The notes: a model not told the origin generated them from the sequence alone. Positions 1 through 64,000 are shown, counted from the first letter of the stretch. The stretch: DNA of 64,000 nucleotides from Sphingobacteriia bacterium (GCA_015999745.1 JAECQP010000009.1:14025-78024), one strand, 5' to 3'. A program made the numbers and translations.

Positions 1-343
1 CTATAAAACGCTGTACAAACAAGGGCAGCAGATAGGGCGCCAGGGTGGGAATAATTCCCACCCGGAGTTCTCCGGCCACCACATCCCGCTGCGCTTCAAT
101 GATCTCCTGTAGCCGGTCGTTTTCCGCAAGTATTTTTTTAATTTGTTTTAAAACAAGCGCTCCGATTTCTGTGGGTACTACGGGCTGTTTACTGCGGTCG
201 AACACTTTCACTCCCAGTAAGGCCTCCGCTTTCTGCAACTGCATGCTGAGTGTGGGCTGCGAAACATGGCAATGATCCGCTGCAACTGCAAAATGCCGAA
301 AGCGATCCACCGCCACCATGTATTCCATTTGCAATAAAGTCAT
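1..343 (-). CDS. oxyR: LysR-family transcriptional regulator, OxyR-like; N-terminal ~114 codons only (gene runs off the left edge)
   Basis: My own reverse-strand translation from ATG (343-341) gives MTLLQMEYMVAVDRFRHFAVAADHCHVSQPTLSMQLQKAEALLGVKVFDRSKQPVVPTEIG..., a typical LysR winged-HTH N-terminus. It is absent from the ORF track because it is truncated. It is divergent from a catalase gene. Confidence 0.7.
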   Translation of the reverse strand, partial: MTLLQMEYMVAVDRFRHFAVAADHCHVSQPTLSMQLQKAEALLGVKVFDRSKQPVVPTEIGALVLKQIKKILAENDRLQEIIEAQRDVVAGELRVGIIPTLAPYLLPLFVQRFI

Positions 344-346
344 GTT

Positions 347-361
347 ATAGATTTTATCTAT
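347..361. promoter_or_regulatory. ATAG-N7-CTAT dyad (LysR/OxyR-type T-N11-A box) in the oxyR-catalase divergent intergenic region
   Basis: The sequence ATAGattttatCTAT lies 4 nt from the oxyR start codon, in the position expected for a LysR autoregulatory/activation site. Confidence 0.45.
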
Positions 362-404
362 TATCTCATAAAATTAATAAATTATAATGATAAATCAATT
401 GAGG

Positions 405-412
405 TAATTTTG
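405..412 (+). promoter_or_regulatory. Bacteroidota-type -7 promoter box (TAnnTTTG) for the catalase gene
   Basis: TAATTTTG lies 24 nt upstream of the ATG at 436. Confidence 0.45.
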
Positions 413-435
413 ATGAAAAGATTAAAACAAACCAT

Positions 436-1941
436 ATGAGCGAACAAAAGAAACTGACAACCGCATCCGGAAGTCCGTATTATTACAATGAAGACACCCA
501 AAGTGTTGGGAGTCGCGGGCCGTTGTTATTGCAAGACTATATCCTGCACGAAAAAATGGCCGGCTTTAACCGGGAGCGGATTCCGGAGCGGGTGGTACAC
601 GCCAAAGGATCCGGTGCATTCGGAACTTTTACGCTGACAAATGATATTTCTAAATACACCAGGGCAAAACTGTTCAACGGAGTTGGCAGAAAAACCCGGG
701 TAATGCTTCGCTTTTCAACAGTGGGAGGAGAAAAAGGAAGTGCAGATTCGGAGAGAGACCCGCGCGGATTTACCGTGAAGTTTTATACTGAAGATGGTAA
801 TTGGGACCTGGTAGGGAACAATACGCCAATTTTCTTTATCAAGGATCCCAAGAAATTCGGCGACTTTATTCATACCCAAAAAAGAGATCCGCAAACCAAT
901 CTGAAAAGCCCGACCATGATGTGGGATTACTGGAGCCTGAACCCCGAGAGTCTGCACCAGGTGATGTTCCTGTTTACCAACCGTGGCACTCCCTATGGCT
1001 ATCGCCATATGAATGGGTACGGCAGCCATACGTTCAGTTTTATCAATGATCAGCATGAGCGATCCTGGGTGAAATTCCATTTTAAAACAGCGCAGGGTAT
1101 CAAGAACCTGACCGCTGCGGAAGCAGACCAGATGAGGGCTACCGATATGGATTATGCACAGCGCGATTTATTTGAAAATATTGAGCAGGGCAATTTTCCC
1201 CGCTGGAACCTGAAAGTGCAGATCATGACCGAAGCGGAAGCTAAAAATCACCGGTACAATCCGTTTGACCTCACCAAAGTGTGGAGCCACAAAGACTTCC
1301 CATTGATTGATGTAGGTGTGCTGGAACTGAATGAAAACGCCCGGAACTATTTTGCAGAAATAGAACAGGCCGCTTTTGCGCCGGCGCATGTGGTGGATGG
1401 AATCAGCTATTCGCCCGACAAAATGTTGCAGGGACGTTTGCTGAGTTACCCGGATGCGCAACGCTACAGGCTGGGAAGCAATTACGAACAGATTCCCGTG
1501 AACCGTTGTCCTTACGCAGTGAACAATTACCAGCGCGACGGGGCCATGCGCGTAGACGGAAACGGAGGCAGCCAGCCCAACTACTTCCCCAACAGTTTCG
1601 ACAACATCGTTGCAGATGAATCTTACCAACAACCTGCATGGGAATCGGACAGCGCTGTTACAGGCTGGTTCAACAGAAATGCAGAAGGGGAAAACGATCA
1701 TTTCTCTCAACCCGGTATTTTCTACCGCGAGGTATTGAATGCCGAAGAGAAAGCACACCTGGTTCAAAACCTTGTTGGCGGATTAAGCGGCGTTAACGGC
1801 CCTAAAAAAGAAGATATCCTGAACCGCCAGCTTTGTCATTTTTTCCGTGCGGATGTTGGCCTGGGAATAGCTGTAGCTAAGGGATTGGGTATTGATGTAG
1901 AAACCGCTATGCCTAAAATACACCCCGACACAAAGGCTTAA
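436..1941 (+). CDS. Monofunctional heme catalase (small-subunit type, 501 aa)
   Basis: The translation carries catalase hallmarks: RERIPERVVHAKGSGAFG, FSTVGGEKGSADSERDPRGF, NTPIFFIKD, and the proximal Tyr region RLLSYPDAQRYRLG. Confidence 0.95.
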   Translation: MSEQKKLTTASGSPYYYNEDTQSVGSRGPLLLQDYILHEKMAGFNRERIPERVVHAKGSGAFGTFTLTNDISKYTRAKLFNGVGRKTRVMLRFSTVGGEKGSADSERDPRGFTVKFYTEDGNWDLVGNNTPIFFIKDPKKFGDFIHTQKRDPQTNLKSPTMMWDYWSLNPESLHQVMFLFTNRGTPYGYRHMNGYGSHTFSFINDQHERSWVKFHFKTAQGIKNLTAAEADQMRATDMDYAQRDLFENIEQGNFPRWNLKVQIMTEAEAKNHRYNPFDLTKVWSHKDFPLIDVGVLELNENARNYFAEIEQAAFAPAHVVDGISYSPDKMLQGRLLSYPDAQRYRLGSNYEQIPVNRCPYAVNNYQRDGAMRVDGNGGSQPNYFPNSFDNIVADESYQQPAWESDSAVTGWFNRNAEGENDHFSQPGIFYREVLNAEEKAHLVQNLVGGLSGVNGPKKEDILNRQLCHFFRADVGLGIAVAKGLGIDVETAMPKIHPDTKA

Positions 1942-1980
1942 AATTTGGTTATTGCAGGAATATAAAGGAGGGCCGGTGCA

Positions 1981-2892
1981 CTACAGTTCTTTTAATACAC
2001 TGCGGTTTTTCGTAACCGTCAGTTGGTGCATCACCCCAACTTTCAATGCAACATTTTCCAATTCATGGCTTACCGGAAAATCGTAGCAAACCGGGTAATC
2101 GTATTCCGCCACATGCGATTGAATGATCTGCTGAACCGTTTGCCCAAAGGGGCGTGCTGTTTTATGGATATCAGAAAATTTTCCAACGATCAGTCCACCC
2201 AGATTGCTCAGCATGCCTGCCCGCTTCAGTTGAACCATCATGCGGTCGATATTGTAAATGTATTCGCCTATATCTTCCAGGAACAGGATTCTGTTCCTGG
2301 TTTTATAGGCCGACTTAGAGCCCACCAGGTGCGCAATCAGCGCCAGGTTACCGCCGATCAGTTTTCCTTCGCAGGTACCGGTACGGTTAGCAGCATGGGC
2401 TTTAGCCGTATAATTGCTTTTGATTCCCTTCAGGGCTTTTTGCAAAGACTGCACATATATTTTTTTTGCCCCGCCGTCGTTGAACGCATTGGCCATGGGT
2501 GCATGGAGCGATGCAGTTTTAATGCGCTGGTTCAGGTGTGCATGGAGCACCGTAATATCGCTGAACCCGATGACCCATTTGGGATGTTTTTTGAACCGGG
2601 AGAAATCCAGTTCATCAATGATCCGGCTCACGCCATAACCACCCCTGCCGCATAATATCGCTTTGATACTGTCATCATCCAGCATGGCCTGAAATTCATC
2701 CCTTCTTTCCCCATCCGTACCGCTGAAATAGGTTTTGGATTTGCTCCCGATGGTTTTTCCCACCATCACTTCGTAGCCCCAGCTTTGAAGGGTTTGAATA
2801 CAGGTTTGAACTTTGGCCGACTCCATATAACCTGCAGGGCAGGTCAGCCCGATGGTATCGCCTTTGCGGAGATAAGGAGGAATTTGAATCAT
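1981..2892 (-). CDS. LD-carboxypeptidase (peptidase S66, LdcA/MccF-like), cytoplasmic form
   Basis: 303 aa with the S66 layout: GDTIGLTCPAG N-terminus, nucleophile region VIGFSDITVLH, and C-terminal FLEDIGE...NIDRM and FPVSH motifs. Confidence 0.85.
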   Translation of the reverse strand: MIQIPPYLRKGDTIGLTCPAGYMESAKVQTCIQTLQSWGYEVMVGKTIGSKSKTYFSGTDGERRDEFQAMLDDDSIKAILCGRGGYGVSRIIDELDFSRFKKHPKWVIGFSDITVLHAHLNQRIKTASLHAPMANAFNDGGAKKIYVQSLQKALKGIKSNYTAKAHAANRTGTCEGKLIGGNLALIAHLVGSKSAYKTRNRILFLEDIGEYIYNIDRMMVQLKRAGMLSNLGGLIVGKFSDIHKTARPFGQTVQQIIQSHVAEYDYPVCYDFPVSHELENVALKVGVMHQLTVTKNRSVLKEL

Positions 2893-2900
2893 ACACTAAG

Positions 2901-3923
2901 CTAACTGATTTCCTGCAATGTTACCTGATCTGTATCCACCGTAAGGCGATGGAGTAGGCCGCATTTCAGGGCAAAATTATTTTTCTGGTGCCCTACCGGG
3001 AAATCGAAACAAACCGGGTAATCAAACCGGCTTGTTTGTTCTTTCACAATCGTATAAATATCTCTTCCGAAGGGTGCATCCGGGCTATCCGGTTTGATAT
3101 TGGTAAAGCCGCCAACGATCAGGCCCTTTAATTTGGTAAGCCGGCCGGATCTAAGCAGGTTCGAAAACATGCGGTCAATATTGTAAAGCGGTTCGCCCAC
3201 ATCTTCCACAAACAGAATTTTCCCGTCTGTGCTGATCGAAGAAACAGAACCACTCATGTTTTCCAGTATTTTCAGGTTCCCTCCTACCAGCTGCGCTTCT
3301 GCAATGCCCGTGCGGTTATGCGGAACAGGAAGTACCGGGTAAATCACCGGCACACCTTCTATCGCATTCTTAATGGAGAGAATACTATCCGTTTGAACCT
3401 GGTCGGCAGTAGCCCAGTCTTTGGGAAAACTGCCGCACATTTTGGAATGGATGGATGCCACCCTGCATACCTGGTGAAGATGGCTGTGAAAAACGGTAAT
3501 GTCACTGAACCCGATCACCCATTTGGGATGTCTTTTGAGAGTATCAAAATTGAGCCGGTCAATGATCCTTCCGGCGCCATATCCACCGGTAGCGCATAAA
3601 ATGGCTTTCACCGACGGATCATCGATCATGGCCTGAAAATCGGCGGCTCTTTCTTCATCTGTTCCACCGAAAGTGAAATCCCTTTTACCCACGGTATTCC
3701 CAATCTTTACAGTATAACCCCAGCTTTGTATCAGTTCTACGGCAGGTTGAATGGTTTCGGGTAGCGAGAATCCCGAAGGGCAGGCAATGCCGATGGTATC
3801 TCCGGGTTTCAGGTAAGCGGGCACTTTAATGTGCCGGACCCTGTTCGCCGCTTCCGGCGCAGCAAAACCAGACAAAGGAAGCATACCCAAACCCAGTAAT
3901 TGTAAAAAAGATTTTCGTTGCAT
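2901..3923 (-). CDS. LD-carboxypeptidase (peptidase S66) paralog with N-terminal signal peptide
   Basis: Carries the same S66 motifs (VIGFSDITVFH, FVEDVGE...NIDRM, FPVGH). I place the start at the internal ATG (3923-3921), giving MQRKSFLQLLGLGMLPLSGFAAPEAA. The longer track ORF (to 4028) would overlap the upstream RHH gene. Confidence 0.8.
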   Translation of the reverse strand: MQRKSFLQLLGLGMLPLSGFAAPEAANRVRHIKVPAYLKPGDTIGIACPSGFSLPETIQPAVELIQSWGYTVKIGNTVGKRDFTFGGTDEERAADFQAMIDDPSVKAILCATGGYGAGRIIDRLNFDTLKRHPKWVIGFSDITVFHSHLHQVCRVASIHSKMCGSFPKDWATADQVQTDSILSIKNAIEGVPVIYPVLPVPHNRTGIAEAQLVGGNLKILENMSGSVSSISTDGKILFVEDVGEPLYNIDRMFSNLLRSGRLTKLKGLIVGGFTNIKPDSPDAPFGRDIYTIVKEQTSRFDYPVCFDFPVGHQKNNFALKCGLLHRLTVDTDQVTLQEIS

Positions 3924-3945
3924 ATGCCCGTCAAGATAAGAAAAA

Positions 3946-4137
3946 TCAGGGTTGTTTTTTGGATTTTGGTTTGGGTGCTCCAGCGGACGCCTCTTTCTTT
4001 CTTCCGGCATCCCGCAGCGCTTTATCAATCAGCATTTCTATTTGCCCGTTCACACTTCTGAAATCATCAGCAGCCCATTTCTCCAGGGAAGCATAGGTTT
4101 GCTGATCTATTCTCAAAACAAATGATTTCTTACTCAA
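3946..4137 (-). CDS. Small Arc/ribbon-helix-helix-like DNA-binding protein (63 aa)
   Basis: MSKKSFVLRIDQQTYASLEKWAADDFRSVNGQIEMLIDKAL has a beta-strand then two-helix pattern typical of RHH proteins, followed by a basic tail. It sits between the SPFH and LdcA genes on the same strand. Confidence 0.55.
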   Translation of the reverse strand: MSKKSFVLRIDQQTYASLEKWAADDFRSVNGQIEMLIDKALRDAGRKKEASAGAPKPKSKKQP

Positions 4138-4158
4138 AGCTACAGATTGAATACAAAG

Positions 4159-5037
4159 TTATTGATAAAGCGTTCCGGTATTCACTACAGGGGATGCAGA
4201 TTTATCTCCGCAAAGAACCACCAACAGGTTACTGACCATTGCAGCTTTTTTTTCATCGTCCAGTTCTACAATCTGTTTCTTCGATAACATATCCAGCGCC
4301 ATTTCCACCATTCCAACAGCTCCTTCCACAATTTTACTGCGGGCAGCCACAATCGCCGTTGCCTGCTGGCGTTGCAGCATGGCGCCTGCTATTTCCGGCG
4401 AATAAGCCAGGTGACTGATCCTGGCTTCCTTGATCACAATACCGGCTTTGATCATCCGCTCGTTCAACTCCGATTCCAGTAATGCTATTACCTTATCGCC
4501 CCCATCCCGCAGGGTAATCGCAGCAGATTCGTCCTCAATGCTGTCGTAAGGGCAGGTAGAAGCCAGGTGCCGGATGGCAGCCTCGCTCTGGTTGGTCATG
4601 TAAGAAGAAAAATTAACCACATCAAAAGCCACTTTATAAGTGTCATTGATCTGCCAGAGAATAACCGCTGCAATCTCAATGGGATTACCCAGTTTATCAT
4701 TTACTTTTAAACGGGTACACTCCATGCTTTGCAAACGGAGGGAAATTTTTTGTTTGGTAAACAGCGGATTCACAAACTGCAGCCCGTTGTCTTTCACCGT
4801 ACCAACATATTTACCAAAGAAAGTAAGCACTACGCTGGTATTTGGCTGCACCACCACTAATCCGGGCAACAGGAAAAAACCTGCCAGGAAAGCGAGGACG
4901 CTTAACCAGAAATACGCCAGCTTTTCATTATCTGCGGTTGCGGCGGCACGGCTGGCAAAAAAACCTCCTGCAACCAGGAGCAGCAATACCAGTATGAGTA
5001 CGCTAAAACCGGAGGCCGCTTTTTTAACTTTTTCCAT
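4159..5037 (-). CDS. SPFH/band-7 (stomatin/prohibitin-like) membrane protein
   Basis: 292 aa with two N-terminal TM segments followed by an SPFH-like core ([17 protein letters not shown]..., ...[23 protein letters not shown]). Confidence 0.8.
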
Positions 5038-5050
5038 AATAATTATTAAT

Positions 5051-5092
5051 TTGATATTAATTTGATATCAAATATAAAAATTCTTTTGATAT
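5051..5092. promoter_or_regulatory. Three TTGATAT half-sites including a perfect 14-bp palindrome ATTTGATATCAAAT (5060-5073); candidate operator upstream of the SPFH-RHH operon
   Basis: Read directly from the sequence: TTGATAT at 5051-5057, 5062-5068 and 5086-5092, with the palindrome centred at 5066/5067. The sites start 14 nt upstream of the SPFH start codon. Confidence 0.4.
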
Positions 5093-5141
5093 CTGCAAAT
5101 TTCCTTTGAGGCGGGCAGTTTGCACCCTGCACTCCATTCCG

Positions 5142-5149
5142 TACCTTTG
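5142..5149 (+). promoter_or_regulatory. Bacteroidota-type -7 box TAccTTTG with upstream TTTG (5118-5121) for metG
   Basis: TACCTTTG lies 31 nt upstream of the ATG at 5180, with a TTTG about 20 nt further upstream. Confidence 0.45.
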
Positions 5150-5179
5150 CAGCCGGCTTAAAACCCGTTGAAAAAGACC

Positions 5180-7306
5180 ATGAAACAACCTAAGCGATAT
5201 TTGATTACGGCAGCCCTGCCATATGCCAATGGATTAAAGCATATCGGCCACCTGGCGGGAGCCTATTTACCGGCAGATATTTATGTAAGATACCTGAGAG
5301 CGCAGAAGCGGGATGTAGTATTTGTATGCGGCAGCGATGAACATGGAACAGCCATTCCCATTCAGGCTACCAAGGAAGGCACTACTGCACAAGCCATTAT
5401 TGATAAATACCATCCGATCATAGCACAAAATTTTAATGACCTGGGTATTTCCTTCGATATCTACCATCGTACCAGCGCTCCCCTGCACCATGAAACAGCG
5501 AGGGAGTTCTTTCAAACACTGAACAACAAAGGCGACCTGATTACCAAAGAATCCGAACAATATTATGATGAGCAGGCCGGAAGTTTTCTGGCCGACCGGT
5601 ATATCAAGGGCACCTGCCCCAACTGTTCCTACCCCGGCGCCTATGGCGATCAGTGTGAGAACTGCGGCAAGAGCCTGAGTCCCGATGAACTCATCAACCC
5701 GGTGAGTACATTAAGCGGCAATCCCCCCGTAAAGAAAATCACCAAACATTGGTACCTACCGCTCGACCGGCACGAAGCCTTCCTGAGAAAATGGATCCTG
5801 GAAGAACATGCGGAGGACTGGAGACCAACCGTAGTGGGTCAGTGCAAAAGCTGGATCGACGGAGGGTTATTACCAAGGGCTGTAACCCGCGACCTGGATT
5901 GGGGCGTTACCCTTCCGGACGATGTGGATGGTGGAAAAGGAAAAGTATTGTATGTGTGGTTTGATGCACCGATCGGGTATATCAGCGCCACCAAACAATG
6001 GGCCCTGGACAATGGCAAAGACTGGAAGCCTTACTGGGAAAACAAGGATACCAAACTGGTTCACTTCATTGGCAAGGACAATATCGTATTCCACTGCATC
6101 ATCTTCCCGGTCATGCTGCAACTACACGGTAATATTTTACCGGAGAATGTTCCGGCCAACGAGTTCATGAACCTGGAGGGCGATAAGATGAGTACCAGCA
6201 GAAACTGGAAGCTGGAGATGGAAGATTATATCAACGACTTTGTGAAGCCTGAAAACGGCGGTAGCCAGATGGCGGATGTACTGCGTTACTACCTCACCCT
6301 GATTGCACCGGAGAGCAAGGACAGCGAGTTTACCTGGAAGGGATTCCAGGATGCCAACAACAGCGAACTGGTAAGCATATTCGGCAACTTTGTCAACAGG
6401 GCATTGGTGCTGATGCACAAGCTTTGTAAAGGAAAGGTTCCTCCACTGCATACTGCGGCAATGAATGAACTGGACCAGGAAGCCATCGACAATATCAAAG
6501 CCACCAAAGAAAAGGTGGAGAAATTACTGGAAGAATACAAATTCAGGGATGCTTTGTTTGAGGTGATCAACCTGGCGCGGATCGGTAACCAGTACATGCA
6601 GAAAAAAGAACCCTGGATCATTGCCAAAACCCTCGACACCAACCCGGAAGGACAACAACTGATCGACAACTGTTTACACATCTGTTTGCAGCTTACCGCC
6701 AACCTGGCCATCCTGATCAACCCGTTCCTGCCATTCACCGCCGGGAAAATCTGTTACCTGTTAAAGGTAGTTGAGAAGATCCTGGATTGGGAAAATGCGG
6801 GCAGCATGAAACTGCTGAGTGTAGGATATACCCTGCGTGCCCCTGAATTATTGTTCCGAAAAATTGAAGACGAAGAAATAGCCAGGCAGGTGGAAAAATT
6901 AAAAGCCGCCGCCATTCATAAAGAACCTGTGGCCGCTCCTGCGGCGCCTGTTGCAACTCCGGAAGCCATTGCGGTAAAACCGGAGATTGTGTTCGATGAT
7001 TTTGCAAAGATTGATCTGAAGGTAGGCACCATTGTTGCTGCCGAAAAAGTAGAGAAGGCCGACAAGCTCCTGAAACTTCAGGTAGACCTGGGCTTTGAAA
7101 CCAGGACCATTGTATCGGGCATTGCCCTTCATTTTAAACCGGAAGAGATTGTGGGCAAACAGGTAACGGTGGTGGTAAACCTGGCCCCCCGAAAAATGCG
7201 TGGTATTGAAAGCAACGGAATGATCCTGATGGCTGAAGATGCAGCCGGTAAGCTGCACTTCATTCATCCTGAAACGGCCATCAACAACGGCAGCGGTGTA
7301 AGTTAA
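5180..7306 (+). CDS. metG: Methionine--tRNA ligase with C-terminal tRNA-binding (Trbp111/EMAP-like) domain
   Basis: Contains the HIGH motif (PYANGLKHIGHLAG), a Zn knuckle (CPNC...CENCG), KMSKS (KMSTSRNW) and C-terminal FAKIDLKVGTIVAAEKV. The track ORF begins at a TTG (5168); I prefer the ATG at 5180. Confidence 0.95.
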   Translation: MKQPKRYLITAALPYANGLKHIGHLAGAYLPADIYVRYLRAQKRDVVFVCGSDEHGTAIPIQATKEGTTAQAIIDKYHPIIAQNFNDLGISFDIYHRTSAPLHHETAREFFQTLNNKGDLITKESEQYYDEQAGSFLADRYIKGTCPNCSYPGAYGDQCENCGKSLSPDELINPVSTLSGNPPVKKITKHWYLPLDRHEAFLRKWILEEHAEDWRPTVVGQCKSWIDGGLLPRAVTRDLDWGVTLPDDVDGGKGKVLYVWFDAPIGYISATKQWALDNGKDWKPYWENKDTKLVHFIGKDNIVFHCIIFPVMLQLHGNILPENVPANEFMNLEGDKMSTSRNWKLEMEDYINDFVKPENGGSQMADVLRYYLTLIAPESKDSEFTWKGFQDANNSELVSIFGNFVNRALVLMHKLCKGKVPPLHTAAMNELDQEAIDNIKATKEKVEKLLEEYKFRDALFEVINLARIGNQYMQKKEPWIIAKTLDTNPEGQQLIDNCLHICLQLTANLAILINPFLPFTAGKICYLLKVVEKILDWENAGSMKLLSVGYTLRAPELLFRKIEDEEIARQVEKLKAAAIHKEPVAAPAAPVATPEAIAVKPEIVFDDFAKIDLKVGTIVAAEKVEKADKLLKLQVDLGFETRTIVSGIALHFKPEEIVGKQVTVVVNLAPRKMRGIESNGMILMAEDAAGKLHFIHPETAINNGSGVS

Positions 7307-7316
7307 CCCGCTCCGT

Positions 7317-7529
7317 TTAACCCGTTTTTTTAGGCCGGCTTCCGTAGTAAGCGATCAGCCAGGCTGCACTGAAAATATAAAACCGGAGCGCCTTGTGCCA
7401 GGTGATGGCCTCCTCGTCTGTAATCAGCAGGAAGCTTACCATCAGTAATAATACATAAACAACGAGGGTGAATACCCTGGCCCATTTACGTTCATAGAGC
7501 GGCGGTTTTTTGTTTTCGGAGTCTGTCAT
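7317..7529 (-). CDS. Small two-TM membrane protein, function unknown (70 aa)
   Basis: Has two hydrophobic segments (VFTLVVYVLLLMVSFLLI and FYIFSAAWLIAYY). It is co-directional with the neighbouring lipoprotein gene, 7 nt away. Confidence 0.4.
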   Translation of the reverse strand: MTDSENKKPPLYERKWARVFTLVVYVLLLMVSFLLITDEEAITWHKALRFYIFSAAWLIAYYGSRPKKTG

Positions 7530-7536
7530 ATTGCGT

Positions 7537-8394
7537 TTATTTTTTGTACTTATGGTAAAGGAACCATCCGGCTATACCCGGGAGTATCAGCGACCAAAGT
7601 TTGAGCGCCAGCAGGAAGAGCCATTCCACCAGCAACCAGCCATCTGCAATGGCATCGATCAGCTTGCGGCCAAAACCCGGTTCATATTTCCTTGTGTTTT
7701 TCTCGTTGGCAAATACAGTGCGCTTCAACAACGGCCTTTGTGTAAATTCTAACCGGATCTCACTATACTTCATGCGGTCGGTGAGCGACAGATTTTCCAC
7801 TTTTGCCCGATCGGCTTCTTCCTGCTGATCACCCAATGATGCTGAGGATCCCCGGGGCTGTTTTCTTGTGCCGGATGCCACTCTCCGGATAGTCATGTTA
7901 TTGCTCAGTACCTGAAACGACACATCATCGGACTGAACAATTTGATAATCCAGAAAGTCCGACAGCCGCATAATCTCTCTTAGCACACTATCGAAGCCCG
8001 TCGTTGGCACACGGAGCGTAATCTTATTGACAATAGTGTATTGGATGGTTTCCAGCGACGAGTCCCTGCTCAGCACGGCAATATCAGATTGATTGATCTG
8101 GTTGCTGAGATGGGTATATACAACAAAGCCGGATGCTTTCTGAACAATGCCCTCAATGGTTTCGGCAGCCCTGTTCACATCGTTGACCCTGAACTTCAGC
8201 TCTGCAGAGCGAATGAATTTCCTGTCGGAAGGTCTGCCGTCAGACAGCGCAGCAATCTGCGTTTGCACTGAATCGGCAATGGCTTCATTTTCAGGGGCGC
8301 CTGCGCCGGGTTCCTGTTCGGATTGTTTACCGCCCGCCTGTTTACAGGCTGCGAACATTAATATCATCGCAATAATTGCTATACACTGTTTCAT
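7537..8394 (-). CDS. Lipoprotein, DUF4349-like (N-terminal lipobox, C-terminal TM anchors)
   Basis: Lipobox MILMFAAC. The central part (RKFIRSAELKFRVNDVNRAAETIEGIV..., ITLRVPTTGFDSVLREI) and the C-terminal hydrophobic pair match my recollection of DUF4349 architecture. Confidence 0.55.
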   Translation of the reverse strand: MKQCIAIIAMILMFAACKQAGGKQSEQEPGAGAPENEAIADSVQTQIAALSDGRPSDRKFIRSAELKFRVNDVNRAAETIEGIVQKASGFVVYTHLSNQINQSDIAVLSRDSSLETIQYTIVNKITLRVPTTGFDSVLREIMRLSDFLDYQIVQSDDVSFQVLSNNMTIRRVASGTRKQPRGSSASLGDQQEEADRAKVENLSLTDRMKYSEIRLEFTQRPLLKRTVFANEKNTRKYEPGFGRKLIDAIADGWLLVEWLFLLALKLWSLILPGIAGWFLYHKYKK

Positions 8395-8404
8395 GGCCGG
8401 TATC

Positions 8405-9556
8405 TTAATATTGAATCAATATATTTCCTTTCTGATCAATGACGGCTGCTTTCCCATTGCGTTCAACCGTTGCAAAGCCGTTGTAGAAAAGCCCGGCCTT
8501 GTCGTATACCAGGTCTATCACCGTTTTACCCGAGGTATCGATATATCCCCACTTCCCATTCTTCTTCACTTTCGCCAGTCCATCCTGGAAAGAATAGGCA
8601 TCTTCGTATTGCAACGGAATCCTTTCCCTTCCGTTCAAATCAACATAGCCAAACAGGAGGGGCTGAATCCGGGCTGCAGGACTTGCCGGATGTTGCCTGT
8701 TGTACACCATGGCCAGCCCGTCGTGAGAACTGCTGCAGTCGTTGTACCGGCCATAGGGAACCACGATATTGCCGGCCGTATCGGCCAGCGCCATTTCACT
8801 GCCGCCTGTTTTATTCCACTTATTCAGCAGGATTAATCCGCCGGTATACAACAGTCCGTCGCAATCATATACATGCAGTATTTTCCCCATGGAATCGTAG
8901 ATGCCCCACTGTTCATTGATCTGCGCAAACATTTTTTGATCCGGTGTAAACGCATCAATCTGGTCAAAGCGTGCAGGCACCAATAAATTCCCGCTTCGGC
9001 CGGCAATACCGGTTTTGAAATCTTTCGTTACCAGAAAGCGATTGAATGAAAGCGGATAGATATTTTCATATTTCAACGGGAACACCAGGCGGAAAGCCGT
9101 ATCGAGCAGTCCCCTGTTTCCATGCTGATCGGTCACGAATGAATAACCATACTCATCAAAGGGGTCTATATACACCAAACCGTTTTCCCATGCATTGAAA
9201 ACGACCTGACCCTTTTTATTAATAAAGGAGCGATGTTCCTCTTCGTGCTTATGCGTTAGTACAGCATATCCCCGGCTGAAAGGGCTTAAAGCTGTTGCAT
9301 GTTTGAACTCCAGGATGAATTTCCCGGAACTGTCGATGGCGCCCACCGAAGTATCCGTTTCAAAACAGGCCAAGCCTTCCGAAAACTCATAGAGCATCCT
9401 GAACTGATACCGTTCCTCCAGCAGCAGCCTTTTGGCTTCGTAAGCATGCTCCAGGTCCTGTTCCCGCTGCTTTGCGTCAACAACCGTTTCCTCTTTGCAC
9501 GAAAAGCCGGCAACCATCAGTACACAAAACAGGTATATTTTAACAACAGCGTTCAT
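8405..9556 (-). CDS. WG-repeat (KWG) containing secreted protein
   Basis: Contains repeated units such as GKWGYIDTSGKTVIDLVYD, QWGIYDSMGKIL and NRGLLDTAFRLVFPLKYE, preceded by an N-terminal signal/lipobox (MVAGFSC). Confidence 0.7.
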   Translation of the reverse strand: MNAVVKIYLFCVLMVAGFSCKEETVVDAKQREQDLEHAYEAKRLLLEERYQFRMLYEFSEGLACFETDTSVGAIDSSGKFILEFKHATALSPFSRGYAVLTHKHEEEHRSFINKKGQVVFNAWENGLVYIDPFDEYGYSFVTDQHGNRGLLDTAFRLVFPLKYENIYPLSFNRFLVTKDFKTGIAGRSGNLLVPARFDQIDAFTPDQKMFAQINEQWGIYDSMGKILHVYDCDGLLYTGGLILLNKWNKTGGSEMALADTAGNIVVPYGRYNDCSSSHDGLAMVYNRQHPASPAARIQPLLFGYVDLNGRERIPLQYEDAYSFQDGLAKVKKNGKWGYIDTSGKTVIDLVYDKAGLFYNGFATVERNGKAAVIDQKGNILIQY

Positions 9557-9653
9557 ACAGATAAGTCTGAAACCGAAAATAGCGCGGCCTGTTTTTTTGT
9601 ATATACCGTTGAGCGGGTATATAAAAGCGCCGGGACCTGGATAGTTTTACGCA

Positions 9654-10910
9654 ATGATGATCAAAACAATAATCACATGCGGCTTCCTGTTCCTAACCCT
9701 GGCAGGCACAGCACAGCATAGGCTTGCAATCAAACCAATGGGCAAAAAAGATCTCCGGAATAAAGTCAGCTTTGCCTGCAATTTCTTTGGCAGCACAGCC
9801 GACTACCAACCGGTTTCAGCAGCATCCGTTACCGATGAAAATGCCGAAAAATGGATGTCTGACCTGGTTACCCGCATCACTTCTGTTGTAGGATTGCGCA
9901 ACCGGTTCAGGCTGGTGGCCCTGCAAAATTTCAACAATTGCGCAGCGGTCTGTTTCAATAATGAAACAGGGCAGGATCGGTTTATCCAGTTCGACCGGCA
10001 GTTCCTCGAAAGCTTCCAGAAGAAGACCAACAACAAATGGTTTGTAACGGGCGTGCTGGCCCACGAACTGGGACATCACTTTAACGGGCACTCGCTGGAT
10101 GGCATCGGCAGCAGGCCCGACAAGGAAATTGAAGCGGATGAATTTGCCGGGTTTATCATGCAGAAACTGGGAGCGAAAGAAGACGAAGCTGCATCCATAT
10201 TCAGTTTTTTGAACGAAACCGACGGCCCTCCCACCCATCCGGTTAAGTCCAAAAGATATGCGGCTGTATCCCGGGGATGGAACAGTGCGGCTGGCAACAA
10301 TATCTGGGTATCACTGTTACTGGAGAATGATGCGGATAAAAAAGAGATTGCTTATGAAGCGCTGATGGCCGCAAGAAACGAAACAGATGCCGGGCAAAAA
10401 CTGGCGCTGATTGAAAAAGCTTTGAAAAAAGTACCGGCTTATGCCGAAGCCATCAGCGAAAAAGGATTGGTATACCTGCAACAGAAACAATATAAAGCAG
10501 CGGAACAATACTGTGCGGAAGCCCTGATGCTGGAACCATATATTGGCGTACTTCGTTTGAACCTTGCAAAAGTGCTGATGGCCCGGCAACAATACGACAC
10601 TGCACTCAGTTTTATACAGGATGCCATTTATCTAAAGCCGGTGTTCCCCGAAGCGTATCACCAACGGGCGCTTTTATTGCTGGAGAAAAGGAACTATGCA
10701 CCCGCCGTAAGCGATTGTTTAGTAGCGCTATTGATGAACCCGAACAGTGCGGAGGCAAGGGCCGATATACTGATCAGTAAAGGCATTGCCCACAGTGGAT
10801 TGCATCAGCAGGAAGCAGCAACGCAATGCTTTGCCGAGGCGGAGCAGCTCGACCCCAATAACAAAAGAATAGCTGAATATCGTTCTTCAATAAACAGGAA
10901 GTTTCCTTAA
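9654..10910 (+). CDS. Secreted HExxH zinc-metallopeptidase-like domain fused to TPR repeats
   Basis: Signal peptide MMIKTIITCGFLFLTLAGTAQ; metal motif LAHELGHHFNGH followed by EIEADEFAGF. The C-terminal half has TPR-like repeats (AYAEAISEKGLVYLQQKQYKAAEQY...). Confidence 0.65.
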   Translation: MMIKTIITCGFLFLTLAGTAQHRLAIKPMGKKDLRNKVSFACNFFGSTADYQPVSAASVTDENAEKWMSDLVTRITSVVGLRNRFRLVALQNFNNCAAVCFNNETGQDRFIQFDRQFLESFQKKTNNKWFVTGVLAHELGHHFNGHSLDGIGSRPDKEIEADEFAGFIMQKLGAKEDEAASIFSFLNETDGPPTHPVKSKRYAAVSRGWNSAAGNNIWVSLLLENDADKKEIAYEALMAARNETDAGQKLALIEKALKKVPAYAEAISEKGLVYLQQKQYKAAEQYCAEALMLEPYIGVLRLNLAKVLMARQQYDTALSFIQDAIYLKPVFPEAYHQRALLLLEKRNYAPAVSDCLVALLMNPNSAEARADILISKGIAHSGLHQQEAATQCFAEAEQLDPNNKRIAEYRSSINRKFP

Positions 10911-11572
10911 CCTTCCTTATCGAAGCTGACGCATTCTTTCAACTCTTTTTCGGAGTAGGCCAGTTTATACTGTTTCAACACATCATCAGGAACCCCATTC
11001 CACTGGTTGGGTGTATTGCCCATATATCCCAGGTCTTTCACGCCGATCTCCGCTGTATAAAATCCGGTTACCACCAGGTCGCGCACGAGGTTAAAGAAGG
11101 CAACCCCCTGTTTCACTTCGGGTTTTGCTTTATCCGGGTAAGCTATTTCGTTTACAATGGCGATCTGTTGTTTGGCATCGCAGTCGGTAAATGATTTTTC
11201 AAAACGCTTGTAGCTATGGAGGTCCAGCCAGCGCAGTCCCCCGCGCAGCGGGGTTTGGTGCGAAGGCATATCTTTTACAATAAACTCAATGAATGCAGGT
11301 ACTTTGGCATCGCTGGCGCTGCCGCTCACTTCATCTTTAGGTATAATGATATCGCCCAATACCGTAATGGTAGCCATTTCATGCGCATCAAAAAAAAGTG
11401 CCTCTTTAGACAGTTTTGCCAGGTAGTCCTTTTCCTCCTGCATCCGGTCTTCCAGGGAAGCATCAGCAGAAGCAGCAATGGCTTTCTTATCGGCACTCTT
11501 ACAGGCTTCCACCATTACGCCGGCGCCAACGGCGCCGATCATGAGCGCTTTGATTGATTTTCTCCTGTCCAT
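10907..11572 (-). CDS. Gluconate 2-dehydrogenase subunit-3-like small subunit with Tat-type signal
   Basis: The MDRRKSIKALMIGAVGAGVMVEAC N-terminus is Tat/lipobox-like. It lies 1 nt downstream of a GMC oxidoreductase gene, a pairing I recognise from Bacteroidota. Confidence 0.6.
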   Translation of the reverse strand: MDRRKSIKALMIGAVGAGVMVEACKSADKKAIAASADASLEDRMQEEKDYLAKLSKEALFFDAHEMATITVLGDIIIPKDEVSGSASDAKVPAFIEFIVKDMPSHQTPLRGGLRWLDLHSYKRFEKSFTDCDAKQQIAIVNEIAYPDKAKPEVKQGVAFFNLVRDLVVTGFYTAEIGVKDLGYMGNTPNQWNGVPDDVLKQYKLAYSEKELKECVSFDKEG

Positions 11573-11573
11573 C

Positions 11574-13313
11574 TTATAAGTTTTGTTTTTTCATTTGGTC
11601 AATGATGTATTCGCTGGCCCGCATGCTGAGTGCAAGGATGGTCCAGGTGATATTCTTGTCGGCCTGTGATGTAAACTGGCTGCCGTCTACACAGAACAAT
11701 GTTTTACAATCGTGCGCCTGGCTCCATTTGTTGAGCGCAGAAGTTTTTTTATCGCTCCCCATCCGCACAGTACCTGCTTCATGAATGATATTGCCGGGAT
11801 TGGACAGTCCATAATTATTGGAAGCATCATCATCACCCCAGGTAATGATCGCGCCCATATTGTGCATGATCTCTTTGAAGGTTTCCTTCATATGTTTGGC
11901 CTGCTTGATTTCATAGTCGGAGTTTTTAGTATGAAAACGCAGCACAGGAATACCATACTTGTCTACCACATTCGGATCGATCTCGCAATAATTGTTGATA
12001 TCAGGAACAGCCTCCCCTCTTCCGGCCATTCCAACTCCGGCGCCGTAAAAGAAACGCACATCTTCTTTTAAAGAAGCGCCATAACCGCCCGCTTCCTTGG
12101 TTTTACCATTCACCTGAAATTTACCATTCTGCCCCTGTATACCCATTCCAAAACCATAAGCGGGCTGCCCCATGCCACCCCAGTATTCAATATGGTAACC
12201 GCGGGGAAAATCCAGTTTTTTATTGTCCAGCCACCATGGCGTGTATACGTGCATACCACCTACCCCATCTTCGTTGTAACGCTTTCTGCCAAAGAGTTCC
12301 GGCAATACGCCACCCATTGCAGCGCCGGTGGAATCGTGCAGGTACTTACCCACCACATTGCTTTCATTGGCAAGACCATTCGGATGCCTTTTGGATTTGG
12401 AGTTGAGCAGTAAACGTGCCGTTTCACAGGTACTCGCAGCCAGGATTACCACCCTGCCACTGACCTGGTATTCCATCATATCCGGTTTATTAACATAAGA
12501 TACCCCGGTAGCCAGTCCCTCTTCGTTGGTGATCACCTCTCTAACCATGGCCTGTGTAATCACATCCACATTACCGGTTTTGAGTGCCGGCTTTACCAGC
12601 ACGGATCCGGAAGAAAAATCTCCATACACTTTGCAACTCCTGCCGCACTGCGCGCAGAAGAAACAGGCGCCCCTGTCGTCGTTGATTTTTTTAGTGAGAA
12701 TAGAAAGCCGGGAAGGAATTACCGGGATGCCGATACCGGTAGCTGATTTCTTAATCATCAGTTCGTGCAGGCGGGGTTTGGGCGGAGGAAGGAAGATTCC
12801 ATCCGGATCGTTCTCCAATCCCTCGTTGCTGCCGAATACGCCAATCAGGCGGTCGATCTTATCGTAATAAGGTTTTACATCTTCGTAACCGATAGGCCAG
12901 TCTTCACCCAGTCCATCAATACTTTTCCTTTTAAAATCCTTTGGACCGAAGCGGAGTGAAATCCTGCCCCAGTGATTGGTACGACCACCCATCATACGGG
13001 CTCTCCACCACTCAAACTTTTCACTGCCCGGAGCCTGTGTATACGGTTCTCCATCAATTTCCCAACCCCAGTAGCAGCCATCAAAATCACCAAAGGGGCG
13101 AAACTTGGTACTGGCGCCTCTCCTGGGAGAATCCCATGGGTTTTTCAACTGGGAAGAATTGACTGCAGGATCATAATCAGCGCCTGCCTCAAGAAGACAG
13201 ACTTTTAGTCCTGCCTTTGCCAAAGTATAGGCAGCCATTCCGCCGCCTGCACCCGAGCCAACAATTACCGCATCGTATTTTTTAGTTTGTTTTTTGATCT
13301 GGAAATCTCCCAT
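11574..13313 (-). CDS. GMC-family FAD-dependent oxidoreductase
   Basis: Contains the Rossmann motif YDAVIVGSGAGGGMAA, and its length and C-terminal region are GMC-like. Start chosen at the internal ATG (13313); the track ORF extends to 13364. Confidence 0.8.
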   Translation of the reverse strand: MGDFQIKKQTKKYDAVIVGSGAGGGMAAYTLAKAGLKVCLLEAGADYDPAVNSSQLKNPWDSPRRGASTKFRPFGDFDGCYWGWEIDGEPYTQAPGSEKFEWWRARMMGGRTNHWGRISLRFGPKDFKRKSIDGLGEDWPIGYEDVKPYYDKIDRLIGVFGSNEGLENDPDGIFLPPPKPRLHELMIKKSATGIGIPVIPSRLSILTKKINDDRGACFFCAQCGRSCKVYGDFSSGSVLVKPALKTGNVDVITQAMVREVITNEEGLATGVSYVNKPDMMEYQVSGRVVILAASTCETARLLLNSKSKRHPNGLANESNVVGKYLHDSTGAAMGGVLPELFGRKRYNEDGVGGMHVYTPWWLDNKKLDFPRGYHIEYWGGMGQPAYGFGMGIQGQNGKFQVNGKTKEAGGYGASLKEDVRFFYGAGVGMAGRGEAVPDINNYCEIDPNVVDKYGIPVLRFHTKNSDYEIKQAKHMKETFKEIMHNMGAIITWGDDDASNNYGLSNPGNIIHEAGTVRMGSDKKTSALNKWSQAHDCKTLFCVDGSQFTSQADKNITWTILALSMRASEYIIDQMKKQNL

Positions 13314-13371
13314 ATAGCGTTCATTTTCTAAATAGAATTCAATATAAGCATTAACTGAATGCACAAAAAAA

Positions 13372-13397
13372 ATATCCTCCGGTGTACTGGAGGATAT
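13372..13397 (-). terminator. Rho-independent terminator downstream of nrdJ
   Basis: Perfect 9-bp stem ATATCCTCC / GGAGGATAT with an 8-nt loop. On the minus strand it is followed by a T8 run (A8 at 13364-13371 on the plus strand). Confidence 0.75.
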
Positions 13398-13430
13398 TTT
13401 ATCAGTGGCAAGGATTATTAACTATAAAAA

Positions 13431-16400
13431 CTAACTGCATCCCATGCTGGTGCCGCAGTTCAAACATTTATAACAGGTACCGCTACGGATGGTCAGGTGG
13501 CCGCAGGTGCTGCACGCAGGTGCATCGCTCTGCATTCCTTTGGCGTGCGCATTTACCGCATCCATTCCGGCATCTGCCCTAACAGCAGTACTGCGTTGTA
13601 ATTTAGAAGAAGCAGGAGCTGTTGCAGGGGTAGCGTTAGGAGACGGAGCAGTAACACGGATGCTGCTCAGCTCAGGCTTTCCCAGGAAAGTAGCCTCCTC
13701 GTCATCACCCAGGTTGCCTACCTGCGGCCGGTCCAGTACATGAACCAGGTCTGTTCTGTCGAGGTATTCGTATGCCAGTGCGCGGAATACGAAGTCTACA
13801 AGAGAGGTAGTTGTTTTGATATTCGGATGGTCTACCATACCGGATGGCTCGAACTTGGTGAATACAAATTTCTCTACAAACTCTTCCAGCGGAACACCAT
13901 ATTGCAGGCCAACGGAAATAGCAATAGCGAAACAGTTCATGAAACTGCGGAGGGTAGAGCCTTCCTTCGCCAGATCAATGAAAATCTCTCCCAGTGTACC
14001 ATCGGCGTATTCACCGGTACGCAGGAAGATCACCTGACCGCCGATCTTCGCTTTTTGTGTAAATCCACGGCGCTTGGAAGGCAGGGATTTCTTCTCAACG
14101 ATACCGGAAAGCTGACGCTTCAGTTTGGTATCGGTAGAAGCAGCCATGCGCTTCTGCACTTCTTCCAGCAATTCGTCTACAGTTAATTTGCTCAGATCAA
14201 CAATATTGGATACAGACGCTTCTGCTACAGCAGTTTCTTCTGCAACTGCTTCCGCGGTATCTTCTGATTTTTTCTTTTTCTCAGATTTGTTGCTCAATGG
14301 CTGACTGAGTTTGGAACCATCCCGGTACAGGGCATTCGCTTTCAGGCCCAGTTGCCAGCTCAGCATGTAGCAATCTGCAATTTCTTCTACAGTTGCTTCG
14401 TGCGGCAGGTTAATGGTTTTGGAGATCGCACCGCTCAGGAATGGCTGACAAGCCGCCATCATACGGATATGACCGTAAGCATGGATATATCTTTCTCCTT
14501 TCTTACCACATTTGTTGGCACAATCAAATACCGGCAGATGCGCTTCTTTCAGGTAAGGGGCGCCTTCTATCGTCATGGTACCACATACATAATCGTTGGC
14601 GGCATCAATTTGTTCTTCGGTAAAGCCCAGCGCTTCCAGGAGGTTAAAGCTCCAGTCGGCGTATTCCGGCTCGCTAAAGCCTAAACGCTGCATACACTCA
14701 TCGCCTAAAGTAAAGCGGTTGAAGATGAAGCCGATTTCAAAAGCAGAGCGGGCGGCGCCATTCAGTTTTTCAATTTCAGCAGGCGTAAACCCTAAGGCAG
14801 CCAGGCTGGCGTTGTTGATGAACGGGGCGTTTTCAAAGCTGGCAGCGCCTACGGCATATTGCTCAATGGCCTGCGCTTCTTTTTCGTTGTAACCCAGGTT
14901 TTTCAGGGCCTGGGGAACAGACTGGTTGATAATTTTGAAGTACCCGCCGCCACTTAATTTTTTAAACTTCACCAGTGCAAAGTCAGGCTCAACACCCGTT
15001 GTATCGCAATCCATTACCAGGCCAATGGTGCCGGTAGGAGCAATCACCGTGGTTTGTGCATTGCGGTAACCATGTTCTTCACCCAGTTGAACGGCGTCGT
15101 CCCATGCTTTGGTAGCCGCTTTCAACATATAATCAGGACAGTATTGGGCTTTGATACCCTGTGGTTTGATCTCCAGGCCAACATAAGCATCAGTTGCATC
15201 GTATGCAGCAGCACGGTGGTTGCGCATTACACGGAGCATATCTTCCTTATTCTCTTCATATTTATCGAAAGCGCCGAGGAAGGAAGCCATTTCGGCGGAT
15301 GTTTTATAAGCAATACCGGTCATGATAGCAGAGATAGCGCCGGCAATACCGCGGGCTTCTTCGCTATCATAAGAGATACCGCTAACCATCAGCATGGAAC
15401 CAAGATTGGCAAAGCCAAGACCCAGGGTTCTGTAGTCGTAAGAAAGCTGCGCCACTTCTTTAGAAGGGAACTGCGCCATCAGTACGGAGATTTCCAGAAC
15501 GGTGGTCCATAAACGGGTAGTGTATTCAAAACCTTCCACATCAAAGATATTGGTATCGTCGTTGTGGAACTTGCGGAGGTTGATGGAAGCCAGGTTACAG
15601 GCGGTATTGTCTAAGAACATGTACTCAGAACATGGGTTAGACGCATTGATACGGCCACCTTTAGGGCAGGTATGCCATTCATTGATCGTGGTATCATATT
15701 GTGTACCCGGATCTGCACAACGCCATGCAGCATAGGAAATCTGCTCCCACACTTTAGCGGCGGGGATTTTTTTCATTACACGGCCATCGGTTCTGGCTTT
15801 CAGTTCCCAGTCACCGTCATCGGCCAGCGCTTTAAAGAATTCGTTGGGGATACGAACAGAGTTGTTGGAGTTCTGTCCGGATACGGTTGCATAGGCTTCT
15901 CCCTCATATCCGTTATCGTAACCCGCCTGTACAAGGGCGGCTACTTTCTTCTCTTCTTCTACTTTCCAGTTGATAAACTCCATGATTTCGGGGTGATCCA
16001 GGTCAAGACAAACCATTTTGGCAGCTCTTCTGGTGGTACCGCCGCTCTTGATAGCGCCTGCAGCACGGTCACCGATTTTAAGGAAACTCATCAAACCGCT
16101 GGAAGTACCGCCGCCGCTTAATTTCTCACCGCCGCCACGAATCTGGGAGAAGTTGGTTCCCACGCCGGAACCGTATTTGAAGATACGGGCTTCACGGGTC
16201 CAGAGATCCATAATACCTCCTTCGTTTACCAGGTCGTCGTTTACGCTGAGGATAAAGCAGGCATGCGGCTGAGGACGCTCGTAAGCGTTGGTGGATTTCT
16301 TCAGCTTACTGTCTTTGGGGTCTACATAATAGTGTCCCTGTGGTTTGCCGGTAATGCCATACACTTCGTGCAGGCCGGTATTAAACCATTGTGGAGAGTT

Positions 16401-16796
16401 AGGTACGCAGGCCTGGTTCAGGATGCTGTAGGTTAACTCATCATAAAATATCTGTGCATCTTTTTTAGAAGCAAAATAGCCGTAGCGTTCGCCCCATACA
16501 CGCCAGCAATGGGCCATACGATGGGCAACCTGCTTAACGCTGGTTTCTCTGCCGAGAGAACCATCCGGTTGCGGAACACCTGCTTTACGGAAATACTTTT
16601 GAGCAAGAATATCTGTAGCAATCTGACTCCATTGTTTAGGAACCTCTACATTATTCATCTCGAATACCTTTTCCCCGTTAGGGTTTTTGATTACGCTGTC
16701 GCGGTAATCGTATTCGAACATATCGAAAGGGCTTACACCATCTTTGGTGAAGCGGCGGCTGAACTGCAAGCCTTTGTTGGCGCGTGGGTTAGACAT
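13431..16796 (-). CDS. nrdJ: Adenosylcobalamin-dependent (class II) ribonucleotide reductase, long form with C-terminal Cys4 zinc ribbon
   Basis: 1121 aa. Motifs include NPCSEYMFLDNTACNLASINL (active-site Cys region) and TVIAPTGTIG, with C-terminal CSTCGHLTIRSGTCYKCLNCG. Confidence 0.9.
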   Translation of the reverse strand: MSNPRANKGLQFSRRFTKDGVSPFDMFEYDYRDSVIKNPNGEKVFEMNNVEVPKQWSQIATDILAQKYFRKAGVPQPDGSLGRETSVKQVAHRMAHCWRVWGERYGYFASKKDAQIFYDELTYSILNQACVPNSPQWFNTGLHEVYGITGKPQGHYYVDPKDSKLKKSTNAYERPQPHACFILSVNDDLVNEGGIMDLWTREARIFKYGSGVGTNFSQIRGGGEKLSGGGTSSGLMSFLKIGDRAAGAIKSGGTTRRAAKMVCLDLDHPEIMEFINWKVEEEKKVAALVQAGYDNGYEGEAYATVSGQNSNNSVRIPNEFFKALADDGDWELKARTDGRVMKKIPAAKVWEQISYAAWRCADPGTQYDTTINEWHTCPKGGRINASNPCSEYMFLDNTACNLASINLRKFHNDDTNIFDVEGFEYTTRLWTTVLEISVLMAQFPSKEVAQLSYDYRTLGLGFANLGSMLMVSGISYDSEEARGIAGAISAIMTGIAYKTSAEMASFLGAFDKYEENKEDMLRVMRNHRAAAYDATDAYVGLEIKPQGIKAQYCPDYMLKAATKAWDDAVQLGEEHGYRNAQTTVIAPTGTIGLVMDCDTTGVEPDFALVKFKKLSGGGYFKIINQSVPQALKNLGYNEKEAQAIEQYAVGAASFENAPFINNASLAALGFTPAEIEKLNGAARSAFEIGFIFNRFTLGDECMQRLGFSEPEYADWSFNLLEALGFTEEQIDAANDYVCGTMTIEGAPYLKEAHLPVFDCANKCGKKGERYIHAYGHIRMMAACQPFLSGAISKTINLPHEATVEEIADCYMLSWQLGLKANALYRDGSKLSQPLSNKSEKKKKSEDTAEAVAEETAVAEASVSNIVDLSKLTVDELLEEVQKRMAASTDTKLKRQLSGIVEKKSLPSKRRGFTQKAKIGGQVIFLRTGEYADGTLGEIFIDLAKEGSTLRSFMNCFAIAISVGLQYGVPLEEFVEKFVFTKFEPSGMVDHPNIKTTTSLVDFVFRALAYEYLDRTDLVHVLDRPQVGNLGDDEEATFLGKPELSSIRVTAPSPNATPATAPASSKLQRSTAVRADAGMDAVNAHAKGMQSDAPACSTCGHLTIRSGTCYKCLNCGTSMGCS

Positions 16797-17191
16797 AGAT
16801 TAAACTTTTTATAAATCCCGGCGTAACGATTTTTTTGTTGAGGCGGTAGACGAAAATATTCTTCCGTTCTCACAATTCAAGGTTGTAAATATGCACAGGT
16901 TGTGGAAAAGGATGGTGGATAATTTTGTACCTCAAATCCTGATTGATTTTGCTTGATTATACACAGTGTGTAGACAACTATCTTAAAAAAAATTCAGGAC
17001 ATATTAGTAGATTATTCAGCATGTTTTTGCTATATGGACGGGGGAAAATTGCTTTAAAGACGCCGAAAACGCATTTTAGTGGTAAGAACACTACAAACAG
17101 CCGTTATTCCTGAAAGCCGGGCTTAAAAACCTGAAATACTGCTTTAAACGAAAACTTTTCTGCATTTTTGCAGGACCAGAATCAATCACTG

Positions 17192-17953
17192 ATGGAGCAT
17201 ACCATATATCAACAATTTACAGAGCGTAAAAAGCTGGGCAAAAAGTCCTTTGCTGTATTGATTGATCCTGACAAGGTAGATCCCGACACCATTAACCAAT
17301 TGGTTCAACTGGGCCAGGAAGCCAGGGTGGATTACTTTTTTGTTGGGGGAAGTCTTGTGATCTCCAGCCACCTGGACGAATGCATCCAACAGATTAAAAC
17401 AACCTGTGACATACCTGTTGTGTTGTTTCCGGGCTCCCCCTCGCAGGTGAGCCGGTATGCGGACGCCCTGTTATACCTTTCCCTGATCTCCGGCAGAAAC
17501 CCGGAGTTACTGATCGGCCAGCATGTAATCAGCGCCCCTTTTGTAAAGAAAAGCGGGTTAGAGATCATGCCAACCGGGTATATGGTCATCGACGGCGGCG
17601 CCCCTACCACGGTTTCCTATATTTCCAATGCCACTCCAATCCCTGCCGACAAGAACGAAATAGCCATGTGTACCGCTATGGCCGGCGAAATGCTGGGCAT
17701 GAAACTGATCTATATGGATGCGGGAAGCGGCGCCAAGCGCCCGATTACAGAGCAGATGATTGAAAAAGTAGCCCGCAATATTGCAGTTCCCCTGATTATT
17801 GGCGGCGGCATTACCGAGCCGGAAAAAGCCTACCTCAACTGCAAGGCCGGAGCCGATGTGATTGTAGTAGGGAATGCCATTGAAAAAAATCCCGGCCTGA
17901 TCAAAGAGATCAGCGATGCCGTGCACAGTGTGGCGGCCGTGAAAATCGATTAA
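17192..17953 (+). CDS. Geranylgeranylglyceryl phosphate synthase family protein (PcrB/GGGPS, TIM barrel)
   Basis: SFAVLIDPDK..., DYFFVGGS, and C-terminal PLIIGGGI...ADVIVVGNAIE are typical of GGGPS/PcrB. Start taken at the ATG 17192 (track ORF starts at TTG 17168). Confidence 0.75.
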   Translation: MEHTIYQQFTERKKLGKKSFAVLIDPDKVDPDTINQLVQLGQEARVDYFFVGGSLVISSHLDECIQQIKTTCDIPVVLFPGSPSQVSRYADALLYLSLISGRNPELLIGQHVISAPFVKKSGLEIMPTGYMVIDGGAPTTVSYISNATPIPADKNEIAMCTAMAGEMLGMKLIYMDAGSGAKRPITEQMIEKVARNIAVPLIIGGGITEPEKAYLNCKAGADVIVVGNAIEKNPGLIKEISDAVHSVAAVKID

Positions 17954-18195
17954 GTTCTACGAATAATACCTGCTTAAGCGTTTGATGCCTTTTTTCAAAT
18001 ATTCCCTATAGCCGACTAAACAGGGCCTTAAAACAGCTAACCTGCAATCGTTGCACATAGCCAGGAGCAGATGTTTGGCTTTTTATGGCAGTTATACTTT
18101 TTATAATCATTACAGATTGTAAAAAGAGGAATATAAATTCAGAACGAAAAGGATTTAACGATATAGCTATTTCGATAATAGTAAACTTAGATCTA

Positions 18196-18375
18196 ATGAT
18201 GGCAAAACGAAAAATGTCGCTCAAAGAACTTTCCGAAAAAGTAGGCTTAACGCTGTCTAACCTTTCTATCTTGAAAACAGGAAAAGCCATCCGGTTTAGT
18301 ACACTGGAAGCAATATGTGAAGTGTTGAATTGCCAGCCGGAGGACATTTTAAAATATGTGAACATCGAAAAATGA
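18196..18375 (+). CDS. Small XRE-family HTH transcriptional regulator (YozG-like)
   Basis: MMAKRKMSLKELSEKVGLTLSNLSILKTGKAIRFSTLEAICEVLNCQPEDILKY. The start is uncertain: homologs I recall begin a few residues earlier (IIVNLD...), and the track ORF extends to 18085. Confidence 0.7.
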   Translation: MMAKRKMSLKELSEKVGLTLSNLSILKTGKAIRFSTLEAICEVLNCQPEDILKYVNIEK

Positions 18376-18429
18376 ATCAACGGATGAAAATACCAACCAC
18401 TAATTAAACGATCCAATAAACAATCAACA

Positions 18430-18915
18430 ATGAAAAAAATCATTACCCTTCTTTTATTTATTCCTGTAACCTTAATGGCCCAAACAGACAGTACAGTTTT
18501 GACTTTACAGGAAGGAACTATTATTAAAGCCGCTTTAACAAAAAGTATCAATGGCAAAGAAGTAAATGTGGGTGAAATAGTTGACTTTGAACTAAGCGAA
18601 AATATTATCATAAATGACCAGGTAGCTATTTCAAAAGGGGCAAAAATAACAGGTTCAGTAACAGATGCACAACGCTCTAAAGCTCTAGGGAAAAAAGGCA
18701 AACTTGCATTTAGTATCGACTATCTTTATTTGTCAAATGGGCAAGTAATAAAACTGAGAAGCCAGATAGAAAAGAATTTAAAAGGTAGTGGTGCAGCAGT
18801 AGCGGCAGGTGCAATTCTTCTTTCTCCTCTTGCATTAATATTCAATGGGAAAAACGCTAAATATGAGAAAGGCGAAGTGTTTACAGCTTACGTTGACAAA
18901 GAAATAAAACTATAA
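18430..18915 (+). CDS. Secreted beta-rich protein with C-terminal Gly/Ala-rich hydrophobic segment, unknown function
   Basis: Signal peptide MKKIITLLLFIPVTLMAQ. The pattern LQEGTIIKAALTKSI...GEIVDFELSENIII...ISKGAKITGSV...GKLAFSIDYLYLSNGQVIKL resembles the beta-barrel repeats of TrbI/VirB10-like proteins, but this is a weak visual call. Confidence 0.35.
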   Translation: MKKIITLLLFIPVTLMAQTDSTVLTLQEGTIIKAALTKSINGKEVNVGEIVDFELSENIIINDQVAISKGAKITGSVTDAQRSKALGKKGKLAFSIDYLYLSNGQVIKLRSQIEKNLKGSGAAVAAGAILLSPLALIFNGKNAKYEKGEVFTAYVDKEIKL

Positions 18916-19226
18916 AAGCGAATACACAAAAGAGAGTTTGGCATTATTGGGGCGTAGGTTACTCACAAAACGGTCATCAACTGTGGCATGCAGTACTTGC
19001 AATTATATTGCTGCACAGGCAATGCAATGAAAAGTAAAAAGCATATCTTCAGCTACAAAACAAATCTCTTCGACAGAAGACCAGGCTTGTTTTATAAAAG
19101 ATTTCAAAGAATTTAATAGATATAACCTGAAGATGTCTTTACTTTTTTACAGAGCCGGTTAATTCATGTCGTATTTTTACAATTTTGCGACTTTTTCAAT
19201 TCCCATTTTTGCAAAAAACAATAAAG

Positions 19227-19697
19227 ATGAAAACAAGAATCATGGTGACAGCTATCGGATTGATAGCGCTTTGCAGTTGGAAACTACAAGAAGAGAAAAG
19301 CATAAAAAAGGCAAAATGGCTTAATGGAACCTGGGAAAATAAAACCCAGAAAGGGAGTATCTATGAAACCTGGAGTAAAATAAATGAGTTTGAATATTCG
19401 GGTAGAAGTTACATAGTAAAAGAGAAAGACACTATTATTTTTGAAACCATTCGATTGGTACAAGAGCAAGGCGGGTTATTTTATATTCCAACTGTTAAAA
19501 ACCAAAATGATGGTTCACCTGTTCGATTTGCGGCAAAAATAATTTCTGATTCAGCGTTAATATTTGAAAATCAACAACATGATTTTCCGCAAATCATTTC
19601 TTACAGAAAAATCAGCACAGACTCATTAGTTGCGGAAATTTCAGGATGGGAAAACGGGCAAGAACGCCGGCAAATATTTCCGATGAAACGAATGTAG
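19227..19697 (+). CDS. DUF6265-like lipocalin-type secreted protein
   Basis: MKTRIMVTAIGLIALCS signal, followed by WLNGTWENKTQKGSIYETW...FENQQHDFPQIISYRK, which I recall from DUF6265 proteins. Start chosen at the internal ATG. Confidence 0.45.
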   Translation: MKTRIMVTAIGLIALCSWKLQEEKSIKKAKWLNGTWENKTQKGSIYETWSKINEFEYSGRSYIVKEKDTIIFETIRLVQEQGGLFYIPTVKNQNDGSPVRFAAKIISDSALIFENQQHDFPQIISYRKISTDSLVAEISGWENGQERRQIFPMKRM

Positions 19698-19878
19698 CCA
19701 AAAGATATAACCATGGCTTTTGAAATAGGAGACACTACTGCGCCCTGCTTTTCTTTAAAGGCGACCTATTGAAGGCTAATATTTGATTTTTCCTGAAATA
19801 AAACGAAAAAATATTTGCGAAACTGAAAAGTTGCACATATATTAGCAACCAATTAGTTTCATATTTTCACTAAAACAA

Positions 19879-20190
19879 ATGAGAAGAGATATTTTTCAAG
19901 CCATCGCCGACCCTACAAGACGGGCAATTATTGCACTTATTGCATTACAGGCAATGACACCCAATGCCATTGCAGGGCACTTCGACACAACAAGACAGGC
20001 CGTTTCCAAACACTTGCGTATTTTAACAGAATGCGGGCTGATAAAGCAAGAGCACAAAGGCCGGGAAATATATTACCAGCTTGAGATTGACAAAATGAAA
20101 GAAATAGACAAGTGGCTGGAACAATTCCGCAAAATATGGGAAACACGATTTAGCCAGCTCGACAATTTATTGTCCATCATCAAAAAATAA
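19879..20190 (+). CDS. ArsR/SmtB-family metalloregulator-type HTH repressor
   Basis: [51 protein letters not shown] is the canonical ArsR wHTH core. Confidence 0.85.
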
Positions 20191-20194
20191 TAAA

Positions 20195-20698
20195 ATGAAC
20201 AGTAATCTCCTATTCGATTTTTCCGTAAACAAGGAAAACAAGACTATTCATGTAAAACGTGAATTTGCCGCAAACCTGGATTTGGTTTGGAAAGCCTGGA
20301 CAACTGCGGAACTGCTTGACCAATGGTGGGCTCCCAAGCCATATCGCAATCAGACAAAATCACTGGATTTTAGAGAAGGCGGACATTGGCTGTATGCAAT
20401 GATTAGCCCTAAGGAGGAAATATTTTGGTGCAAACAGGATTATAAAGAAATCGACCTTTTGGCAAGTTTTTCGGGATTGGACGCATTTTGCGACGAAAGT
20501 GGAAATATTAATCCTGATTTCCCCCGTTCACTATGGGAGAACCATTTCAGTGAAGAGGCCGATAGCACTACCGTTAACATCACGATCAGTTACGACAGCC
20601 TTGCCGATCTTGAAAAAACAGTTGAAATGGGCTTTAAGGAAGGCTTTACAATGGGCATGCAGAATCTGGATGAATTATTGTTAATCTTAAAAAAATAG
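20195..20698 (+). CDS. SRPBCC/AHSA1-like (START-fold) protein
   Basis: IHVKREFAANLDLVWKAWTTAELLDQWWAPKPY is the typical AHSA1-family N-terminus. The gene lies 4 nt after arsR. Confidence 0.7.
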   Translation: MNSNLLFDFSVNKENKTIHVKREFAANLDLVWKAWTTAELLDQWWAPKPYRNQTKSLDFREGGHWLYAMISPKEEIFWCKQDYKEIDLLASFSGLDAFCDESGNINPDFPRSLWENHFSEEADSTTVNITISYDSLADLEKTVEMGFKEGFTMGMQNLDELLLILKK

Positions 20699-20702
20699 CA
20701 AA

Positions 20703-21119
20703 ATGAGTACCACAAAAATTACTGTTGAAGCAACAATCAATGCAGAACCAAAAAAGGTTTGGGATTATTGGACAGTACCAACGCATATTACTAAATGGAA
20801 TTTCGCCTCTGATGATTGGCAATGCCCCAAAGCAGAAAACGATCTGAAGCCTGGTGGAACATATTTTGCCCGGATGGAGGCTAAAGACGGGAGTTTCGGC
20901 TTTGATTTTGAAGCTGTTTATGATGAAGTAATAGACGGTCAAAAAATCACTTACACAATGGGGGACGGCAGACAGGCAACAACTACGTTTGAAGATCTAG
21001 ACGGTGCAACAACAGTTACCACAGTCTTTGATGCAGAAAATTCCAACCCTATAGAAATACAACAACAAGGATGGTTGGCAATTTTGAATAATTTCAAGAA
21101 GTATGTTGAAGTAAACTAA
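20703..21119 (+). CDS. SRPBCC/AHSA1-like protein (second copy)
   Basis: ITVEATINAEPKKVWDYWTVPTHITKWNFASDDW...GFDFEAVYDEV resembles SRPBCC proteins of the YndB/AHSA1 type. Confidence 0.7.
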   Translation: MSTTKITVEATINAEPKKVWDYWTVPTHITKWNFASDDWQCPKAENDLKPGGTYFARMEAKDGSFGFDFEAVYDEVIDGQKITYTMGDGRQATTTFEDLDGATTVTTVFDAENSNPIEIQQQGWLAILNNFKKYVEVN

Positions 21120-21124
21120 CACTT

Positions 21125-21517
21125 ATGAACAAGGATATCCGGTCTTACAACAACAAACAACTTTCCGAAGACAAAGCCATTTGCGATTTGCTTTATCAGG
21201 AAATATGCAAACATCTTCCCGCAGCGCTGAATAAGGTCTGGCACGCCCACCCTGTTTGGTTTTTGGAAGAAAATCCAATTGTTGGTTACAGCAAACAGAA
21301 ACCGGGAATCAGATTGATGTTCTGGAGCGGCGCCGATTTTGGAGAAGAAGGATTAAGTGTAAGAGGGGTGAAATTTAAAGACGCTTCCGTTTTCTACCAT
21401 TCCGTTCCTGAAATTAACCTGACCGACTTAAAACGCTGGCTCCAAAAATCAGTCGACATTCAATGGGATTATAAAAATATTGTGAAAAGAAAAGGACAAC
21501 TTTTACGATTAAAATGA
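21125..21517 (+). CDS. DUF1801 (YdhG-like) domain protein
   Basis: Its size, operon position with ArsR/SRPBCC genes and the motif WHAHPVWFLEENPIVGYSKQK fit. Assignment is from memory only. Confidence 0.4.
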   Translation: MNKDIRSYNNKQLSEDKAICDLLYQEICKHLPAALNKVWHAHPVWFLEENPIVGYSKQKPGIRLMFWSGADFGEEGLSVRGVKFKDASVFYHSVPEINLTDLKRWLQKSVDIQWDYKNIVKRKGQLLRLK

Positions 21518-21879
21518 AACTGGAAAACCGCAAACAGAAAGTAACTCCGTTACCCCGCTTCTTATTCAGGCTTGGGCGTTATGCATTATTTGCGTTGGGT
21601 TTAATAACCTTTTCGGTTCTACTCGGAACAATTGGCCATCATCATTTTGGGAAAATATCATGGGTTGACAGTTTTCATATGGCTTGTATGATTTTGACCG
21701 GCATGGGCCCCGTTGCAGAAATGGAATCGTCTACCGCTAAAATATTCTCCTCTCTGTATGCTTTATACAGCGGGGTGGCATTCCTGAGTATCACAGCAGT
21801 GTTTTTTGCCCCTATCATTCACCGGCTATTGCACATCTTACATGTAGAGCAGGAGGAAGATGAAAACAAGACCCTGTAA
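21514..21879 (+). CDS. Small membrane protein, possibly a two-TM pore-loop (ion-channel-like) protein
   Basis: Has a TM-loop-TM layout (YALFALGLITFSVLLGTI, then SWVDSFHMACMILTGMGPV, then YSGVAFLSITAVFFAPII). There is no canonical TVGYG filter. It overlaps the upstream gene by 4 nt. Confidence 0.3.
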   Translation: MKLENRKQKVTPLPRFLFRLGRYALFALGLITFSVLLGTIGHHHFGKISWVDSFHMACMILTGMGPVAEMESSTAKIFSSLYALYSGVAFLSITAVFFAPIIHRLLHILHVEQEEDENKTL

Positions 21880-21933
21880 CATAAACCGTGTTGATCTGTC
21901 TTCAACAGCACCTCATGAATACCGCATTAAAAA

Positions 21934-21953
21934 GGGTGGCTGATGGGCCACCC
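21934..21953. terminator. Bidirectional rho-independent terminator between convergent genes
   Basis: aaaaGGGTGGCtgatggGCCACCCttttt: a 7-bp GC-rich stem flanked by an A-run and a T-run, lying between the membrane-protein gene (+) and katG (-). Confidence 0.65.
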
Positions 21954-21977
21954 TTTTTAAATATCAACCGAAAGTAA

Positions 21978-24314
<2,337 letters not shown>

Positions 24315-24481
24315 TCAATGGCAATTATCTGCATCAAGGCCTGGAACAGGATAAGCATCTCCACACAGATGTAGCCCCGAAAGTAACAATAGCGCTACCT
24401 GTTCGGGGGAATAATCGCAAATCAACATCCTTGTACTTTTTCCCAAAAAATGGATTGGTTGTTGTTTTTTGTTATATTTAC

Positions 24482-24499
24482 CTACCTATTAGTAGGTAG
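24482..24499. promoter_or_regulatory. Inverted repeat CTACCTA-ttag-TAGGTAG, candidate TetR operator
   Basis: Perfect 7-bp arms with a 4-bp spacer, ending 14 nt upstream of the TetR start codon (24514). Confidence 0.5.
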
Positions 24500-24513
24500 A
24501 TTAATGAATTATA

Positions 24514-25077
24514 ATGACAACCACCAGAGAAAACATCATTCACGAAGCCGATTATCTTGTTCGTAACAATGGGTATAATGCCTTTAGTTTCAAGGATATT
24601 TCTTATGCGATCGGGATCAAAACAGCTTCCATCCACTATCATTTTCCAACAAAATCCGACCTGGCCATAGCTGTATTGGAGGAACATCTTAGCATTTTAG
24701 AAAAGACCAGGGAGTGTTATAAAAACAAAACACCTTTAGAAAATTTAGACAAATTTCTATCCATATATTCTCAGATAAAAAAAGAGAACAAGGTTTGCAT
24801 TGTAGGCTCCCTGGCAACCGACTTAAACACAGTAGATGAAAAGATCAAAGGTAAGCTCAAAACGTTTGCCCTTGCATTTCTCGACTGGGTTGCAGCATTC
24901 CTGGAAAAAGGGCGAAAGGAGCATATTTTTCACTTTGATTGTACCCCCCGAATCAAAGCCCTGCTCATTATTTCCAATATGCTGGCGATTTTGCAGTTAT
25001 CCAGGCTTACCGGTCAGGAGGATTTTGAAAATGTAAAGAAAACCATCAAAAATGAACTTCTAAAAAAAATGATATGA
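24514..25077 (+). CDS. TetR/AcrR-family transcriptional regulator
   Basis: The N-terminal HTH is GYNAFSFKDISYAIGIKTASIHYHFPTKSDL. Confidence 0.85.
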   Translation: MTTTRENIIHEADYLVRNNGYNAFSFKDISYAIGIKTASIHYHFPTKSDLAIAVLEEHLSILEKTRECYKNKTPLENLDKFLSIYSQIKKENKVCIVGSLATDLNTVDEKIKGKLKTFALAFLDWVAAFLEKGRKEHIFHFDCTPRIKALLIISNMLAILQLSRLTGQEDFENVKKTIKNELLKKMI

Positions 25078-25577
25078 CTACTACTCTCAGAAAAAGAACC
25101 TATGAATGGGGCGATCCGCTGGAAGGCGCTGCCAAGGCCAAATCAATGTCAGGCTTTGAATACCTGACGGCTATCAACAACGATGAGATTCCTCCTCCCC
25201 CGTTAATGGTTACGCTCGGCTTTGAAAGACCGGATATAAAACAGGGGGAAGCAACATTTTATTTTAAACCGGAGGAATACCATTACAACCCGATCGGGAG
25301 CGTACACGGCGGAGTGGTTTCGGCTATACTCGATTCGGTGATGGGCTGCACATTACAAACCACGCTACCCACCGGCGTAGGATACACAACACTTGAATTA
25401 AAAGTAAATTTTCTCAAAGCTGTTAGTTATCAAACCGGAAGAATGATTGCCACGGGAAGAATTATTCACTCGGGAAAAAGCACGGCACTCATTGAAGGCA
25501 GCCTGGCTGATGAAAAAGGGACCGTATATGCGCACGGAGTCTCTACTTGCATGTTATTCCCTTTTAACAACAAATAA
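25074..25577 (+). CDS. PaaI/hotdog-fold thioesterase
   Basis: NPIGSVHGGVVSAILDSVMGC...GRIIHSGKSTALIEGSL is the PaaI-type motif set. It overlaps the TetR gene by 4 nt. Confidence 0.8.
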   Translation: MTTTLRKRTYEWGDPLEGAAKAKSMSGFEYLTAINNDEIPPPPLMVTLGFERPDIKQGEATFYFKPEEYHYNPIGSVHGGVVSAILDSVMGCTLQTTLPTGVGYTTLELKVNFLKAVSYQTGRMIATGRIIHSGKSTALIEGSLADEKGTVYAHGVSTCMLFPFNNK

Positions 25578-25578
25578 G

Positions 25579-26826
25579 ATGATGATGAAAAGAGTAGTCA
25601 TAACCGGGCTGGGAGCCGTTACCCCCATTGGAAACAACGTTCAGGAATACTGGCGTGCATTAATAAACGGAGTAAGCGGGGCTGCATTAATAAGCAAATT
25701 TGACCCTTCAAAATTCAAAACAAAATTTGCCTGCGAGGTAAAAAACTTTGTGCCAGCCATTTTTGATAAAAAAGAGCTCAGGAAATATGATCTGTATACC
25801 CAATACGCACTAGTGGCGGTTGATGAAGCGGTTACACAGGCCGCTATAAATTTTGAGCATGTCAATAGAAACAGAACCGGTGTAATTTGGGGAGCCGGCG
25901 ATGGGGGCGTCACTACATTTGAAGAACAACTGAAAGCGTATTTCCTGTCGGATGGTACGCCTCGCTTCAGTCCTTTCTTTATCCCAAAAAGAATTACCAA
26001 TATTGCATCGGGGGTCATTTCCATCAAATATGGCCTGCGTGGTGTTACCTATACTACTTCCGCCGCTTGTTCCGCAAGTAATAATGCCATTATTGATGCG
26101 TTCAATTACATCCGCTGGGGCAAAGCCGACATGATGATTGCCGGTGGCTCTGAAGCATCTGTAACGGAAAGCTCTGTAGGTGGGTTTAATGCTTCAAAGG
26201 CATTATCGACCCGGAATGAATCTTTTACAACAGCTTCAAGACCTTTTGATAAAGACAGGGATGGTTTTGTATTAGGCGAGGGTGGCGGCGCGATCATACT
26301 GGAAAGTTATGAACACGCTGTTCAAAGAGGCGCAAAAATCCTTGCTGAAATAGCAGGCGGAGGGTTGGCAGCAGACGCCTATCATTTAACCGGCACACAT
26401 CCTGAAGGAGAGGGCGCTATCATCGGAATGAACCTGGCCCTGGAAGAAGCTGGCCTGTCTCCTGACAGTATAGACTACATCAATGCGCACGCTACTTCCA
26501 CTCCGGCCGGGGATCTCAGTGAGCTAAATGCAATGCTATCTGTTTTTGGTGAAAATCCAAACGCAAATATCAGTGCTACCAAGTCAATGACCGGGCATCT
26601 TTTAGGAGGAGCCGGGGCCATTGAAGCCATCGCCTGCATTAAATCGATCCAGGAAAATATTATCCCTCCAACCATTAATACGCAACAGATTGAAAACGAT
26701 TTTGAAGGTTGTTTCGACCTGACACTTGGAAAATCACTGCAAAGAACCGTAAACTATGCAATGAGCAATACCTTTGGATTCGGCGGCCATATTGCCAGCG
26801 CTATATTTAAGAAAGTCCATGACTGA
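25579..26826 (+). CDS. fabF: Beta-ketoacyl-ACP synthase II-like condensing enzyme
   Basis: MMMKRVVITGLGAVTPIGN. The active site Cys is in TSAACSASNNAI, with His residues in NAHATSTPAGD and KSMTGHLLGGAG. Start at the ATG 25579, 1 nt after the thioesterase stop. Confidence 0.85.
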   Translation: MMMKRVVITGLGAVTPIGNNVQEYWRALINGVSGAALISKFDPSKFKTKFACEVKNFVPAIFDKKELRKYDLYTQYALVAVDEAVTQAAINFEHVNRNRTGVIWGAGDGGVTTFEEQLKAYFLSDGTPRFSPFFIPKRITNIASGVISIKYGLRGVTYTTSAACSASNNAIIDAFNYIRWGKADMMIAGGSEASVTESSVGGFNASKALSTRNESFTTASRPFDKDRDGFVLGEGGGAIILESYEHAVQRGAKILAEIAGGGLAADAYHLTGTHPEGEGAIIGMNLALEEAGLSPDSIDYINAHATSTPAGDLSELNAMLSVFGENPNANISATKSMTGHLLGGAGAIEAIACIKSIQENIIPPTINTQQIENDFEGCFDLTLGKSLQRTVNYAMSNTFGFGGHIASAIFKKVHD

Positions 26827-26936
26827 GCCCTATTTCCAAGGTATTTCTAAACTGCACTGTTCTCCAATACAAATTTATTCAGGATCTGAATGGAGTGTTG
26901 TATTTTGTTGAGGCATTTTAAATAACAGGGCAGCTG

Positions 26937-27389
26937 ATGAAATCATTCTTTAAGGAACTTTTCCAATACAACACACAGGCAAACCAGGAACTGATCGAAG
27001 TTTTGAGTAAAACTTCCGGAGACACGATAAAACAAAGCACAAAACTCCTCAGTCATATCCTGAATGCCCATCAGAGATGGAATGATAAGTTCCTGCCCCA
27101 GGCGGTCCTTTTTAGCCCATGGGAAATGCACCAGGTACAGACCCTCGCCGAAATTGACAAAAAAAACATGGAACAATCAATGCGCATACTGGAGGAAGTC
27201 GCCCTGGATCAACCGGTTTCCTATACAACCAGTAATGGCCAGTCTTTCCACAACAGCGCCCGGGATATTTTATTCCATATCATCCATCATTCCAACTATC
27301 ACAGGGCGCAGATAGCCACTGAATTCAGGCAAAACGGGCTTGAACCGGTGATGTCTGATTATATTTTTTATAAAATGAGAACCCAATAA
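26937..27389 (+). CDS. DinB-family (four-helix bundle, metal-binding) protein
   Basis: YNTQANQELIEVL...SHILNAHQRW...HIIHHSNYHRAQI shows the His triad spacing typical of DinB/YfiT. Confidence 0.75.
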   Translation: MKSFFKELFQYNTQANQELIEVLSKTSGDTIKQSTKLLSHILNAHQRWNDKFLPQAVLFSPWEMHQVQTLAEIDKKNMEQSMRILEEVALDQPVSYTTSNGQSFHNSARDILFHIIHHSNYHRAQIATEFRQNGLEPVMSDYIFYKMRTQ

Positions 27390-27404
27390 TTGATATTTAG
27401 AACA

Positions 27405-27980
27405 ATGGAATCAGCCTATTTCGACGATCGTGTATTTGACCGGAAAGACTTTACAGTGGAATTACCTGTAAAGGGCGAGTATGAAGACTGCCGGTTCCTG
27501 AATTGCAACTTTTCAAATACAGATCTCTCCGGCTTCAGGTTTAGCAATTGCCTCTTTTCGGGATGCAATTTAAGTTTGGCTAAACTTCATAAAACAGCCT
27601 TCAGCGATACCCGGTTCAGGGATTGCAAATTAATCGGGTTGCATTTTGAAGACTGCAACGAATTTGGCCTTTCTTTTACATTCGATAACTGCACCCTGAA
27701 TCATTCCTCCTTTTCCGGTTTAAAACTCAAAAAAAACGTTTTCCTGAATTCCCAACTGAAAGAGGCCGACTTCAGCAACTGTGATCTTACGGAATCCGTT
27801 TTTGACCGCTGCGATTTAACCAGGACCTCTTTCAGCAATACTAACCTGGAAAAGGCAGATTTCCGGACCGCGTTCAACTATTCCATCGATCCGGAGATCA
27901 ATAAGCTCCGGAAGGCTGTATTTTCCTACCCCGGTGTATTGGAACTGCTCAGCAGGTACAACATTATAGTGAAGGATTAA
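27405..27980 (+). CDS. Pentapeptide-repeat protein (Qnr/MfpA-size right-handed beta-helix)
   Basis: The protein is almost entirely A(D/N)LXX-type repeats: CRFLNCNFSNTDLSGFRFSNCLFSGCNLSLAKLHKTAFSDTRFRDCKLIGLHFEDCN...ADFSNCDLTESVFDRCDLTRTSFSNTNLEKADFRTA. Confidence 0.85.
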   Translation: MESAYFDDRVFDRKDFTVELPVKGEYEDCRFLNCNFSNTDLSGFRFSNCLFSGCNLSLAKLHKTAFSDTRFRDCKLIGLHFEDCNEFGLSFTFDNCTLNHSSFSGLKLKKNVFLNSQLKEADFSNCDLTESVFDRCDLTRTSFSNTNLEKADFRTAFNYSIDPEINKLRKAVFSYPGVLELLSRYNIIVKD

Positions 27981-28057
27981 GTGGAAGTAGTTTAGCAAGT
28001 TTTGGGTTGTACAACGCCGGCATTTAAACAATCTTTGCTTTCTCAATATAACCAAAG

Positions 28058-28903
28058 ATGACTCAACAGCAGCACATCAACTATTCCAGAATTGCTGAAG
28101 CAATTACCTACATCAAAAACAATTTCAGGGAACAGCCCAATCTGGATGAAGTGGCCAAAATGGTTCACCTGAGCCCTTTTCACTTTCAACGGCTTTTCAC
28201 CGATTGGGCAGGCACAACTCCTAAAAAATTTCTGCAGTACACCAGCATTGAATATGCAAAAAAACTGTTGAAAGAAAACCAGGCAACCCTGTTTGATGCC
28301 GCGTTCGAAACAGGGCTCTCCGGAACAGGCAGATTGCACGATCTTTTCATCAACATTGAAGGCATGACCCCGGCCGGGTATAAAAATGGCGGTAAAAGCC
28401 TTGATATCAACTATAGTTTTGCGGAAAGCCCATTTGGGAACATACTGGTAGCTTCTACTTCCAGGGGCATCTGCCATATGGCATTTGCCGATAATGAGAC
28501 CGCTGCCCTTGCAAGATTAAAATCGCAGTTTCCCAATGCTGTTTTCCAGCAAATCGTTGATTGGGCACAACAAAATGCCCTCAACATTTTCAGCAGCGAC
28601 TGGTCGAGGCTCAGCCAGATAAAGCTACACTTAAAGGGAACGCCTTTTCAATTAAAGGTTTGGGAAACACTTTTAAAAATACCCATGGGGCGTCTCACCA
28701 CTTATGGAACAATCGCCGGTAAAATAGAAAAACCAAATGCATCCAGAGCCATAGGAACTGCCATCGGCAGCAATCCGGTTGCATTCCTGATACCCTGCCA
28801 CAGGGTCATTCGGTCTACCGGGGAATTGGGCGGATACATGTGGGGCGAAACCAGAAAAACAGCCATCATTGGTTGGGAGGGTGCAAAAACCCTTCACGAA
28901 TAA
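28058..28903 (+). CDS. AraC-type HTH fused to O6-methylguanine-DNA methyltransferase (Ada-like, without N-Ada zinc domain)
   Basis: The N-terminus has an AraC HTH (LDEVAKMVHLSPFHFQRLFTDWAGTTPKKFLQY). The C-terminus is MGMT with the active site IPCHRVIRSTGELGGY. Confidence 0.85.
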   Translation: MTQQQHINYSRIAEAITYIKNNFREQPNLDEVAKMVHLSPFHFQRLFTDWAGTTPKKFLQYTSIEYAKKLLKENQATLFDAAFETGLSGTGRLHDLFINIEGMTPAGYKNGGKSLDINYSFAESPFGNILVASTSRGICHMAFADNETAALARLKSQFPNAVFQQIVDWAQQNALNIFSSDWSRLSQIKLHLKGTPFQLKVWETLLKIPMGRLTTYGTIAGKIEKPNASRAIGTAIGSNPVAFLIPCHRVIRSTGELGGYMWGETRKTAIIGWEGAKTLHE

Positions 28904-28916
28904 AAGCATACACACA

Positions 28917-29540
28917 ATGGATTTATTCAACGAAACATACCGTTCAATCAACCTGTTGCCCAACGATGGTACGGTGAATTATTTCGGCACTATTCTGAAC
29001 CCGCAGAAATCGGGATTTTACCTGAACCATCTGCTCAATGATATTAAATGGGAAAATGACCGGGCAATCATTTTTGGCAAACTGATCATCACGAAGCGTA
29101 AAGTAGCCTGGTATGGAGAGCAGGAGTTTGAATACACGTATTCCAATGTTACCAGGAAAGCGCTGCCGTGGACCAGCCAATTACTGGAGTTAAAGCAACT
29201 TGTTGAAGCAAAGACGGGCGAGCAATTCAATTCATGCCTGCTGAACCTGTATCACAACGGAGAAGAAGGAATGGCCTGGCACAGCGATGGAGAAAAAGAC
29301 CTGAAGAAGCATGGCGCCATCGGATCGTTAAGCTTTGGAGCAGCCCGAAAATTTTCTTTTAAACACAAGGTTTCCAAAGAAACCGTTTCACTGATGTTAG
29401 AACCGGGGAGCCTGCTCGTAATGAAAGGTACCACGCAGGACAACTGGCTTCACCGGCTACCACCAGCCAGACGGGTTATTACACCTAGAGTAAATCTTAC
29501 CTTCAGAACAATTGTATCACCCGAAAATACCTGTAAATGA
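28917..29540 (+). CDS. alkB: Fe(II)/2-oxoglutarate-dependent DNA/RNA dealkylating dioxygenase AlkB
   Basis: NSCLLNLYHNGEEGMAWHSDGE (HxD), GSLLVMKGTTQDNWLHRLP, RVNLTFR. Start at the ATG 28917 (MDLFNETY). Confidence 0.85.
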   Translation: MDLFNETYRSINLLPNDGTVNYFGTILNPQKSGFYLNHLLNDIKWENDRAIIFGKLIITKRKVAWYGEQEFEYTYSNVTRKALPWTSQLLELKQLVEAKTGEQFNSCLLNLYHNGEEGMAWHSDGEKDLKKHGAIGSLSFGAARKFSFKHKVSKETVSLMLEPGSLLVMKGTTQDNWLHRLPPARRVITPRVNLTFRTIVSPENTCK

Positions 29541-29923
29541 AAATAGCGCATATTGCCATTTGGACCAACAACCTGGAAGGATTGAGAAAATTTTATTCAA
29601 CCCATTTCCATTGTTCGGCTTCGGCGCGGTACGAGAACCCTCAAAAAAAATTCTCTTCTTACTTCCTTTCGTTCAAGGATGGTGCGGCCATTGAACTCAT
29701 GCAACGCGGGGATATTACGGAGCCTCCCGGGAAGGAAATGACCGGACTGGCTCATTTTGCCATAGAGGCAGGAACCAAAGAACAGGTAGACCTGTTGACC
29801 GAAACATTGGAGAAAGCCGGAGTTCGCGTTTTCAGTTATCCCAGAACAACCGGAGACGGTTATTACGAGAGCGTGATCATGGATCCTGATGGCAACAGGA
29901 TTGAACTGGTGGCGCAGCGCTGA
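29537..29923 (+). CDS. VOC/glyoxalase-family protein
   Basis: MKIAHIAIWTNNLEGLRKFY...GLAHFAIEAG...YYESVIMDPDGNRIEL. It overlaps alkB by 4 nt (ATGA). Confidence 0.75.
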   Translation: MKIAHIAIWTNNLEGLRKFYSTHFHCSASARYENPQKKFSSYFLSFKDGAAIELMQRGDITEPPGKEMTGLAHFAIEAGTKEQVDLLTETLEKAGVRVFSYPRTTGDGYYESVIMDPDGNRIELVAQR

Positions 29924-29954
29924 TTAAACAAATGGCCAGGGCTGTTAACCGGCG

Positions 29955-31649
29955 CTACTCCGGAATATACAATCCCGAACCCACTATAAAGGTTTCCCCT
30001 TTGTGCTGCACTTTGCGAACATAAGTCCGCTTCAACGCCGGTCGGTTATCTCCCGGGGTGTACCAGTAACAGTCCATCCATGCAGCTCCTTTTTCCATAG
30101 CCAGTTGAATCTGATCCCTGATAATTTTTTTTCCTTTCAGGTCTTTCAAATCTATCAGGTTTTTACCTTCAAAACTGGGCTGGGCAGCATTCACCAGCTC
30201 TGTTCCATCCGTGCTTTGCACAAACACATAGGTATTCATAAATACAAATGAGCCCATTTTATCTCTCAAAGCCGGAAATGCATAGCTTCCCTTTTCTGCA
30301 ATCAGCCGGGACGCACGGTCCACCACATCTTCAATAAAAGACTGGTCCATCTGCATATTATAAATGCCGCATCCAACCAGGTATTGTATGCCCGATGGGA
30401 AAGTGACCCGTTTAACATAGGTGGATTTCCAGGTAGGAAATATATCGCCGGGTTCAGGATACATATAATGAATCCATCCTTCACCACTTGCGCCTGAGCC
30501 TGTTTCCAGGAACATTTTACCAATGGGTCTTCCCAATGCATCTTTCATGTCACTCAGATTGATTCCTTCATGCGCAGAATCTGCTGCATGAAACAATCTT
30601 ACACCATCCATTGTCCATACAAAGAAATAAGTATCGTCGTGAAACCATTTGGATCCTTCTTTCCTGAACTCAGGAAAAGCCTTCTCACCCTTTGCCGCAA
30701 AAATTGCAGCGGCCTCATGCACATTTGCCTTCAACTCAGTGGCTGTCATTTTCTTCAACAATGAAACTTCGGCCTTGGGCGCATCCGCAAGATAAACACC
30801 GCAACCGACCAGTACCCATCCATCCCCCATCCTGGCTTTTGCCACATAGGTCGATTTAAGTGTCGGAGCGCTCTCTCCCGGTTTAGGCCACAGATAATCC
30901 ACCCACCCGGACTTTCCCGATTTAAGCTGGTTTAACATTTCCCGCACCAGGTACTTGCCCTGTGAATCTTTCAGATCAATCAGCTTGCGCCCTTCCAGAT
31001 TGGGAAAATAGGGATTCACCAGTTCTATTCCTGTGGTATCTGTTACAAATACATAAGCGTCTTTTGCTATGAACGGGCCTTTCGGATCATGCAACAATGG
31101 AAAGGCTCCCTTGCCGTTCTTTTCAATCTGTGCCACCGCATTTTCTACCAGGTCAGTTACAAATGCCCGTTCCATGCGATCATTGTATATGCCGGAACCT
31201 ACAATATAGGTGTTGCCGGAAGGTGCACTCACCTGCTGCACAAAACTGCTTTTCCAGCGGGGCAGTATTCCTCCCGGAACCGGCCACTGATAATGATACC
31301 AACCCTCTTTCCGATCCGGGAAAGTTGACACGGCATCTATCAATCCTTGTATAATGGGCTTCCCCTTAATATCTGTCAGGTATAATTGATTATCCCCTTC
31401 CATATCAGGGTCCGGATGCACCAGCATGTTCCCCTGAGGGTCCATCACAAAAATATAAGTTTCGCCCTGGCGCCATTTACTACCAGGCATCCTGAATTGC
31501 TTAAACGCCGCTTCTCCCCTGGTTTGTATCTCCCTGGAAGCCTCTTTTACCAATTGGGAAAGCGCTGGCATTGGGTCTGGATATTTTTGTGTGTACCCCG
31601 TAAAAACGAGGAGTGATGCAGTCATGAGTAACAGAAATTGCTTTTTCAT
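29955..31649 (-). CDS. Secreted protein composed of four tandem single-Cache-like (sCache_2-type) modules, no output domain
   Basis: Signal peptide MKKQFLLLMTASLLVFTGYTQ. There are four ~135-aa repeats ending in GWYHYQWPVPGG...IVGSGIYN, GWVDYLWPKPGE...LVGCGVYL, GWIHYMYPEPGD...LVGCGIYN and AWMDCYWYTPGD...IVGSGLYI. Start at the internal ATG 31649. Confidence 0.7.
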   Translation of the reverse strand: MKKQFLLLMTASLLVFTGYTQKYPDPMPALSQLVKEASREIQTRGEAAFKQFRMPGSKWRQGETYIFVMDPQGNMLVHPDPDMEGDNQLYLTDIKGKPIIQGLIDAVSTFPDRKEGWYHYQWPVPGGILPRWKSSFVQQVSAPSGNTYIVGSGIYNDRMERAFVTDLVENAVAQIEKNGKGAFPLLHDPKGPFIAKDAYVFVTDTTGIELVNPYFPNLEGRKLIDLKDSQGKYLVREMLNQLKSGKSGWVDYLWPKPGESAPTLKSTYVAKARMGDGWVLVGCGVYLADAPKAEVSLLKKMTATELKANVHEAAAIFAAKGEKAFPEFRKEGSKWFHDDTYFFVWTMDGVRLFHAADSAHEGINLSDMKDALGRPIGKMFLETGSGASGEGWIHYMYPEPGDIFPTWKSTYVKRVTFPSGIQYLVGCGIYNMQMDQSFIEDVVDRASRLIAEKGSYAFPALRDKMGSFVFMNTYVFVQSTDGTELVNAAQPSFEGKNLIDLKDLKGKKIIRDQIQLAMEKGAAWMDCYWYTPGDNRPALKRTYVRKVQHKGETFIVGSGLYIPE

Positions 31650-31843
31650 AACCAAAGATTTATATTGAGGGTAAGGATGACGGGGACGTTGGTAAGTTAC
31701 GAAATAGGATAACACAAAACAAGAATAATCCGGGCTGCAGTGATATGTTGAGCGGTATATTTTTTTTTGAAAGAGTTAATATATTTGTGAACATGCTTTC
31801 AGCATGCAGGCTGATTGCCTGTATATCCCCAAATCTAAAACAG

Positions 31844-32194
31844 ATGAGCAATATTCCATTTCAGTGCATCAATTGGGAAACAATTGAAAAAGTCGAACAC
31901 AAAGGAGATGTTGGTGTTGCCTATTGGCAAACAGTTCAGTTGGGCGGGCTCAGGATCCGATTAGTGGAATACGCTAAAAACTACATCGCCGATCACTGGT
32001 GCCGAAAAGGGCATATTGTTCATTGCCTGGAGGGTGAGTTCATCAGCGAAATGGAAGATGGCGAATGTTTCCGGCTTTCCAAAGGAATGACCTACGTGGT
32101 TTCTGACGAACTAAGTTCTCACCGTTCCGTTTCTAAGGAGGGCGTCCGGTTGCTGATTGTGGACGGTGATTTTCTAAAAAATGATATTAATTGA
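31844..32194 (+). CDS. Small cupin-fold protein
   Basis: VEYAKNYIADHWCRKGHIVHCLEGEFISEMEDGECFRLSKGMTYVVSD has cupin motif spacing. Start at the ATG 31844. Confidence 0.55.
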   Translation: MSNIPFQCINWETIEKVEHKGDVGVAYWQTVQLGGLRIRLVEYAKNYIADHWCRKGHIVHCLEGEFISEMEDGECFRLSKGMTYVVSDELSSHRSVSKEGVRLLIVDGDFLKNDIN

Positions 32195-32211
32195 TATGAC
32201 AAGCAGAACAG

Positions 32212-32667
32212 ATGAAAGAAAAAATTGAAAATGTAAAAACAACTAGGTCTTTTTTATTGAAGGCCGTCAACGAGCTAAGTGAAGAACAATTGAATAAAAT
32301 TCCCGATGGATTCAACAACAATATCATTTGGAACCTGGGGCACATGATTGCAGCTCAACAGGGGATCTGCTACCTGCGCTCAGGGCTTGAATTAAGAATA
32401 ACAGAAAATATCTTTCATGAATTCAAACCGGGGTCAAAGCCCGAAAGGCACTACAATCAGAAAGAGATCAACAATATCCGGGAGCTAATGATCAGCACAC
32501 TGGACCAACTGGAATCTGACCTGAACAGCCAGCTTTTTGAGAACTATACCAATATTGTTACCCGTTACAATGTTGAATTGAAGAACATCACAGATGCGGT
32601 AAACTTCTTACCATTTCATGAAGGATTGCACAGCGGGTATATTATGTCTTTGAGAAAACTAGTATAA
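32212..32667 (+). CDS. DinB-family protein (second, DinB_2-like)
   Basis: NIIWNLGHMIAAQQG...LPFHEGLHSGYIMSLRK. Confidence 0.7.
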   Translation: MKEKIENVKTTRSFLLKAVNELSEEQLNKIPDGFNNNIIWNLGHMIAAQQGICYLRSGLELRITENIFHEFKPGSKPERHYNQKEINNIRELMISTLDQLESDLNSQLFENYTNIVTRYNVELKNITDAVNFLPFHEGLHSGYIMSLRKLV

Positions 32668-32693
32668 AACAAACCACATCATCTACCACCATC

Positions 32694-33242
32694 ATGAGCT
32701 ACTGCAGCGCCATTGAAAACATGTCCGACGATAGGAAAACGCTTCATAAAGCATATCACGACAACCTGTACGGATTTCCGATTCACGATGACAATGAATT
32801 GTTCTGCCGGTTAATTCTTGAAATTAACCAGGCCGGGCTTAGCTGGGAAACCATCCTGAAAAAGGAAAAAGGATTCAGGAAAGCCTATCATAATTTTAAT
32901 ATCAGGAAGATAGCCTCTTATACAGCGGCAGATAGGGAAAGACTGCTGAATGACGCCGGCATTATCCGAAACAGGCTGAAAGTAAATGCGGCCATTGAAA
33001 ATGCAAAGACGGTACTGCTGCTTCAGCAGGAGTTCGGCTCTTTCGAAAACTGGCTGGAACACCATCACCCCAAATCAAAAGAAGAATGGGCCCGCCTTTT
33101 TAAAAAGACGTTCAAATTCACCGGGGGTGAAATCGTTAACGAATTTTTAATGAGTATCGGGTACCTTCAGGGCGCCCATGCTCCCGACTGTAAAATTCAC
33201 CGGAAAATTCTGAAGTCAAAACCAATGTGGTTAAAATCCTGA
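32694..33242 (+). CDS. tag: DNA-3-methyladenine glycosylase I
   Basis: YHDNLYGFPIHDDNELFCRLILEINQAGLSWETILKKEKGFRKAYHNF...FKFTGGEIVNEFLMSIGY is the Tag family signature. Confidence 0.9.
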   Translation: MSYCSAIENMSDDRKTLHKAYHDNLYGFPIHDDNELFCRLILEINQAGLSWETILKKEKGFRKAYHNFNIRKIASYTAADRERLLNDAGIIRNRLKVNAAIENAKTVLLLQQEFGSFENWLEHHHPKSKEEWARLFKKTFKFTGGEIVNEFLMSIGYLQGAHAPDCKIHRKILKSKPMWLKS

Positions 33243-33246
33243 ATAT

Positions 33247-33618
33247 ATGAATACCAATAAGGAGATCGCTATACATTTTCTGCAGTTGGCCGCCAAAGGA
33301 GATGCCAGGGATGCTTTTAATCTTTATGCAGACGCAGGCTTCCTGCATCACAATTGCCATTTTAAGGGCGATGCTGAAACCCTGATAGAAGCAATGGAAG
33401 TCAATGCCAGGGAGAATCCTTCCAAGATGCTGGAAATTAAGCATTCGCTGGAGGAAGGCGATCTCGTAGCGGTACATTCCCATATCTGGCAAAATGCCGC
33501 CGACCCCGGAGCGGCAGTTGTTCACCTTTTTCGTTTTGTAAACAATAAGATCGTTGAAATGTGGGATGTAGCACAGGCTGTTCCTACCGGAAAAATAAAC
33601 GAAAATGGTATGTTCTAG
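33247..33618 (+). CDS. SnoaL-like/NTF2-fold protein
   Basis: IAIHFLQLAAKGDARDAFNLYA...GDLVAVHSHIW...FRFVNNKIVEMWDV. Confidence 0.65.
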   Translation: MNTNKEIAIHFLQLAAKGDARDAFNLYADAGFLHHNCHFKGDAETLIEAMEVNARENPSKMLEIKHSLEEGDLVAVHSHIWQNAADPGAAVVHLFRFVNNKIVEMWDVAQAVPTGKINENGMF

Positions 33619-34159
33619 AAACATCCTGGCCATCATTGGCAGCGCCAGCAGCAATTCCTCCAACCTCAGGCTGGTACAGACGATTGCCGCGCTTTCAGCA
33701 AACAGCCTGAACATTGAAATCTTTGAGGGATTGCAAAGCTTACCCCATTTCAATGCAGATCTTTCCGTGAATCAACCACCCGAAGCCGTACGGCTGATCA
33801 GGCAAAAAATCGAAAAAGCGGACGGCATCATCATCTGTACCCCGGAATATGTTTTCAGTATCCCCAGCGGCCTGAAAAACCTGCTGGAATGGTGCGTTGC
33901 CACCACCATTTTTGCACAAAAGCCCACGGGGCTGATTACCGCTTCCGCGAGTGGAGAAAAGGGGCACCACGAACTGACGCTGATCATGAAAACAATCGAA
34001 GCGAAATTTACAGAAGAGACCTCCCTGCTGATCAATGGTATTAAAAGTAAAATTGACCTGGACGGAAACCTGCAGGAAGCGCTGAAAAACCAACTGGTGC
34101 AATTCATCAACAGCCTGAAAAACCTGGTAGATGAAGCCCCCGGCCACCAACCATTTTAA
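33605..34159 (+). CDS. NADPH-dependent FMN reductase-like flavoprotein
   Basis: ILAIIGSASSNSSN...ADGIIICTPEYVFSIPSGLKNLLEW is the typical NADPH_FMN_red pattern. Confidence 0.75.
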   Translation: MVCSRNILAIIGSASSNSSNLRLVQTIAALSANSLNIEIFEGLQSLPHFNADLSVNQPPEAVRLIRQKIEKADGIIICTPEYVFSIPSGLKNLLEWCVATTIFAQKPTGLITASASGEKGHHELTLIMKTIEAKFTEETSLLINGIKSKIDLDGNLQEALKNQLVQFINSLKNLVDEAPGHQPF

Positions 34160-34169
34160 AAGTATATTC

Positions 34170-34535
34170 ATGAGTAATAAGAAAGATTTAAAGGCCAGCT
34201 ATAAGCTAATGAAGTTCCGGATTGGGGTATTCCTGATCAGAAACGCCGCTAACAACAAAGTACTGATCGAAGGCAGTGTTAATCTTGATGCCATCCTCAA
34301 AAGACACCAGTTCGAACTCAAAAGCGGTGTACATAAAAATGAGGCTTTGCAAAAGGACTGGAACGAACTGGGAGCCGATCATTTTCAATTTGAGATCCTC
34401 AGTGAAATACAGCAGGACGATGCCAATAAAACTGATTATAAAAAAGAGGTGAAGCAACTTGAATCTATGTTTATTGAGGAATATCAGCCATTTGGAGAAA
34501 AAGGATATCATTCCGGCGTTGAGAAACACCCGTAG
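34170..34535 (+). CDS. GIY-YIG nuclease-superfamily small protein
   Basis: RIGVFLIRNAANNKVLIEGSVNLDAILKRHQFELKSGVHKNEALQKDWNELGADHFQFEIL matches the standalone GIY-YIG layout I recall (GVY..N...K.l.G.s.N...r...f.L..g.H.N..LQ.dw...G...F.FEiL). Confidence 0.6.
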   Translation: MSNKKDLKASYKLMKFRIGVFLIRNAANNKVLIEGSVNLDAILKRHQFELKSGVHKNEALQKDWNELGADHFQFEILSEIQQDDANKTDYKKEVKQLESMFIEEYQPFGEKGYHSGVEKHP

Positions 34536-34613
34536 CGATCAATCGGCTGGCCTTTTATTCGTAAATTTACAGACAGGCGCTCTTTACCTCACAATATATA
34601 AACCTGGCTGAAC

Positions 34614-35711
34614 ATGAAAAACAGCAGTCTCCAAACAGAAATCGATGCCAGCTATCTCTATCAAAAACTGGCAGAGCAGGAATCCGACCCGGTTATTGCA
34701 GATGTGTTCCGGCAAATGAGTGAAATTGAAAAAGGCCACGCAATCGCTTTTGCACAAAAAGCGGGTATTCCCGTTGAACAGGTGATGCAAGCTTCCTGGA
34801 GGGCTAAAACACTGAATACCATTGGCAGGATATTCGGCTATGACTATGTGCTGGGCAGCCTGATGGATACAGAAAAAAACCTCTCTGCCGCCATCATCCA
34901 GACAAAGAAAAAGCATAAGCAGGAAATTACCGGTACGGAGAGCATGCACGTAAATATCCTTCGTTCCATACTGGAGCAACAACAAAAGGTAACCGGCGGG
35001 CAACTGTCCAAATTTGAAAAGAAACACCGTTCTGTTGGCGGCAACGCTATCAGGGCTGCCGTACTGGGTGGCAATGACGGGCTTGTATCCAACTTTAGCC
35101 TGATCATGGGTATGGCCGGAGCTACTGCAGGCCAGAGTGGTGTTTTGCTCGCAGGGCTGGCGGGTTTGCTGGCCGGCGCTTTATCCATGTCGCTGGGTGA
35201 ATGGATTTCAGTGAAAAGTTCACAGGAGTTATACGAGAACCAGATGCAGATTGAAATGGAAGAACTGGAAGTGAACCCGGAAGGTGAAATGAAAGAACTG
35301 GCGCTGATCTATATTTCAAAAGGCGTTTCCAAAGAGGAAGCCTATGCCATGGCCGAAGAAATCATTAAAGACAAAGACCGGGCACATGAGGTGCTGGTGA
35401 AAGAGGAACTGGGTATTAATCCGGAAGAATTAAAAGGTTCGGCCGTTGAAGCCGCAATATATTCCTTTATTCTTTTTGCCATTGGGGCCATTATTCCTGT
35501 AATTCCTTTCTTCTTTGCAACCGGAACCAATGCCATCATCATCAGTGTAGTATTCAGTACCATCGGGCTGTTCCTGATTGGCGCAGCCATTACCCTGTTT
35601 ACCGGAAAAAATGTGTGGTATTCCGGCATCAGGCAGGTGCTGTTTGGACTGGCCGCCGCCGCCGTAACCTTTGGAATTGGTAAACTGATCGGAATTTCAG
35701 TGGCTGGATAA
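34614..35711 (+). CDS. mbfA: Erythrin (ferritin-like) domain fused to VIT1/CCC1 iron-transporter domain (MbfA-type)
   Basis: The N-terminus is ferritin-like (ASYLYQKLAEQE...MSEIEKGHA). The C-terminus is VIT1-like (LRAAVLGGNDGLVSNFSLIMG...EWISVKSSQE...five TM segments). Confidence 0.75.
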   Translation: MKNSSLQTEIDASYLYQKLAEQESDPVIADVFRQMSEIEKGHAIAFAQKAGIPVEQVMQASWRAKTLNTIGRIFGYDYVLGSLMDTEKNLSAAIIQTKKKHKQEITGTESMHVNILRSILEQQQKVTGGQLSKFEKKHRSVGGNAIRAAVLGGNDGLVSNFSLIMGMAGATAGQSGVLLAGLAGLLAGALSMSLGEWISVKSSQELYENQMQIEMEELEVNPEGEMKELALIYISKGVSKEEAYAMAEEIIKDKDRAHEVLVKEELGINPEELKGSAVEAAIYSFILFAIGAIIPVIPFFFATGTNAIIISVVFSTIGLFLIGAAITLFTGKNVWYSGIRQVLFGLAAAAVTFGIGKLIGISVAG

Positions 35712-35747
35712 TATGAACTACTTAATAAACAAAATCAAATAACTACC

Positions 35748-36065
35748 ATGATCGCCCAAACACCCCAACCACCTTATTATGCCGTGATCTTTACTTCTGT
35801 AAGAACAGAAGGTGATCACGGTTATAACGAAATGGCCAACCAAATGGTAGCGCTCGGCAGTACCATGAAAGGATTCCTGGGCATTGAGTCTGCCAGGGAA
35901 GAAATTGGCATTTCTGTTTCGTATTGGGACAGCCTGGAAAGTATCAAAGCCTGGAAACAAGAGGCAGCTCACCAGGTTGCCCAGGAAAAAGGCCGCAGCC
36001 AATGGTACGCTGCCTATAAAACCAGGATCAGCCTCGTGGAGCGCGACTATGGATTTGAGCAATAA
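35748..36065 (+). CDS. Antibiotic-biosynthesis-monooxygenase (ABM, ferredoxin-like) domain protein
   Basis: YYAVIFTSVRTEGDHGYNEMANQMVALGSTMKGFLGIESAREE...SYWDSLESIKAWK. Confidence 0.7.
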   Translation: MIAQTPQPPYYAVIFTSVRTEGDHGYNEMANQMVALGSTMKGFLGIESAREEIGISVSYWDSLESIKAWKQEAAHQVAQEKGRSQWYAAYKTRISLVERDYGFEQ

Positions 36066-36899
36066 ATGATTCAGCATATGAGCAACCTTTATTCCATCAT
36101 CAACGGCGCGATTGTTTCAGCGCAGGATGCCACCATCAGTATCTCCGACCTTTCCATTCAGCGCGGCTATGGTATTTTTGATTATTTCAGGTTCATCCAT
36201 AACCAACCTGTGTTTCTGGAGGAGCATCTCAACCGGTTCTATCATTCTGCCAAAGTCATGCACCTCCCTGTAGCACAAAACAGGGATGAATTAACAGCGA
36301 TGATCCTGGAATTACAGAAACGAAATAATCTTCCCGATTCAGGTATCCGCATCACCCTTACAGGAGGCTATTCACCAGATGGTTACAATATTGCCCAACC
36401 CAATTTATTGATTACCCAATCTGCTTTTACATACAATAAAGATAATTTCTACAAGGGTATCCGGGTGATCACCTACGAACACCAGCGTCAGCTACCACAG
36501 GTTAAAACCATCGACTACCTGAAAGCAATCTACCTGCAACCTCATATTAAAGAGCATCATGCTGATGATGTGCTCTACTACAACCAGGAAGAAGTTACAG
36601 AATGCCCGAGAGCCAACTTCTTCATCGTAAACAGCAGAGAGGAAGTGATCACTCCCGGGAACCATATTCTGAGAGGTATTACCCGCGAAAAACTCCTCGG
36701 AATGGATGCCTTCCGGGTAAAGGAAGGGTTTATTAAAACTGCTGACCTCGCAACCGCAAGAGAGGCTTTCATTACCAGTACCACTAAAAATATATTGCCC
36801 GTTCTGGAAATCAATGGTAAGCCCGTTGGTGATGGACAGCCCGGCCCCATTACTACGGCCCTGTTCAATCAATTGTTTGCTTTTAAAGAGATTTATTGA
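36066..36899 (+). CDS. Class IV (fold-type IV) PLP aminotransferase
   Basis: ISISDLSIQRGYGIFDYFR...LEEHLNRFYHSA..., with size and C-terminal pattern of BCAT/D-amino-acid aminotransferases. The start may be 36081. Confidence 0.75.
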   Translation: MIQHMSNLYSIINGAIVSAQDATISISDLSIQRGYGIFDYFRFIHNQPVFLEEHLNRFYHSAKVMHLPVAQNRDELTAMILELQKRNNLPDSGIRITLTGGYSPDGYNIAQPNLLITQSAFTYNKDNFYKGIRVITYEHQRQLPQVKTIDYLKAIYLQPHIKEHHADDVLYYNQEEVTECPRANFFIVNSREEVITPGNHILRGITREKLLGMDAFRVKEGFIKTADLATAREAFITSTTKNILPVLEINGKPVGDGQPGPITTALFNQLFAFKEIY

Positions 36900-38083
36900 T
36901 GAACCCTATGAATCAGATCTCCAGAACCGTATGGATTCTGTCGCTGGTAAGCCTGCTGACAGATACCGCCAGTGAAATGCTCTATCCTGTGATGCCCATT
37001 TATCTCCGCTCTATCGGATTTTCAGTGGTACTGATCGGCATTCTCGAAGGAGTAGCCGAAGCTACCGCCGGTCTGAGTAAGGGATATTTTGGCAAACGCT
37101 CAGATCTTTCCGGCAAAAGAGTTCCGTTTGTGCAATGGGGATATGCCCTCAGCAGTATTTCCAAACCTATGATGGCTGCATTTGTTTATCCCCTCTGGAT
37201 TTTCCTGGCCCGAACCATCGACCGCATCGGCAAAGGAATCAGAACCGGCGCCAGAGACGCCATCCTCTCCGAAGAAGCTACGCCCGAAACCAAAGGGCGG
37301 ATATTCGGATTCCATCGCTCCATGGATACAATCGGCGCTGTGCTGGGGCCTTCACTGGCATTGGTATACCTGTACTATTTTCCCGAGAACTATATAACGC
37401 TGTTCCTGATTGCATTTATCCCGGGCATCCTTGCTGTTGCCGCTTCTTTTTTGCTGAAAGAAAAAAGAGCAGCAACTGTTGCAGATACACGACCCCTTCC
37501 TTTCTTTTCTTTCTTACACTACTGGAAGGAGAGCCCTGGCGCTTACCGAAAACTGGTGACCGGTTTACTGCTGTTTACCCTGATCAACAGTTCTGATGTA
37601 TTCTTATTATTGAAAGTTAAACAGGCTGGCCTGAGCGACACGATGGTGATTGGAATCTATATTTTTTACAATCTCATCTATGCTCTTTTTGCCTTTCCGG
37701 TGGGTATTGTTGCGGATAAAATCGGGTTAAAAAAAATATTCCTGGCGGGGTTGGTTTTATTTGCCATTGTTTACCTGGGCATGTCGGTCAATACACAACT
37801 GTTTGGGTTCTTCGGACTCTTCATGCTCTATGGAATTTATGCTGCTTCTACCGAAGGAATTTCCAAAGCATGGATTTCCAATATCTCCCACAAAAAGGAT
37901 ATAGCTACGGCCATTGGAACTTACACAGGCCTTCAAAGTATTTTCACCATGCTGGCCAGTTCTCTTACCGGTTTAATCTGGTACCAACTGGGAGAATCAG
38001 CTGCATTTATTATTACCGGATTTGCTGCTATAGCCATCTTTTTATACATGCTCCGGATTCCTGCACCCGGTACACATAAATGA
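36896..38083 (+). CDS. MFS transporter
   Basis: 395 aa with about 12 hydrophobic segments and an MFS loop motif (GKRSDLSGKR, IDRIGKGIRTGARDA). Confidence 0.75.
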   Translation: MMNPMNQISRTVWILSLVSLLTDTASEMLYPVMPIYLRSIGFSVVLIGILEGVAEATAGLSKGYFGKRSDLSGKRVPFVQWGYALSSISKPMMAAFVYPLWIFLARTIDRIGKGIRTGARDAILSEEATPETKGRIFGFHRSMDTIGAVLGPSLALVYLYYFPENYITLFLIAFIPGILAVAASFLLKEKRAATVADTRPLPFFSFLHYWKESPGAYRKLVTGLLLFTLINSSDVFLLLKVKQAGLSDTMVIGIYIFYNLIYALFAFPVGIVADKIGLKKIFLAGLVLFAIVYLGMSVNTQLFGFFGLFMLYGIYAASTEGISKAWISNISHKKDIATAIGTYTGLQSIFTMLASSLTGLIWYQLGESAAFIITGFAAIAIFLYMLRIPAPGTHK

Positions 38084-38087
38084 GGGA

Positions 38088-38129
38088 ACATGGCGTTTTA
38101 CTGTATCGAAAACCATGTAATTTTTTTTT
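38088..38129 (+). terminator. Weak hairpin plus T9 run after the MFS gene
   Basis: ACATGG ...19 nt... CCATGT followed by aaTTTTTTTTT. The stem is short and the loop long, so the call is only moderately convincing. Confidence 0.4.
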
Positions 38130-38130
38130 G

Positions 38131-38324
38131 CTAACTTTATTGAAACCGGTAACCAGAATGGAGACGGTCTGCCCGCTGTGACCTGCTGCCAATGCGGGCG
38201 ATGTGGCCCTCTTGCAATGATCATCAATCCGGTTTCCATATCCGTAAAGCGGAGCATAATGCCCGATAGGAGTTCCCCAAAGGGCAGCGACATATAAATT
38301 TTCATATTTAAAACAAAAAAGCGA
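38131..38324 (+). other. Long G+C-rich 5' leader of the yitT / P-type ATPase / Nramp operon (candidate cis-regulatory RNA)
   Basis: No credible ORF is present. Alternative pairings are GCCCGC(38171-76)/GCGGGC(38194-99), CTGCCC(38169-74)/GGGCAG(38282-87) and TGCCC(38260-64)/GGGCA(38282-86), plus a hairpin TCCG-taaag-CGGA (38241-53). Confidence 0.3.
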
Positions 38325-39299
38325 ATGAATTCATTATGGTCAAGAATTATTATCAGCACTACTCTTTATCGTAAAAAGAAAAACAATAAACCTGATTCTT
38401 ATTCTGACTATGAGCTGGCCCGAGGTTACAGGGAACTTAAAATAAACCTGGTTCGTTATTTAAAGGATTTCTTTTTAATTACCCTGGGGATATTTTCAGC
38501 ATCATTTGGCTTCAAAGGGTTTCTGCTGACCAATCATTTTATTGATGGCGGCGCAACCGGTATTTCATTGCTGATCTCTGCATTAACCCCCGTCCCCTTG
38601 TACCTGCTGATTATTTGTGTCAATATTCCCTTTGTAATACTGGCATATAATATTCTCGGAAGAAATTTCGCCATCAAAACCACACTGGCTATTTCGGGCC
38701 TGGCGCTTTGCCTGGCCAATGTTCATTTCCCCGACATCACACAGGACAACCTGCTGGTGGCTGTGTTCGGCGGCTTTTTTCTGGGAGCAGGTATTGGCCT
38801 GGCCATTCGCGGCGGCGCTGTGATAGACGGAACGGAAGTGCTGGCTATTTACCTGAGCCGGAAATTCGGAACCACTATCGGAGACATTATCATTGTCATC
38901 AACATCATCATTTTTTCTTCAGCCGCCTATCTCCTGTCTATGGAGATTGCATTGTATTCGATGATCACTTATCTTGCTGCTTCCAAAACCCTCGACTTTA
39001 TCATTGAAGGTATTGAAGAATATACCGGCGTTACTATTGTGTCTTCTCACAACGACGAAATCAGGCAGATGATTATTGACAATATGGGCAGAGGCGTAAC
39101 GGTTTACAATGGTAAAAGAGGCTTTGGCAAAAAAGGAGAAGTGAAAGAAATCGATATTGTATACACAGTGGTTACCAGGCTTGAGCTGAACAAATTAAAT
39201 ACTGAGATTGAAAAAATTGACCCGAACGCTTTTGTGGTAATGAGCAGTATCAAAGAAACGAAGGGAGGAATGATTAAAAAAAGGCCTTTAAAACATTAA
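38325..39299 (+). CDS. YitT-family membrane protein with C-terminal DUF2179 domain
   Basis: The membrane core is FLITLGIFSASFGFKGFLL..., GGATGISLLI. The C-terminus GVTVYNGKRGFGKKGEVKEIDIVYTVVTRLELNKLNTEIEKIDPNAFVVMSSIKETKGG is typical DUF2179. Confidence 0.8.
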   Translation: MNSLWSRIIISTTLYRKKKNNKPDSYSDYELARGYRELKINLVRYLKDFFLITLGIFSASFGFKGFLLTNHFIDGGATGISLLISALTPVPLYLLIICVNIPFVILAYNILGRNFAIKTTLAISGLALCLANVHFPDITQDNLLVAVFGGFFLGAGIGLAIRGGAVIDGTEVLAIYLSRKFGTTIGDIIIVINIIIFSSAAYLLSMEIALYSMITYLAASKTLDFIIEGIEEYTGVTIVSSHNDEIRQMIIDNMGRGVTVYNGKRGFGKKGEVKEIDIVYTVVTRLELNKLNTEIEKIDPNAFVVMSSIKETKGGMIKKRPLKH

Positions 39300-39307
39300 C
39301 ACACCCC

Positions 39308-41887
39308 ATGCCTACTTACTGGCATAGATTAAGTACCAAGGAAGCCCTGGATCTGCTGGACAGTTCCAGGAACGGGCTCAATGCAAACATTGCTGCTGAA
39401 AGAATTGTACAGTATGGACGCAACGAGTTAAGAGAGGGGAGGAAACGGGGTATTGCCGGTATTTTCCTTTCCCAGTTCAAAGATATAATGATCCTGATTC
39501 TGCTGGCCGCAGCGATTATTTCCGGTTTTATCGGCGATCTCACCGACACCGTTGTAATCCTTTTCATTGTTTTACTCAATGCCATTGTTGGCTTCTTTCA
39601 GGAATACCATGCGGAAAAAGCCATGCTTGCCCTGAAACAAATGGCACAAACACAGGCCAGGGTGTTCCGCAACGGAGCAGTTATTGCTGTTCCGGCCCCT
39701 GAACTGGTTCCCGGAGATATTGTGCTGCTGGAAGCTGGTAATGCAGTTCCCGCCGATCTGCGCCTGCTGAAGGCCGTTCAATTAAAACTGGATGAATCTG
39801 CCCTTACCGGAGAGTCACAATCCGTTGATAAAACAAGTGATCAGTTGTTTACAGACGATTTGCCCGTCGGTGATAAAATCAATATGGCATTTAAGGGAAC
39901 CTTTGTGAGCTATGGCCGTGGCACCGGTATAGTGGTTGCTACCGGAATGCAGACCGAACTGGGTCGCATTGCCGCTATGCTGCAGGAAGAAGAAACCCGC
40001 ACACCGCTTCAGGAAAGAATGGCTGCATTCGGAAAGAATCTTTCGATCATTGTGCTGGTGCTTTGCATCCTGTTCTTCCTGGCAGGCTGGTGGAGAGGAG
40101 AAGATCCTGTCACCATTTTACTGACCAGTATTTCCATGGCCGTTGCGGCCATACCTGAAGCCCTGCCTGCAGTGATTACCATTTCTCTGGCACTCGCAGC
40201 TAAAAGAATGGTCCGCTTCAACAGCCTGATCCGGAAATTGCCTGCCGTGGAAACGTTGGGGTCTGTATCCTATATCTGTACCGATAAAACGGGCACCCTC
40301 ACCAGGAATAAGATGCACCTGGAGCAGGTGCTGGTCAATGGCCGGCGTTACAAGCGCAATGAACTGGACGGTATCAAACATACCGGAGACCTTCCACTGT
40401 TTCTGCAGGCCATTGCCCTGAACAATGATACAGTAACCACAGCAGAGGATACGCTTACCGGAGACGGTACCGAAATTGCATTGATGGAACTGGCCCTGGA
40501 ACTGAATACCGATACTTCCGGCTGGCCCCGTGTTGCAGAGATTGCCTTTGATGCAGACCGGAAACTCATGACTACTTTTCATCGCCATGGTGAAAAAATT
40601 ATTGCTTTCACCAAGGGGGCACCGGATATATTGCTGCAGTACTGCACTGAGAAAAACAAGGAGGCGGTTTTACTGCAGGTGGATGAAATGGCTGCTGAAG
40701 GCATGCGTGTACTGGGCTTTGCTTACCGCTATTGGGATGCCCTGCCCGAAAACCCCGAAGCAGGCGTTCATGAAAATGAGCAGCATTTTCTGGGGCTGAC
40801 CGGAATGATCGACCCCCCGCGGGAAGAAGTGTTTGATGCGGTTGCCCAATGCAAGTCTGCCGGTATTGTTCCGGTTATGATTACCGGCGACCATGCCCTT
40901 ACCGCAAAAACCATTGCACAAAGGATCGGCATCATCAGCAACGATAAAGAAATGGTGGTAACCGGTCAGGAACTGGCTGCCATGCGTGCAGAGCAGTTTG
41001 CCGCGGATGTGGAAAGGATCAGGGTATATGCAAGGGTTTCTCCCGAACAAAAACTGCAGATCGTAAAAGCCTTGCAGCAGAAAGGACATTATGTAGCCAT
41101 GACCGGCGATGGAGTGAACGATGCCCCTTCCCTCAGAAGAGCCAATATCGGCATTGCCATGGGTATCAGTGGTACGGATGTTTCCAAAGAAGCGGCCCAC
41201 ATGATTTTACTGGACGATAATTTCTCTACCATTATCAGGGCGGTGAAGGAAGGAAGAAGAATTTACGACAATATTCTGAAATTCATCAAATTCCTCATGA
41301 CGTCGAACCTGGGTGAATTGCTGACCCTGCTGATCGGCCCATTGATCGGGTTACCGGTGGCCTTGCTGCCGATTCATATTCTATGGATCAACCTGGTATC
41401 GGACGGGTTACCCGCTATTTCCCTTTCTTACGAAAGAGCAGAAAAGAATGTAATGAGGCGCCCTCCCCGCCCGGTAAGTCAGGGAATCTTTGAGGGCGGC
41501 ATTGGGTTGCATATGCTTTGGGTGGGCGTTTTAATGGCAGTTATTACGCTGATTGCACAGGCCTGGTGTATCCGCAACAATATGCACTGGCAAACCATCG
41601 TCTTCAATATTTTATGCATCTGCCAGCTCGGACATGTACTGGCCATCCGCTCGCAAAAATCTTCCTTATCCCTCAGGGCACTTTTTTCCAATAAACTACT
41701 GATCGGCGCGGTCATTTTCACCCTGCTGTTGCAATTCATTGTTACCTACAGCCCGCTGCTGCAACCCGTGTTTAAAACAGAGGCATTGAGCTTCTCCGAA
41801 TTTATTTTTGTAGGGGCCGTTTCCTCCATTGTTTTTATTGCAGTAGAAATAGAAAAAGCCCTTTTCCGGAAAAGGAAATCCGCATAG
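39308..41887 (+). CDS. P-type cation-transporting ATPase (P2-like, Ca2+/Mg2+-type)
   Basis: Contains TGES, the phosphorylation site ICTDKTGTLT, TGDHALTA and the hinge MTGDGVNDAPSL. TM4 reads AAIPEALPAV and TM6 reads WINLVSDGLPA. Confidence 0.9.
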   Translation: MPTYWHRLSTKEALDLLDSSRNGLNANIAAERIVQYGRNELREGRKRGIAGIFLSQFKDIMILILLAAAIISGFIGDLTDTVVILFIVLLNAIVGFFQEYHAEKAMLALKQMAQTQARVFRNGAVIAVPAPELVPGDIVLLEAGNAVPADLRLLKAVQLKLDESALTGESQSVDKTSDQLFTDDLPVGDKINMAFKGTFVSYGRGTGIVVATGMQTELGRIAAMLQEEETRTPLQERMAAFGKNLSIIVLVLCILFFLAGWWRGEDPVTILLTSISMAVAAIPEALPAVITISLALAAKRMVRFNSLIRKLPAVETLGSVSYICTDKTGTLTRNKMHLEQVLVNGRRYKRNELDGIKHTGDLPLFLQAIALNNDTVTTAEDTLTGDGTEIALMELALELNTDTSGWPRVAEIAFDADRKLMTTFHRHGEKIIAFTKGAPDILLQYCTEKNKEAVLLQVDEMAAEGMRVLGFAYRYWDALPENPEAGVHENEQHFLGLTGMIDPPREEVFDAVAQCKSAGIVPVMITGDHALTAKTIAQRIGIISNDKEMVVTGQELAAMRAEQFAADVERIRVYARVSPEQKLQIVKALQQKGHYVAMTGDGVNDAPSLRRANIGIAMGISGTDVSKEAAHMILLDDNFSTIIRAVKEGRRIYDNILKFIKFLMTSNLGELLTLLIGPLIGLPVALLPIHILWINLVSDGLPAISLSYERAEKNVMRRPPRPVSQGIFEGGIGLHMLWVGVLMAVITLIAQAWCIRNNMHWQTIVFNILCICQLGHVLAIRSQKSSLSLRALFSNKLLIGAVIFTLLLQFIVTYSPLLQPVFKTEALSFSEFIFVGAVSSIVFIAVEIEKALFRKRKSA

Positions 41888-41930
41888 ACTAACGTATCTT
41901 TAAGGAGGCCTTTCGGCTATTGTAACAAAC

Positions 41931-43196
41931 ATGACTCAGCCCAAAAGATTCTCCAATAAAATAATTAAATTCTGGAAAAAACTCGGACCCGGGTTGATCA
42001 CCGGTTCCAGTGACGATGACCCGTCGGGCATTGCCACCTATTCCCAGGCCGGCGCCGCTTTTGGGCTGTCTACCTTATGGACAGCGCTGATCACTTTCCC
42101 GTTAATGGCAGCCATACAGGAAATGTGTGGACGGATTGGCCTGGTAACCAACCAGGGGCTTACCGGAACACTTAAATTGTATTATCCAAAACCGGTATTG
42201 TACCTGATGCTTTTCTTCAGCTTCCCGGCAATTGTAATGAATATCGGGGCCGACATTGCCGGCATGGGCGCTGTGGGGAACCTGTTATTCCCCGCTGTGC
42301 ACCCCATGTATTTCAGCGTATTGTTTACCATTGTTCTGCTGATCTGCATGATCTACTTTTCTTACCAGAAAATTGCAGCCATCCTCAAATACCTTTGCGT
42401 AGTACTGTTTGTGTACCTCTTCATTCCCTTCCTGTACAAACAGGACTGGGTACTCATTATCCAATCTACCGTCATTCCACACATTCAGTTTAATAAAGAA
42501 TTTCTCGCAATCCTTGTAGGTATACTGGGTACCACCATTTCCCCCTATCTGTTTTTTTGGCAGGCCACCATGGAAGTGGAGGAAATGAAGCACCGCAAAA
42601 AGCAGTTGATCGTGAACAGAAGGGTCATCAACGAAATGAAAAAAGATGTGGATATCGGTATGCTGTTTTCCAATGTTGTCATGTTCTTTATTATTCTTAC
42701 CACTGGAACTGTATTGTATAATAGCGGCGTCCACCAGATTGAAACAGTAGAGCAGGCTGCCGAAGCGCTGAGGCCGCTTGCCGGAGATGCCAGTTATTTC
42801 TTATTCGCCATCGGTGTTATCGGTACCGGATTGCTGGCCATCCCGGTACTCAGCGGTTCCCTCTCTCATATTTTTTGTGAAACCTTTGGATGGAAAGAAG
42901 GGCTCGACAATAAATTCCATGAAGCCCGCCCGTTTTATTCCATCATCGCCATTTCGCTGATGGTCGGATTGTCTTTGAACTATATCGGTATTAGTCCGGT
43001 AAAAGCATTGATCTATTCTGCCATTCTTTATGGTATCACAGCGCCCGTGCTGATCGCCATCATCCTGCATATCAGCAACAATAAGAACGTAATGGGTAAG
43101 TTTACCAACAATAAAAAATCCAATATTCTCGGCGGAGCTGCACTTGTACTGATGAGTATCAGCGCTATTTTACTGATCTGGTTTCAACTGGCTTAA
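41931..43196 (+). CDS. Nramp-superfamily transporter with non-canonical metal-site residues
   Basis: 421 aa with about 11 TM segments. The TM1 region GPGLITGSSDDDPSGIATYS carries DPSG instead of DPGN. The TM6 region GILGTTISPYLFFWQ replaces the A-x-x-M-P-H motif. Confidence 0.75.
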   Translation: MTQPKRFSNKIIKFWKKLGPGLITGSSDDDPSGIATYSQAGAAFGLSTLWTALITFPLMAAIQEMCGRIGLVTNQGLTGTLKLYYPKPVLYLMLFFSFPAIVMNIGADIAGMGAVGNLLFPAVHPMYFSVLFTIVLLICMIYFSYQKIAAILKYLCVVLFVYLFIPFLYKQDWVLIIQSTVIPHIQFNKEFLAILVGILGTTISPYLFFWQATMEVEEMKHRKKQLIVNRRVINEMKKDVDIGMLFSNVVMFFIILTTGTVLYNSGVHQIETVEQAAEALRPLAGDASYFLFAIGVIGTGLLAIPVLSGSLSHIFCETFGWKEGLDNKFHEARPFYSIIAISLMVGLSLNYIGISPVKALIYSAILYGITAPVLIAIILHISNNKNVMGKFTNNKKSNILGGAALVLMSISAILLIWFQLA

Positions 43197-43214
43197 TCAC
43201 CTGATAAAAATCTC

Positions 43215-45716
43215 ATGACGAACGTCAATCATTTCAATATTACAGGACTAACAAACGGGGAGGTCATCCAATCCAGGGAGCGATATGGAAAAAACGCCCT
43301 CAACTTTAAGCGGGAAAACGGATGGATGGATGCCATTAAGAGCCTGGCAAAGGAGCCCATGGTCATATTGCTACTGATTGCGGCGGCCATCTACCTGATC
43401 AGCGGAGACACGGGAGATGCCATTTTCATGGCCGTAGCCATTATGCTTGTAGCCACTATTTCCCTGTTCCAGGATTCCAGAAGCAGGAATGCGCTGGAAA
43501 AATTGAAGAGCTTTACCCAGGCTAACTGCAAAGTGATCCGGAACGGCATTACAGAAGAAATATTATCCGAAGAACTGGTGATCGGGGATTGTTTGATGGT
43601 GGAAGAAGGGGCGCTGATTGCTGCTGACGGGGTCATCATTCACTCCAATGATTTTTCCGTCAATGAATCCATTCTTACCGGCGAATCTTTTACCGTTTAC
43701 AAAGCGGCTTCCACCAACGACAACTGTATTTACAAGGGAACCACGGTAGGAAGCGGCCTTGCCATTGCCCGCATCACTGCCATCGGCAATGAAACCAAAC
43801 TGGGCAGAATTGGCAAAAGCCTGGAAAGCATTGAGGAAGAACCCACCCCGCTGGAAACCCAGATCAATCATTTTGTAAAAAAGATGGTGGGTGTTGGTAT
43901 AGTGGTATTCCTGGTTGTATGGCTCATCAACTATTTTATCAGCTACAGTGCACTGGATAGTTTACTGAAAGCGCTCACACTGGCCATGAGTATTCTGCCG
44001 GAGGAAATTCCGGTTGCTTTCACTACGTTCATGGCCCTGGGCGCCTGGCGCCTGATGAAAACGGGCATTATCGTAAAACAGATGAAGACCGTGGAAACAT
44101 TGGGCAGCGCCACAGTGATCTGCACGGATAAAACCGGAACACTCACCGAAAACAGAATGGACCTGGCTAAGATTTTTACGCTTTCTTCCAACAACATTAC
44201 CCGCGCCAATGATCCGCTTACGGAAGCAGAAAAAGAACTGATCCGCCTGGCCATGTTTGCCAGTGAGCCCATTCCCTTCGACCCCATGGAAGTTGCACTC
44301 CATGAACACTATGCAGAAATAGTAACCGCAGATGAACGACCTCATTACAAATTGATCCATGAATATCCGCTGAATGGTATTCCCCCAATGATGACCCATA
44401 TATTCGAAAACAGGGAGGGCAACAGGATCATTGCAACCAAGGGCGCTCCTGAAGCCCTGATGCAGGTTTGCAACCTGAGCGCGGCAGAGATCCAAAGCAT
44501 TCACGGCGCCATTGAAGAACTGGCGCTCGATGGCTACCGTGTTTTAGGAGTGGGAATGGCTGTTTTTGACGGTACAGATTTTCCGAAGGAACAGCAAAAT
44601 TTCGATTTTATCTTCAAAGGGATACTGGCTTTTTATGATCCGCCAAAGGAGAATATCCGCAGCGTACTGGAAGGATTTTATGCAGCAGGCATATCCGTTA
44701 AAATTGTTACGGGCGATAACGAAACCACCACCGGTTCCATTGCCAGGCAAATCGGATTTAAAGAGCCCGAACAGGCGCTTACCGGTCATGACCTGATGCT
44801 GTTACCCGAGGAGGAACTGGAAGAGAAAGTAATGCAAACGCAACTCTTCACCAGGATGTTCCCCGAAGCAAAATTAAAGATCATCAACGCGTTAAAAGCA
44901 GGCAATGAAATAGTGGCGATGACTGGGGATGGTGTAAACGACGGACCCGCACTCAAAGCCGCCCATATAGGTATTGCCATGGGTAAGAAAGGCACAGAGA
45001 TCGCCAAACAGGCGGCCTCGCTGATCCTGATGGAAGATGATCTTTCCAAAATGCTGGAAGCGGTAGCTGCAGGCAGAAAAATTTATACCAATCTTAAAAA
45101 AGCCATTCAGTATATTATATCCATCCATATTCCGATTGTCCTTACGGTGTTTATCCCTTTGGCATTGGGATGGGTATTCCCTAATATTTTTACACCGGTA
45201 CACGTCATTTTCCTGGAGCTGATCATGGGTCCTACCTGCTCCATCATTTATGAAAATGAACCCATGGAGAAGAACACCATGCTGCTGCCGCCCCGCCCAA
45301 TGAGCAGCACTTTTTTCAGTTGGCGTGAACTGGCCACCAGTGTGATACAGGGACTGGTAATTACAGCAGGCACGTTAACTGCGTATCAGTACAGCGTACA
45401 CAACGGATTTGAGGAAGCACATACCAGAACCCTGGTGTTTACCGTGCTGATTGCGGCCAATATTTTCCTGACATTGGTGAACCGCTCTTTTTATTATTCA
45501 ATATTAACCACCCTCCGCTACAAGAACAACCTTGTGCCCATGATCATTGGCATCACGATAGCCATTACAGGGTTACTCTTCTACGTTCCGGCACTGGCAG
45601 GGTTCTTCAAATTTGTTCCACTGAATGCAAAGGAGCTTTTGATCGGAAGCGGTATTGGCTTTGTAGTAGTAATCTGGTACGAAATCATTAAGTGGAACAA
45701 ACGCAGATCTGGTTAG
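43215..45716 (+). CDS. P-type cation-transporting ATPase (second, divergent paralog)
   Basis: Contains TGES, ICTDKTGTLT, TGDNETT and MTGDGVNDGPAL. TM4 reads ILPEEIPVAF, which differs from the first ATPase. Confidence 0.9.
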   Translation: MTNVNHFNITGLTNGEVIQSRERYGKNALNFKRENGWMDAIKSLAKEPMVILLLIAAAIYLISGDTGDAIFMAVAIMLVATISLFQDSRSRNALEKLKSFTQANCKVIRNGITEEILSEELVIGDCLMVEEGALIAADGVIIHSNDFSVNESILTGESFTVYKAASTNDNCIYKGTTVGSGLAIARITAIGNETKLGRIGKSLESIEEEPTPLETQINHFVKKMVGVGIVVFLVVWLINYFISYSALDSLLKALTLAMSILPEEIPVAFTTFMALGAWRLMKTGIIVKQMKTVETLGSATVICTDKTGTLTENRMDLAKIFTLSSNNITRANDPLTEAEKELIRLAMFASEPIPFDPMEVALHEHYAEIVTADERPHYKLIHEYPLNGIPPMMTHIFENREGNRIIATKGAPEALMQVCNLSAAEIQSIHGAIEELALDGYRVLGVGMAVFDGTDFPKEQQNFDFIFKGILAFYDPPKENIRSVLEGFYAAGISVKIVTGDNETTTGSIARQIGFKEPEQALTGHDLMLLPEEELEEKVMQTQLFTRMFPEAKLKIINALKAGNEIVAMTGDGVNDGPALKAAHIGIAMGKKGTEIAKQAASLILMEDDLSKMLEAVAAGRKIYTNLKKAIQYIISIHIPIVLTVFIPLALGWVFPNIFTPVHVIFLELIMGPTCSIIYENEPMEKNTMLLPPRPMSSTFFSWRELATSVIQGLVITAGTLTAYQYSVHNGFEEAHTRTLVFTVLIAANIFLTLVNRSFYYSILTTLRYKNNLVPMIIGITIAITGLLFYVPALAGFFKFVPLNAKELLIGSGIGFVVVIWYEIIKWNKRRSG

Positions 45717-47002
45717 CGCAAACTTCCCGCATCTACCCTGGAAGGGGTTTCTTTTCCATTCACAATCCCTCTTGCACTTAATGCAATAGATTGAATGATC
45801 CTGGTCATGTTGGGGATATTCAGGGTACCGATTTCGTCGGACAACTGGTGATAGTTGGGTTCGCTGTCCATTTTAGAAGTGGAAATGGTATGAGCCGGAA
45901 CACCCAGCCGGGCCAGCGTTGCATTATCGGAACGGTAGAACAATTGCTGATCGGGATAAGGATCGGGATAAAAATTAAAGCCGGTTCCCTTCAGGTTATT
46001 CTGGAGGATCCTGCCCATATCGGTTTTTTCGTAACCGGTGATGTACGCGCTGTTGGCGCCCCATTTGCTTTCGGTGCCAATCATTTCAATATTAAACATG
46101 GCCACCACTTTGGCGGGATCCAACTGACGGGAAAAATAGGCTGCCCCAAAACCGCCAATCTCTTCTGCCGTAAATGCTGCAAAGATCAGGGTACGTTCAT
46201 TGCCTTTTACCTGGCTGTAATATTTCGCCAGCAGCATCATAGCTGTGGTTCCGGCTGCATCATCGTTAGCTCCGTTATAGATGGAGTCGTTGTTGACCGC
46301 TTTTTTACTGTTGATGCCCAGGTGATCGTAGTGCCCTGAAAAAATAACATATTCGTTCGCAAGACTTTTACCGGGTAATACGGCTACCACATTAGCCAGC
46401 GGCTGCTCCTGTATACTGTGACTGGCTTCAATACGGTATTGCCGGGGAACCTCACTGCCTAAAACAAATACAACCGATTTATCCGACTGAAACATTTGGG
46501 ATTTGAGTTGGGTCAACCTGCCAAAATTGGCAGAGAATGAGGTATCTACTATTACAAGGGCATTCCTCGTTAACCCCGCATATTTCCTGGCTTCCGCAAA
46601 AAAATTGGCGCCTTTTTCTATTTTAACCAGTTCATACCCGGATGTTTCGTTGATCTGCAGTTCCGGCTTACAGGTTACGGCAATCACATTTTTCTCATTC
46701 AGCGCTGTTCCGTCGAAACTGGCATTCAACCCCAGGAACTTTGCCCTGATCATTTTAAATGACTGAAGATAATTGCCGTTGTTGTTCAGCGTCTGCAGTC
46801 CGTTTTTCTTAAACTCACCGGCAATAAAAGCCGCCGCTTTTTCTATGCCACGTGTAAAGGCCTTTCTTCCCTCCATATCATCCGCAGACAATACTTTCTC
46901 AATCCGCTCCACTTCCGCTGCATTGATAATGTTTTCAATCTTCTGTGCAGCTACGCTACTGGCGGAGATGGCCGCCGCCAGAATCAGTACAAATATTCTC
47001 AT
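45713..47002 (-). CDS. M28-family secreted aminopeptidase
   Basis: Signal MRIFVLILAAAISASSVAAQ, with zinc-ligand regions SGHYDHLG, GANDDAAGT and FTAEEIGGFG. Confidence 0.8.
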   Translation of the reverse strand: MRIFVLILAAAISASSVAAQKIENIINAAEVERIEKVLSADDMEGRKAFTRGIEKAAAFIAGEFKKNGLQTLNNNGNYLQSFKMIRAKFLGLNASFDGTALNEKNVIAVTCKPELQINETSGYELVKIEKGANFFAEARKYAGLTRNALVIVDTSFSANFGRLTQLKSQMFQSDKSVVFVLGSEVPRQYRIEASHSIQEQPLANVVAVLPGKSLANEYVIFSGHYDHLGINSKKAVNNDSIYNGANDDAAGTTAMMLLAKYYSQVKGNERTLIFAAFTAEEIGGFGAAYFSRQLDPAKVVAMFNIEMIGTESKWGANSAYITGYEKTDMGRILQNNLKGTGFNFYPDPYPDQQLFYRSDNATLARLGVPAHTISTSKMDSEPNYHQLSDEIGTLNIPNMTRIIQSIALSARGIVNGKETPSRVDAGSLR

Positions 47003-47014
47003 GATTGATTTATT

Positions 47015-47746
47015 TTAGAGGCTCATCATTTCTTTAAACTTCACGGTTTGTCTGCGACTCACTTCAATTTTTTCACCGCCTTTCAGGTCCAGCAATAACC
47101 CTCCGTTGAAATAGGGTTCTATCTTTTCGATCCAGCGAAGATTGATGATATGTTTTCTGTTAGCACGGAAAAACATCCGGTCGTCCAGCCTTTCTTCCAG
47201 TGCATTGAGCGATTTCAGGATCAGTGGTTTATTGGTTCCGAAAAATACTTTAGCATAATTACCCACGCTTTCAAAGAGGCGGATCTCACCCAGTTTTACA
47301 AACCAGCAACGCTCCCCGTCTTTAACGAATACCTGATCGTGCTCTGTTAAGGGCCCCCTGTTCACCCCCGTTAACCCGATACTCTCTTTGAAAATCTCCG
47401 CCTGCAGTTTCTGGATGGCTTCAGACAATCTTTTGGGTTCGATGGGTTTCAGTAAGTAATCCAGTGCATTCACTTCAAAAGCCTTGATGGCGTATTCATC
47501 GTATGCTGTGGTAAAAATTACTTTAGGCGCTTTCTCCACTTCTGCCAGCAGGTCGAACCCTGTTTTACCCGGCATCTGTATATCCAGAAAAATCAGGTCG
47601 GGATTCAATGTTTCAATCTTCTCTATTCCGTCGTCTACATTGGCCGCCTCTTCGATCACTTCAATATCACCATGGTCCTGCAGCAGCTTTTTCAATTCAT
47701 TGCGAGCCAATCGCTCATCATCAATAATAATTGCTTTGATAGCCAT
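47015..47746 (-). CDS. LytTR-family response regulator
   Basis: Receiver domain (IIIDDERLARNEL...DLIFLDIQMPGKTGF) plus C-terminal LytTR (FFRANRKHIINLRWIEKIE). Confidence 0.9.
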   Translation of the reverse strand: MAIKAIIIDDERLARNELKKLLQDHGDIEVIEEAANVDDGIEKIETLNPDLIFLDIQMPGKTGFDLLAEVEKAPKVIFTTAYDEYAIKAFEVNALDYLLKPIEPKRLSEAIQKLQAEIFKESIGLTGVNRGPLTEHDQVFVKDGERCWFVKLGEIRLFESVGNYAKVFFGTNKPLILKSLNALEERLDDRMFFRANRKHIINLRWIEKIEPYFNGGLLLDLKGGEKIEVSRRQTVKFKEMMSL

Positions 47747-47759
47747 ATGAAATCTGTAT

Positions 47760-48818
47760 TTAAGCTGAAGCCCGCACTTCCTGTACAGGCATTATAATTG
47801 TTGCTTCCACCATATTGTTTCCCTTGTCAACAATGCTGAAATGTGCTTTTGCGCCAAACAGCAGCTTCAATCTGTTCCGGGTACTGCTGATGCCAAATCC
47901 TTCTGAACCTTCAGACTGACTCAGGGTTCCTGTATTTTGAACAATCAACTCGTGATGATCATCTCTGAAATCAGAAATAATTTTAATCCTGCCTCCGCTC
48001 TTCTGTTTACTGATGCCATGTTTAATGGCATTTTCCACAAGGGTCTGCAACATCATCGGCGGTATCGGCTGATCCAGGGTATCTTCATCAATATCATATT
48101 CTACTGTTAACCTGTCCTCAAAACGGATAAACTCTAAGGCAAGATAATCTTTTACTATGTTCAGTTCTCTTTCAAATGGCACAGTTGTCATTTTTTCTGC
48201 CTGCATGCTGCTGCGCAGAATATTACTCAGTTCGGTAATGGCGGTACGGGCGCGCTCCGGATTCTCATCTACCAGGGCCCGGATGCTGTTGAGTGCATTA
48301 AAAATAAAATGCGGATTAATATGCGATTTGATGGTATTGAGCTCCAGTTCCTTTACCAGGCTCTCCAACTTTACCTTCTGGATCTCGGTCTTAGTGCCCA
48401 GCTCAATATAGTGCCAGAGATAGTAAATGGATGCCCATACCAGGATCAGTGGGGAATCGGAGACCAGGTTTACCAGGAACCGCTTTTCTACGGAAACCTT
48501 GGTTTTGGGATTATAGAGGTGAAGCCACTCGGCCACGGCGCTGTTGGTCAGGTTGAACAATACTACAATACCAAATAATACCACGTTAAACAGCCACCAT
48601 TTTTTATACAATGTAGGGGGCAGAAGGCCCAGCGTTTTGATCAGGGTCCTGAGCAGATGGGTGTAAAACAGGCCTGAGAGAATGATTACCAACAGTTTAG
48701 GGTAAAAAATGCTGTTGATCTTACTGTCGAAGACGAAGGCAAAAAATACCATGGTCAGGCCATAAAGCAGCCAGCCGCCTAAATGGCACCACCAGTACAA
48801 TACACTCTTGTTTCTCAT
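47760..48818 (-). CDS. Membrane sensor histidine kinase of the LytS/His_kinase (PF06580-like) type
   Basis: N-terminal TM bundle, then SHINPHFIFNALNSIRALV (H-box) and an HATPase region (LQTLVENAIKHG...GFGISSTRNRL). Start chosen at the ATG 48818 (MRNKSVLYWW); the track ORF extends to 48965. Confidence 0.85.
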   Translation of the reverse strand: MRNKSVLYWWCHLGGWLLYGLTMVFFAFVFDSKINSIFYPKLLVIILSGLFYTHLLRTLIKTLGLLPPTLYKKWWLFNVVLFGIVVLFNLTNSAVAEWLHLYNPKTKVSVEKRFLVNLVSDSPLILVWASIYYLWHYIELGTKTEIQKVKLESLVKELELNTIKSHINPHFIFNALNSIRALVDENPERARTAITELSNILRSSMQAEKMTTVPFERELNIVKDYLALEFIRFEDRLTVEYDIDEDTLDQPIPPMMLQTLVENAIKHGISKQKSGGRIKIISDFRDDHHELIVQNTGTLSQSEGSEGFGISSTRNRLKLLFGAKAHFSIVDKGNNMVEATIIMPVQEVRASA

Positions 48819-49003
48819 GCTTCCAAAGATAAAAAAAGCAAAACCGCTCCGGCCGGGTTTTGGGATTAATGGCAAATTCCGCCCCAATTCGGCACAAAAT
48901 AATGTTTTAAACTGCTGAACCATCCTTTTTATCGTATGTTCTACGGTTAAACGGGTGATTTTCAACCCCCAAAACCGTACTTTTACACTCTAAACAAGCA
49001 TGC

Positions 49004-50938
49004 ATGGAGTTTATTCCTGGACCATTGTTAAAAAAGATCAACAACCCGGACGACCTCAAAAAATTAGGCCGGGAGCAGCTACACCAGGTTTGCGATGAAC
49101 TGCGCCAGTACATCATTGATGTAGTGAGCGTTCATGGCGGACATTTTGCGGCCAGCCTGGGGGTAGTTGAACTGAGCGTAGCCCTGCATTATGTATACAA
49201 TACCCCTTACGACCAGTTGGTCTGGGACGTGGGGCACCAGGCATACGGACATAAAATACTGACCGGAAGAAGGGACAACTTTTCTACCAACAGAAAATAC
49301 AATGGCATCAGCGGCTTCCCGAAAAGATCGGAAAGCGAATACGATACTTTCGGCGTAGGGCACTCTTCCACATCCATTTCTGCCGCATTGGGCATGGCCA
49401 TGGCCGCCAAATACCGGGGGGAGAACAGAAAATCGGTTGCCGTGATCGGAGACGGCTCCATGACGGCCGGTATGGCTTTCGAAGCCATGAATCATGCCGG
49501 TGTTGCCGACAGCGATATCCTGATTATCCTCAACGACAACCAGATGAGCATCGACCAGAATGTAGGCGCCCTGAAAGAATACCTGACCGATATCAGCACG
49601 TCTCCCGCTTATAACAAACTGCGCGACGAAGTATGGAACCTGATGGGCAAGCTCCCGATCGGAAAGAACTTCAGCCGCGAAATGGCCAGCAAGCTGGAAG
49701 CCGGAATGAAGGGCGTGGTAAGCAAGAGCAGTAACCTGTTCGAAGCGCTCAAGCTGCGTTACTTCGGCCCTATTGACGGTCACAATATCACCAACCTGGT
49801 AGATACGCTCAAGGACCTGAAAGAAATGCCGGGCCCTAAGATCCTGCATATTGTTACGGTAAAAGGAAAGGGTTATGCGCTGGCGGAAAAAGACCAGACC
49901 AAGTGGCACGCACCCGGACTTTTTGATAAGGTAACCGGTGAAATTTTCAAGAAAAAAACAGATGTACCTCAACCACCCAAATACCAGGATGTATTTGGAC
50001 ATACCATGATTGAACTGGCGGAAGCCAACGACAAGGTCATGGGAGTTACACCTGCCATGCCCAGCGGTTCTTCACTGAAATTCATGATGGATAAGATGCC
50101 GCATCGTGCTTTTGATGTGGGTATTTGCGAACAACATGCGGTTACCGTGAGCGCCGGTATGGCCACACAGGGATTGCGGGTGTTCTGTAATATTTATTCT
50201 TCCTTCATGCAACGCGCCTACGACCAGGTGGTGCATGATGTGGCGATACAAAAACTGCCGGTGGTGTTTTGCCTGGACAGGGCCGGACTGGTGGGCGAGG
50301 ACGGGCCTACCCACCACGGCTGTTACGATATTGCGTACATGCGCTGCATCCCCAACATGGTGATCAGCGCCCCTATGAACGAGAAGGAACTGCGGAACCT
50401 GATGTTTACTGCACAGTTGGACAAAAACAGTTTTCCTTTTGTGATCCGTTATCCGAGAGGAGAAGGTATGATGCCCGAATGGAGAACCCCTTTTGAGGAG
50501 CTGCCCATCGGCAAGGGAAGAAAATTAAAAGATGGAAAAGAGGTAGCCATCCTGAGCTTTGGTCATCCGGGCAATTTTGCACAGGCTGCCATCCGCGAAC
50601 TCAGGACCCAGGGCATTGATCCCGCGCACTACGATTTGCGTTTTGTAAAACCCATAGACGAAGACCTGTTGCACGAAGCGTTCAGCAATTACAGCAAAAT
50701 CGTAACTGTTGAAGACGGAACTGTTACCGGTGGATTCGGGTCTGCTGTCCTCGAATTCATGAATGCCAACCAGTACAATGCCGAAGTGAAAATACTGGGT
50801 ATCCCCGACCGGCTGGTGGAACATGGAACACCGAAGGAACTGCACAGGGAATGCGCTTATGATGCACAGGGCATTGCCGATGCAGTACGCGAGCTGATGA
50901 AAGAAACAGTGAAAGTTCGTTCCGGGGTACTTGGGTAA
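49004..50938 (+). CDS. dxs: 1-deoxy-D-xylulose-5-phosphate synthase
   Basis: GGHFAASLGVVELSVALHYV, WDVGHQAYGHKILTGR, the TPP motif IGDGSMTAGMAFEAMN, and DVGICEQHAV. Confidence 0.95.
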   Translation: MEFIPGPLLKKINNPDDLKKLGREQLHQVCDELRQYIIDVVSVHGGHFAASLGVVELSVALHYVYNTPYDQLVWDVGHQAYGHKILTGRRDNFSTNRKYNGISGFPKRSESEYDTFGVGHSSTSISAALGMAMAAKYRGENRKSVAVIGDGSMTAGMAFEAMNHAGVADSDILIILNDNQMSIDQNVGALKEYLTDISTSPAYNKLRDEVWNLMGKLPIGKNFSREMASKLEAGMKGVVSKSSNLFEALKLRYFGPIDGHNITNLVDTLKDLKEMPGPKILHIVTVKGKGYALAEKDQTKWHAPGLFDKVTGEIFKKKTDVPQPPKYQDVFGHTMIELAEANDKVMGVTPAMPSGSSLKFMMDKMPHRAFDVGICEQHAVTVSAGMATQGLRVFCNIYSSFMQRAYDQVVHDVAIQKLPVVFCLDRAGLVGEDGPTHHGCYDIAYMRCIPNMVISAPMNEKELRNLMFTAQLDKNSFPFVIRYPRGEGMMPEWRTPFEELPIGKGRKLKDGKEVAILSFGHPGNFAQAAIRELRTQGIDPAHYDLRFVKPIDEDLLHEAFSNYSKIVTVEDGTVTGGFGSAVLEFMNANQYNAEVKILGIPDRLVEHGTPKELHRECAYDAQGIADAVRELMKETVKVRSGVLG

Positions 50939-50945
50939 GATACCA

Positions 50946-51812
50946 TCAGTTTGAATCTGCGGAATCTTCTCCGGAAGATGCTGCATTTTCAGTTAATCCC
51001 GGTTCTGCAGTTGTTTCTTCAAAATTGATTTCGTCGGGAATCCCTTCTTCTGCAATTTCCGCTTCACGGTTTTCATTCCACTCCACAATGAAATTATTCA
51101 TCCCCTGTCCCACCAGCAGTTTCATGTATCGCTGCTGAGACAATTCCAGCAGGGAGAGGAAGAAGAATAAGGCATGTATGCGGTCTTCGCACAGATCAAA
51201 TATTTTTTCAAAGGCCACTGCTTTTTCCCTGGCTACAAAGTCGAGCATATAATCCCGGCTTCCCTCCATGGTATAGTTGTAACGCACCACCGTATGAACC
51301 GGCTTGTTCTGTCGGTCGTGTACCCGCTGCATCACTTTCTCAAAAGCCTTCATCAGCTTAAACAGCGTGATGTTCTGTATTTCGGTTCCCTCAGATGCTT
51401 CCTCGCCTATTACTGCGATCTCTTTCTGCAGGTTACCCCGCTTCACCATCAGCATCCGTATGGCTTCCATTTCGGCCATTTGCACCGCAGCTTCCTTGAA
51501 TTTTTTGTACTCAAGGATTTTATCGATCAGTTCCTGCCTTGGATCAATTTCGTTCCCGGAAGCGTCCACTTCTTTGCGGGGCAACAACAGCCTTGCCTTA
51601 ATGCGCATCAGGGTAGATACAAAGAGAATGAACTCGCTGCTGAGTTCAATATTCAGTTTTTCCGAACTATGAATAAAGTCCAGAAAATCGTTGATGATTT
51701 TGGTGATCGGAATATTGTAAATATCCAACTCATCCCTTTCAATAAAGAACAGCAGGAGGTCAAAAGGTCCCTCAAACTGCTCCAGTTTAATCTGATAGTT
51801 AACTGTACTCAC
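50946..51812 (-). CDS. scpA: Segregation and condensation protein A
   Basis: LEQFEGPFDLLLFFIERDELDIYNIPITKI, with a typical ScpA N-terminus and length. Confidence 0.85.
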   Translation of the reverse strand: MSTVNYQIKLEQFEGPFDLLLFFIERDELDIYNIPITKIINDFLDFIHSSEKLNIELSSEFILFVSTLMRIKARLLLPRKEVDASGNEIDPRQELIDKILEYKKFKEAAVQMAEMEAIRMLMVKRGNLQKEIAVIGEEASEGTEIQNITLFKLMKAFEKVMQRVHDRQNKPVHTVVRYNYTMEGSRDYMLDFVAREKAVAFEKIFDLCEDRIHALFFFLSLLELSQQRYMKLLVGQGMNNFIVEWNENREAEIAEEGIPDEINFEETTAEPGLTENAASSGEDSADSN

Positions 51813-51843
51813 TGCACTGCTCGTTGATTGTTACAAAGAAACA

Positions 51844-51870
51844 GAAACAGGCTCTAAAAAAGCCTGTTTC
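51844..51870 (-). terminator. Rho-independent terminator downstream of mscL
   Basis: 10-bp stem GAAACAGGCT / AGCCTGTTTC with a 7-nt loop. On the minus strand a T-rich tract follows (tgtttctttg). Confidence 0.6.
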
Positions 51871-51910
51871 CTGAAATAGTTATCCACGTAAGCCCTTACC
51901 TGGCTACCGT

Positions 51911-52348
51911 TTATTTTTTGAGTGCATCCCTGATTTCCATCAGCAGGGCATCGGTACTGGATGGCCCTTTTTCTTCCGGAGCCGGAGCGGGTTCTTCGGC
52001 TTTTTTAAGCTTGTTGATGGCTTTGATGACCAGGAAAACAGCAAATGCCACAATAATGAAATCGATCAGGTTGGTTATAAATGTGCCGTATTTTACGGAT
52101 ACTTCGGTTACTTCGGGGGTAACAACAACCCCGGAAGCGTCTTTTACGGCGGCAACCGCATCCTGCAGCACCAGCTTTTTATCGTTAAAATCCACCCCGC
52201 CGGTCAGCATACCAACCAGTGGCATGACCATCCCATCCACAAAGGAGGAAACGATTTTCCCAAAAGAGGCTCCCATTACAAAGGCAACAGCCGTATCTAC
52301 CAGGTTGCCCCGTACCGCAAAGGCTTTGAATTCTTTTAACATTCCCAT
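51911..52348 (-). CDS. mscL: Large-conductance mechanosensitive channel
   Basis: MLKEFKAFAVRGNLVDTAVAFVMGASFGKIVSSFVDGMVMP is the MscL signature. Confidence 0.9.
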   Translation of the reverse strand: MGMLKEFKAFAVRGNLVDTAVAFVMGASFGKIVSSFVDGMVMPLVGMLTGGVDFNDKKLVLQDAVAAVKDASGVVVTPEVTEVSVKYGTFITNLIDFIIVAFAVFLVIKAINKLKKAEEPAPAPEEKGPSSTDALLMEIRDALKK

Positions 52349-52376
52349 ATATGAGTTTTTAGATGATGAAAATAGC

Positions 52377-53123
52377 TTATTTCTTTAAACCGGGATAGTG
52401 CATGTTCAGGCTTTTCAGCAATTGATGCAGCTGACTGGCAACCAGGTATTCCTTGTACCAGTTCTGGTCGGAAGGTACGATTGTCCATGGCTGTACATTG
52501 CATTTATTGAAACAGTCTTCATACGCCTTCATATAGTCTTTCCAGAGCTTAGCCTCCTCAAAGTCCTTTTCATTATACTTCCACTGCTTACCCGGTTCTT
52601 TGATCCGTTCTTCGAGCCGCTGCCGCTGCTCTTCGGGAGATACATGCAGGTAAAATTTCAGGATCCGGGTATTGTTGTGCTGAACCAGCAGGTCTTCAAA
52701 ATTGTTGATGGCTTTCATTCTGGCGACAGCCAGCTTGTCATCGCACCATTTATGCACGCGGGTCACCACGATATCCTCGTAATGAGACCGGTTGAACAAC
52801 TGGATCATTCCTTTGGGAGGTGTATGCTGATGAATTCTCCACAAAAAATCGTGCGCACTTTCTTCGGGTGTGGGCACTTTGAAGGATTCCACCTGCACTC
52901 CCTGCGGGTTCAGCTTGCCAAATACATTTCTGATCAGGCCATCTTTACCGCTGGCATCCATCCCCTGAATCACCACCAGTACTGCATGCTTGGATTCGGC
53001 AAACAGCAGGTTCTGCAGTTCACCCAGTTCTTCCAGCAATACGGCTGTTTTTGCCCTGGTTTTTTCCTTACCCCATCCCTTAGGGGCTCTGGTGCTGATT
53101 TTGCTCAGAATAACGGCAGGCAT
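52377..53123 (-). CDS. ppk2: Polyphosphate kinase 2 family (polyphosphate:nucleotide phosphotransferase), single-domain
   Basis: Walker A-like IQGMDASGKDG, then FLWRIHQHTPPKGMIQLFNRSHYEDIVV. Confidence 0.85.
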   Translation of the reverse strand: MPAVILSKISTRAPKGWGKEKTRAKTAVLLEELGELQNLLFAESKHAVLVVIQGMDASGKDGLIRNVFGKLNPQGVQVESFKVPTPEESAHDFLWRIHQHTPPKGMIQLFNRSHYEDIVVTRVHKWCDDKLAVARMKAINNFEDLLVQHNNTRILKFYLHVSPEEQRQRLEERIKEPGKQWKYNEKDFEEAKLWKDYMKAYEDCFNKCNVQPWTIVPSDQNWYKEYLVASQLHQLLKSLNMHYPGLKK

Positions 53124-53192
53124 GGTGAATGGTTTTCCTAAAAGTATTCATTTGCCCGCTTAAAAAATTGCATCTTTGAAGAAATATTTCCT

Positions 53193-54059
53193 GTGGGTGG
53201 TAAATTAGTGAACTGGCTTATTTTCCTAAGCCTTTGTTTGATCTGGGGCAGCTCTTTTATTCTGATGAAAAGTGGTATGAATACGCTGAGCCCATACCAG
53301 GTAGCGTCTATCCGCCTGATCAGCTCCGGGGTTGTACTGCTGCCCTTTGCGCTGAAAGCTTTCCGGGTAATTCCGGCGCTTAAAAGGGGGCCGGTGATCT
53401 TGTCCGGATTACTTGGCAGCTTTTTCCCCGCCTATCTGTTTTGTATTGCCGAAACCAAAATCGACAGCGCCCTGGCCGGGATCCTCAATGCACTCACTCC
53501 CTTATTTGTAATTATAACCGGCGTTGCATTTTTTCAGCTTAGGATTAACATGCAGCAATTGCTGGGAATGCTGATCGGCTTTATCGGGCTATGCCTGCTG
53601 GTGGCCGCCGGAAACAATATCAGTCTTGCCTATTTCGGCTATGCCCTGCTCGTTCTGCTGGCTACCCTTTTTTATGGGATCAACGTGAATGTAGTAGGCA
53701 AATACCTGCATGGAGTGGGGTCATTGGAAATTGCTTCCATGGCATTTGTGTTTCTGATTATCCCCTGTATGCTGATACTTTATTTCACCGGTTATTTTTC
53801 CCTGCCGCTGGGCAACAGCGCATATATCCAATCTACACTGGCATCTTCCGTATTGGGTATTTTTGGAACTGCAGTAGCTTCCACGCTTTTCTACATGCTG
53901 GTTAAAAGAGCGGGAACCCTGTTTGCATCCACAGTTACCTATGGAATCCCCTTTGTAGCCATTGGCTGGGGCATTTGGCACGGTGAACAGGTAAACCTGC
54001 TGCAGGTTTTATGTTTGGGAGTAATCTTGTGTGGCGTATACCTGGTGAATAAAAAATAA
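53193..54059 (+). CDS. DMT-superfamily (EamA-type) transporter
   Basis: 288 aa with about 10 TM segments in two EamA-like halves. The start is a GTG and is uncertain. Confidence 0.7.
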   Translation: MGGKLVNWLIFLSLCLIWGSSFILMKSGMNTLSPYQVASIRLISSGVVLLPFALKAFRVIPALKRGPVILSGLLGSFFPAYLFCIAETKIDSALAGILNALTPLFVIITGVAFFQLRINMQQLLGMLIGFIGLCLLVAAGNNISLAYFGYALLVLLATLFYGINVNVVGKYLHGVGSLEIASMAFVFLIIPCMLILYFTGYFSLPLGNSAYIQSTLASSVLGIFGTAVASTLFYMLVKRAGTLFASTVTYGIPFVAIGWGIWHGEQVNLLQVLCLGVILCGVYLVNKK

Positions 54060-54623
54060 CTACACCGACATCATTTCCTTTTCCTTGGCAGCGAGGTGCT
54101 TGTCTACCAGCAGGATAAATTTATCGGTCACTTCCTGAATTTCTTTCTCCGCATCTTTGGCTGCATCTTCACTCAGACCGTCTTTCTGCAGTTTTTTTAC
54201 CTGCTCTATGGCATCCCTTCGGATATTTCTGATGGCCACTTTAGACTGTTCGCCTTCACCACCCGCTTTTTTCACCAGTTCTCGTCTTCTTTCCTCTGTG
54301 AGCGGGGGCATGAACAACCTGATCTGAACACCGTCGTTCTGTGGGGTAACACCAATATTGGCAGCCATAATAGACCGCTCAATAGCCTGCACCATATTCT
54401 TTTCCCAGGGTTGTATACTGATGGTTCTTGCATCCAGTACCGTAATATTGGCAACCTGGCTGATCGGCGTTGGCGCTCCGTAATACTCAACCGTCAATCC
54501 TTCGAGCATGGAAGGGCTGGCTTTACCGGCACGGATTTTTACCAATTCGGCCTCCAGGTGCTGAATACCTTTCTGCATACTGTCTTTCGCATCTTCTAAT
54601 ATCAAATTCAAATCTTCGGTCAT
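54060..54623 (-). CDS. frr: Ribosome recycling factor
   Basis: HLEAELVKIRAGKASPSMLEGLTVEYYGAPTPISQVANI...PPLTEERRRELVK...IRNIRRDA. Confidence 0.95.
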   Translation of the reverse strand: MTEDLNLILEDAKDSMQKGIQHLEAELVKIRAGKASPSMLEGLTVEYYGAPTPISQVANITVLDARTISIQPWEKNMVQAIERSIMAANIGVTPQNDGVQIRLFMPPLTEERRRELVKKAGGEGEQSKVAIRNIRRDAIEQVKKLQKDGLSEDAAKDAEKEIQEVTDKFILLVDKHLAAKEKEMMSV

Positions 54624-54778
54624 ATTACCCCTATTAAAGTGCCGCTAAATTAATAAATCATTTGAAAAATCGGTCACAAACAAAAATGCCTCCGTTCCGG
54701 GAGCATTGAGCAATGTCTTTTAGTCGTGACGCCGCTTTGGCCTGGCCGGACCTGATGGCAGATGAAGCCAGCACCGGC

Positions 54779-54794
54779 AGAATACCGGTATTCT
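54779..54794. repeat. Perfect 16-bp palindrome AGAATACCGGTATTCT in the frr/tkt divergent spacer
   Basis: Read directly from the sequence: the arms AGAATACC and GGTATTCT are exact reverse complements. Confidence 0.6.
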
Positions 54795-54998
54795 CTGCGG
54801 TATTGATGAAGTGAATTACGGGAATGGCACCAGATTGAGATTGTAAAATTAGTCAGGGGTATGAAAACAGTTTTTTTATTGAAATGCAAGCCTGTAGCAG
54901 GTTACCTTAATTTTAAGTGGCAGAGCAGGTGTAAGTTTCCTGTATTTTCTGCGCTTTTGCTTTTATCTTCGCAGCACAATTTGAAATATCCAGCAATT

Positions 54999-55841
54999 AT
55001 GGCAAGCATTACCGATCTGAAAAACATATCCAGTCAAGTCCGCAGAGACATCGTTAGAATGGTTCACGCAGTGCAAAGCGGCCACCCGGGCGGTTCCCTG
55101 GGCTGTGCAGATTACGTTACCGCATTGTATTTCCATGCAATGAAGCATAGTACCGATTTTTCCATGGACGGTAAACAGGAAGACCTGTTTTTTCTTTCAA
55201 ACGGCCATGTTTCGCCTCTTTTTTACTCCATATTAGCCCGTGCAGGTTATTTTGATGTAAAAGAACTGGCTACTTTCAGGAAACTGAATACCCGCCTCCA
55301 GGGACACCCAACCACCCACGAGCACCTGCCCGGTGTGAGAATCGCCAGCGGTTCTCTCGGACAGGGATTGAGCGTAGCCATTGGAGCCGCCCTTACCAAA
55401 AAACTGAACAAGGATCCGCATCTGGCTTTTTCACTGCACGGAGATGGTGAACTACAGGAAGGCCAGATCTGGGAAGCGGTTCTTTTTGCAGCCCACAACA
55501 AAGTAGACAACCTGATTGCTGCTGTAGACGTAAACGGTCAACAGATCGACGGTCCGACCAGTAAGGTATTGAACCTGGATAGCCTTCGCGCAAAATTTGA
55601 AGCCTTCAACTGGACGGTACTGGACATGGCCGGCAACGACATGGATAATATTGTGGCTGTACTGGATAAAGCCAAGTCAATGACCGGCCAGGGAAAACCC
55701 ATCTGCATTTTGATGAAAACAGAAATGGGCAAGGGTGTCGATTTCATGGAAGGAAGCCATGAATGGCACGGTATTGCTCCAAACGACGAGCAACTGGCCA
55801 GGGCCCTGGCTCAACTGCCTGAAACGCTGGGTGATTATTAA
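54999..55841 (+). CDS. Transketolase, N-terminal (TPP-binding) subunit of a split enzyme
   Basis: SGHPGGSLGCADYVTALYF, SNGHVSPLFYS, SGSLGQGLSVAIG, GDGELQEGQIWEA. The 281-aa length ends where the Pyr domain would start. Start at the ATG 54999. Confidence 0.85.
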   Translation: MASITDLKNISSQVRRDIVRMVHAVQSGHPGGSLGCADYVTALYFHAMKHSTDFSMDGKQEDLFFLSNGHVSPLFYSILARAGYFDVKELATFRKLNTRLQGHPTTHEHLPGVRIASGSLGQGLSVAIGAALTKKLNKDPHLAFSLHGDGELQEGQIWEAVLFAAHNKVDNLIAAVDVNGQQIDGPTSKVLNLDSLRAKFEAFNWTVLDMAGNDMDNIVAVLDKAKSMTGQGKPICILMKTEMGKGVDFMEGSHEWHGIAPNDEQLARALAQLPETLGDY

Positions 55842-55852
55842 TCACGGCTCTA

Positions 55853-57064
55853 TTAACTCCTTAAGGAATAGGTTTTTGCGGCCGCTCTGCGGGAGGTAAC
55901 CCATGCTGCGCCAAAAGCAATCAGGGCTACTGTTGATACAACAAGCAGGTAATCCGTAACCGCAGACTTTACCGGGTAGTAATCAATGATAAACGTTGAA
56001 CCGCCCAGTTTGATAAGATGATATTTATCCTGTAACCAGCAGATAACGCCTGCCAGTATCAACCCAATTCCGGTTCCGATGGCAGCCAGCAATAAGCCTT
56101 CCAGCAGAAAGATCCGGTGGATCCGCAGATCGTCTGCGCCCATAGCCATTAATACCGCAATGTCTTTTTGCTTTTCCAGTACCAGCATAGAGAGCGCGCC
56201 AATCATATTGAAAGCAGCCACTACCAATATCAGGGAAAGTATGCCGTAGATCACCCATTTCTCCATCTGCATGATGGCATAGAGCGACTGGTTCTGTTCG
56301 TACCGGGTAAGCACTTTGCAGCCGGCGCCCATAATCTGCTGAAGCGCCTGCTGTGCTTCCTTTTCTTTGGCAGCCGCAGTGCGAATCTCAATGGCGCTGA
56401 ATTCACCGGGTTGCATATTCAGCATATACTTCAGAAAATCCAGGTTGGTGAATACGTATTTATTGTCGAAATCCTGCTGAATCACAAACGATCCGGCAGG
56501 GCTTACCGGAAAAGAATTCAGCCCGTCCAATGAATTAAGTGAAGATGCCTCCCGGTTGGGCACATACAATACCAGCGGCTCTATAGCCCTTGTTACATCT
56601 ATGCCTGCGGCATTTTCAATACCCGCACCCAGCACCGCGGAAGGATTTTCCTTTGTTCCCAGTTCAAAGCCGCCTCTCGTTACGTACTGCCCGATATTGT
56701 TCACCAGGTTGTAATGAGGCTCCACTCCCTTTACCGTAACAATCGTTTGATAGTTGCCCATCAAAAGGGCTTTTTCCTCTGCCACAAAACTGAAGGCTTT
56801 CACAGCGGACAGGGCCCTAATCTGTTTAATCTGGGTATCGCTGATATGAAATGCTTTGGCGCTGGCGGGAACCACTTTCACGGAAGCGTAGAAATCGCCG
56901 TACATGCTCTTGACCAGTTCTTCAAAGCCATTGAACACACTCAATATAATGATCAGGGCAGCCGTTCCCACCGCAATGGCAGTCACAGCTATCCAGGCAA
57001 TAATATTGATGGCGTTGGTAGACTTTTTTGAACGGAAATATCGCCAGGCGAATAAAAAGTTCAT
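55853..57064 (-). CDS. FtsX/LolC/LolE-type ABC transporter permease
   Basis: MNFLFAWRYFRSKKSTNAINIIAWIAVTAIAVGTAALI, a large periplasmic loop and a C-terminal FtsX 3-TM bundle. Confidence 0.8.
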   Translation of the reverse strand: MNFLFAWRYFRSKKSTNAINIIAWIAVTAIAVGTAALIIILSVFNGFEELVKSMYGDFYASVKVVPASAKAFHISDTQIKQIRALSAVKAFSFVAEEKALLMGNYQTIVTVKGVEPHYNLVNNIGQYVTRGGFELGTKENPSAVLGAGIENAAGIDVTRAIEPLVLYVPNREASSLNSLDGLNSFPVSPAGSFVIQQDFDNKYVFTNLDFLKYMLNMQPGEFSAIEIRTAAAKEKEAQQALQQIMGAGCKVLTRYEQNQSLYAIMQMEKWVIYGILSLILVVAAFNMIGALSMLVLEKQKDIAVLMAMGADDLRIHRIFLLEGLLLAAIGTGIGLILAGVICWLQDKYHLIKLGGSTFIIDYYPVKSAVTDYLLVVSTVALIAFGAAWVTSRRAAAKTYSLRS

Positions 57065-57086
57065 GAATGAATTTAAGAATAAAGCA

Positions 57087-57464
57087 CTAATCCTCCTTCG
57101 GGGGTTCTTCCGGCCCTGTATGCAGATTTTTCAGAATTTCTTCCATTTTAAATACATAATCGAGGGTGTCATCATTGTAGAAATGAATCACCGGAATACG
57201 ACGCAACTGGTGCTTCATTCTGTCGGCCAGTTCCTTTTTAATTTCCCAGGCCCTGGATTCAATCAGTTTCATGGTTGCCTTGGGGTCCTTTACCTGGAAC
57301 AGGCTCAGGTAAACCCTTGCTTCCAGCAGGTCCGGCGTAACCTTCACATTGGATATAGATACCATGCCCCCGTCGATCATCGTCAGATTAAGGTGGCGAA
57401 ATATTTCATTGAATTGTTCCTGTAAAGCTCCGGCTACCTGGCGCTGGCGTTTTCCTTCCTCCAT
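57087..57464 (-). CDS. rbfA: Ribosome-binding factor A
   Basis: RQRQVAGALQEQFNEIF...ISNVKVTPDLLEARVYLS...LRRIPVIHFYNDDT. Confidence 0.9.
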   Translation of the reverse strand: MEEGKRQRQVAGALQEQFNEIFRHLNLTMIDGGMVSISNVKVTPDLLEARVYLSLFQVKDPKATMKLIESRAWEIKKELADRMKHQLRRIPVIHFYNDDTLDYVFKMEEILKNLHTGPEEPPKED

Positions 57465-57527
57465 ATTCTACCTTTTATTGGGTGTAAAATTACTTACTTT
57501 GTGCTGTTTTCACCATTTAATTCCATT

Positions 57528-59357
57528 ATGAAGCGATTTGAGCGGATTTTGTTCTACCTGAGCAACCAGAAAAGGAATATTGTACTGTACTTCGTTTTTA
57601 ACCTGTTGTCCATTCTGTTCTCCCTGGTTTCCCTGGCCATGCTCTCCCCCATTCTCAAATTGCTGTTTACCGAATCGAGGGAAGAAATTACCCGGCCGGA
57701 GATCACCCTTTCTGTAGAGGGGCTGAAAAACCTGGCCGTTTATTTCAAATACTATTTTAACAACCTGATTGCAGAAAAAGGAGCCATCTATGCATTGGGT
57801 ACGATCTGCGTGATCATCATCATCGCTATTTTTCTGAAAAACCTGTTCACCTATTTATCTTACAGGGTACTGGCCCCCATGCGAAACTATGTGATGACCA
57901 AACTACGCTCCGACCTTTATGCAAAGATCCTGGAACTCCCCATCGGTTTTTTTACCGAACAGAAAAAGGGCGATATCATTAGCCGGATGAGCAATGATGC
58001 CAATGAGATCGAATGGAGCGTAATGAGTACACTGGAAGGCCTGATCAAAGACCCGATGCAGATCCTGGTTATCCTGGGCGTACTCATTTATATCAGCCCG
58101 TTGCTTTCCTTGTTCCTGCTGGTTTTATTGCCACTCACCGGGTTTATCATCGGAAGAATCAGCCGCTCCCTCAAGAAGCAATCCACCGAATCCGCGGAAG
58201 AGCTGGGCACCCTGATGTCTATCCTGGACGAAACATTGGGCGGACTGAGGGTCATTAAGGCATTCAACGCAGAAACCATGCTGCGCAACCGTTTCTTCAA
58301 CACCAACGATAAGCTGAACCATATCCGCAATAAAATGACTTTCCGCAGAGACCTTGCATCTCCCATGTCGGAATTCATGGGAGTAATGGTGCTGAGCTGT
58401 ATTCTCTGGTTTGGCGGGCAACTGGTACTGGGGCATGAGGCGGGATTACAAGGCGATAGCTTCATCAGTTATATCCTGATCTTTACCCAGATCATCAACC
58501 CGGCAAAGTCGCTCTCTACAGCATTCTACAACTCACAGCGGGGAACCGCTGCCATCAAACGGATTGAAGAAATCCTTCAGGCACCGCTGACGGTAACCGA
58601 TCTGCCCGATGCCAAACAGATCACCCGTTTTGAAAATCGAATTGAGTTGAGGAATGTTAGCTTCTCTTACGATGATGTACCCATCCTGAAAAATATTAAC
58701 CTGGTGATTGAGAAGGGAAAAACCATTGCACTGGTTGGTTCCTCCGGTGCGGGCAAAAGCAGCCTGGCAGACCTGGTTCCCCGCTTCCACGATGTTAGTT
58801 CCGGCGAGATCCTGATTGATGGCATCAATATCAAGGAATATACTTTAAACAGTGTCCGTTCCCTGATGGGTATTGTAACGCAGGAACCCATCCTCTTTAA
58901 TGACAGCATTGCCAACAATATTGCACTGGGCAGCGACCACAGGGATATTGCTTCCATCGAAAAGGCAGCAACGGTAGCAAACGCAATTGGCTTTATCCGG
59001 CAAAAGGAAGAAGGCTTCGATACCAATATCGGCGATCGCGGATCCAAGCTCAGCGGTGGTGAGCGCCAGCGCCTCACCATTGCCAGGGCTGTGTTTAAAA
59101 ACCCTCCCATCCTGATCCTGGACGAAGCCACTTCATCGCTCGATACCGAGAGCGAAAGACTGGTACAGGATGCCATTAACAATATGATGCAGCACAGAAC
59201 CTCCATTGTGATTGCACACCGCCTGAGCACCATTCGCCATGCGGATGAAATCATCGTAATGCAGAAAGGTGAAATTGCCGAACGGGGCACCCACGACAGC
59301 CTGCTGGCCCAAAACGGTATCTACCGTAAACTGGTGGAGATGCAGGAAGTGAAATAA
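57528..59357 (+). CDS. ABC exporter, fused TMD-NBD half-transporter (MsbA-like)
   Basis: Six-TM domain, then Walker A GSSGAGKSS, signature LSGGERQR and Walker B ILILDEATS. Start at the ATG 57528 (MKRFERIL). Confidence 0.85.
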   Translation: MKRFERILFYLSNQKRNIVLYFVFNLLSILFSLVSLAMLSPILKLLFTESREEITRPEITLSVEGLKNLAVYFKYYFNNLIAEKGAIYALGTICVIIIIAIFLKNLFTYLSYRVLAPMRNYVMTKLRSDLYAKILELPIGFFTEQKKGDIISRMSNDANEIEWSVMSTLEGLIKDPMQILVILGVLIYISPLLSLFLLVLLPLTGFIIGRISRSLKKQSTESAEELGTLMSILDETLGGLRVIKAFNAETMLRNRFFNTNDKLNHIRNKMTFRRDLASPMSEFMGVMVLSCILWFGGQLVLGHEAGLQGDSFISYILIFTQIINPAKSLSTAFYNSQRGTAAIKRIEEILQAPLTVTDLPDAKQITRFENRIELRNVSFSYDDVPILKNINLVIEKGKTIALVGSSGAGKSSLADLVPRFHDVSSGEILIDGINIKEYTLNSVRSLMGIVTQEPILFNDSIANNIALGSDHRDIASIEKAATVANAIGFIRQKEEGFDTNIGDRGSKLSGGERQRLTIARAVFKNPPILILDEATSSLDTESERLVQDAINNMMQHRTSIVIAHRLSTIRHADEIIVMQKGEIAERGTHDSLLAQNGIYRKLVEMQEVK

Positions 59358-59731
59358 TTTAAGTTTTGTTGACTGAGTTCATGATAGTTTAAGTGTGTCG
59401 GGTTAACGCTGTTTGTTATTGTTGCATCGTAGTAGCTTTTAGTAGTTCAAAAGTACCCTGTTCCAGCCGCTTGTAATAAATGGCAAAACCATCTTTTCAT
59501 AAAGTAATTTTAGTATGGAATAATTTTATATAACTAGGTTTCAAATAATGTTGCTGCCAACATCAGCAGACTATTGGCTTACTCAAACACAAGATCGTCA
59601 TCAAGTGTAGAACCGTTGAGCTATCCTTTTGGGTTCAATGCAAAAGAATTTAATGAAAATATCTGTTTTTAACAGAGCAATAAAATTTAGGGATGGAGTG
59701 ATTTTACCTCTACTAGAGAATATTAACATAA

Positions 59732-61087
59732 TCACCTCCTCCATAGCCCTCTCCATTGATACAATAGCCGATCAGCTAGAGAAGCATTTTCTGTAATGAT
59801 CTCAGCTATGCCAGATAAATTGTTGCTAAATAAAACTTGTCTTCTATAATTTGTAATTAAGCCGTTTGGTAATTCTACCTTGATTAAAAATGCTGTATCT
59901 CTATATGGCACAGCTGGTATGTTAGTAATAATTCCATCGAGTATGCCAAACTCATTGCGCTGATAACTGTTGAGTGCAATATGCACTTCTTGCCCTTTGC
60001 TGATTTTTCCAAAGTTTTGTTGCGATGCCAATACTTCCGCAAAATAACTAGGCTGAGCAGGGATGATGTAAAACAATTCCTGCCCTACTTTGATCCAACT
60101 ATTGGTTTGATAATAACTCACCATTTGTAACTTACCTGTTTCTGAAGCGATGATCATATAACGGTTCTTCCATTCGGTGATGGCTGTTTTAGCATTTAGC
60201 AAAGCAGTGATAAAATTCTGCTGTATATCATTAGCAGTTTTAGCAATCTCTATTAATTCTTTTTGTTTTGAGATTGCACTGTTGTTTTGATTGATTGTGC
60301 TCGCATCTACCTGAACCAATTGCTGCTGCTTGGCAATAACGGCAGATTTGTCCTTGTTTATATCGAGTGGGGCTATTACTTTTTCTTTTACCAATCCTTC
60401 ATTTACTGCAAGTAAATGATGCTGCATCTGTAGATCTTGCTCTATAAGTTGCTTTTGCGTTTGAGCATTTTGATTGAGTGCTTGGATGGTGTTTAATTCC
60501 TTTGCTATGGTTTGCTTCTTTTGTTCAAAATATCCTTTGGGTGTAGACCACCCTAGTTGATAGGCCTGTTGGCTTATATCTTGATAATTTTTTTGTATAT
60601 CACCTAAAGTATTAAGTACTGGAAGTGTTTGTACATTACTCCACAATGCATTGGTTGAAGCATTCTTGGAAGTTGTTAGATTCTTTAACTGTACTTCTAT
60701 CCATTTGTCTAAAATCAATATTTGTTTATAATCTGCACTACTTTGTATAATTCCTAATACCGCTCCCTCTTTAATTTGATCGTTATCCTTTACAAACAAT
60801 GCAACCAGTTTGCCTTCCGATTTACTCAATACCTGTTTGGGTAAATTATTACCAACTATTCTTACAGGTGCTTTGATGATATCAGGGTATTGAATAAAAA
60901 AGCTTCCAGTAAACAATAATACAATGATGATAAAGAATAATGCAATGCCATTGCGTACCATCCATGCAGGTCTAGTACTTATGATCTCTCTTACCTCGCT
61001 ACTATATATGCGATCAGCCTCATCCAATCTTTCTACATTGGCTGCTTGTAGCATATCATCTAAACTATAGCTTTGATCTGTAGGCAT
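59732..61087 (-). CDS. HlyD-family membrane-fusion (secretion adaptor) protein
   Basis: A single N-terminal TM (GIALFFIIIVLLFTGSFFI), a long Q/L-rich coiled-coil middle and a C-terminal beta-domain. It lies 15 nt downstream of the C39-ABC gene. Confidence 0.75.
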   Translation of the reverse strand: MPTDQSYSLDDMLQAANVERLDEADRIYSSEVREIISTRPAWMVRNGIALFFIIIVLLFTGSFFIQYPDIIKAPVRIVGNNLPKQVLSKSEGKLVALFVKDNDQIKEGAVLGIIQSSADYKQILILDKWIEVQLKNLTTSKNASTNALWSNVQTLPVLNTLGDIQKNYQDISQQAYQLGWSTPKGYFEQKKQTIAKELNTIQALNQNAQTQKQLIEQDLQMQHHLLAVNEGLVKEKVIAPLDINKDKSAVIAKQQQLVQVDASTINQNNSAISKQKELIEIAKTANDIQQNFITALLNAKTAITEWKNRYMIIASETGKLQMVSYYQTNSWIKVGQELFYIIPAQPSYFAEVLASQQNFGKISKGQEVHIALNSYQRNEFGILDGIITNIPAVPYRDTAFLIKVELPNGLITNYRRQVLFSNNLSGIAEIITENASLADRLLYQWRGLWRR

Positions 61088-61102
61088 ATTTTTTATTATT
61101 AT

Positions 61103-63382
61103 CTAATCACCAAGTTCTAATTGATTTTTAACCAAGGTAAAATATTCACCCTTCAAGGCGGCTAACTCAGCATGGGTTCCGCTTTCTACAATAGCTCCAT
61201 TGTGCAGCACCACTATTTGATCTGCATGTTTTACCGTACTTAATCGGTGCGCTACTACTACCACTGTTTTGCCCTCAAAGAAAGTTTGCAGGTTTTTAAT
61301 GATGGTGCTCTCATTGTTGGCATCCAGTGCATTGGTGGCTTCGTCTAGTAAAATCATGTTGGGGTTCTTGTACACAGCCCTTGCAATGAGTATTCGTTGC
61401 TTTTGACCAGCACTCACCCCTGTACCTTCTGCTCCTATCTTGGTATTATAGCCTAGTGGCAGGCTTTCTATAAAAGGGGTGATGTTTGCAATGCTTGCCG
61501 CATACCTTAATCTTTCTCTATCAGGAAAGTCTTCTCCAACTGCAATATTCTTCGCTATACTGTCCGAGAAAATAAAACTATCCTGCATCACTACCCCCGC
61601 TTGTTTGCGCCATGCCCTATGGCTGATAGCATTTAAGTTGAGGCCATTTGATTCTAGGCTGTCGCCTATATAAATATCCCCTTTTATAGGGTCGTAAAAC
61701 TTGAGTAGTAATTTTAGTAAAGTGGTCTTGCCACTGCCACTTGAACCCACTATAGCTGTAACCTTACCTTGGGGTATTACCATATTGATGTTCTTTAGCA
61801 CTGGTTCATTGCCTGCACCAGGATAAGTAAAACTAATCTGTTGTAAATGTATAGTTCTGTTTTGAGGGAGTTCGCTGGTTAAGGTTTGATGGATTTTTTT
61901 ATTATCGTCCAAAACTATTGGTTCTTCATCAGCCAATTGGTTGATCTCGTTCAAACGCTCTAAGCTGATCTTGGCGAGTTGCCAGTTTTGAACAAAGCCA
62001 ATCATCTGTTCTATGGGAGCATTGAGTTGACCAATGATATACTGTATGGCAAGCATTGCACCCAGGGTTATCTGTCCCTGTATTACCGCAGTTGCAGCAA
62101 TAAACGTGATTACAATATTTTTACCTTCATTGATAAAAAAAGCTCCTGCTTGTTGCCATTGGTTAAGCGATAATCCTTTCATGCCCAGCTTAAACAATTT
62201 TGCTTGCAAATGCTCCCATTGCCAGCGTTGTTGTTTTTCGCTGCCATGCAGTTTAATTTCTTGCATGCCTTGCACCAATTGAATGGTGCTGCTCTGTTCG
62301 GCAGCAGCCACATCAAATTGTTGGTAGTCGAGTTGCTTTCTTTTTTGTAAGAACAAAATAATCCATCCGATATACACCACACTAGCTCCTATAAATACAC
62401 CAAAAATTGTGACATTATAATTAAGCAGAACAATAGAAAAAACCAATAAATTAAATAAAGAGAAAAGTGTACTGAGCGATGTGCCTGTTAAAAAGCTTTG
62501 GATTCGCTTATGGTCGTTCATTCTTTGCAGGATATCCCCTGTTTTTTTGCTATCAAAATAAGCCAAGGGTAAACGCATCAATTTGATTAAAAAACCAGTA
62601 AGGATCGTGATATTAATCCTGCTGCTGATATGGTAGAGTATCCAACTGCGAATGAACTCTACACTAAGCCTTCCTATAAACAAAGCGAGTTGTGCAAAGA
62701 GAACTATATAAACAAACTGCAGGTTTTGGGTATTGATACCTACGTCCACCACACTCTGCGTTAAAAAAGGAAAGACAAGTTGCAATAAACTACCGAGCAC
62801 CACACCCAGGAACAATTGAAAAACCAATTTTTTGTGGGGACGGATATAACTCAATAATTGACTGGCGTGCTTAGTGGTCTGTTGGTCAAAATCTGCTCCA
62901 TAGGCATTATTGTAAAAATTAGGACCAGGCTCAAGTAATAATGCAATACCTGTTGGTTCACCATCTGTGTTTTTATCGCTGATCCATTTTTGAAAAAACA
63001 ATTCTTTGCTGATGGTTATAATACCCTTTGCAGGATCTGCAATCGTAATTTTGCTTTGTTGATGTTTATTGAATAAAAAACCGAAATGAGCTTTTTTTTG
63101 AGGCGGTAATACAATAAAATGATTTTGTCCCCAATGAAGAATGGCTGGCTTAGGAGAATCAACCATTAATTTATTAAAGCTCAATTTTAAAGCTGTTGTT
63201 TGAAAACCGATTTGCTCGGCGGCATCACTGATACCTAGCATGTTCACCCCCTCTTTACCAATCTCAGTTAATTGCCTTAACTTCTCCAACCCAAAGACCC
63301 TACCATGATACCTGCTCACCATGTACAAGCAAGTTGGCCCACAGTCCATCGCATTTAACTGATATGTAAAAGAAAATTTCAA
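61103..63382 (-). CDS. Peptidase-C39-domain ABC transporter (bacteriocin/RiPP leader-cleaving exporter)
   Basis: The N-terminal QLNAMDCGPTCLYMV (catalytic Cys) and WGQNHFIVL (His) indicate C39. It also has a 6-TM domain, Walker A GSSGSGKTT, signature VSAGQKQR and Walker B MILLDEATNALD. Confidence 0.9.
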   Translation of the reverse strand: MKFSFTYQLNAMDCGPTCLYMVSRYHGRVFGLEKLRQLTEIGKEGVNMLGISDAAEQIGFQTTALKLSFNKLMVDSPKPAILHWGQNHFIVLPPQKKAHFGFLFNKHQQSKITIADPAKGIITISKELFFQKWISDKNTDGEPTGIALLLEPGPNFYNNAYGADFDQQTTKHASQLLSYIRPHKKLVFQLFLGVVLGSLLQLVFPFLTQSVVDVGINTQNLQFVYIVLFAQLALFIGRLSVEFIRSWILYHISSRINITILTGFLIKLMRLPLAYFDSKKTGDILQRMNDHKRIQSFLTGTSLSTLFSLFNLLVFSIVLLNYNVTIFGVFIGASVVYIGWIILFLQKRKQLDYQQFDVAAAEQSSTIQLVQGMQEIKLHGSEKQQRWQWEHLQAKLFKLGMKGLSLNQWQQAGAFFINEGKNIVITFIAATAVIQGQITLGAMLAIQYIIGQLNAPIEQMIGFVQNWQLAKISLERLNEINQLADEEPIVLDDNKKIHQTLTSELPQNRTIHLQQISFTYPGAGNEPVLKNINMVIPQGKVTAIVGSSGSGKTTLLKLLLKFYDPIKGDIYIGDSLESNGLNLNAISHRAWRKQAGVVMQDSFIFSDSIAKNIAVGEDFPDRERLRYAASIANITPFIESLPLGYNTKIGAEGTGVSAGQKQRILIARAVYKNPNMILLDEATNALDANNESTIIKNLQTFFEGKTVVVVAHRLSTVKHADQIVVLHNGAIVESGTHAELAALKGEYFTLVKNQLELGD

Positions 63383-63383
63383 A

Positions 63384-64000
63384 TTATAGATTTGTTTCCG
63401 TTTTTAAGCTTTCAAAATAAAATAACTTATCCTTTGCTATTATTGAAGAATAATACTTTTCAAGAAAATGATATATTACTAATTCATATGATCTTTGCTT
63501 TCCTAGAAAAAGCCTGTTAATAAACATATGCACATAGCTTTGCAATAAAATAGAAATATCAAGGTAATTACTATTTAAATTAAGTTTTGAATAGATAGAA
63601 TTAACTATTTCCTTGTTTGAATGAGAGCGGTTGTTAAAAATAGATACCGCTTCCTCTATTTCATTCAATGTGTCCTGAGAACTATCCATATGAGAGAATA
63701 TTAATTTTTGATATTGTCTATACTTTTCGTTTAACTGCTTTTGAAGTAAGGGAGAAGAGCCAAATTCTTTAAAATAATTTTGTTGCATTAATTTTGCATT
63801 TCTTTGTTTTTCAGATAAGCTTAAATTAAAATCATTAAAAAGCATATCAATTCCACGTAGAGAAAACAATATTTTGTATTTCGAACTATCATTTCCTTCC
63901 AAAAGTTTTAAAAATCTAAGTACTGCAATACTATCATTGAAAAATAAAGATTCGGCTTCCTCGATAAGAGAATCTCCATATCTATTTATTTCCCGATTAT
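63384..64000 (-). CDS. C-terminal part of a LanB-type / SpaB_C-like ('thiopeptide-type bacteriocin biosynthesis') domain protein; ORF is open to the window edge
   Basis: The track ORF begins at a TTG (63902), but my translation shows the frame stays open to position 64000: NREINRYGDSLIEEAESLFFNDSIAVLRFLKLLEGNDSS... The later ...LLQSYVHMFINRLFLGKQRSYELVIYHFLEKYY fits the RE..RYG / E.lF..DS / HM..NRl arrangement I recall from Lant_dehydr_C domains. Confidence 0.55.
   Translation of the reverse strand, partial: NREINRYGDSLIEEAESLFFNDSIAVLRFLKLLEGNDSSKYKILFSLRGIDMLFNDFNLSLSEKQRNAKLMQQNYFKEFGSSPLLQKQLNEKYRQYQKLIFSHMDSSQDTLNEIEEAVSIFNNRSHSNKEIVNSIYSKLNLNSNYLDISILLQSYVHMFINRLFLGKQRSYELVIYHFLEKYYSSIIAKDKLFYFESLKTETNL

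What the first reader, a model, noticed from the sequence alone, without database searches (positions are those of the whole stretch)
59732..64000. Edge of an AT-rich RiPP (lanthipeptide/LanB-type) maturation and export cluster
Three co-directional minus-strand genes are separated by only 1 and 15 nt.
- Gene 1 is still open at position 64000. Its readable ~205 residues contain ...REINRYGDSLIEEAESLFFNDS... and ...QSYVHMFINRLF.... I recognise this as the layout of the SpaB_C / Lant_dehydr_C glutamate-elimination domain of LanB-type dehydratases.
- Gene 2 is an ABC exporter with an intact N-terminal C39 peptidase (Cys in DCGPTCL, His in NHFIVL). This implies a double-glycine-type leader on the substrate.
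- Gene 3 is an HlyD adaptor.

By eye this block is roughly one-third G+C, against about one-half in the flanking housekeeping genes, which suggests horizontal acquisition. Bacteroidota class I lanthipeptide clusters (the pinensin type in Chitinophaga, and Pedobacter examples) share this LanB(-split)/LanC plus C39-ABC plus HlyD architecture, and very few products are characterised. Precursor peptide(s), the glutamylation domain and any cyclase must lie beyond the window, so the product is undefined and potentially new.
Basis: partly seen in the sequence, partly recalled or inferred. Interest (0 to 1): 0.75.

Follow-up and report, generated by a model that had tools for sequence, protein, structure and literature searches.

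The report
Lanthipeptide gene island edge, Sediminibacterium
The window ends inside a horizontally acquired, apparently functional gene cluster for a ring-containing antimicrobial-type peptide (class I lanthipeptide) in a freshwater Bacteroidota bacterium; the cluster is of a known kind, but its peptide is uncharacterised and it carries two little-studied extras, an S41 protease and a structured RNA leader.

Summary
Window 59732-64000 (minus strand) holds the last 204 codons of a LanB dehydratase (PF14028, E 5.5e-34), a C39-peptidase ABC exporter and an HlyD adaptor, separated by 1 and 15 nt. G+C is 36% against 46% in the flank.

Contigs from strain-level relatives supply the missing 7.6 kb. 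In order they carry:
- a truncated IS4 transposase;
- an 80-aa LanA with a Bacteroidota class I leader ending in GG;
- a conserved hairpin;
- a 750-aa S41 lipoprotein protease;
- LanC;
- a full-length, unsplit LanB of 1038 aa.

All genes are intact and under purifying selection.

The island starts at window 59361. A close Sediminibacterium relative has an empty site there. Two strains that differ by 2.5% in the flank differ by 1 nt in the island.

The LanT-HlyD cassette also serves a disulfide-peptide locus elsewhere (88% nt identity), so the cluster is a mosaic.

The core peptide family has only four representatives in 1.84 billion.

I also found a ~150-nt structured RNA leader that is not in Rfam. 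It lies upstream of the GG-leader peptide genes, and a degenerate copy sits in the window at 59509-59653.

Verdict: a new member of a known kind, of moderate interest.

The parts
63384..64000 (-). 3' end of lanB: the last 204 codons plus the stop codon. This is the C-terminal glutamate-elimination domain, and the ORF runs off the window.
   Evidence: PF14028 at E 5.5e-34 and TIGR03891 at 110 bits. It is identical to residues 835-1038 of the 1038-aa LanB on L001, which has PF04738 plus PF14028. REINRYG lies at 63975-63995 and HMFINR at 63513-63530.
61103..63382 (-). lanT: a C39 peptidase-containing ABC exporter of 759 aa with a TTG start 1 nt after the lanB stop.
   Evidence: PF03412, PF00664 and PF00005 are all above cut-off. 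Residues Q8, C14, H88 and D116 are present, with Walker A at 546-553 and Walker B at 678-683. dN/dS is 0.04.
59732..61087 (-). hlyD-type periplasmic adaptor, 451 aa, with one N-terminal transmembrane helix.
   Evidence: PF13437 at 37.9 bits against a cut-off of 22.2, and TIGR01843 at E 6e-22 but below its cut-off. dN/dS is 0.17 against the L032 copy.
59509..59653 (-). Degenerate copy of a ~150-nt structured RNA leader that precedes GG-leader peptide genes in related loci. Here it is orphaned.
   Evidence: Covariance model R1 scores 78.1 bits, E about 1e-19 to 5e-22. Helices P1, P3 and the pseudoknot arms are kept, the inner hairpin of P4 is shortened, and P5 is broken.
59447..59500 (-). 17-codon ORF (MKRWFCHLLQAAGTGYF) at the position where the intact loci have a GG-leader peptide gene. 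It is probably a relic.
   Evidence: Read from the sequence. No minus-strand ORF of 20 aa or more lies between 59358 and 59508. In L032 an 86-aa GG peptide gene occupies the same position.
59361..59731 (.). Non-coding terminal stretch of the island. The junction with the core genome is at 59360/59361, 3 nt after the stop of the msbA-like gene.
   Evidence: Synteny with the empty-site relative L038 (89-90% nt identity) runs from window 39005 to 59360 and stops there. The last strain polymorphism is at 59261, and G+C drops between 59300 and 59400.

Best explanation
**What it is.** Window 59361-64000 is the 3' third of a horizontally acquired class I lanthipeptide biosynthesis and export island of at least 12.6 kb, in a Sediminibacterium (Chitinophagaceae) genome.

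**Gene order.** Read along the minus strand of the window, the full order is:
1. the 3' end of a thioredoxin-like gene;
2. an RNA leader;
3. a truncated IS4 transposase;
4. an RNA leader;
5. lanA (80 aa);
6. a hairpin;
7. an S41 lipoprotein protease;
8. lanC;
9. lanB;
10. lanT;
11. hlyD;
12. a degenerate RNA leader.

**Mechanism.** The steps below are inferred from the well-established class I pathway. The genes and their catalytic motifs are shown here; the chemistry is not.
- LanB glutamylates Ser/Thr residues of the LanA core using glutamyl-tRNA(Glu). Its C-terminal domain, the part in the window, eliminates glutamate to give dehydro-residues.
- LanC uses zinc to add Cys thiols. It probably forms four consecutive rings in the conserved N-terminal 22 residues: S2-C6, T8-C12, T13-C17 and T19-C22.
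- The C39 domain of LanT cuts after the Gly-Gly at residue 32. LanT-HlyD, together with an unlinked outer-membrane channel, exports the peptide.
- The hairpin after lanA probably sets the ratio of precursor transcript to enzyme transcript.
- The S41 lipoprotein most likely cleaves the variable, unringed C-terminal tail of the exported peptide. Whether this activates the peptide (maturation) or protects the cell (as the nisin-resistance S41 protease NSR does) is open.
For: - **Domains.** Pfam and NCBIfam hits for all genes are above the cut-offs.
- **Missing half.** It was recovered on L001, L003 and L029, which are identical to the window's island but for 1 nt. The same proteins occur in one NCBI MAG, split over two contigs.
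- **Catalytic residues (alignments).** LanB has R69/R73/T75, D110, R786, E837/R840 and H991. LanC has H183, C248 and C298-H299.
- **Selection.** dN/dS is 0.04-0.34 for every gene.
- **Architecture.** It is conserved in three precursor variants and in seven more distant Chitinophagaceae and Sphingobacteriaceae loci.
- **Leader.** The LanA leader passes NF038153 at 26.8 bits against a cut-off of 22. It fits the LxLxKx5L...GG motif of Bacteroidota class I LanAs (PMC7268733).
- **Core.** The N-terminal 22 residues of the core are nearly invariant and the tail is variable.
- **Island status.** Empty site, polymorphism contrast and G+C.
- **Hairpin.** It keeps 17 pairs, 5 of them with compensatory changes.
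- **S41.** Pfam hit. The AlphaFold model has pLDDT 84, and its best matches are a Bacteroides S41 protease, CPAF and Ctp structures. S660 and H422 are invariant. It has a lipoprotein-like N-terminus.
Against: - No chemistry or expression data exist.
- The upstream two thirds of the cluster were read from other strains' contigs, not from the window itself.
- No outer-membrane factor and no LanI/LanFEG-type immunity genes are in the island.
- The ring pattern is a guess from residue spacing.
- The role of S41 is inferred only from its position, its conservation and the NSR precedent. NSR itself was not among the top 50 fold matches.
- S41 homologues at about 42% identity are often unlinked to lanthipeptide genes.
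- NCBIfam equivalog and subfamily cut-offs for LanT and HlyD are not reached.
Confidence: 0.9

Rival explanations
1. The locus is only a generic double-glycine bacteriocin exporter (LanT-HlyD), and the LanB-like fragment is incidental or a pseudogene.
For: An 88%-identical LanT-HlyD cassette serves a Cys-rich, non-lanthipeptide GG-peptide locus that has VKOR/thioredoxin genes and no LanBC (L032). The synonymous divergence of lanT is 5-8 times that of lanB between the same loci, so the exporter has a separate history.
Against: The partial ORF is a strong PF14028 match. It continues into an intact 1038-aa LanB on contigs with an identical island. The 1-nt lanB-lanT spacing suggests translational coupling. 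LanA and LanC are present. lanB has dN/dS 0.17-0.22.
Confidence: 0.03
2. The cluster is a recently acquired but silent or decaying relic that makes no product.
For: The island shows several signs of decay or rearrangement:
- a truncated IS4 transposase (matching positions 4-265 of 332 in NF033592);
- an orphaned, degenerate RNA leader with a 17-codon relic ORF;
- in L014, a relative that has lost lanA and lanCB and kept only S41 plus a stub of about 50 nt of lanC;
- in L013, C39 pseudogene fragments upstream of lanA.
Against: All six genes are intact in more than ten independent metagenome contigs. Catalytic residues are kept. dN/dS is 0.04-0.34. The near-identity of the island across strains that differ by 2.5% in the flank suggests recent spread rather than decay.
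Confidence: 0.06
3. The LanB-type dehydratase belongs to another RiPP class, such as a thiopeptide or a PEARL-type pathway, rather than to a lanthipeptide pathway.
For: The best NCBIfam hit for the C-terminal domain is TIGR03891, 'thiopeptide-type bacteriocin biosynthesis'. The best PDB sequence match, 9g04, carries the same name.
Against: The cluster has a full-length LanB with both domains, an adjacent LanC with its zinc ligands, and a LanA that passes the class I lanthipeptide leader model. No YcaO, cyclodehydratase or [4+2] enzyme genes are present in the island.
Confidence: 0.01

Closest known systems
Bacteroidota class I lanthipeptide clusters with an LxLxKx5L...GG leader and a C39-ABC transporter. 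These are described by Walker et al. 2020 (PMC7268733). Worked examples are the Pedobacter lusitanus PedA peptides and the Chryseobacterium ChmABC and Runella RuiABC clusters (PMC9993889, PMC12328550).
   Same: LanB plus LanC. A GG-terminated leader that matches NCBIfam NF038153. A bifunctional C39-ABC exporter in place of a LanP protease. An HlyD adaptor. Seven related loci in Chitinophagaceae, Mucilaginibacter and Pedobacter share the LanC-LanB-LanT-HlyD order, with 41-50% LanB identity.
   Different: The core peptide is unrelated to any other. Only four representatives in 1.84 billion share the [VI]SNWMCDT..C motif, and the other hits match the leader only. An S41 protease gene sits between lanA and lanC, an arrangement seen in only 2 of the 8 other clusters examined.
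Pinensin cluster of Chitinophaga pinensis (Mohr et al. 2015; family I_17 in PMC7268733).
   Same: A class I lanthipeptide cluster from the family Chitinophagaceae.
   Different: Here LanB is one 1038-aa ORF.
Nisin-type class I pathway (NisABTCIP) and the nisin resistance protein NSR, an S41 protease (PMC4828448).
   Same: The same LanB and LanC chemistry, with the catalytic residue pattern conserved. The numbering comes from my memory of NisB and NisC. There is a hairpin after the structural gene. An S41-family protease is associated with a lanthipeptide.
   Different: The leader is removed by the transporter's C39 domain, not by a subtilisin LanP. This is a Gram-negative host with an HlyD adaptor. 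There are no LanI/LanFEG genes. The S41 protein is encoded inside the producer cluster, is 750 aa with an N-terminal beta-sandwich domain, and its closest structural matches are a Bacteroides protease and CPAF rather than NSR.
Bacteroidetocin-type loci: GG-leader, Cys-containing peptides with a thiol oxidoreductase (PMC6671954).
   Same: The LanT-HlyD cassette (88% nt identity) and the RNA leader upstream of the peptide genes are shared with L032- and L035-type loci, which encode Cys-rich GG peptides together with VKOR/thioredoxin or TlpA-like proteins.
   Different: Those loci lack LanB and LanC. Here the lanthipeptide module (lanA-S41-lanC-lanB) sits on the same chassis.

Membership tests
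Class I lanthipeptide biosynthetic cluster | LanB dehydratase with an N-terminal glutamylation domain (PF04738) and a C-terminal elimination domain (PF14028) | tested here: met
   In the window, PF14028 scores E 5.5e-34. On L001, whose island is identical but for 1 nt, PF04738 scores 421 bits and PF14028 scores 217 bits in one 1038-aa ORF.
Class I lanthipeptide biosynthetic cluster | Stand-alone LanC cyclase with Cys-Cys-His zinc ligands | tested here: met
   PF05147 at E 4.9e-36. The WCYG (C248) and CHG (C298-H299) motifs and H183 are present. The gene lies outside the window, on L001.
Class I lanthipeptide biosynthetic cluster | Precursor with a recognised leader and a Ser/Thr/Cys-rich core | tested here: met
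   NF038153 lant_leader_L1a scores 26.8 bits against a cut-off of 22. The 48-aa core has 5 Cys and 10 Ser/Thr.
Class I lanthipeptide biosynthetic cluster | Product contains (methyl)lanthionine rings | not testable with these tools
   This needs mass spectrometry or NMR of the peptide.
Bacteroidota GG-leader subtype of class I (Walker et al. 2020) | LxLxKx5L leader motif ending in Gly-Gly, with a C39 protease in the cluster | tested here: met
   The leader contains LQFLKEKVVDL, with F in place of the second L, and ends ...VNGG. The C39-ABC exporter is adjacent. The motif definition is taken from PMC7268733.
Pinensin-type arrangement | LanB split into two ORFs | tested here: not met
   LanB is a single 1038-aa ORF in all loci.
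Peptidase-containing ABC transporter (bacteriocin cleavage/export) | An N-terminal C39 domain with Gln, Cys, His and Asp, followed by a transmembrane domain and a nucleotide-binding domain | tested here: met
   PF03412 scores 94.5 bits, PF00664 117.6 and PF00005 103.8, all above cut-off. Q8, C14, H88, D116 and Walker A and B are present. The NCBIfam models TIGR01193 and TIGR03796 match strongly but fall below their trusted cut-offs.
HlyD/membrane-fusion adaptor | HlyD-family domains and an N-terminal membrane anchor | tested here: met
   PF13437 scores 37.9 bits against a cut-off of 22.2. A hydrophobic helix spans residues 48-65. TIGR01843 scores 78 bits, below its cut-off of 208.
S41A C-terminal processing peptidases (Ser/Lys dyad) | A catalytic Ser and a Lys about 25 residues downstream (the TFGKG motif) | tested here: not met
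   The Ser aligns (TQS660QAE), but the Lys position is Ala within QTAGADGD. An invariant His422 is present instead. The fold matches CPAF and a Bacteroides S41 protease. The protein is therefore a member of family S41 (PF03572 at 38.4 bits against a cut-off of 24), of the Ser-His type.
NSR-like lantibiotic resistance protease | Cleaves the C-terminal tail of a lanthipeptide and confers resistance | not testable with these tools
   This is an analogy only. NSR was not among the top 50 structural matches.
Any Rfam family (for the RNA leader) | A score at or above the family's gathering threshold | tested here: not met
   There are no gathering-level matches in the window. The best sub-threshold match is RAGATH-7 at 28.6 bits against 111.8, at one copy only.

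The most novel reading that the evidence does not exclude
The ~150-nt element found directly upstream of lanA and of unrelated GG-leader, Cys-rich peptide genes is a new class of structured cis-acting RNA leader. A degenerate copy sits in the window at 59509-59653. The element has five helices plus a pseudoknot. It travels with a swappable chassis made of promoter-leader, GG-peptide gene and LanT-HlyD, and it controls precursor expression or mRNA stability in Chitinophagaceae bacteriocin and lanthipeptide loci. On this chassis, the in-cluster S41 lipoprotein would be a dedicated protease that cuts the lanthipeptide tail.
Probability: 0.35. Interest if true: 0.6.

Novelty: new member of a known kind. 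Interest (0 to 1): 0.42.

Why it matters

- **New scaffold.** This island gives a complete, apparently active cluster. Its core peptide has almost no relatives, and its conserved four-ring N-terminal module is a candidate new scaffold.
- **Evolution.** The locus shows how such clusters are assembled. A modification module (lanA-S41-lanC-lanB) sits on an export chassis that is shared with disulfide-peptide loci, and the whole has moved recently between strains.
- **Two testable leads.** One is an in-cluster S41 protease that may trim or destroy the peptide tail. The other is a conserved structured RNA leader, which could be a handle for activating silent clusters.

Tried and rejected
- **Genome scan.** A scan of genome contigs with a LanB alignment found no genome of the same species. 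It returned only relatives at 41-50% identity.
- **NCBI contig.** The 40-kb NCBI MAG contig that carries lanA, S41 and lanC could not be retrieved. The far junction of the island therefore remains unknown.
- **Promoter scan.** The sigma-70 promoter scan was at chance level, 56 found against 54.7 expected, and this consensus is not suited to Bacteroidota.
- **Rfam.** There are no gathering-level hits in the window. The weak RAGATH-7 match of 28.6 bits occurs at one copy only and overlaps the hairpin at the end of the IS. I treat it as chance.
- **Metagenome scan.** A scan with a 21-base core of the RNA motif gave only one further locus, so the motif's distribution looks narrow.
- **S41 as a Ser/Lys Ctp.** Rejected, because the Lys is absent.
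- **S41 as a general marker of lanthipeptide clusters.** Rejected, because two homologues at about 42% identity have unrelated neighbours.
- **Literature.** The Bothwell et al. 2021 paper on Pedobacter (PMC9845027) is not held. No paper in the library links peptidase S41 to Bacteroidota lanthipeptide clusters.
- **Single-sequence fold.** The fold of the leader alone is only marginal, with a z-score of -1.65. The support for a structure comes from covariation, not from folding energy.

Full report
**1. The observation**

On the minus strand, the frame 63384-63998 is open to the window edge and carries the quoted motifs. It matches Pfam PF14028 (Lant_dehydr_C) at E 5.5e-34, 118.9 bits against a cut-off of 24.4. 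It also matches TIGR03891 at 110 bits.

One nucleotide after its stop codon, a TTG opens a 759-aa protein with Peptidase_C39, ABC_membrane and ABC_tran domains, all above cut-off. This protein has the oxyanion Gln8, Cys14, His88 and Asp116, and intact Walker motifs.

Fifteen nucleotides further on lies a 451-aa HlyD-type adaptor (PF13437).

G+C is 0.364 for 59732-64000 against 0.463 for the rest of the window.

**2. The rest of the cluster**

An exact-protein look-up of the exporter returned the metagenome contig L001. L001 is 98.4% identical to the window over 12.9 kb and extends 7.6 kb beyond position 64000. In order it carries:
- a truncated IS4 transposase;
- an 80-aa ORF;
- a 750-aa S41 peptidase;
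- a 389-aa LanC;
- a single 1038-aa LanB with PF04738 (421 bits) and PF14028 (217 bits);
- then lanT and hlyD.

The 80-aa ORF passes NCBIfam's class I lanthipeptide leader model NF038153, at 26.8 bits against a cut-off of 22.

The window's HlyD, a closely related exporter in the same 90%-identity cluster, and a partial 876-aa LanB are deposited for one 'Sphingobacteriia bacterium' MAG on an 80-kb contig. LanA (mis-named a class IIb bacteriocin) and LanC (named 'hypothetical') lie on a 40-kb contig of what appears to be the same MAG. The cluster is therefore already in GenBank with automatic names, split across two contigs.

**3. Integrity**

LanB keeps the following residues:
- the R-x3-R-x-T pattern (R69, R73, T75) and D110 of the glutamylation domain;
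- R786, E837/R840 (in REINRYG) and H991 (in HMFINR) of the elimination domain.

The last two motifs lie inside the window. The correspondence to NisB R83/R87/T89, D121, R786, E823/R826 and H961 comes from my memory of the NisB literature. It was not tested against a NisB sequence.

LanC keeps H183, C248 (WCYG) and C298-H299 (CHG).

Between the three precursor variants, every gene has dN/dS between 0.04 and 0.34. More than ten independent contigs carry intact copies.

**4. The precursor and the likely product**

The leader is MKKIKLESKKLQFLKEKVVDLSNEELKSVNGG. It fits the LxLxKx5L...GG motif that Walker et al. report for Bacteroidota class I LanAs with a C39 protease in the cluster (PMC7268733).

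The 48-aa core is VSNWMCDTWAECTMGACVTQAC-GPGPVFLPTLPTLTGSVNCNTFTREV. It has five Cys and ten Ser/Thr.

Across the four known variants, the first 22 residues are nearly invariant, whereas the tail differs in length, sequence and Cys content. The residue spacing suggests four consecutive rings: S2-C6, T8-C12, T13-C17 and T19-C22. This is an inference.

An exhaustive phmmer search of 1.84 billion representative proteins found only four proteins that share this core. All the other hits share only the leader. The core is therefore a small, uncharacterised family.

**5. A recently acquired, mosaic island**

- **Host.** The host is a Sediminibacterium. Its DXS protein is 97% identical to those of Sediminibacterium MAGs and 89-90% identical to those of named isolates.
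- **Empty site.** In one such close relative (L038, GCA_035254545.1), synteny at 89-90% nt identity runs from window 39005 to 59360, which is 3 nt past the stop of the msbA-like gene. It is then followed by a terminator, a gene for a DksA/TraR-type zinc-finger protein, and ileS. There is no island.
- **Polymorphism.** Two strain lineages that both carry the island differ at 204 positions in 8.3 kb of flank (2.5%). They differ at only 1 position across the roughly 4.6 kb of island inside the window. The switch occurs at 59261, where G+C also falls.
- **Mosaic structure.** lanT and hlyD have 36-40% G+C, against 28-29% for S41, lanC and lanB. Between L001 and L011, lanT has dS 1.3 whereas lanB has dS 0.15.
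- **Shared cassette.** An 88%-identical lanT-hlyD cassette in another MAG (L032) serves a locus with two Cys-rich GG-leader peptides, a C39-VKOR-thioredoxin protein and an AhpC-like protein, and has no LanBC. That locus is of the general bacteroidetocin kind (PMC6671954).

Upstream of the IS4 remnant lies the 3' end of a thioredoxin-like gene. The simplest reading is that a lanA-S41-lanC-lanB module was inserted into a pre-existing export chassis for disulfide peptides.

**6. The S41 protease**

It sits between lanA and lanC in all three precursor variants. It has a lipoprotein-like signal sequence.

It matches PF03572 and lacks the Lys of the Ser/Lys dyad. Ser660 and His422 are invariant across 42 homologues.

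The AlphaFold model has a mean pLDDT of 84. Its best structural matches are a Bacteroides S41 protease (4GHN), CPAF and Ctp enzymes.

Homologues fall into two groups. One group, at 77-100% identity, is linked to this cluster type, apart from the orphan copy in L014 described below. The other is a broad Bacteroidota family at about 40% identity. Among the members of the broad family whose neighbourhoods I examined:
- one flanks another lanthipeptide cluster (L015);
- two do not;
- a homologue at 24% identity lies between lanC and lanB in L021.

In L014, an 86%-identical S41 survives next to a response regulator, with a stub of about 50 nt of lanC. lanA and lanCB are gone.

I propose that S41 cleaves the variable tail of the exported peptide. 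Tail variability favours a trimming role. The orphan copy and the NSR precedent (PMC4828448) favour a protective role. I cannot decide between the two.

**7. RNA elements**

*Hairpin after lanA.* A 17-bp hairpin follows lanA (L001 1536-1574). It is kept in the three variants, with 5 compensatory pairs. It probably acts as an attenuator or stabiliser, as in other lantibiotic operons. That comparison rests on established knowledge and was not tested here.

*Leader upstream of the peptide genes.* The ~150 nt immediately upstream of lanA are 74-77% identical to the regions upstream of both GG-peptide genes in L032 and of a GG-peptide gene in L035.
- A model with five helices plus a pseudoknot has 97.7% of cells paired and 7 covarying pairs in six sequences.
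- After a covariance-model search added two independent copies, 94% of cells are paired and 12 pairs covary. None of 500 shuffles reaches these values, and slid controls pair at 34-50%.
- One new copy lies between the thioredoxin-like gene and the IS4 remnant (L003 179-326).
- The other is inside the window at 59509-59653, minus strand, at 78 bits. It is degenerate and is followed only by a 17-codon ORF.
- Rfam has no match at its gathering thresholds.

*Caveats.* There are only eight sequences. The alignment was fitted to the model. Transcription has not been shown.

**8. Comparison and verdict**

This is a bona fide Bacteroidota-type class I lanthipeptide cluster with an unsplit LanB, so it is not the pinensin arrangement. 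The kind is known and NCBI's own models recognise its parts. The peptide itself is new and uncharacterised.

I rate it a new member of a known kind. The moderate interest comes from the clean evidence for recent modular transfer, the in-cluster S41 protease and the candidate RNA leader.

Noticed in passing
window 59509-59653 (-); also L001 1077-1225, L003 179-326, L011 1136-1282, L013 2173-2319, L032 6055-6206 and 11652-11803, L035 1724-1872: A conserved ~150-nt structured leader lies immediately upstream of GG-leader peptide genes, both lanA and unrelated Cys-rich peptides. It has five helices plus a pseudoknot and 12 covarying pairs in 8 copies, and it is absent from Rfam. The window's copy is degenerate and has no peptide gene after it.
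   Followed up: partly
L001 1536-1574 (between lanA and the S41 gene): A perfect 17-bp hairpin followed by a T-rich stretch. It is conserved in L011 and L013 through 5 compensatory pair changes. It is probably an attenuator or stabiliser that sets the ratio of precursor to enzyme transcript.
   Followed up: partly
L032 7935-11589 (GCA_037129425.1): A LanT-HlyD cassette that is 88% identical in nucleotides (95% and 91% in amino acids) to the window's. It serves a locus with two Cys-rich GG peptides, a C39-VKOR-thioredoxin fusion protein and an AhpC-like protein, and has no LanBC. The export module is exchangeable between RiPP and bacteriocin types.
   Followed up: partly
L014 10001-12315 (GCA_965284095.1, 3.1-Mb contig): An orphan S41 gene, 86% identical in amino acids to the one in this cluster. 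It keeps a stub of about 50 nt of lanC downstream but has no lanA, lanC or lanB. It lies next to a LuxR-type response regulator and a divergent GG-bacteriocin/C39-ABC cluster.
   Followed up: partly
L013 983-1284: Frame-broken fragments of a second C39 (lanT-like) gene lie upstream of lanA. This is evidence of past rearrangement at these loci.
   Followed up: no
L015 2802-5181 and 10001-22289: A more distant lanthipeptide cluster (S41, LanC, LanB, a second LanC, two LanAs and a C39-ABC exporter). It lies beside relaxase, NikA-like and primase genes, so it may sit on a mobilisable element.
   Followed up: no
window 54000-54499 and 57500-57999: Strain polymorphism in the flank is uneven: 42 and 31 differences per 500 nt in these two bins, against 1-12 in most other bins. 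This may reflect local recombination tracts.
   Followed up: no
window 47015-48965 (-): A histidine kinase and LytTR response-regulator pair lies about 10 kb from the island. It is also present in the empty-site relative L038, so it belongs to the core genome and not to the island. LytTR regulators often control bacteriocin loci in other phyla.
   Followed up: no
L001 61-930: The IS4-family transposase ORF at the far end of the island matches only positions 4-265 of the 332-position model, so it is probably truncated. Most assemblies break at or near it.
   Followed up: no
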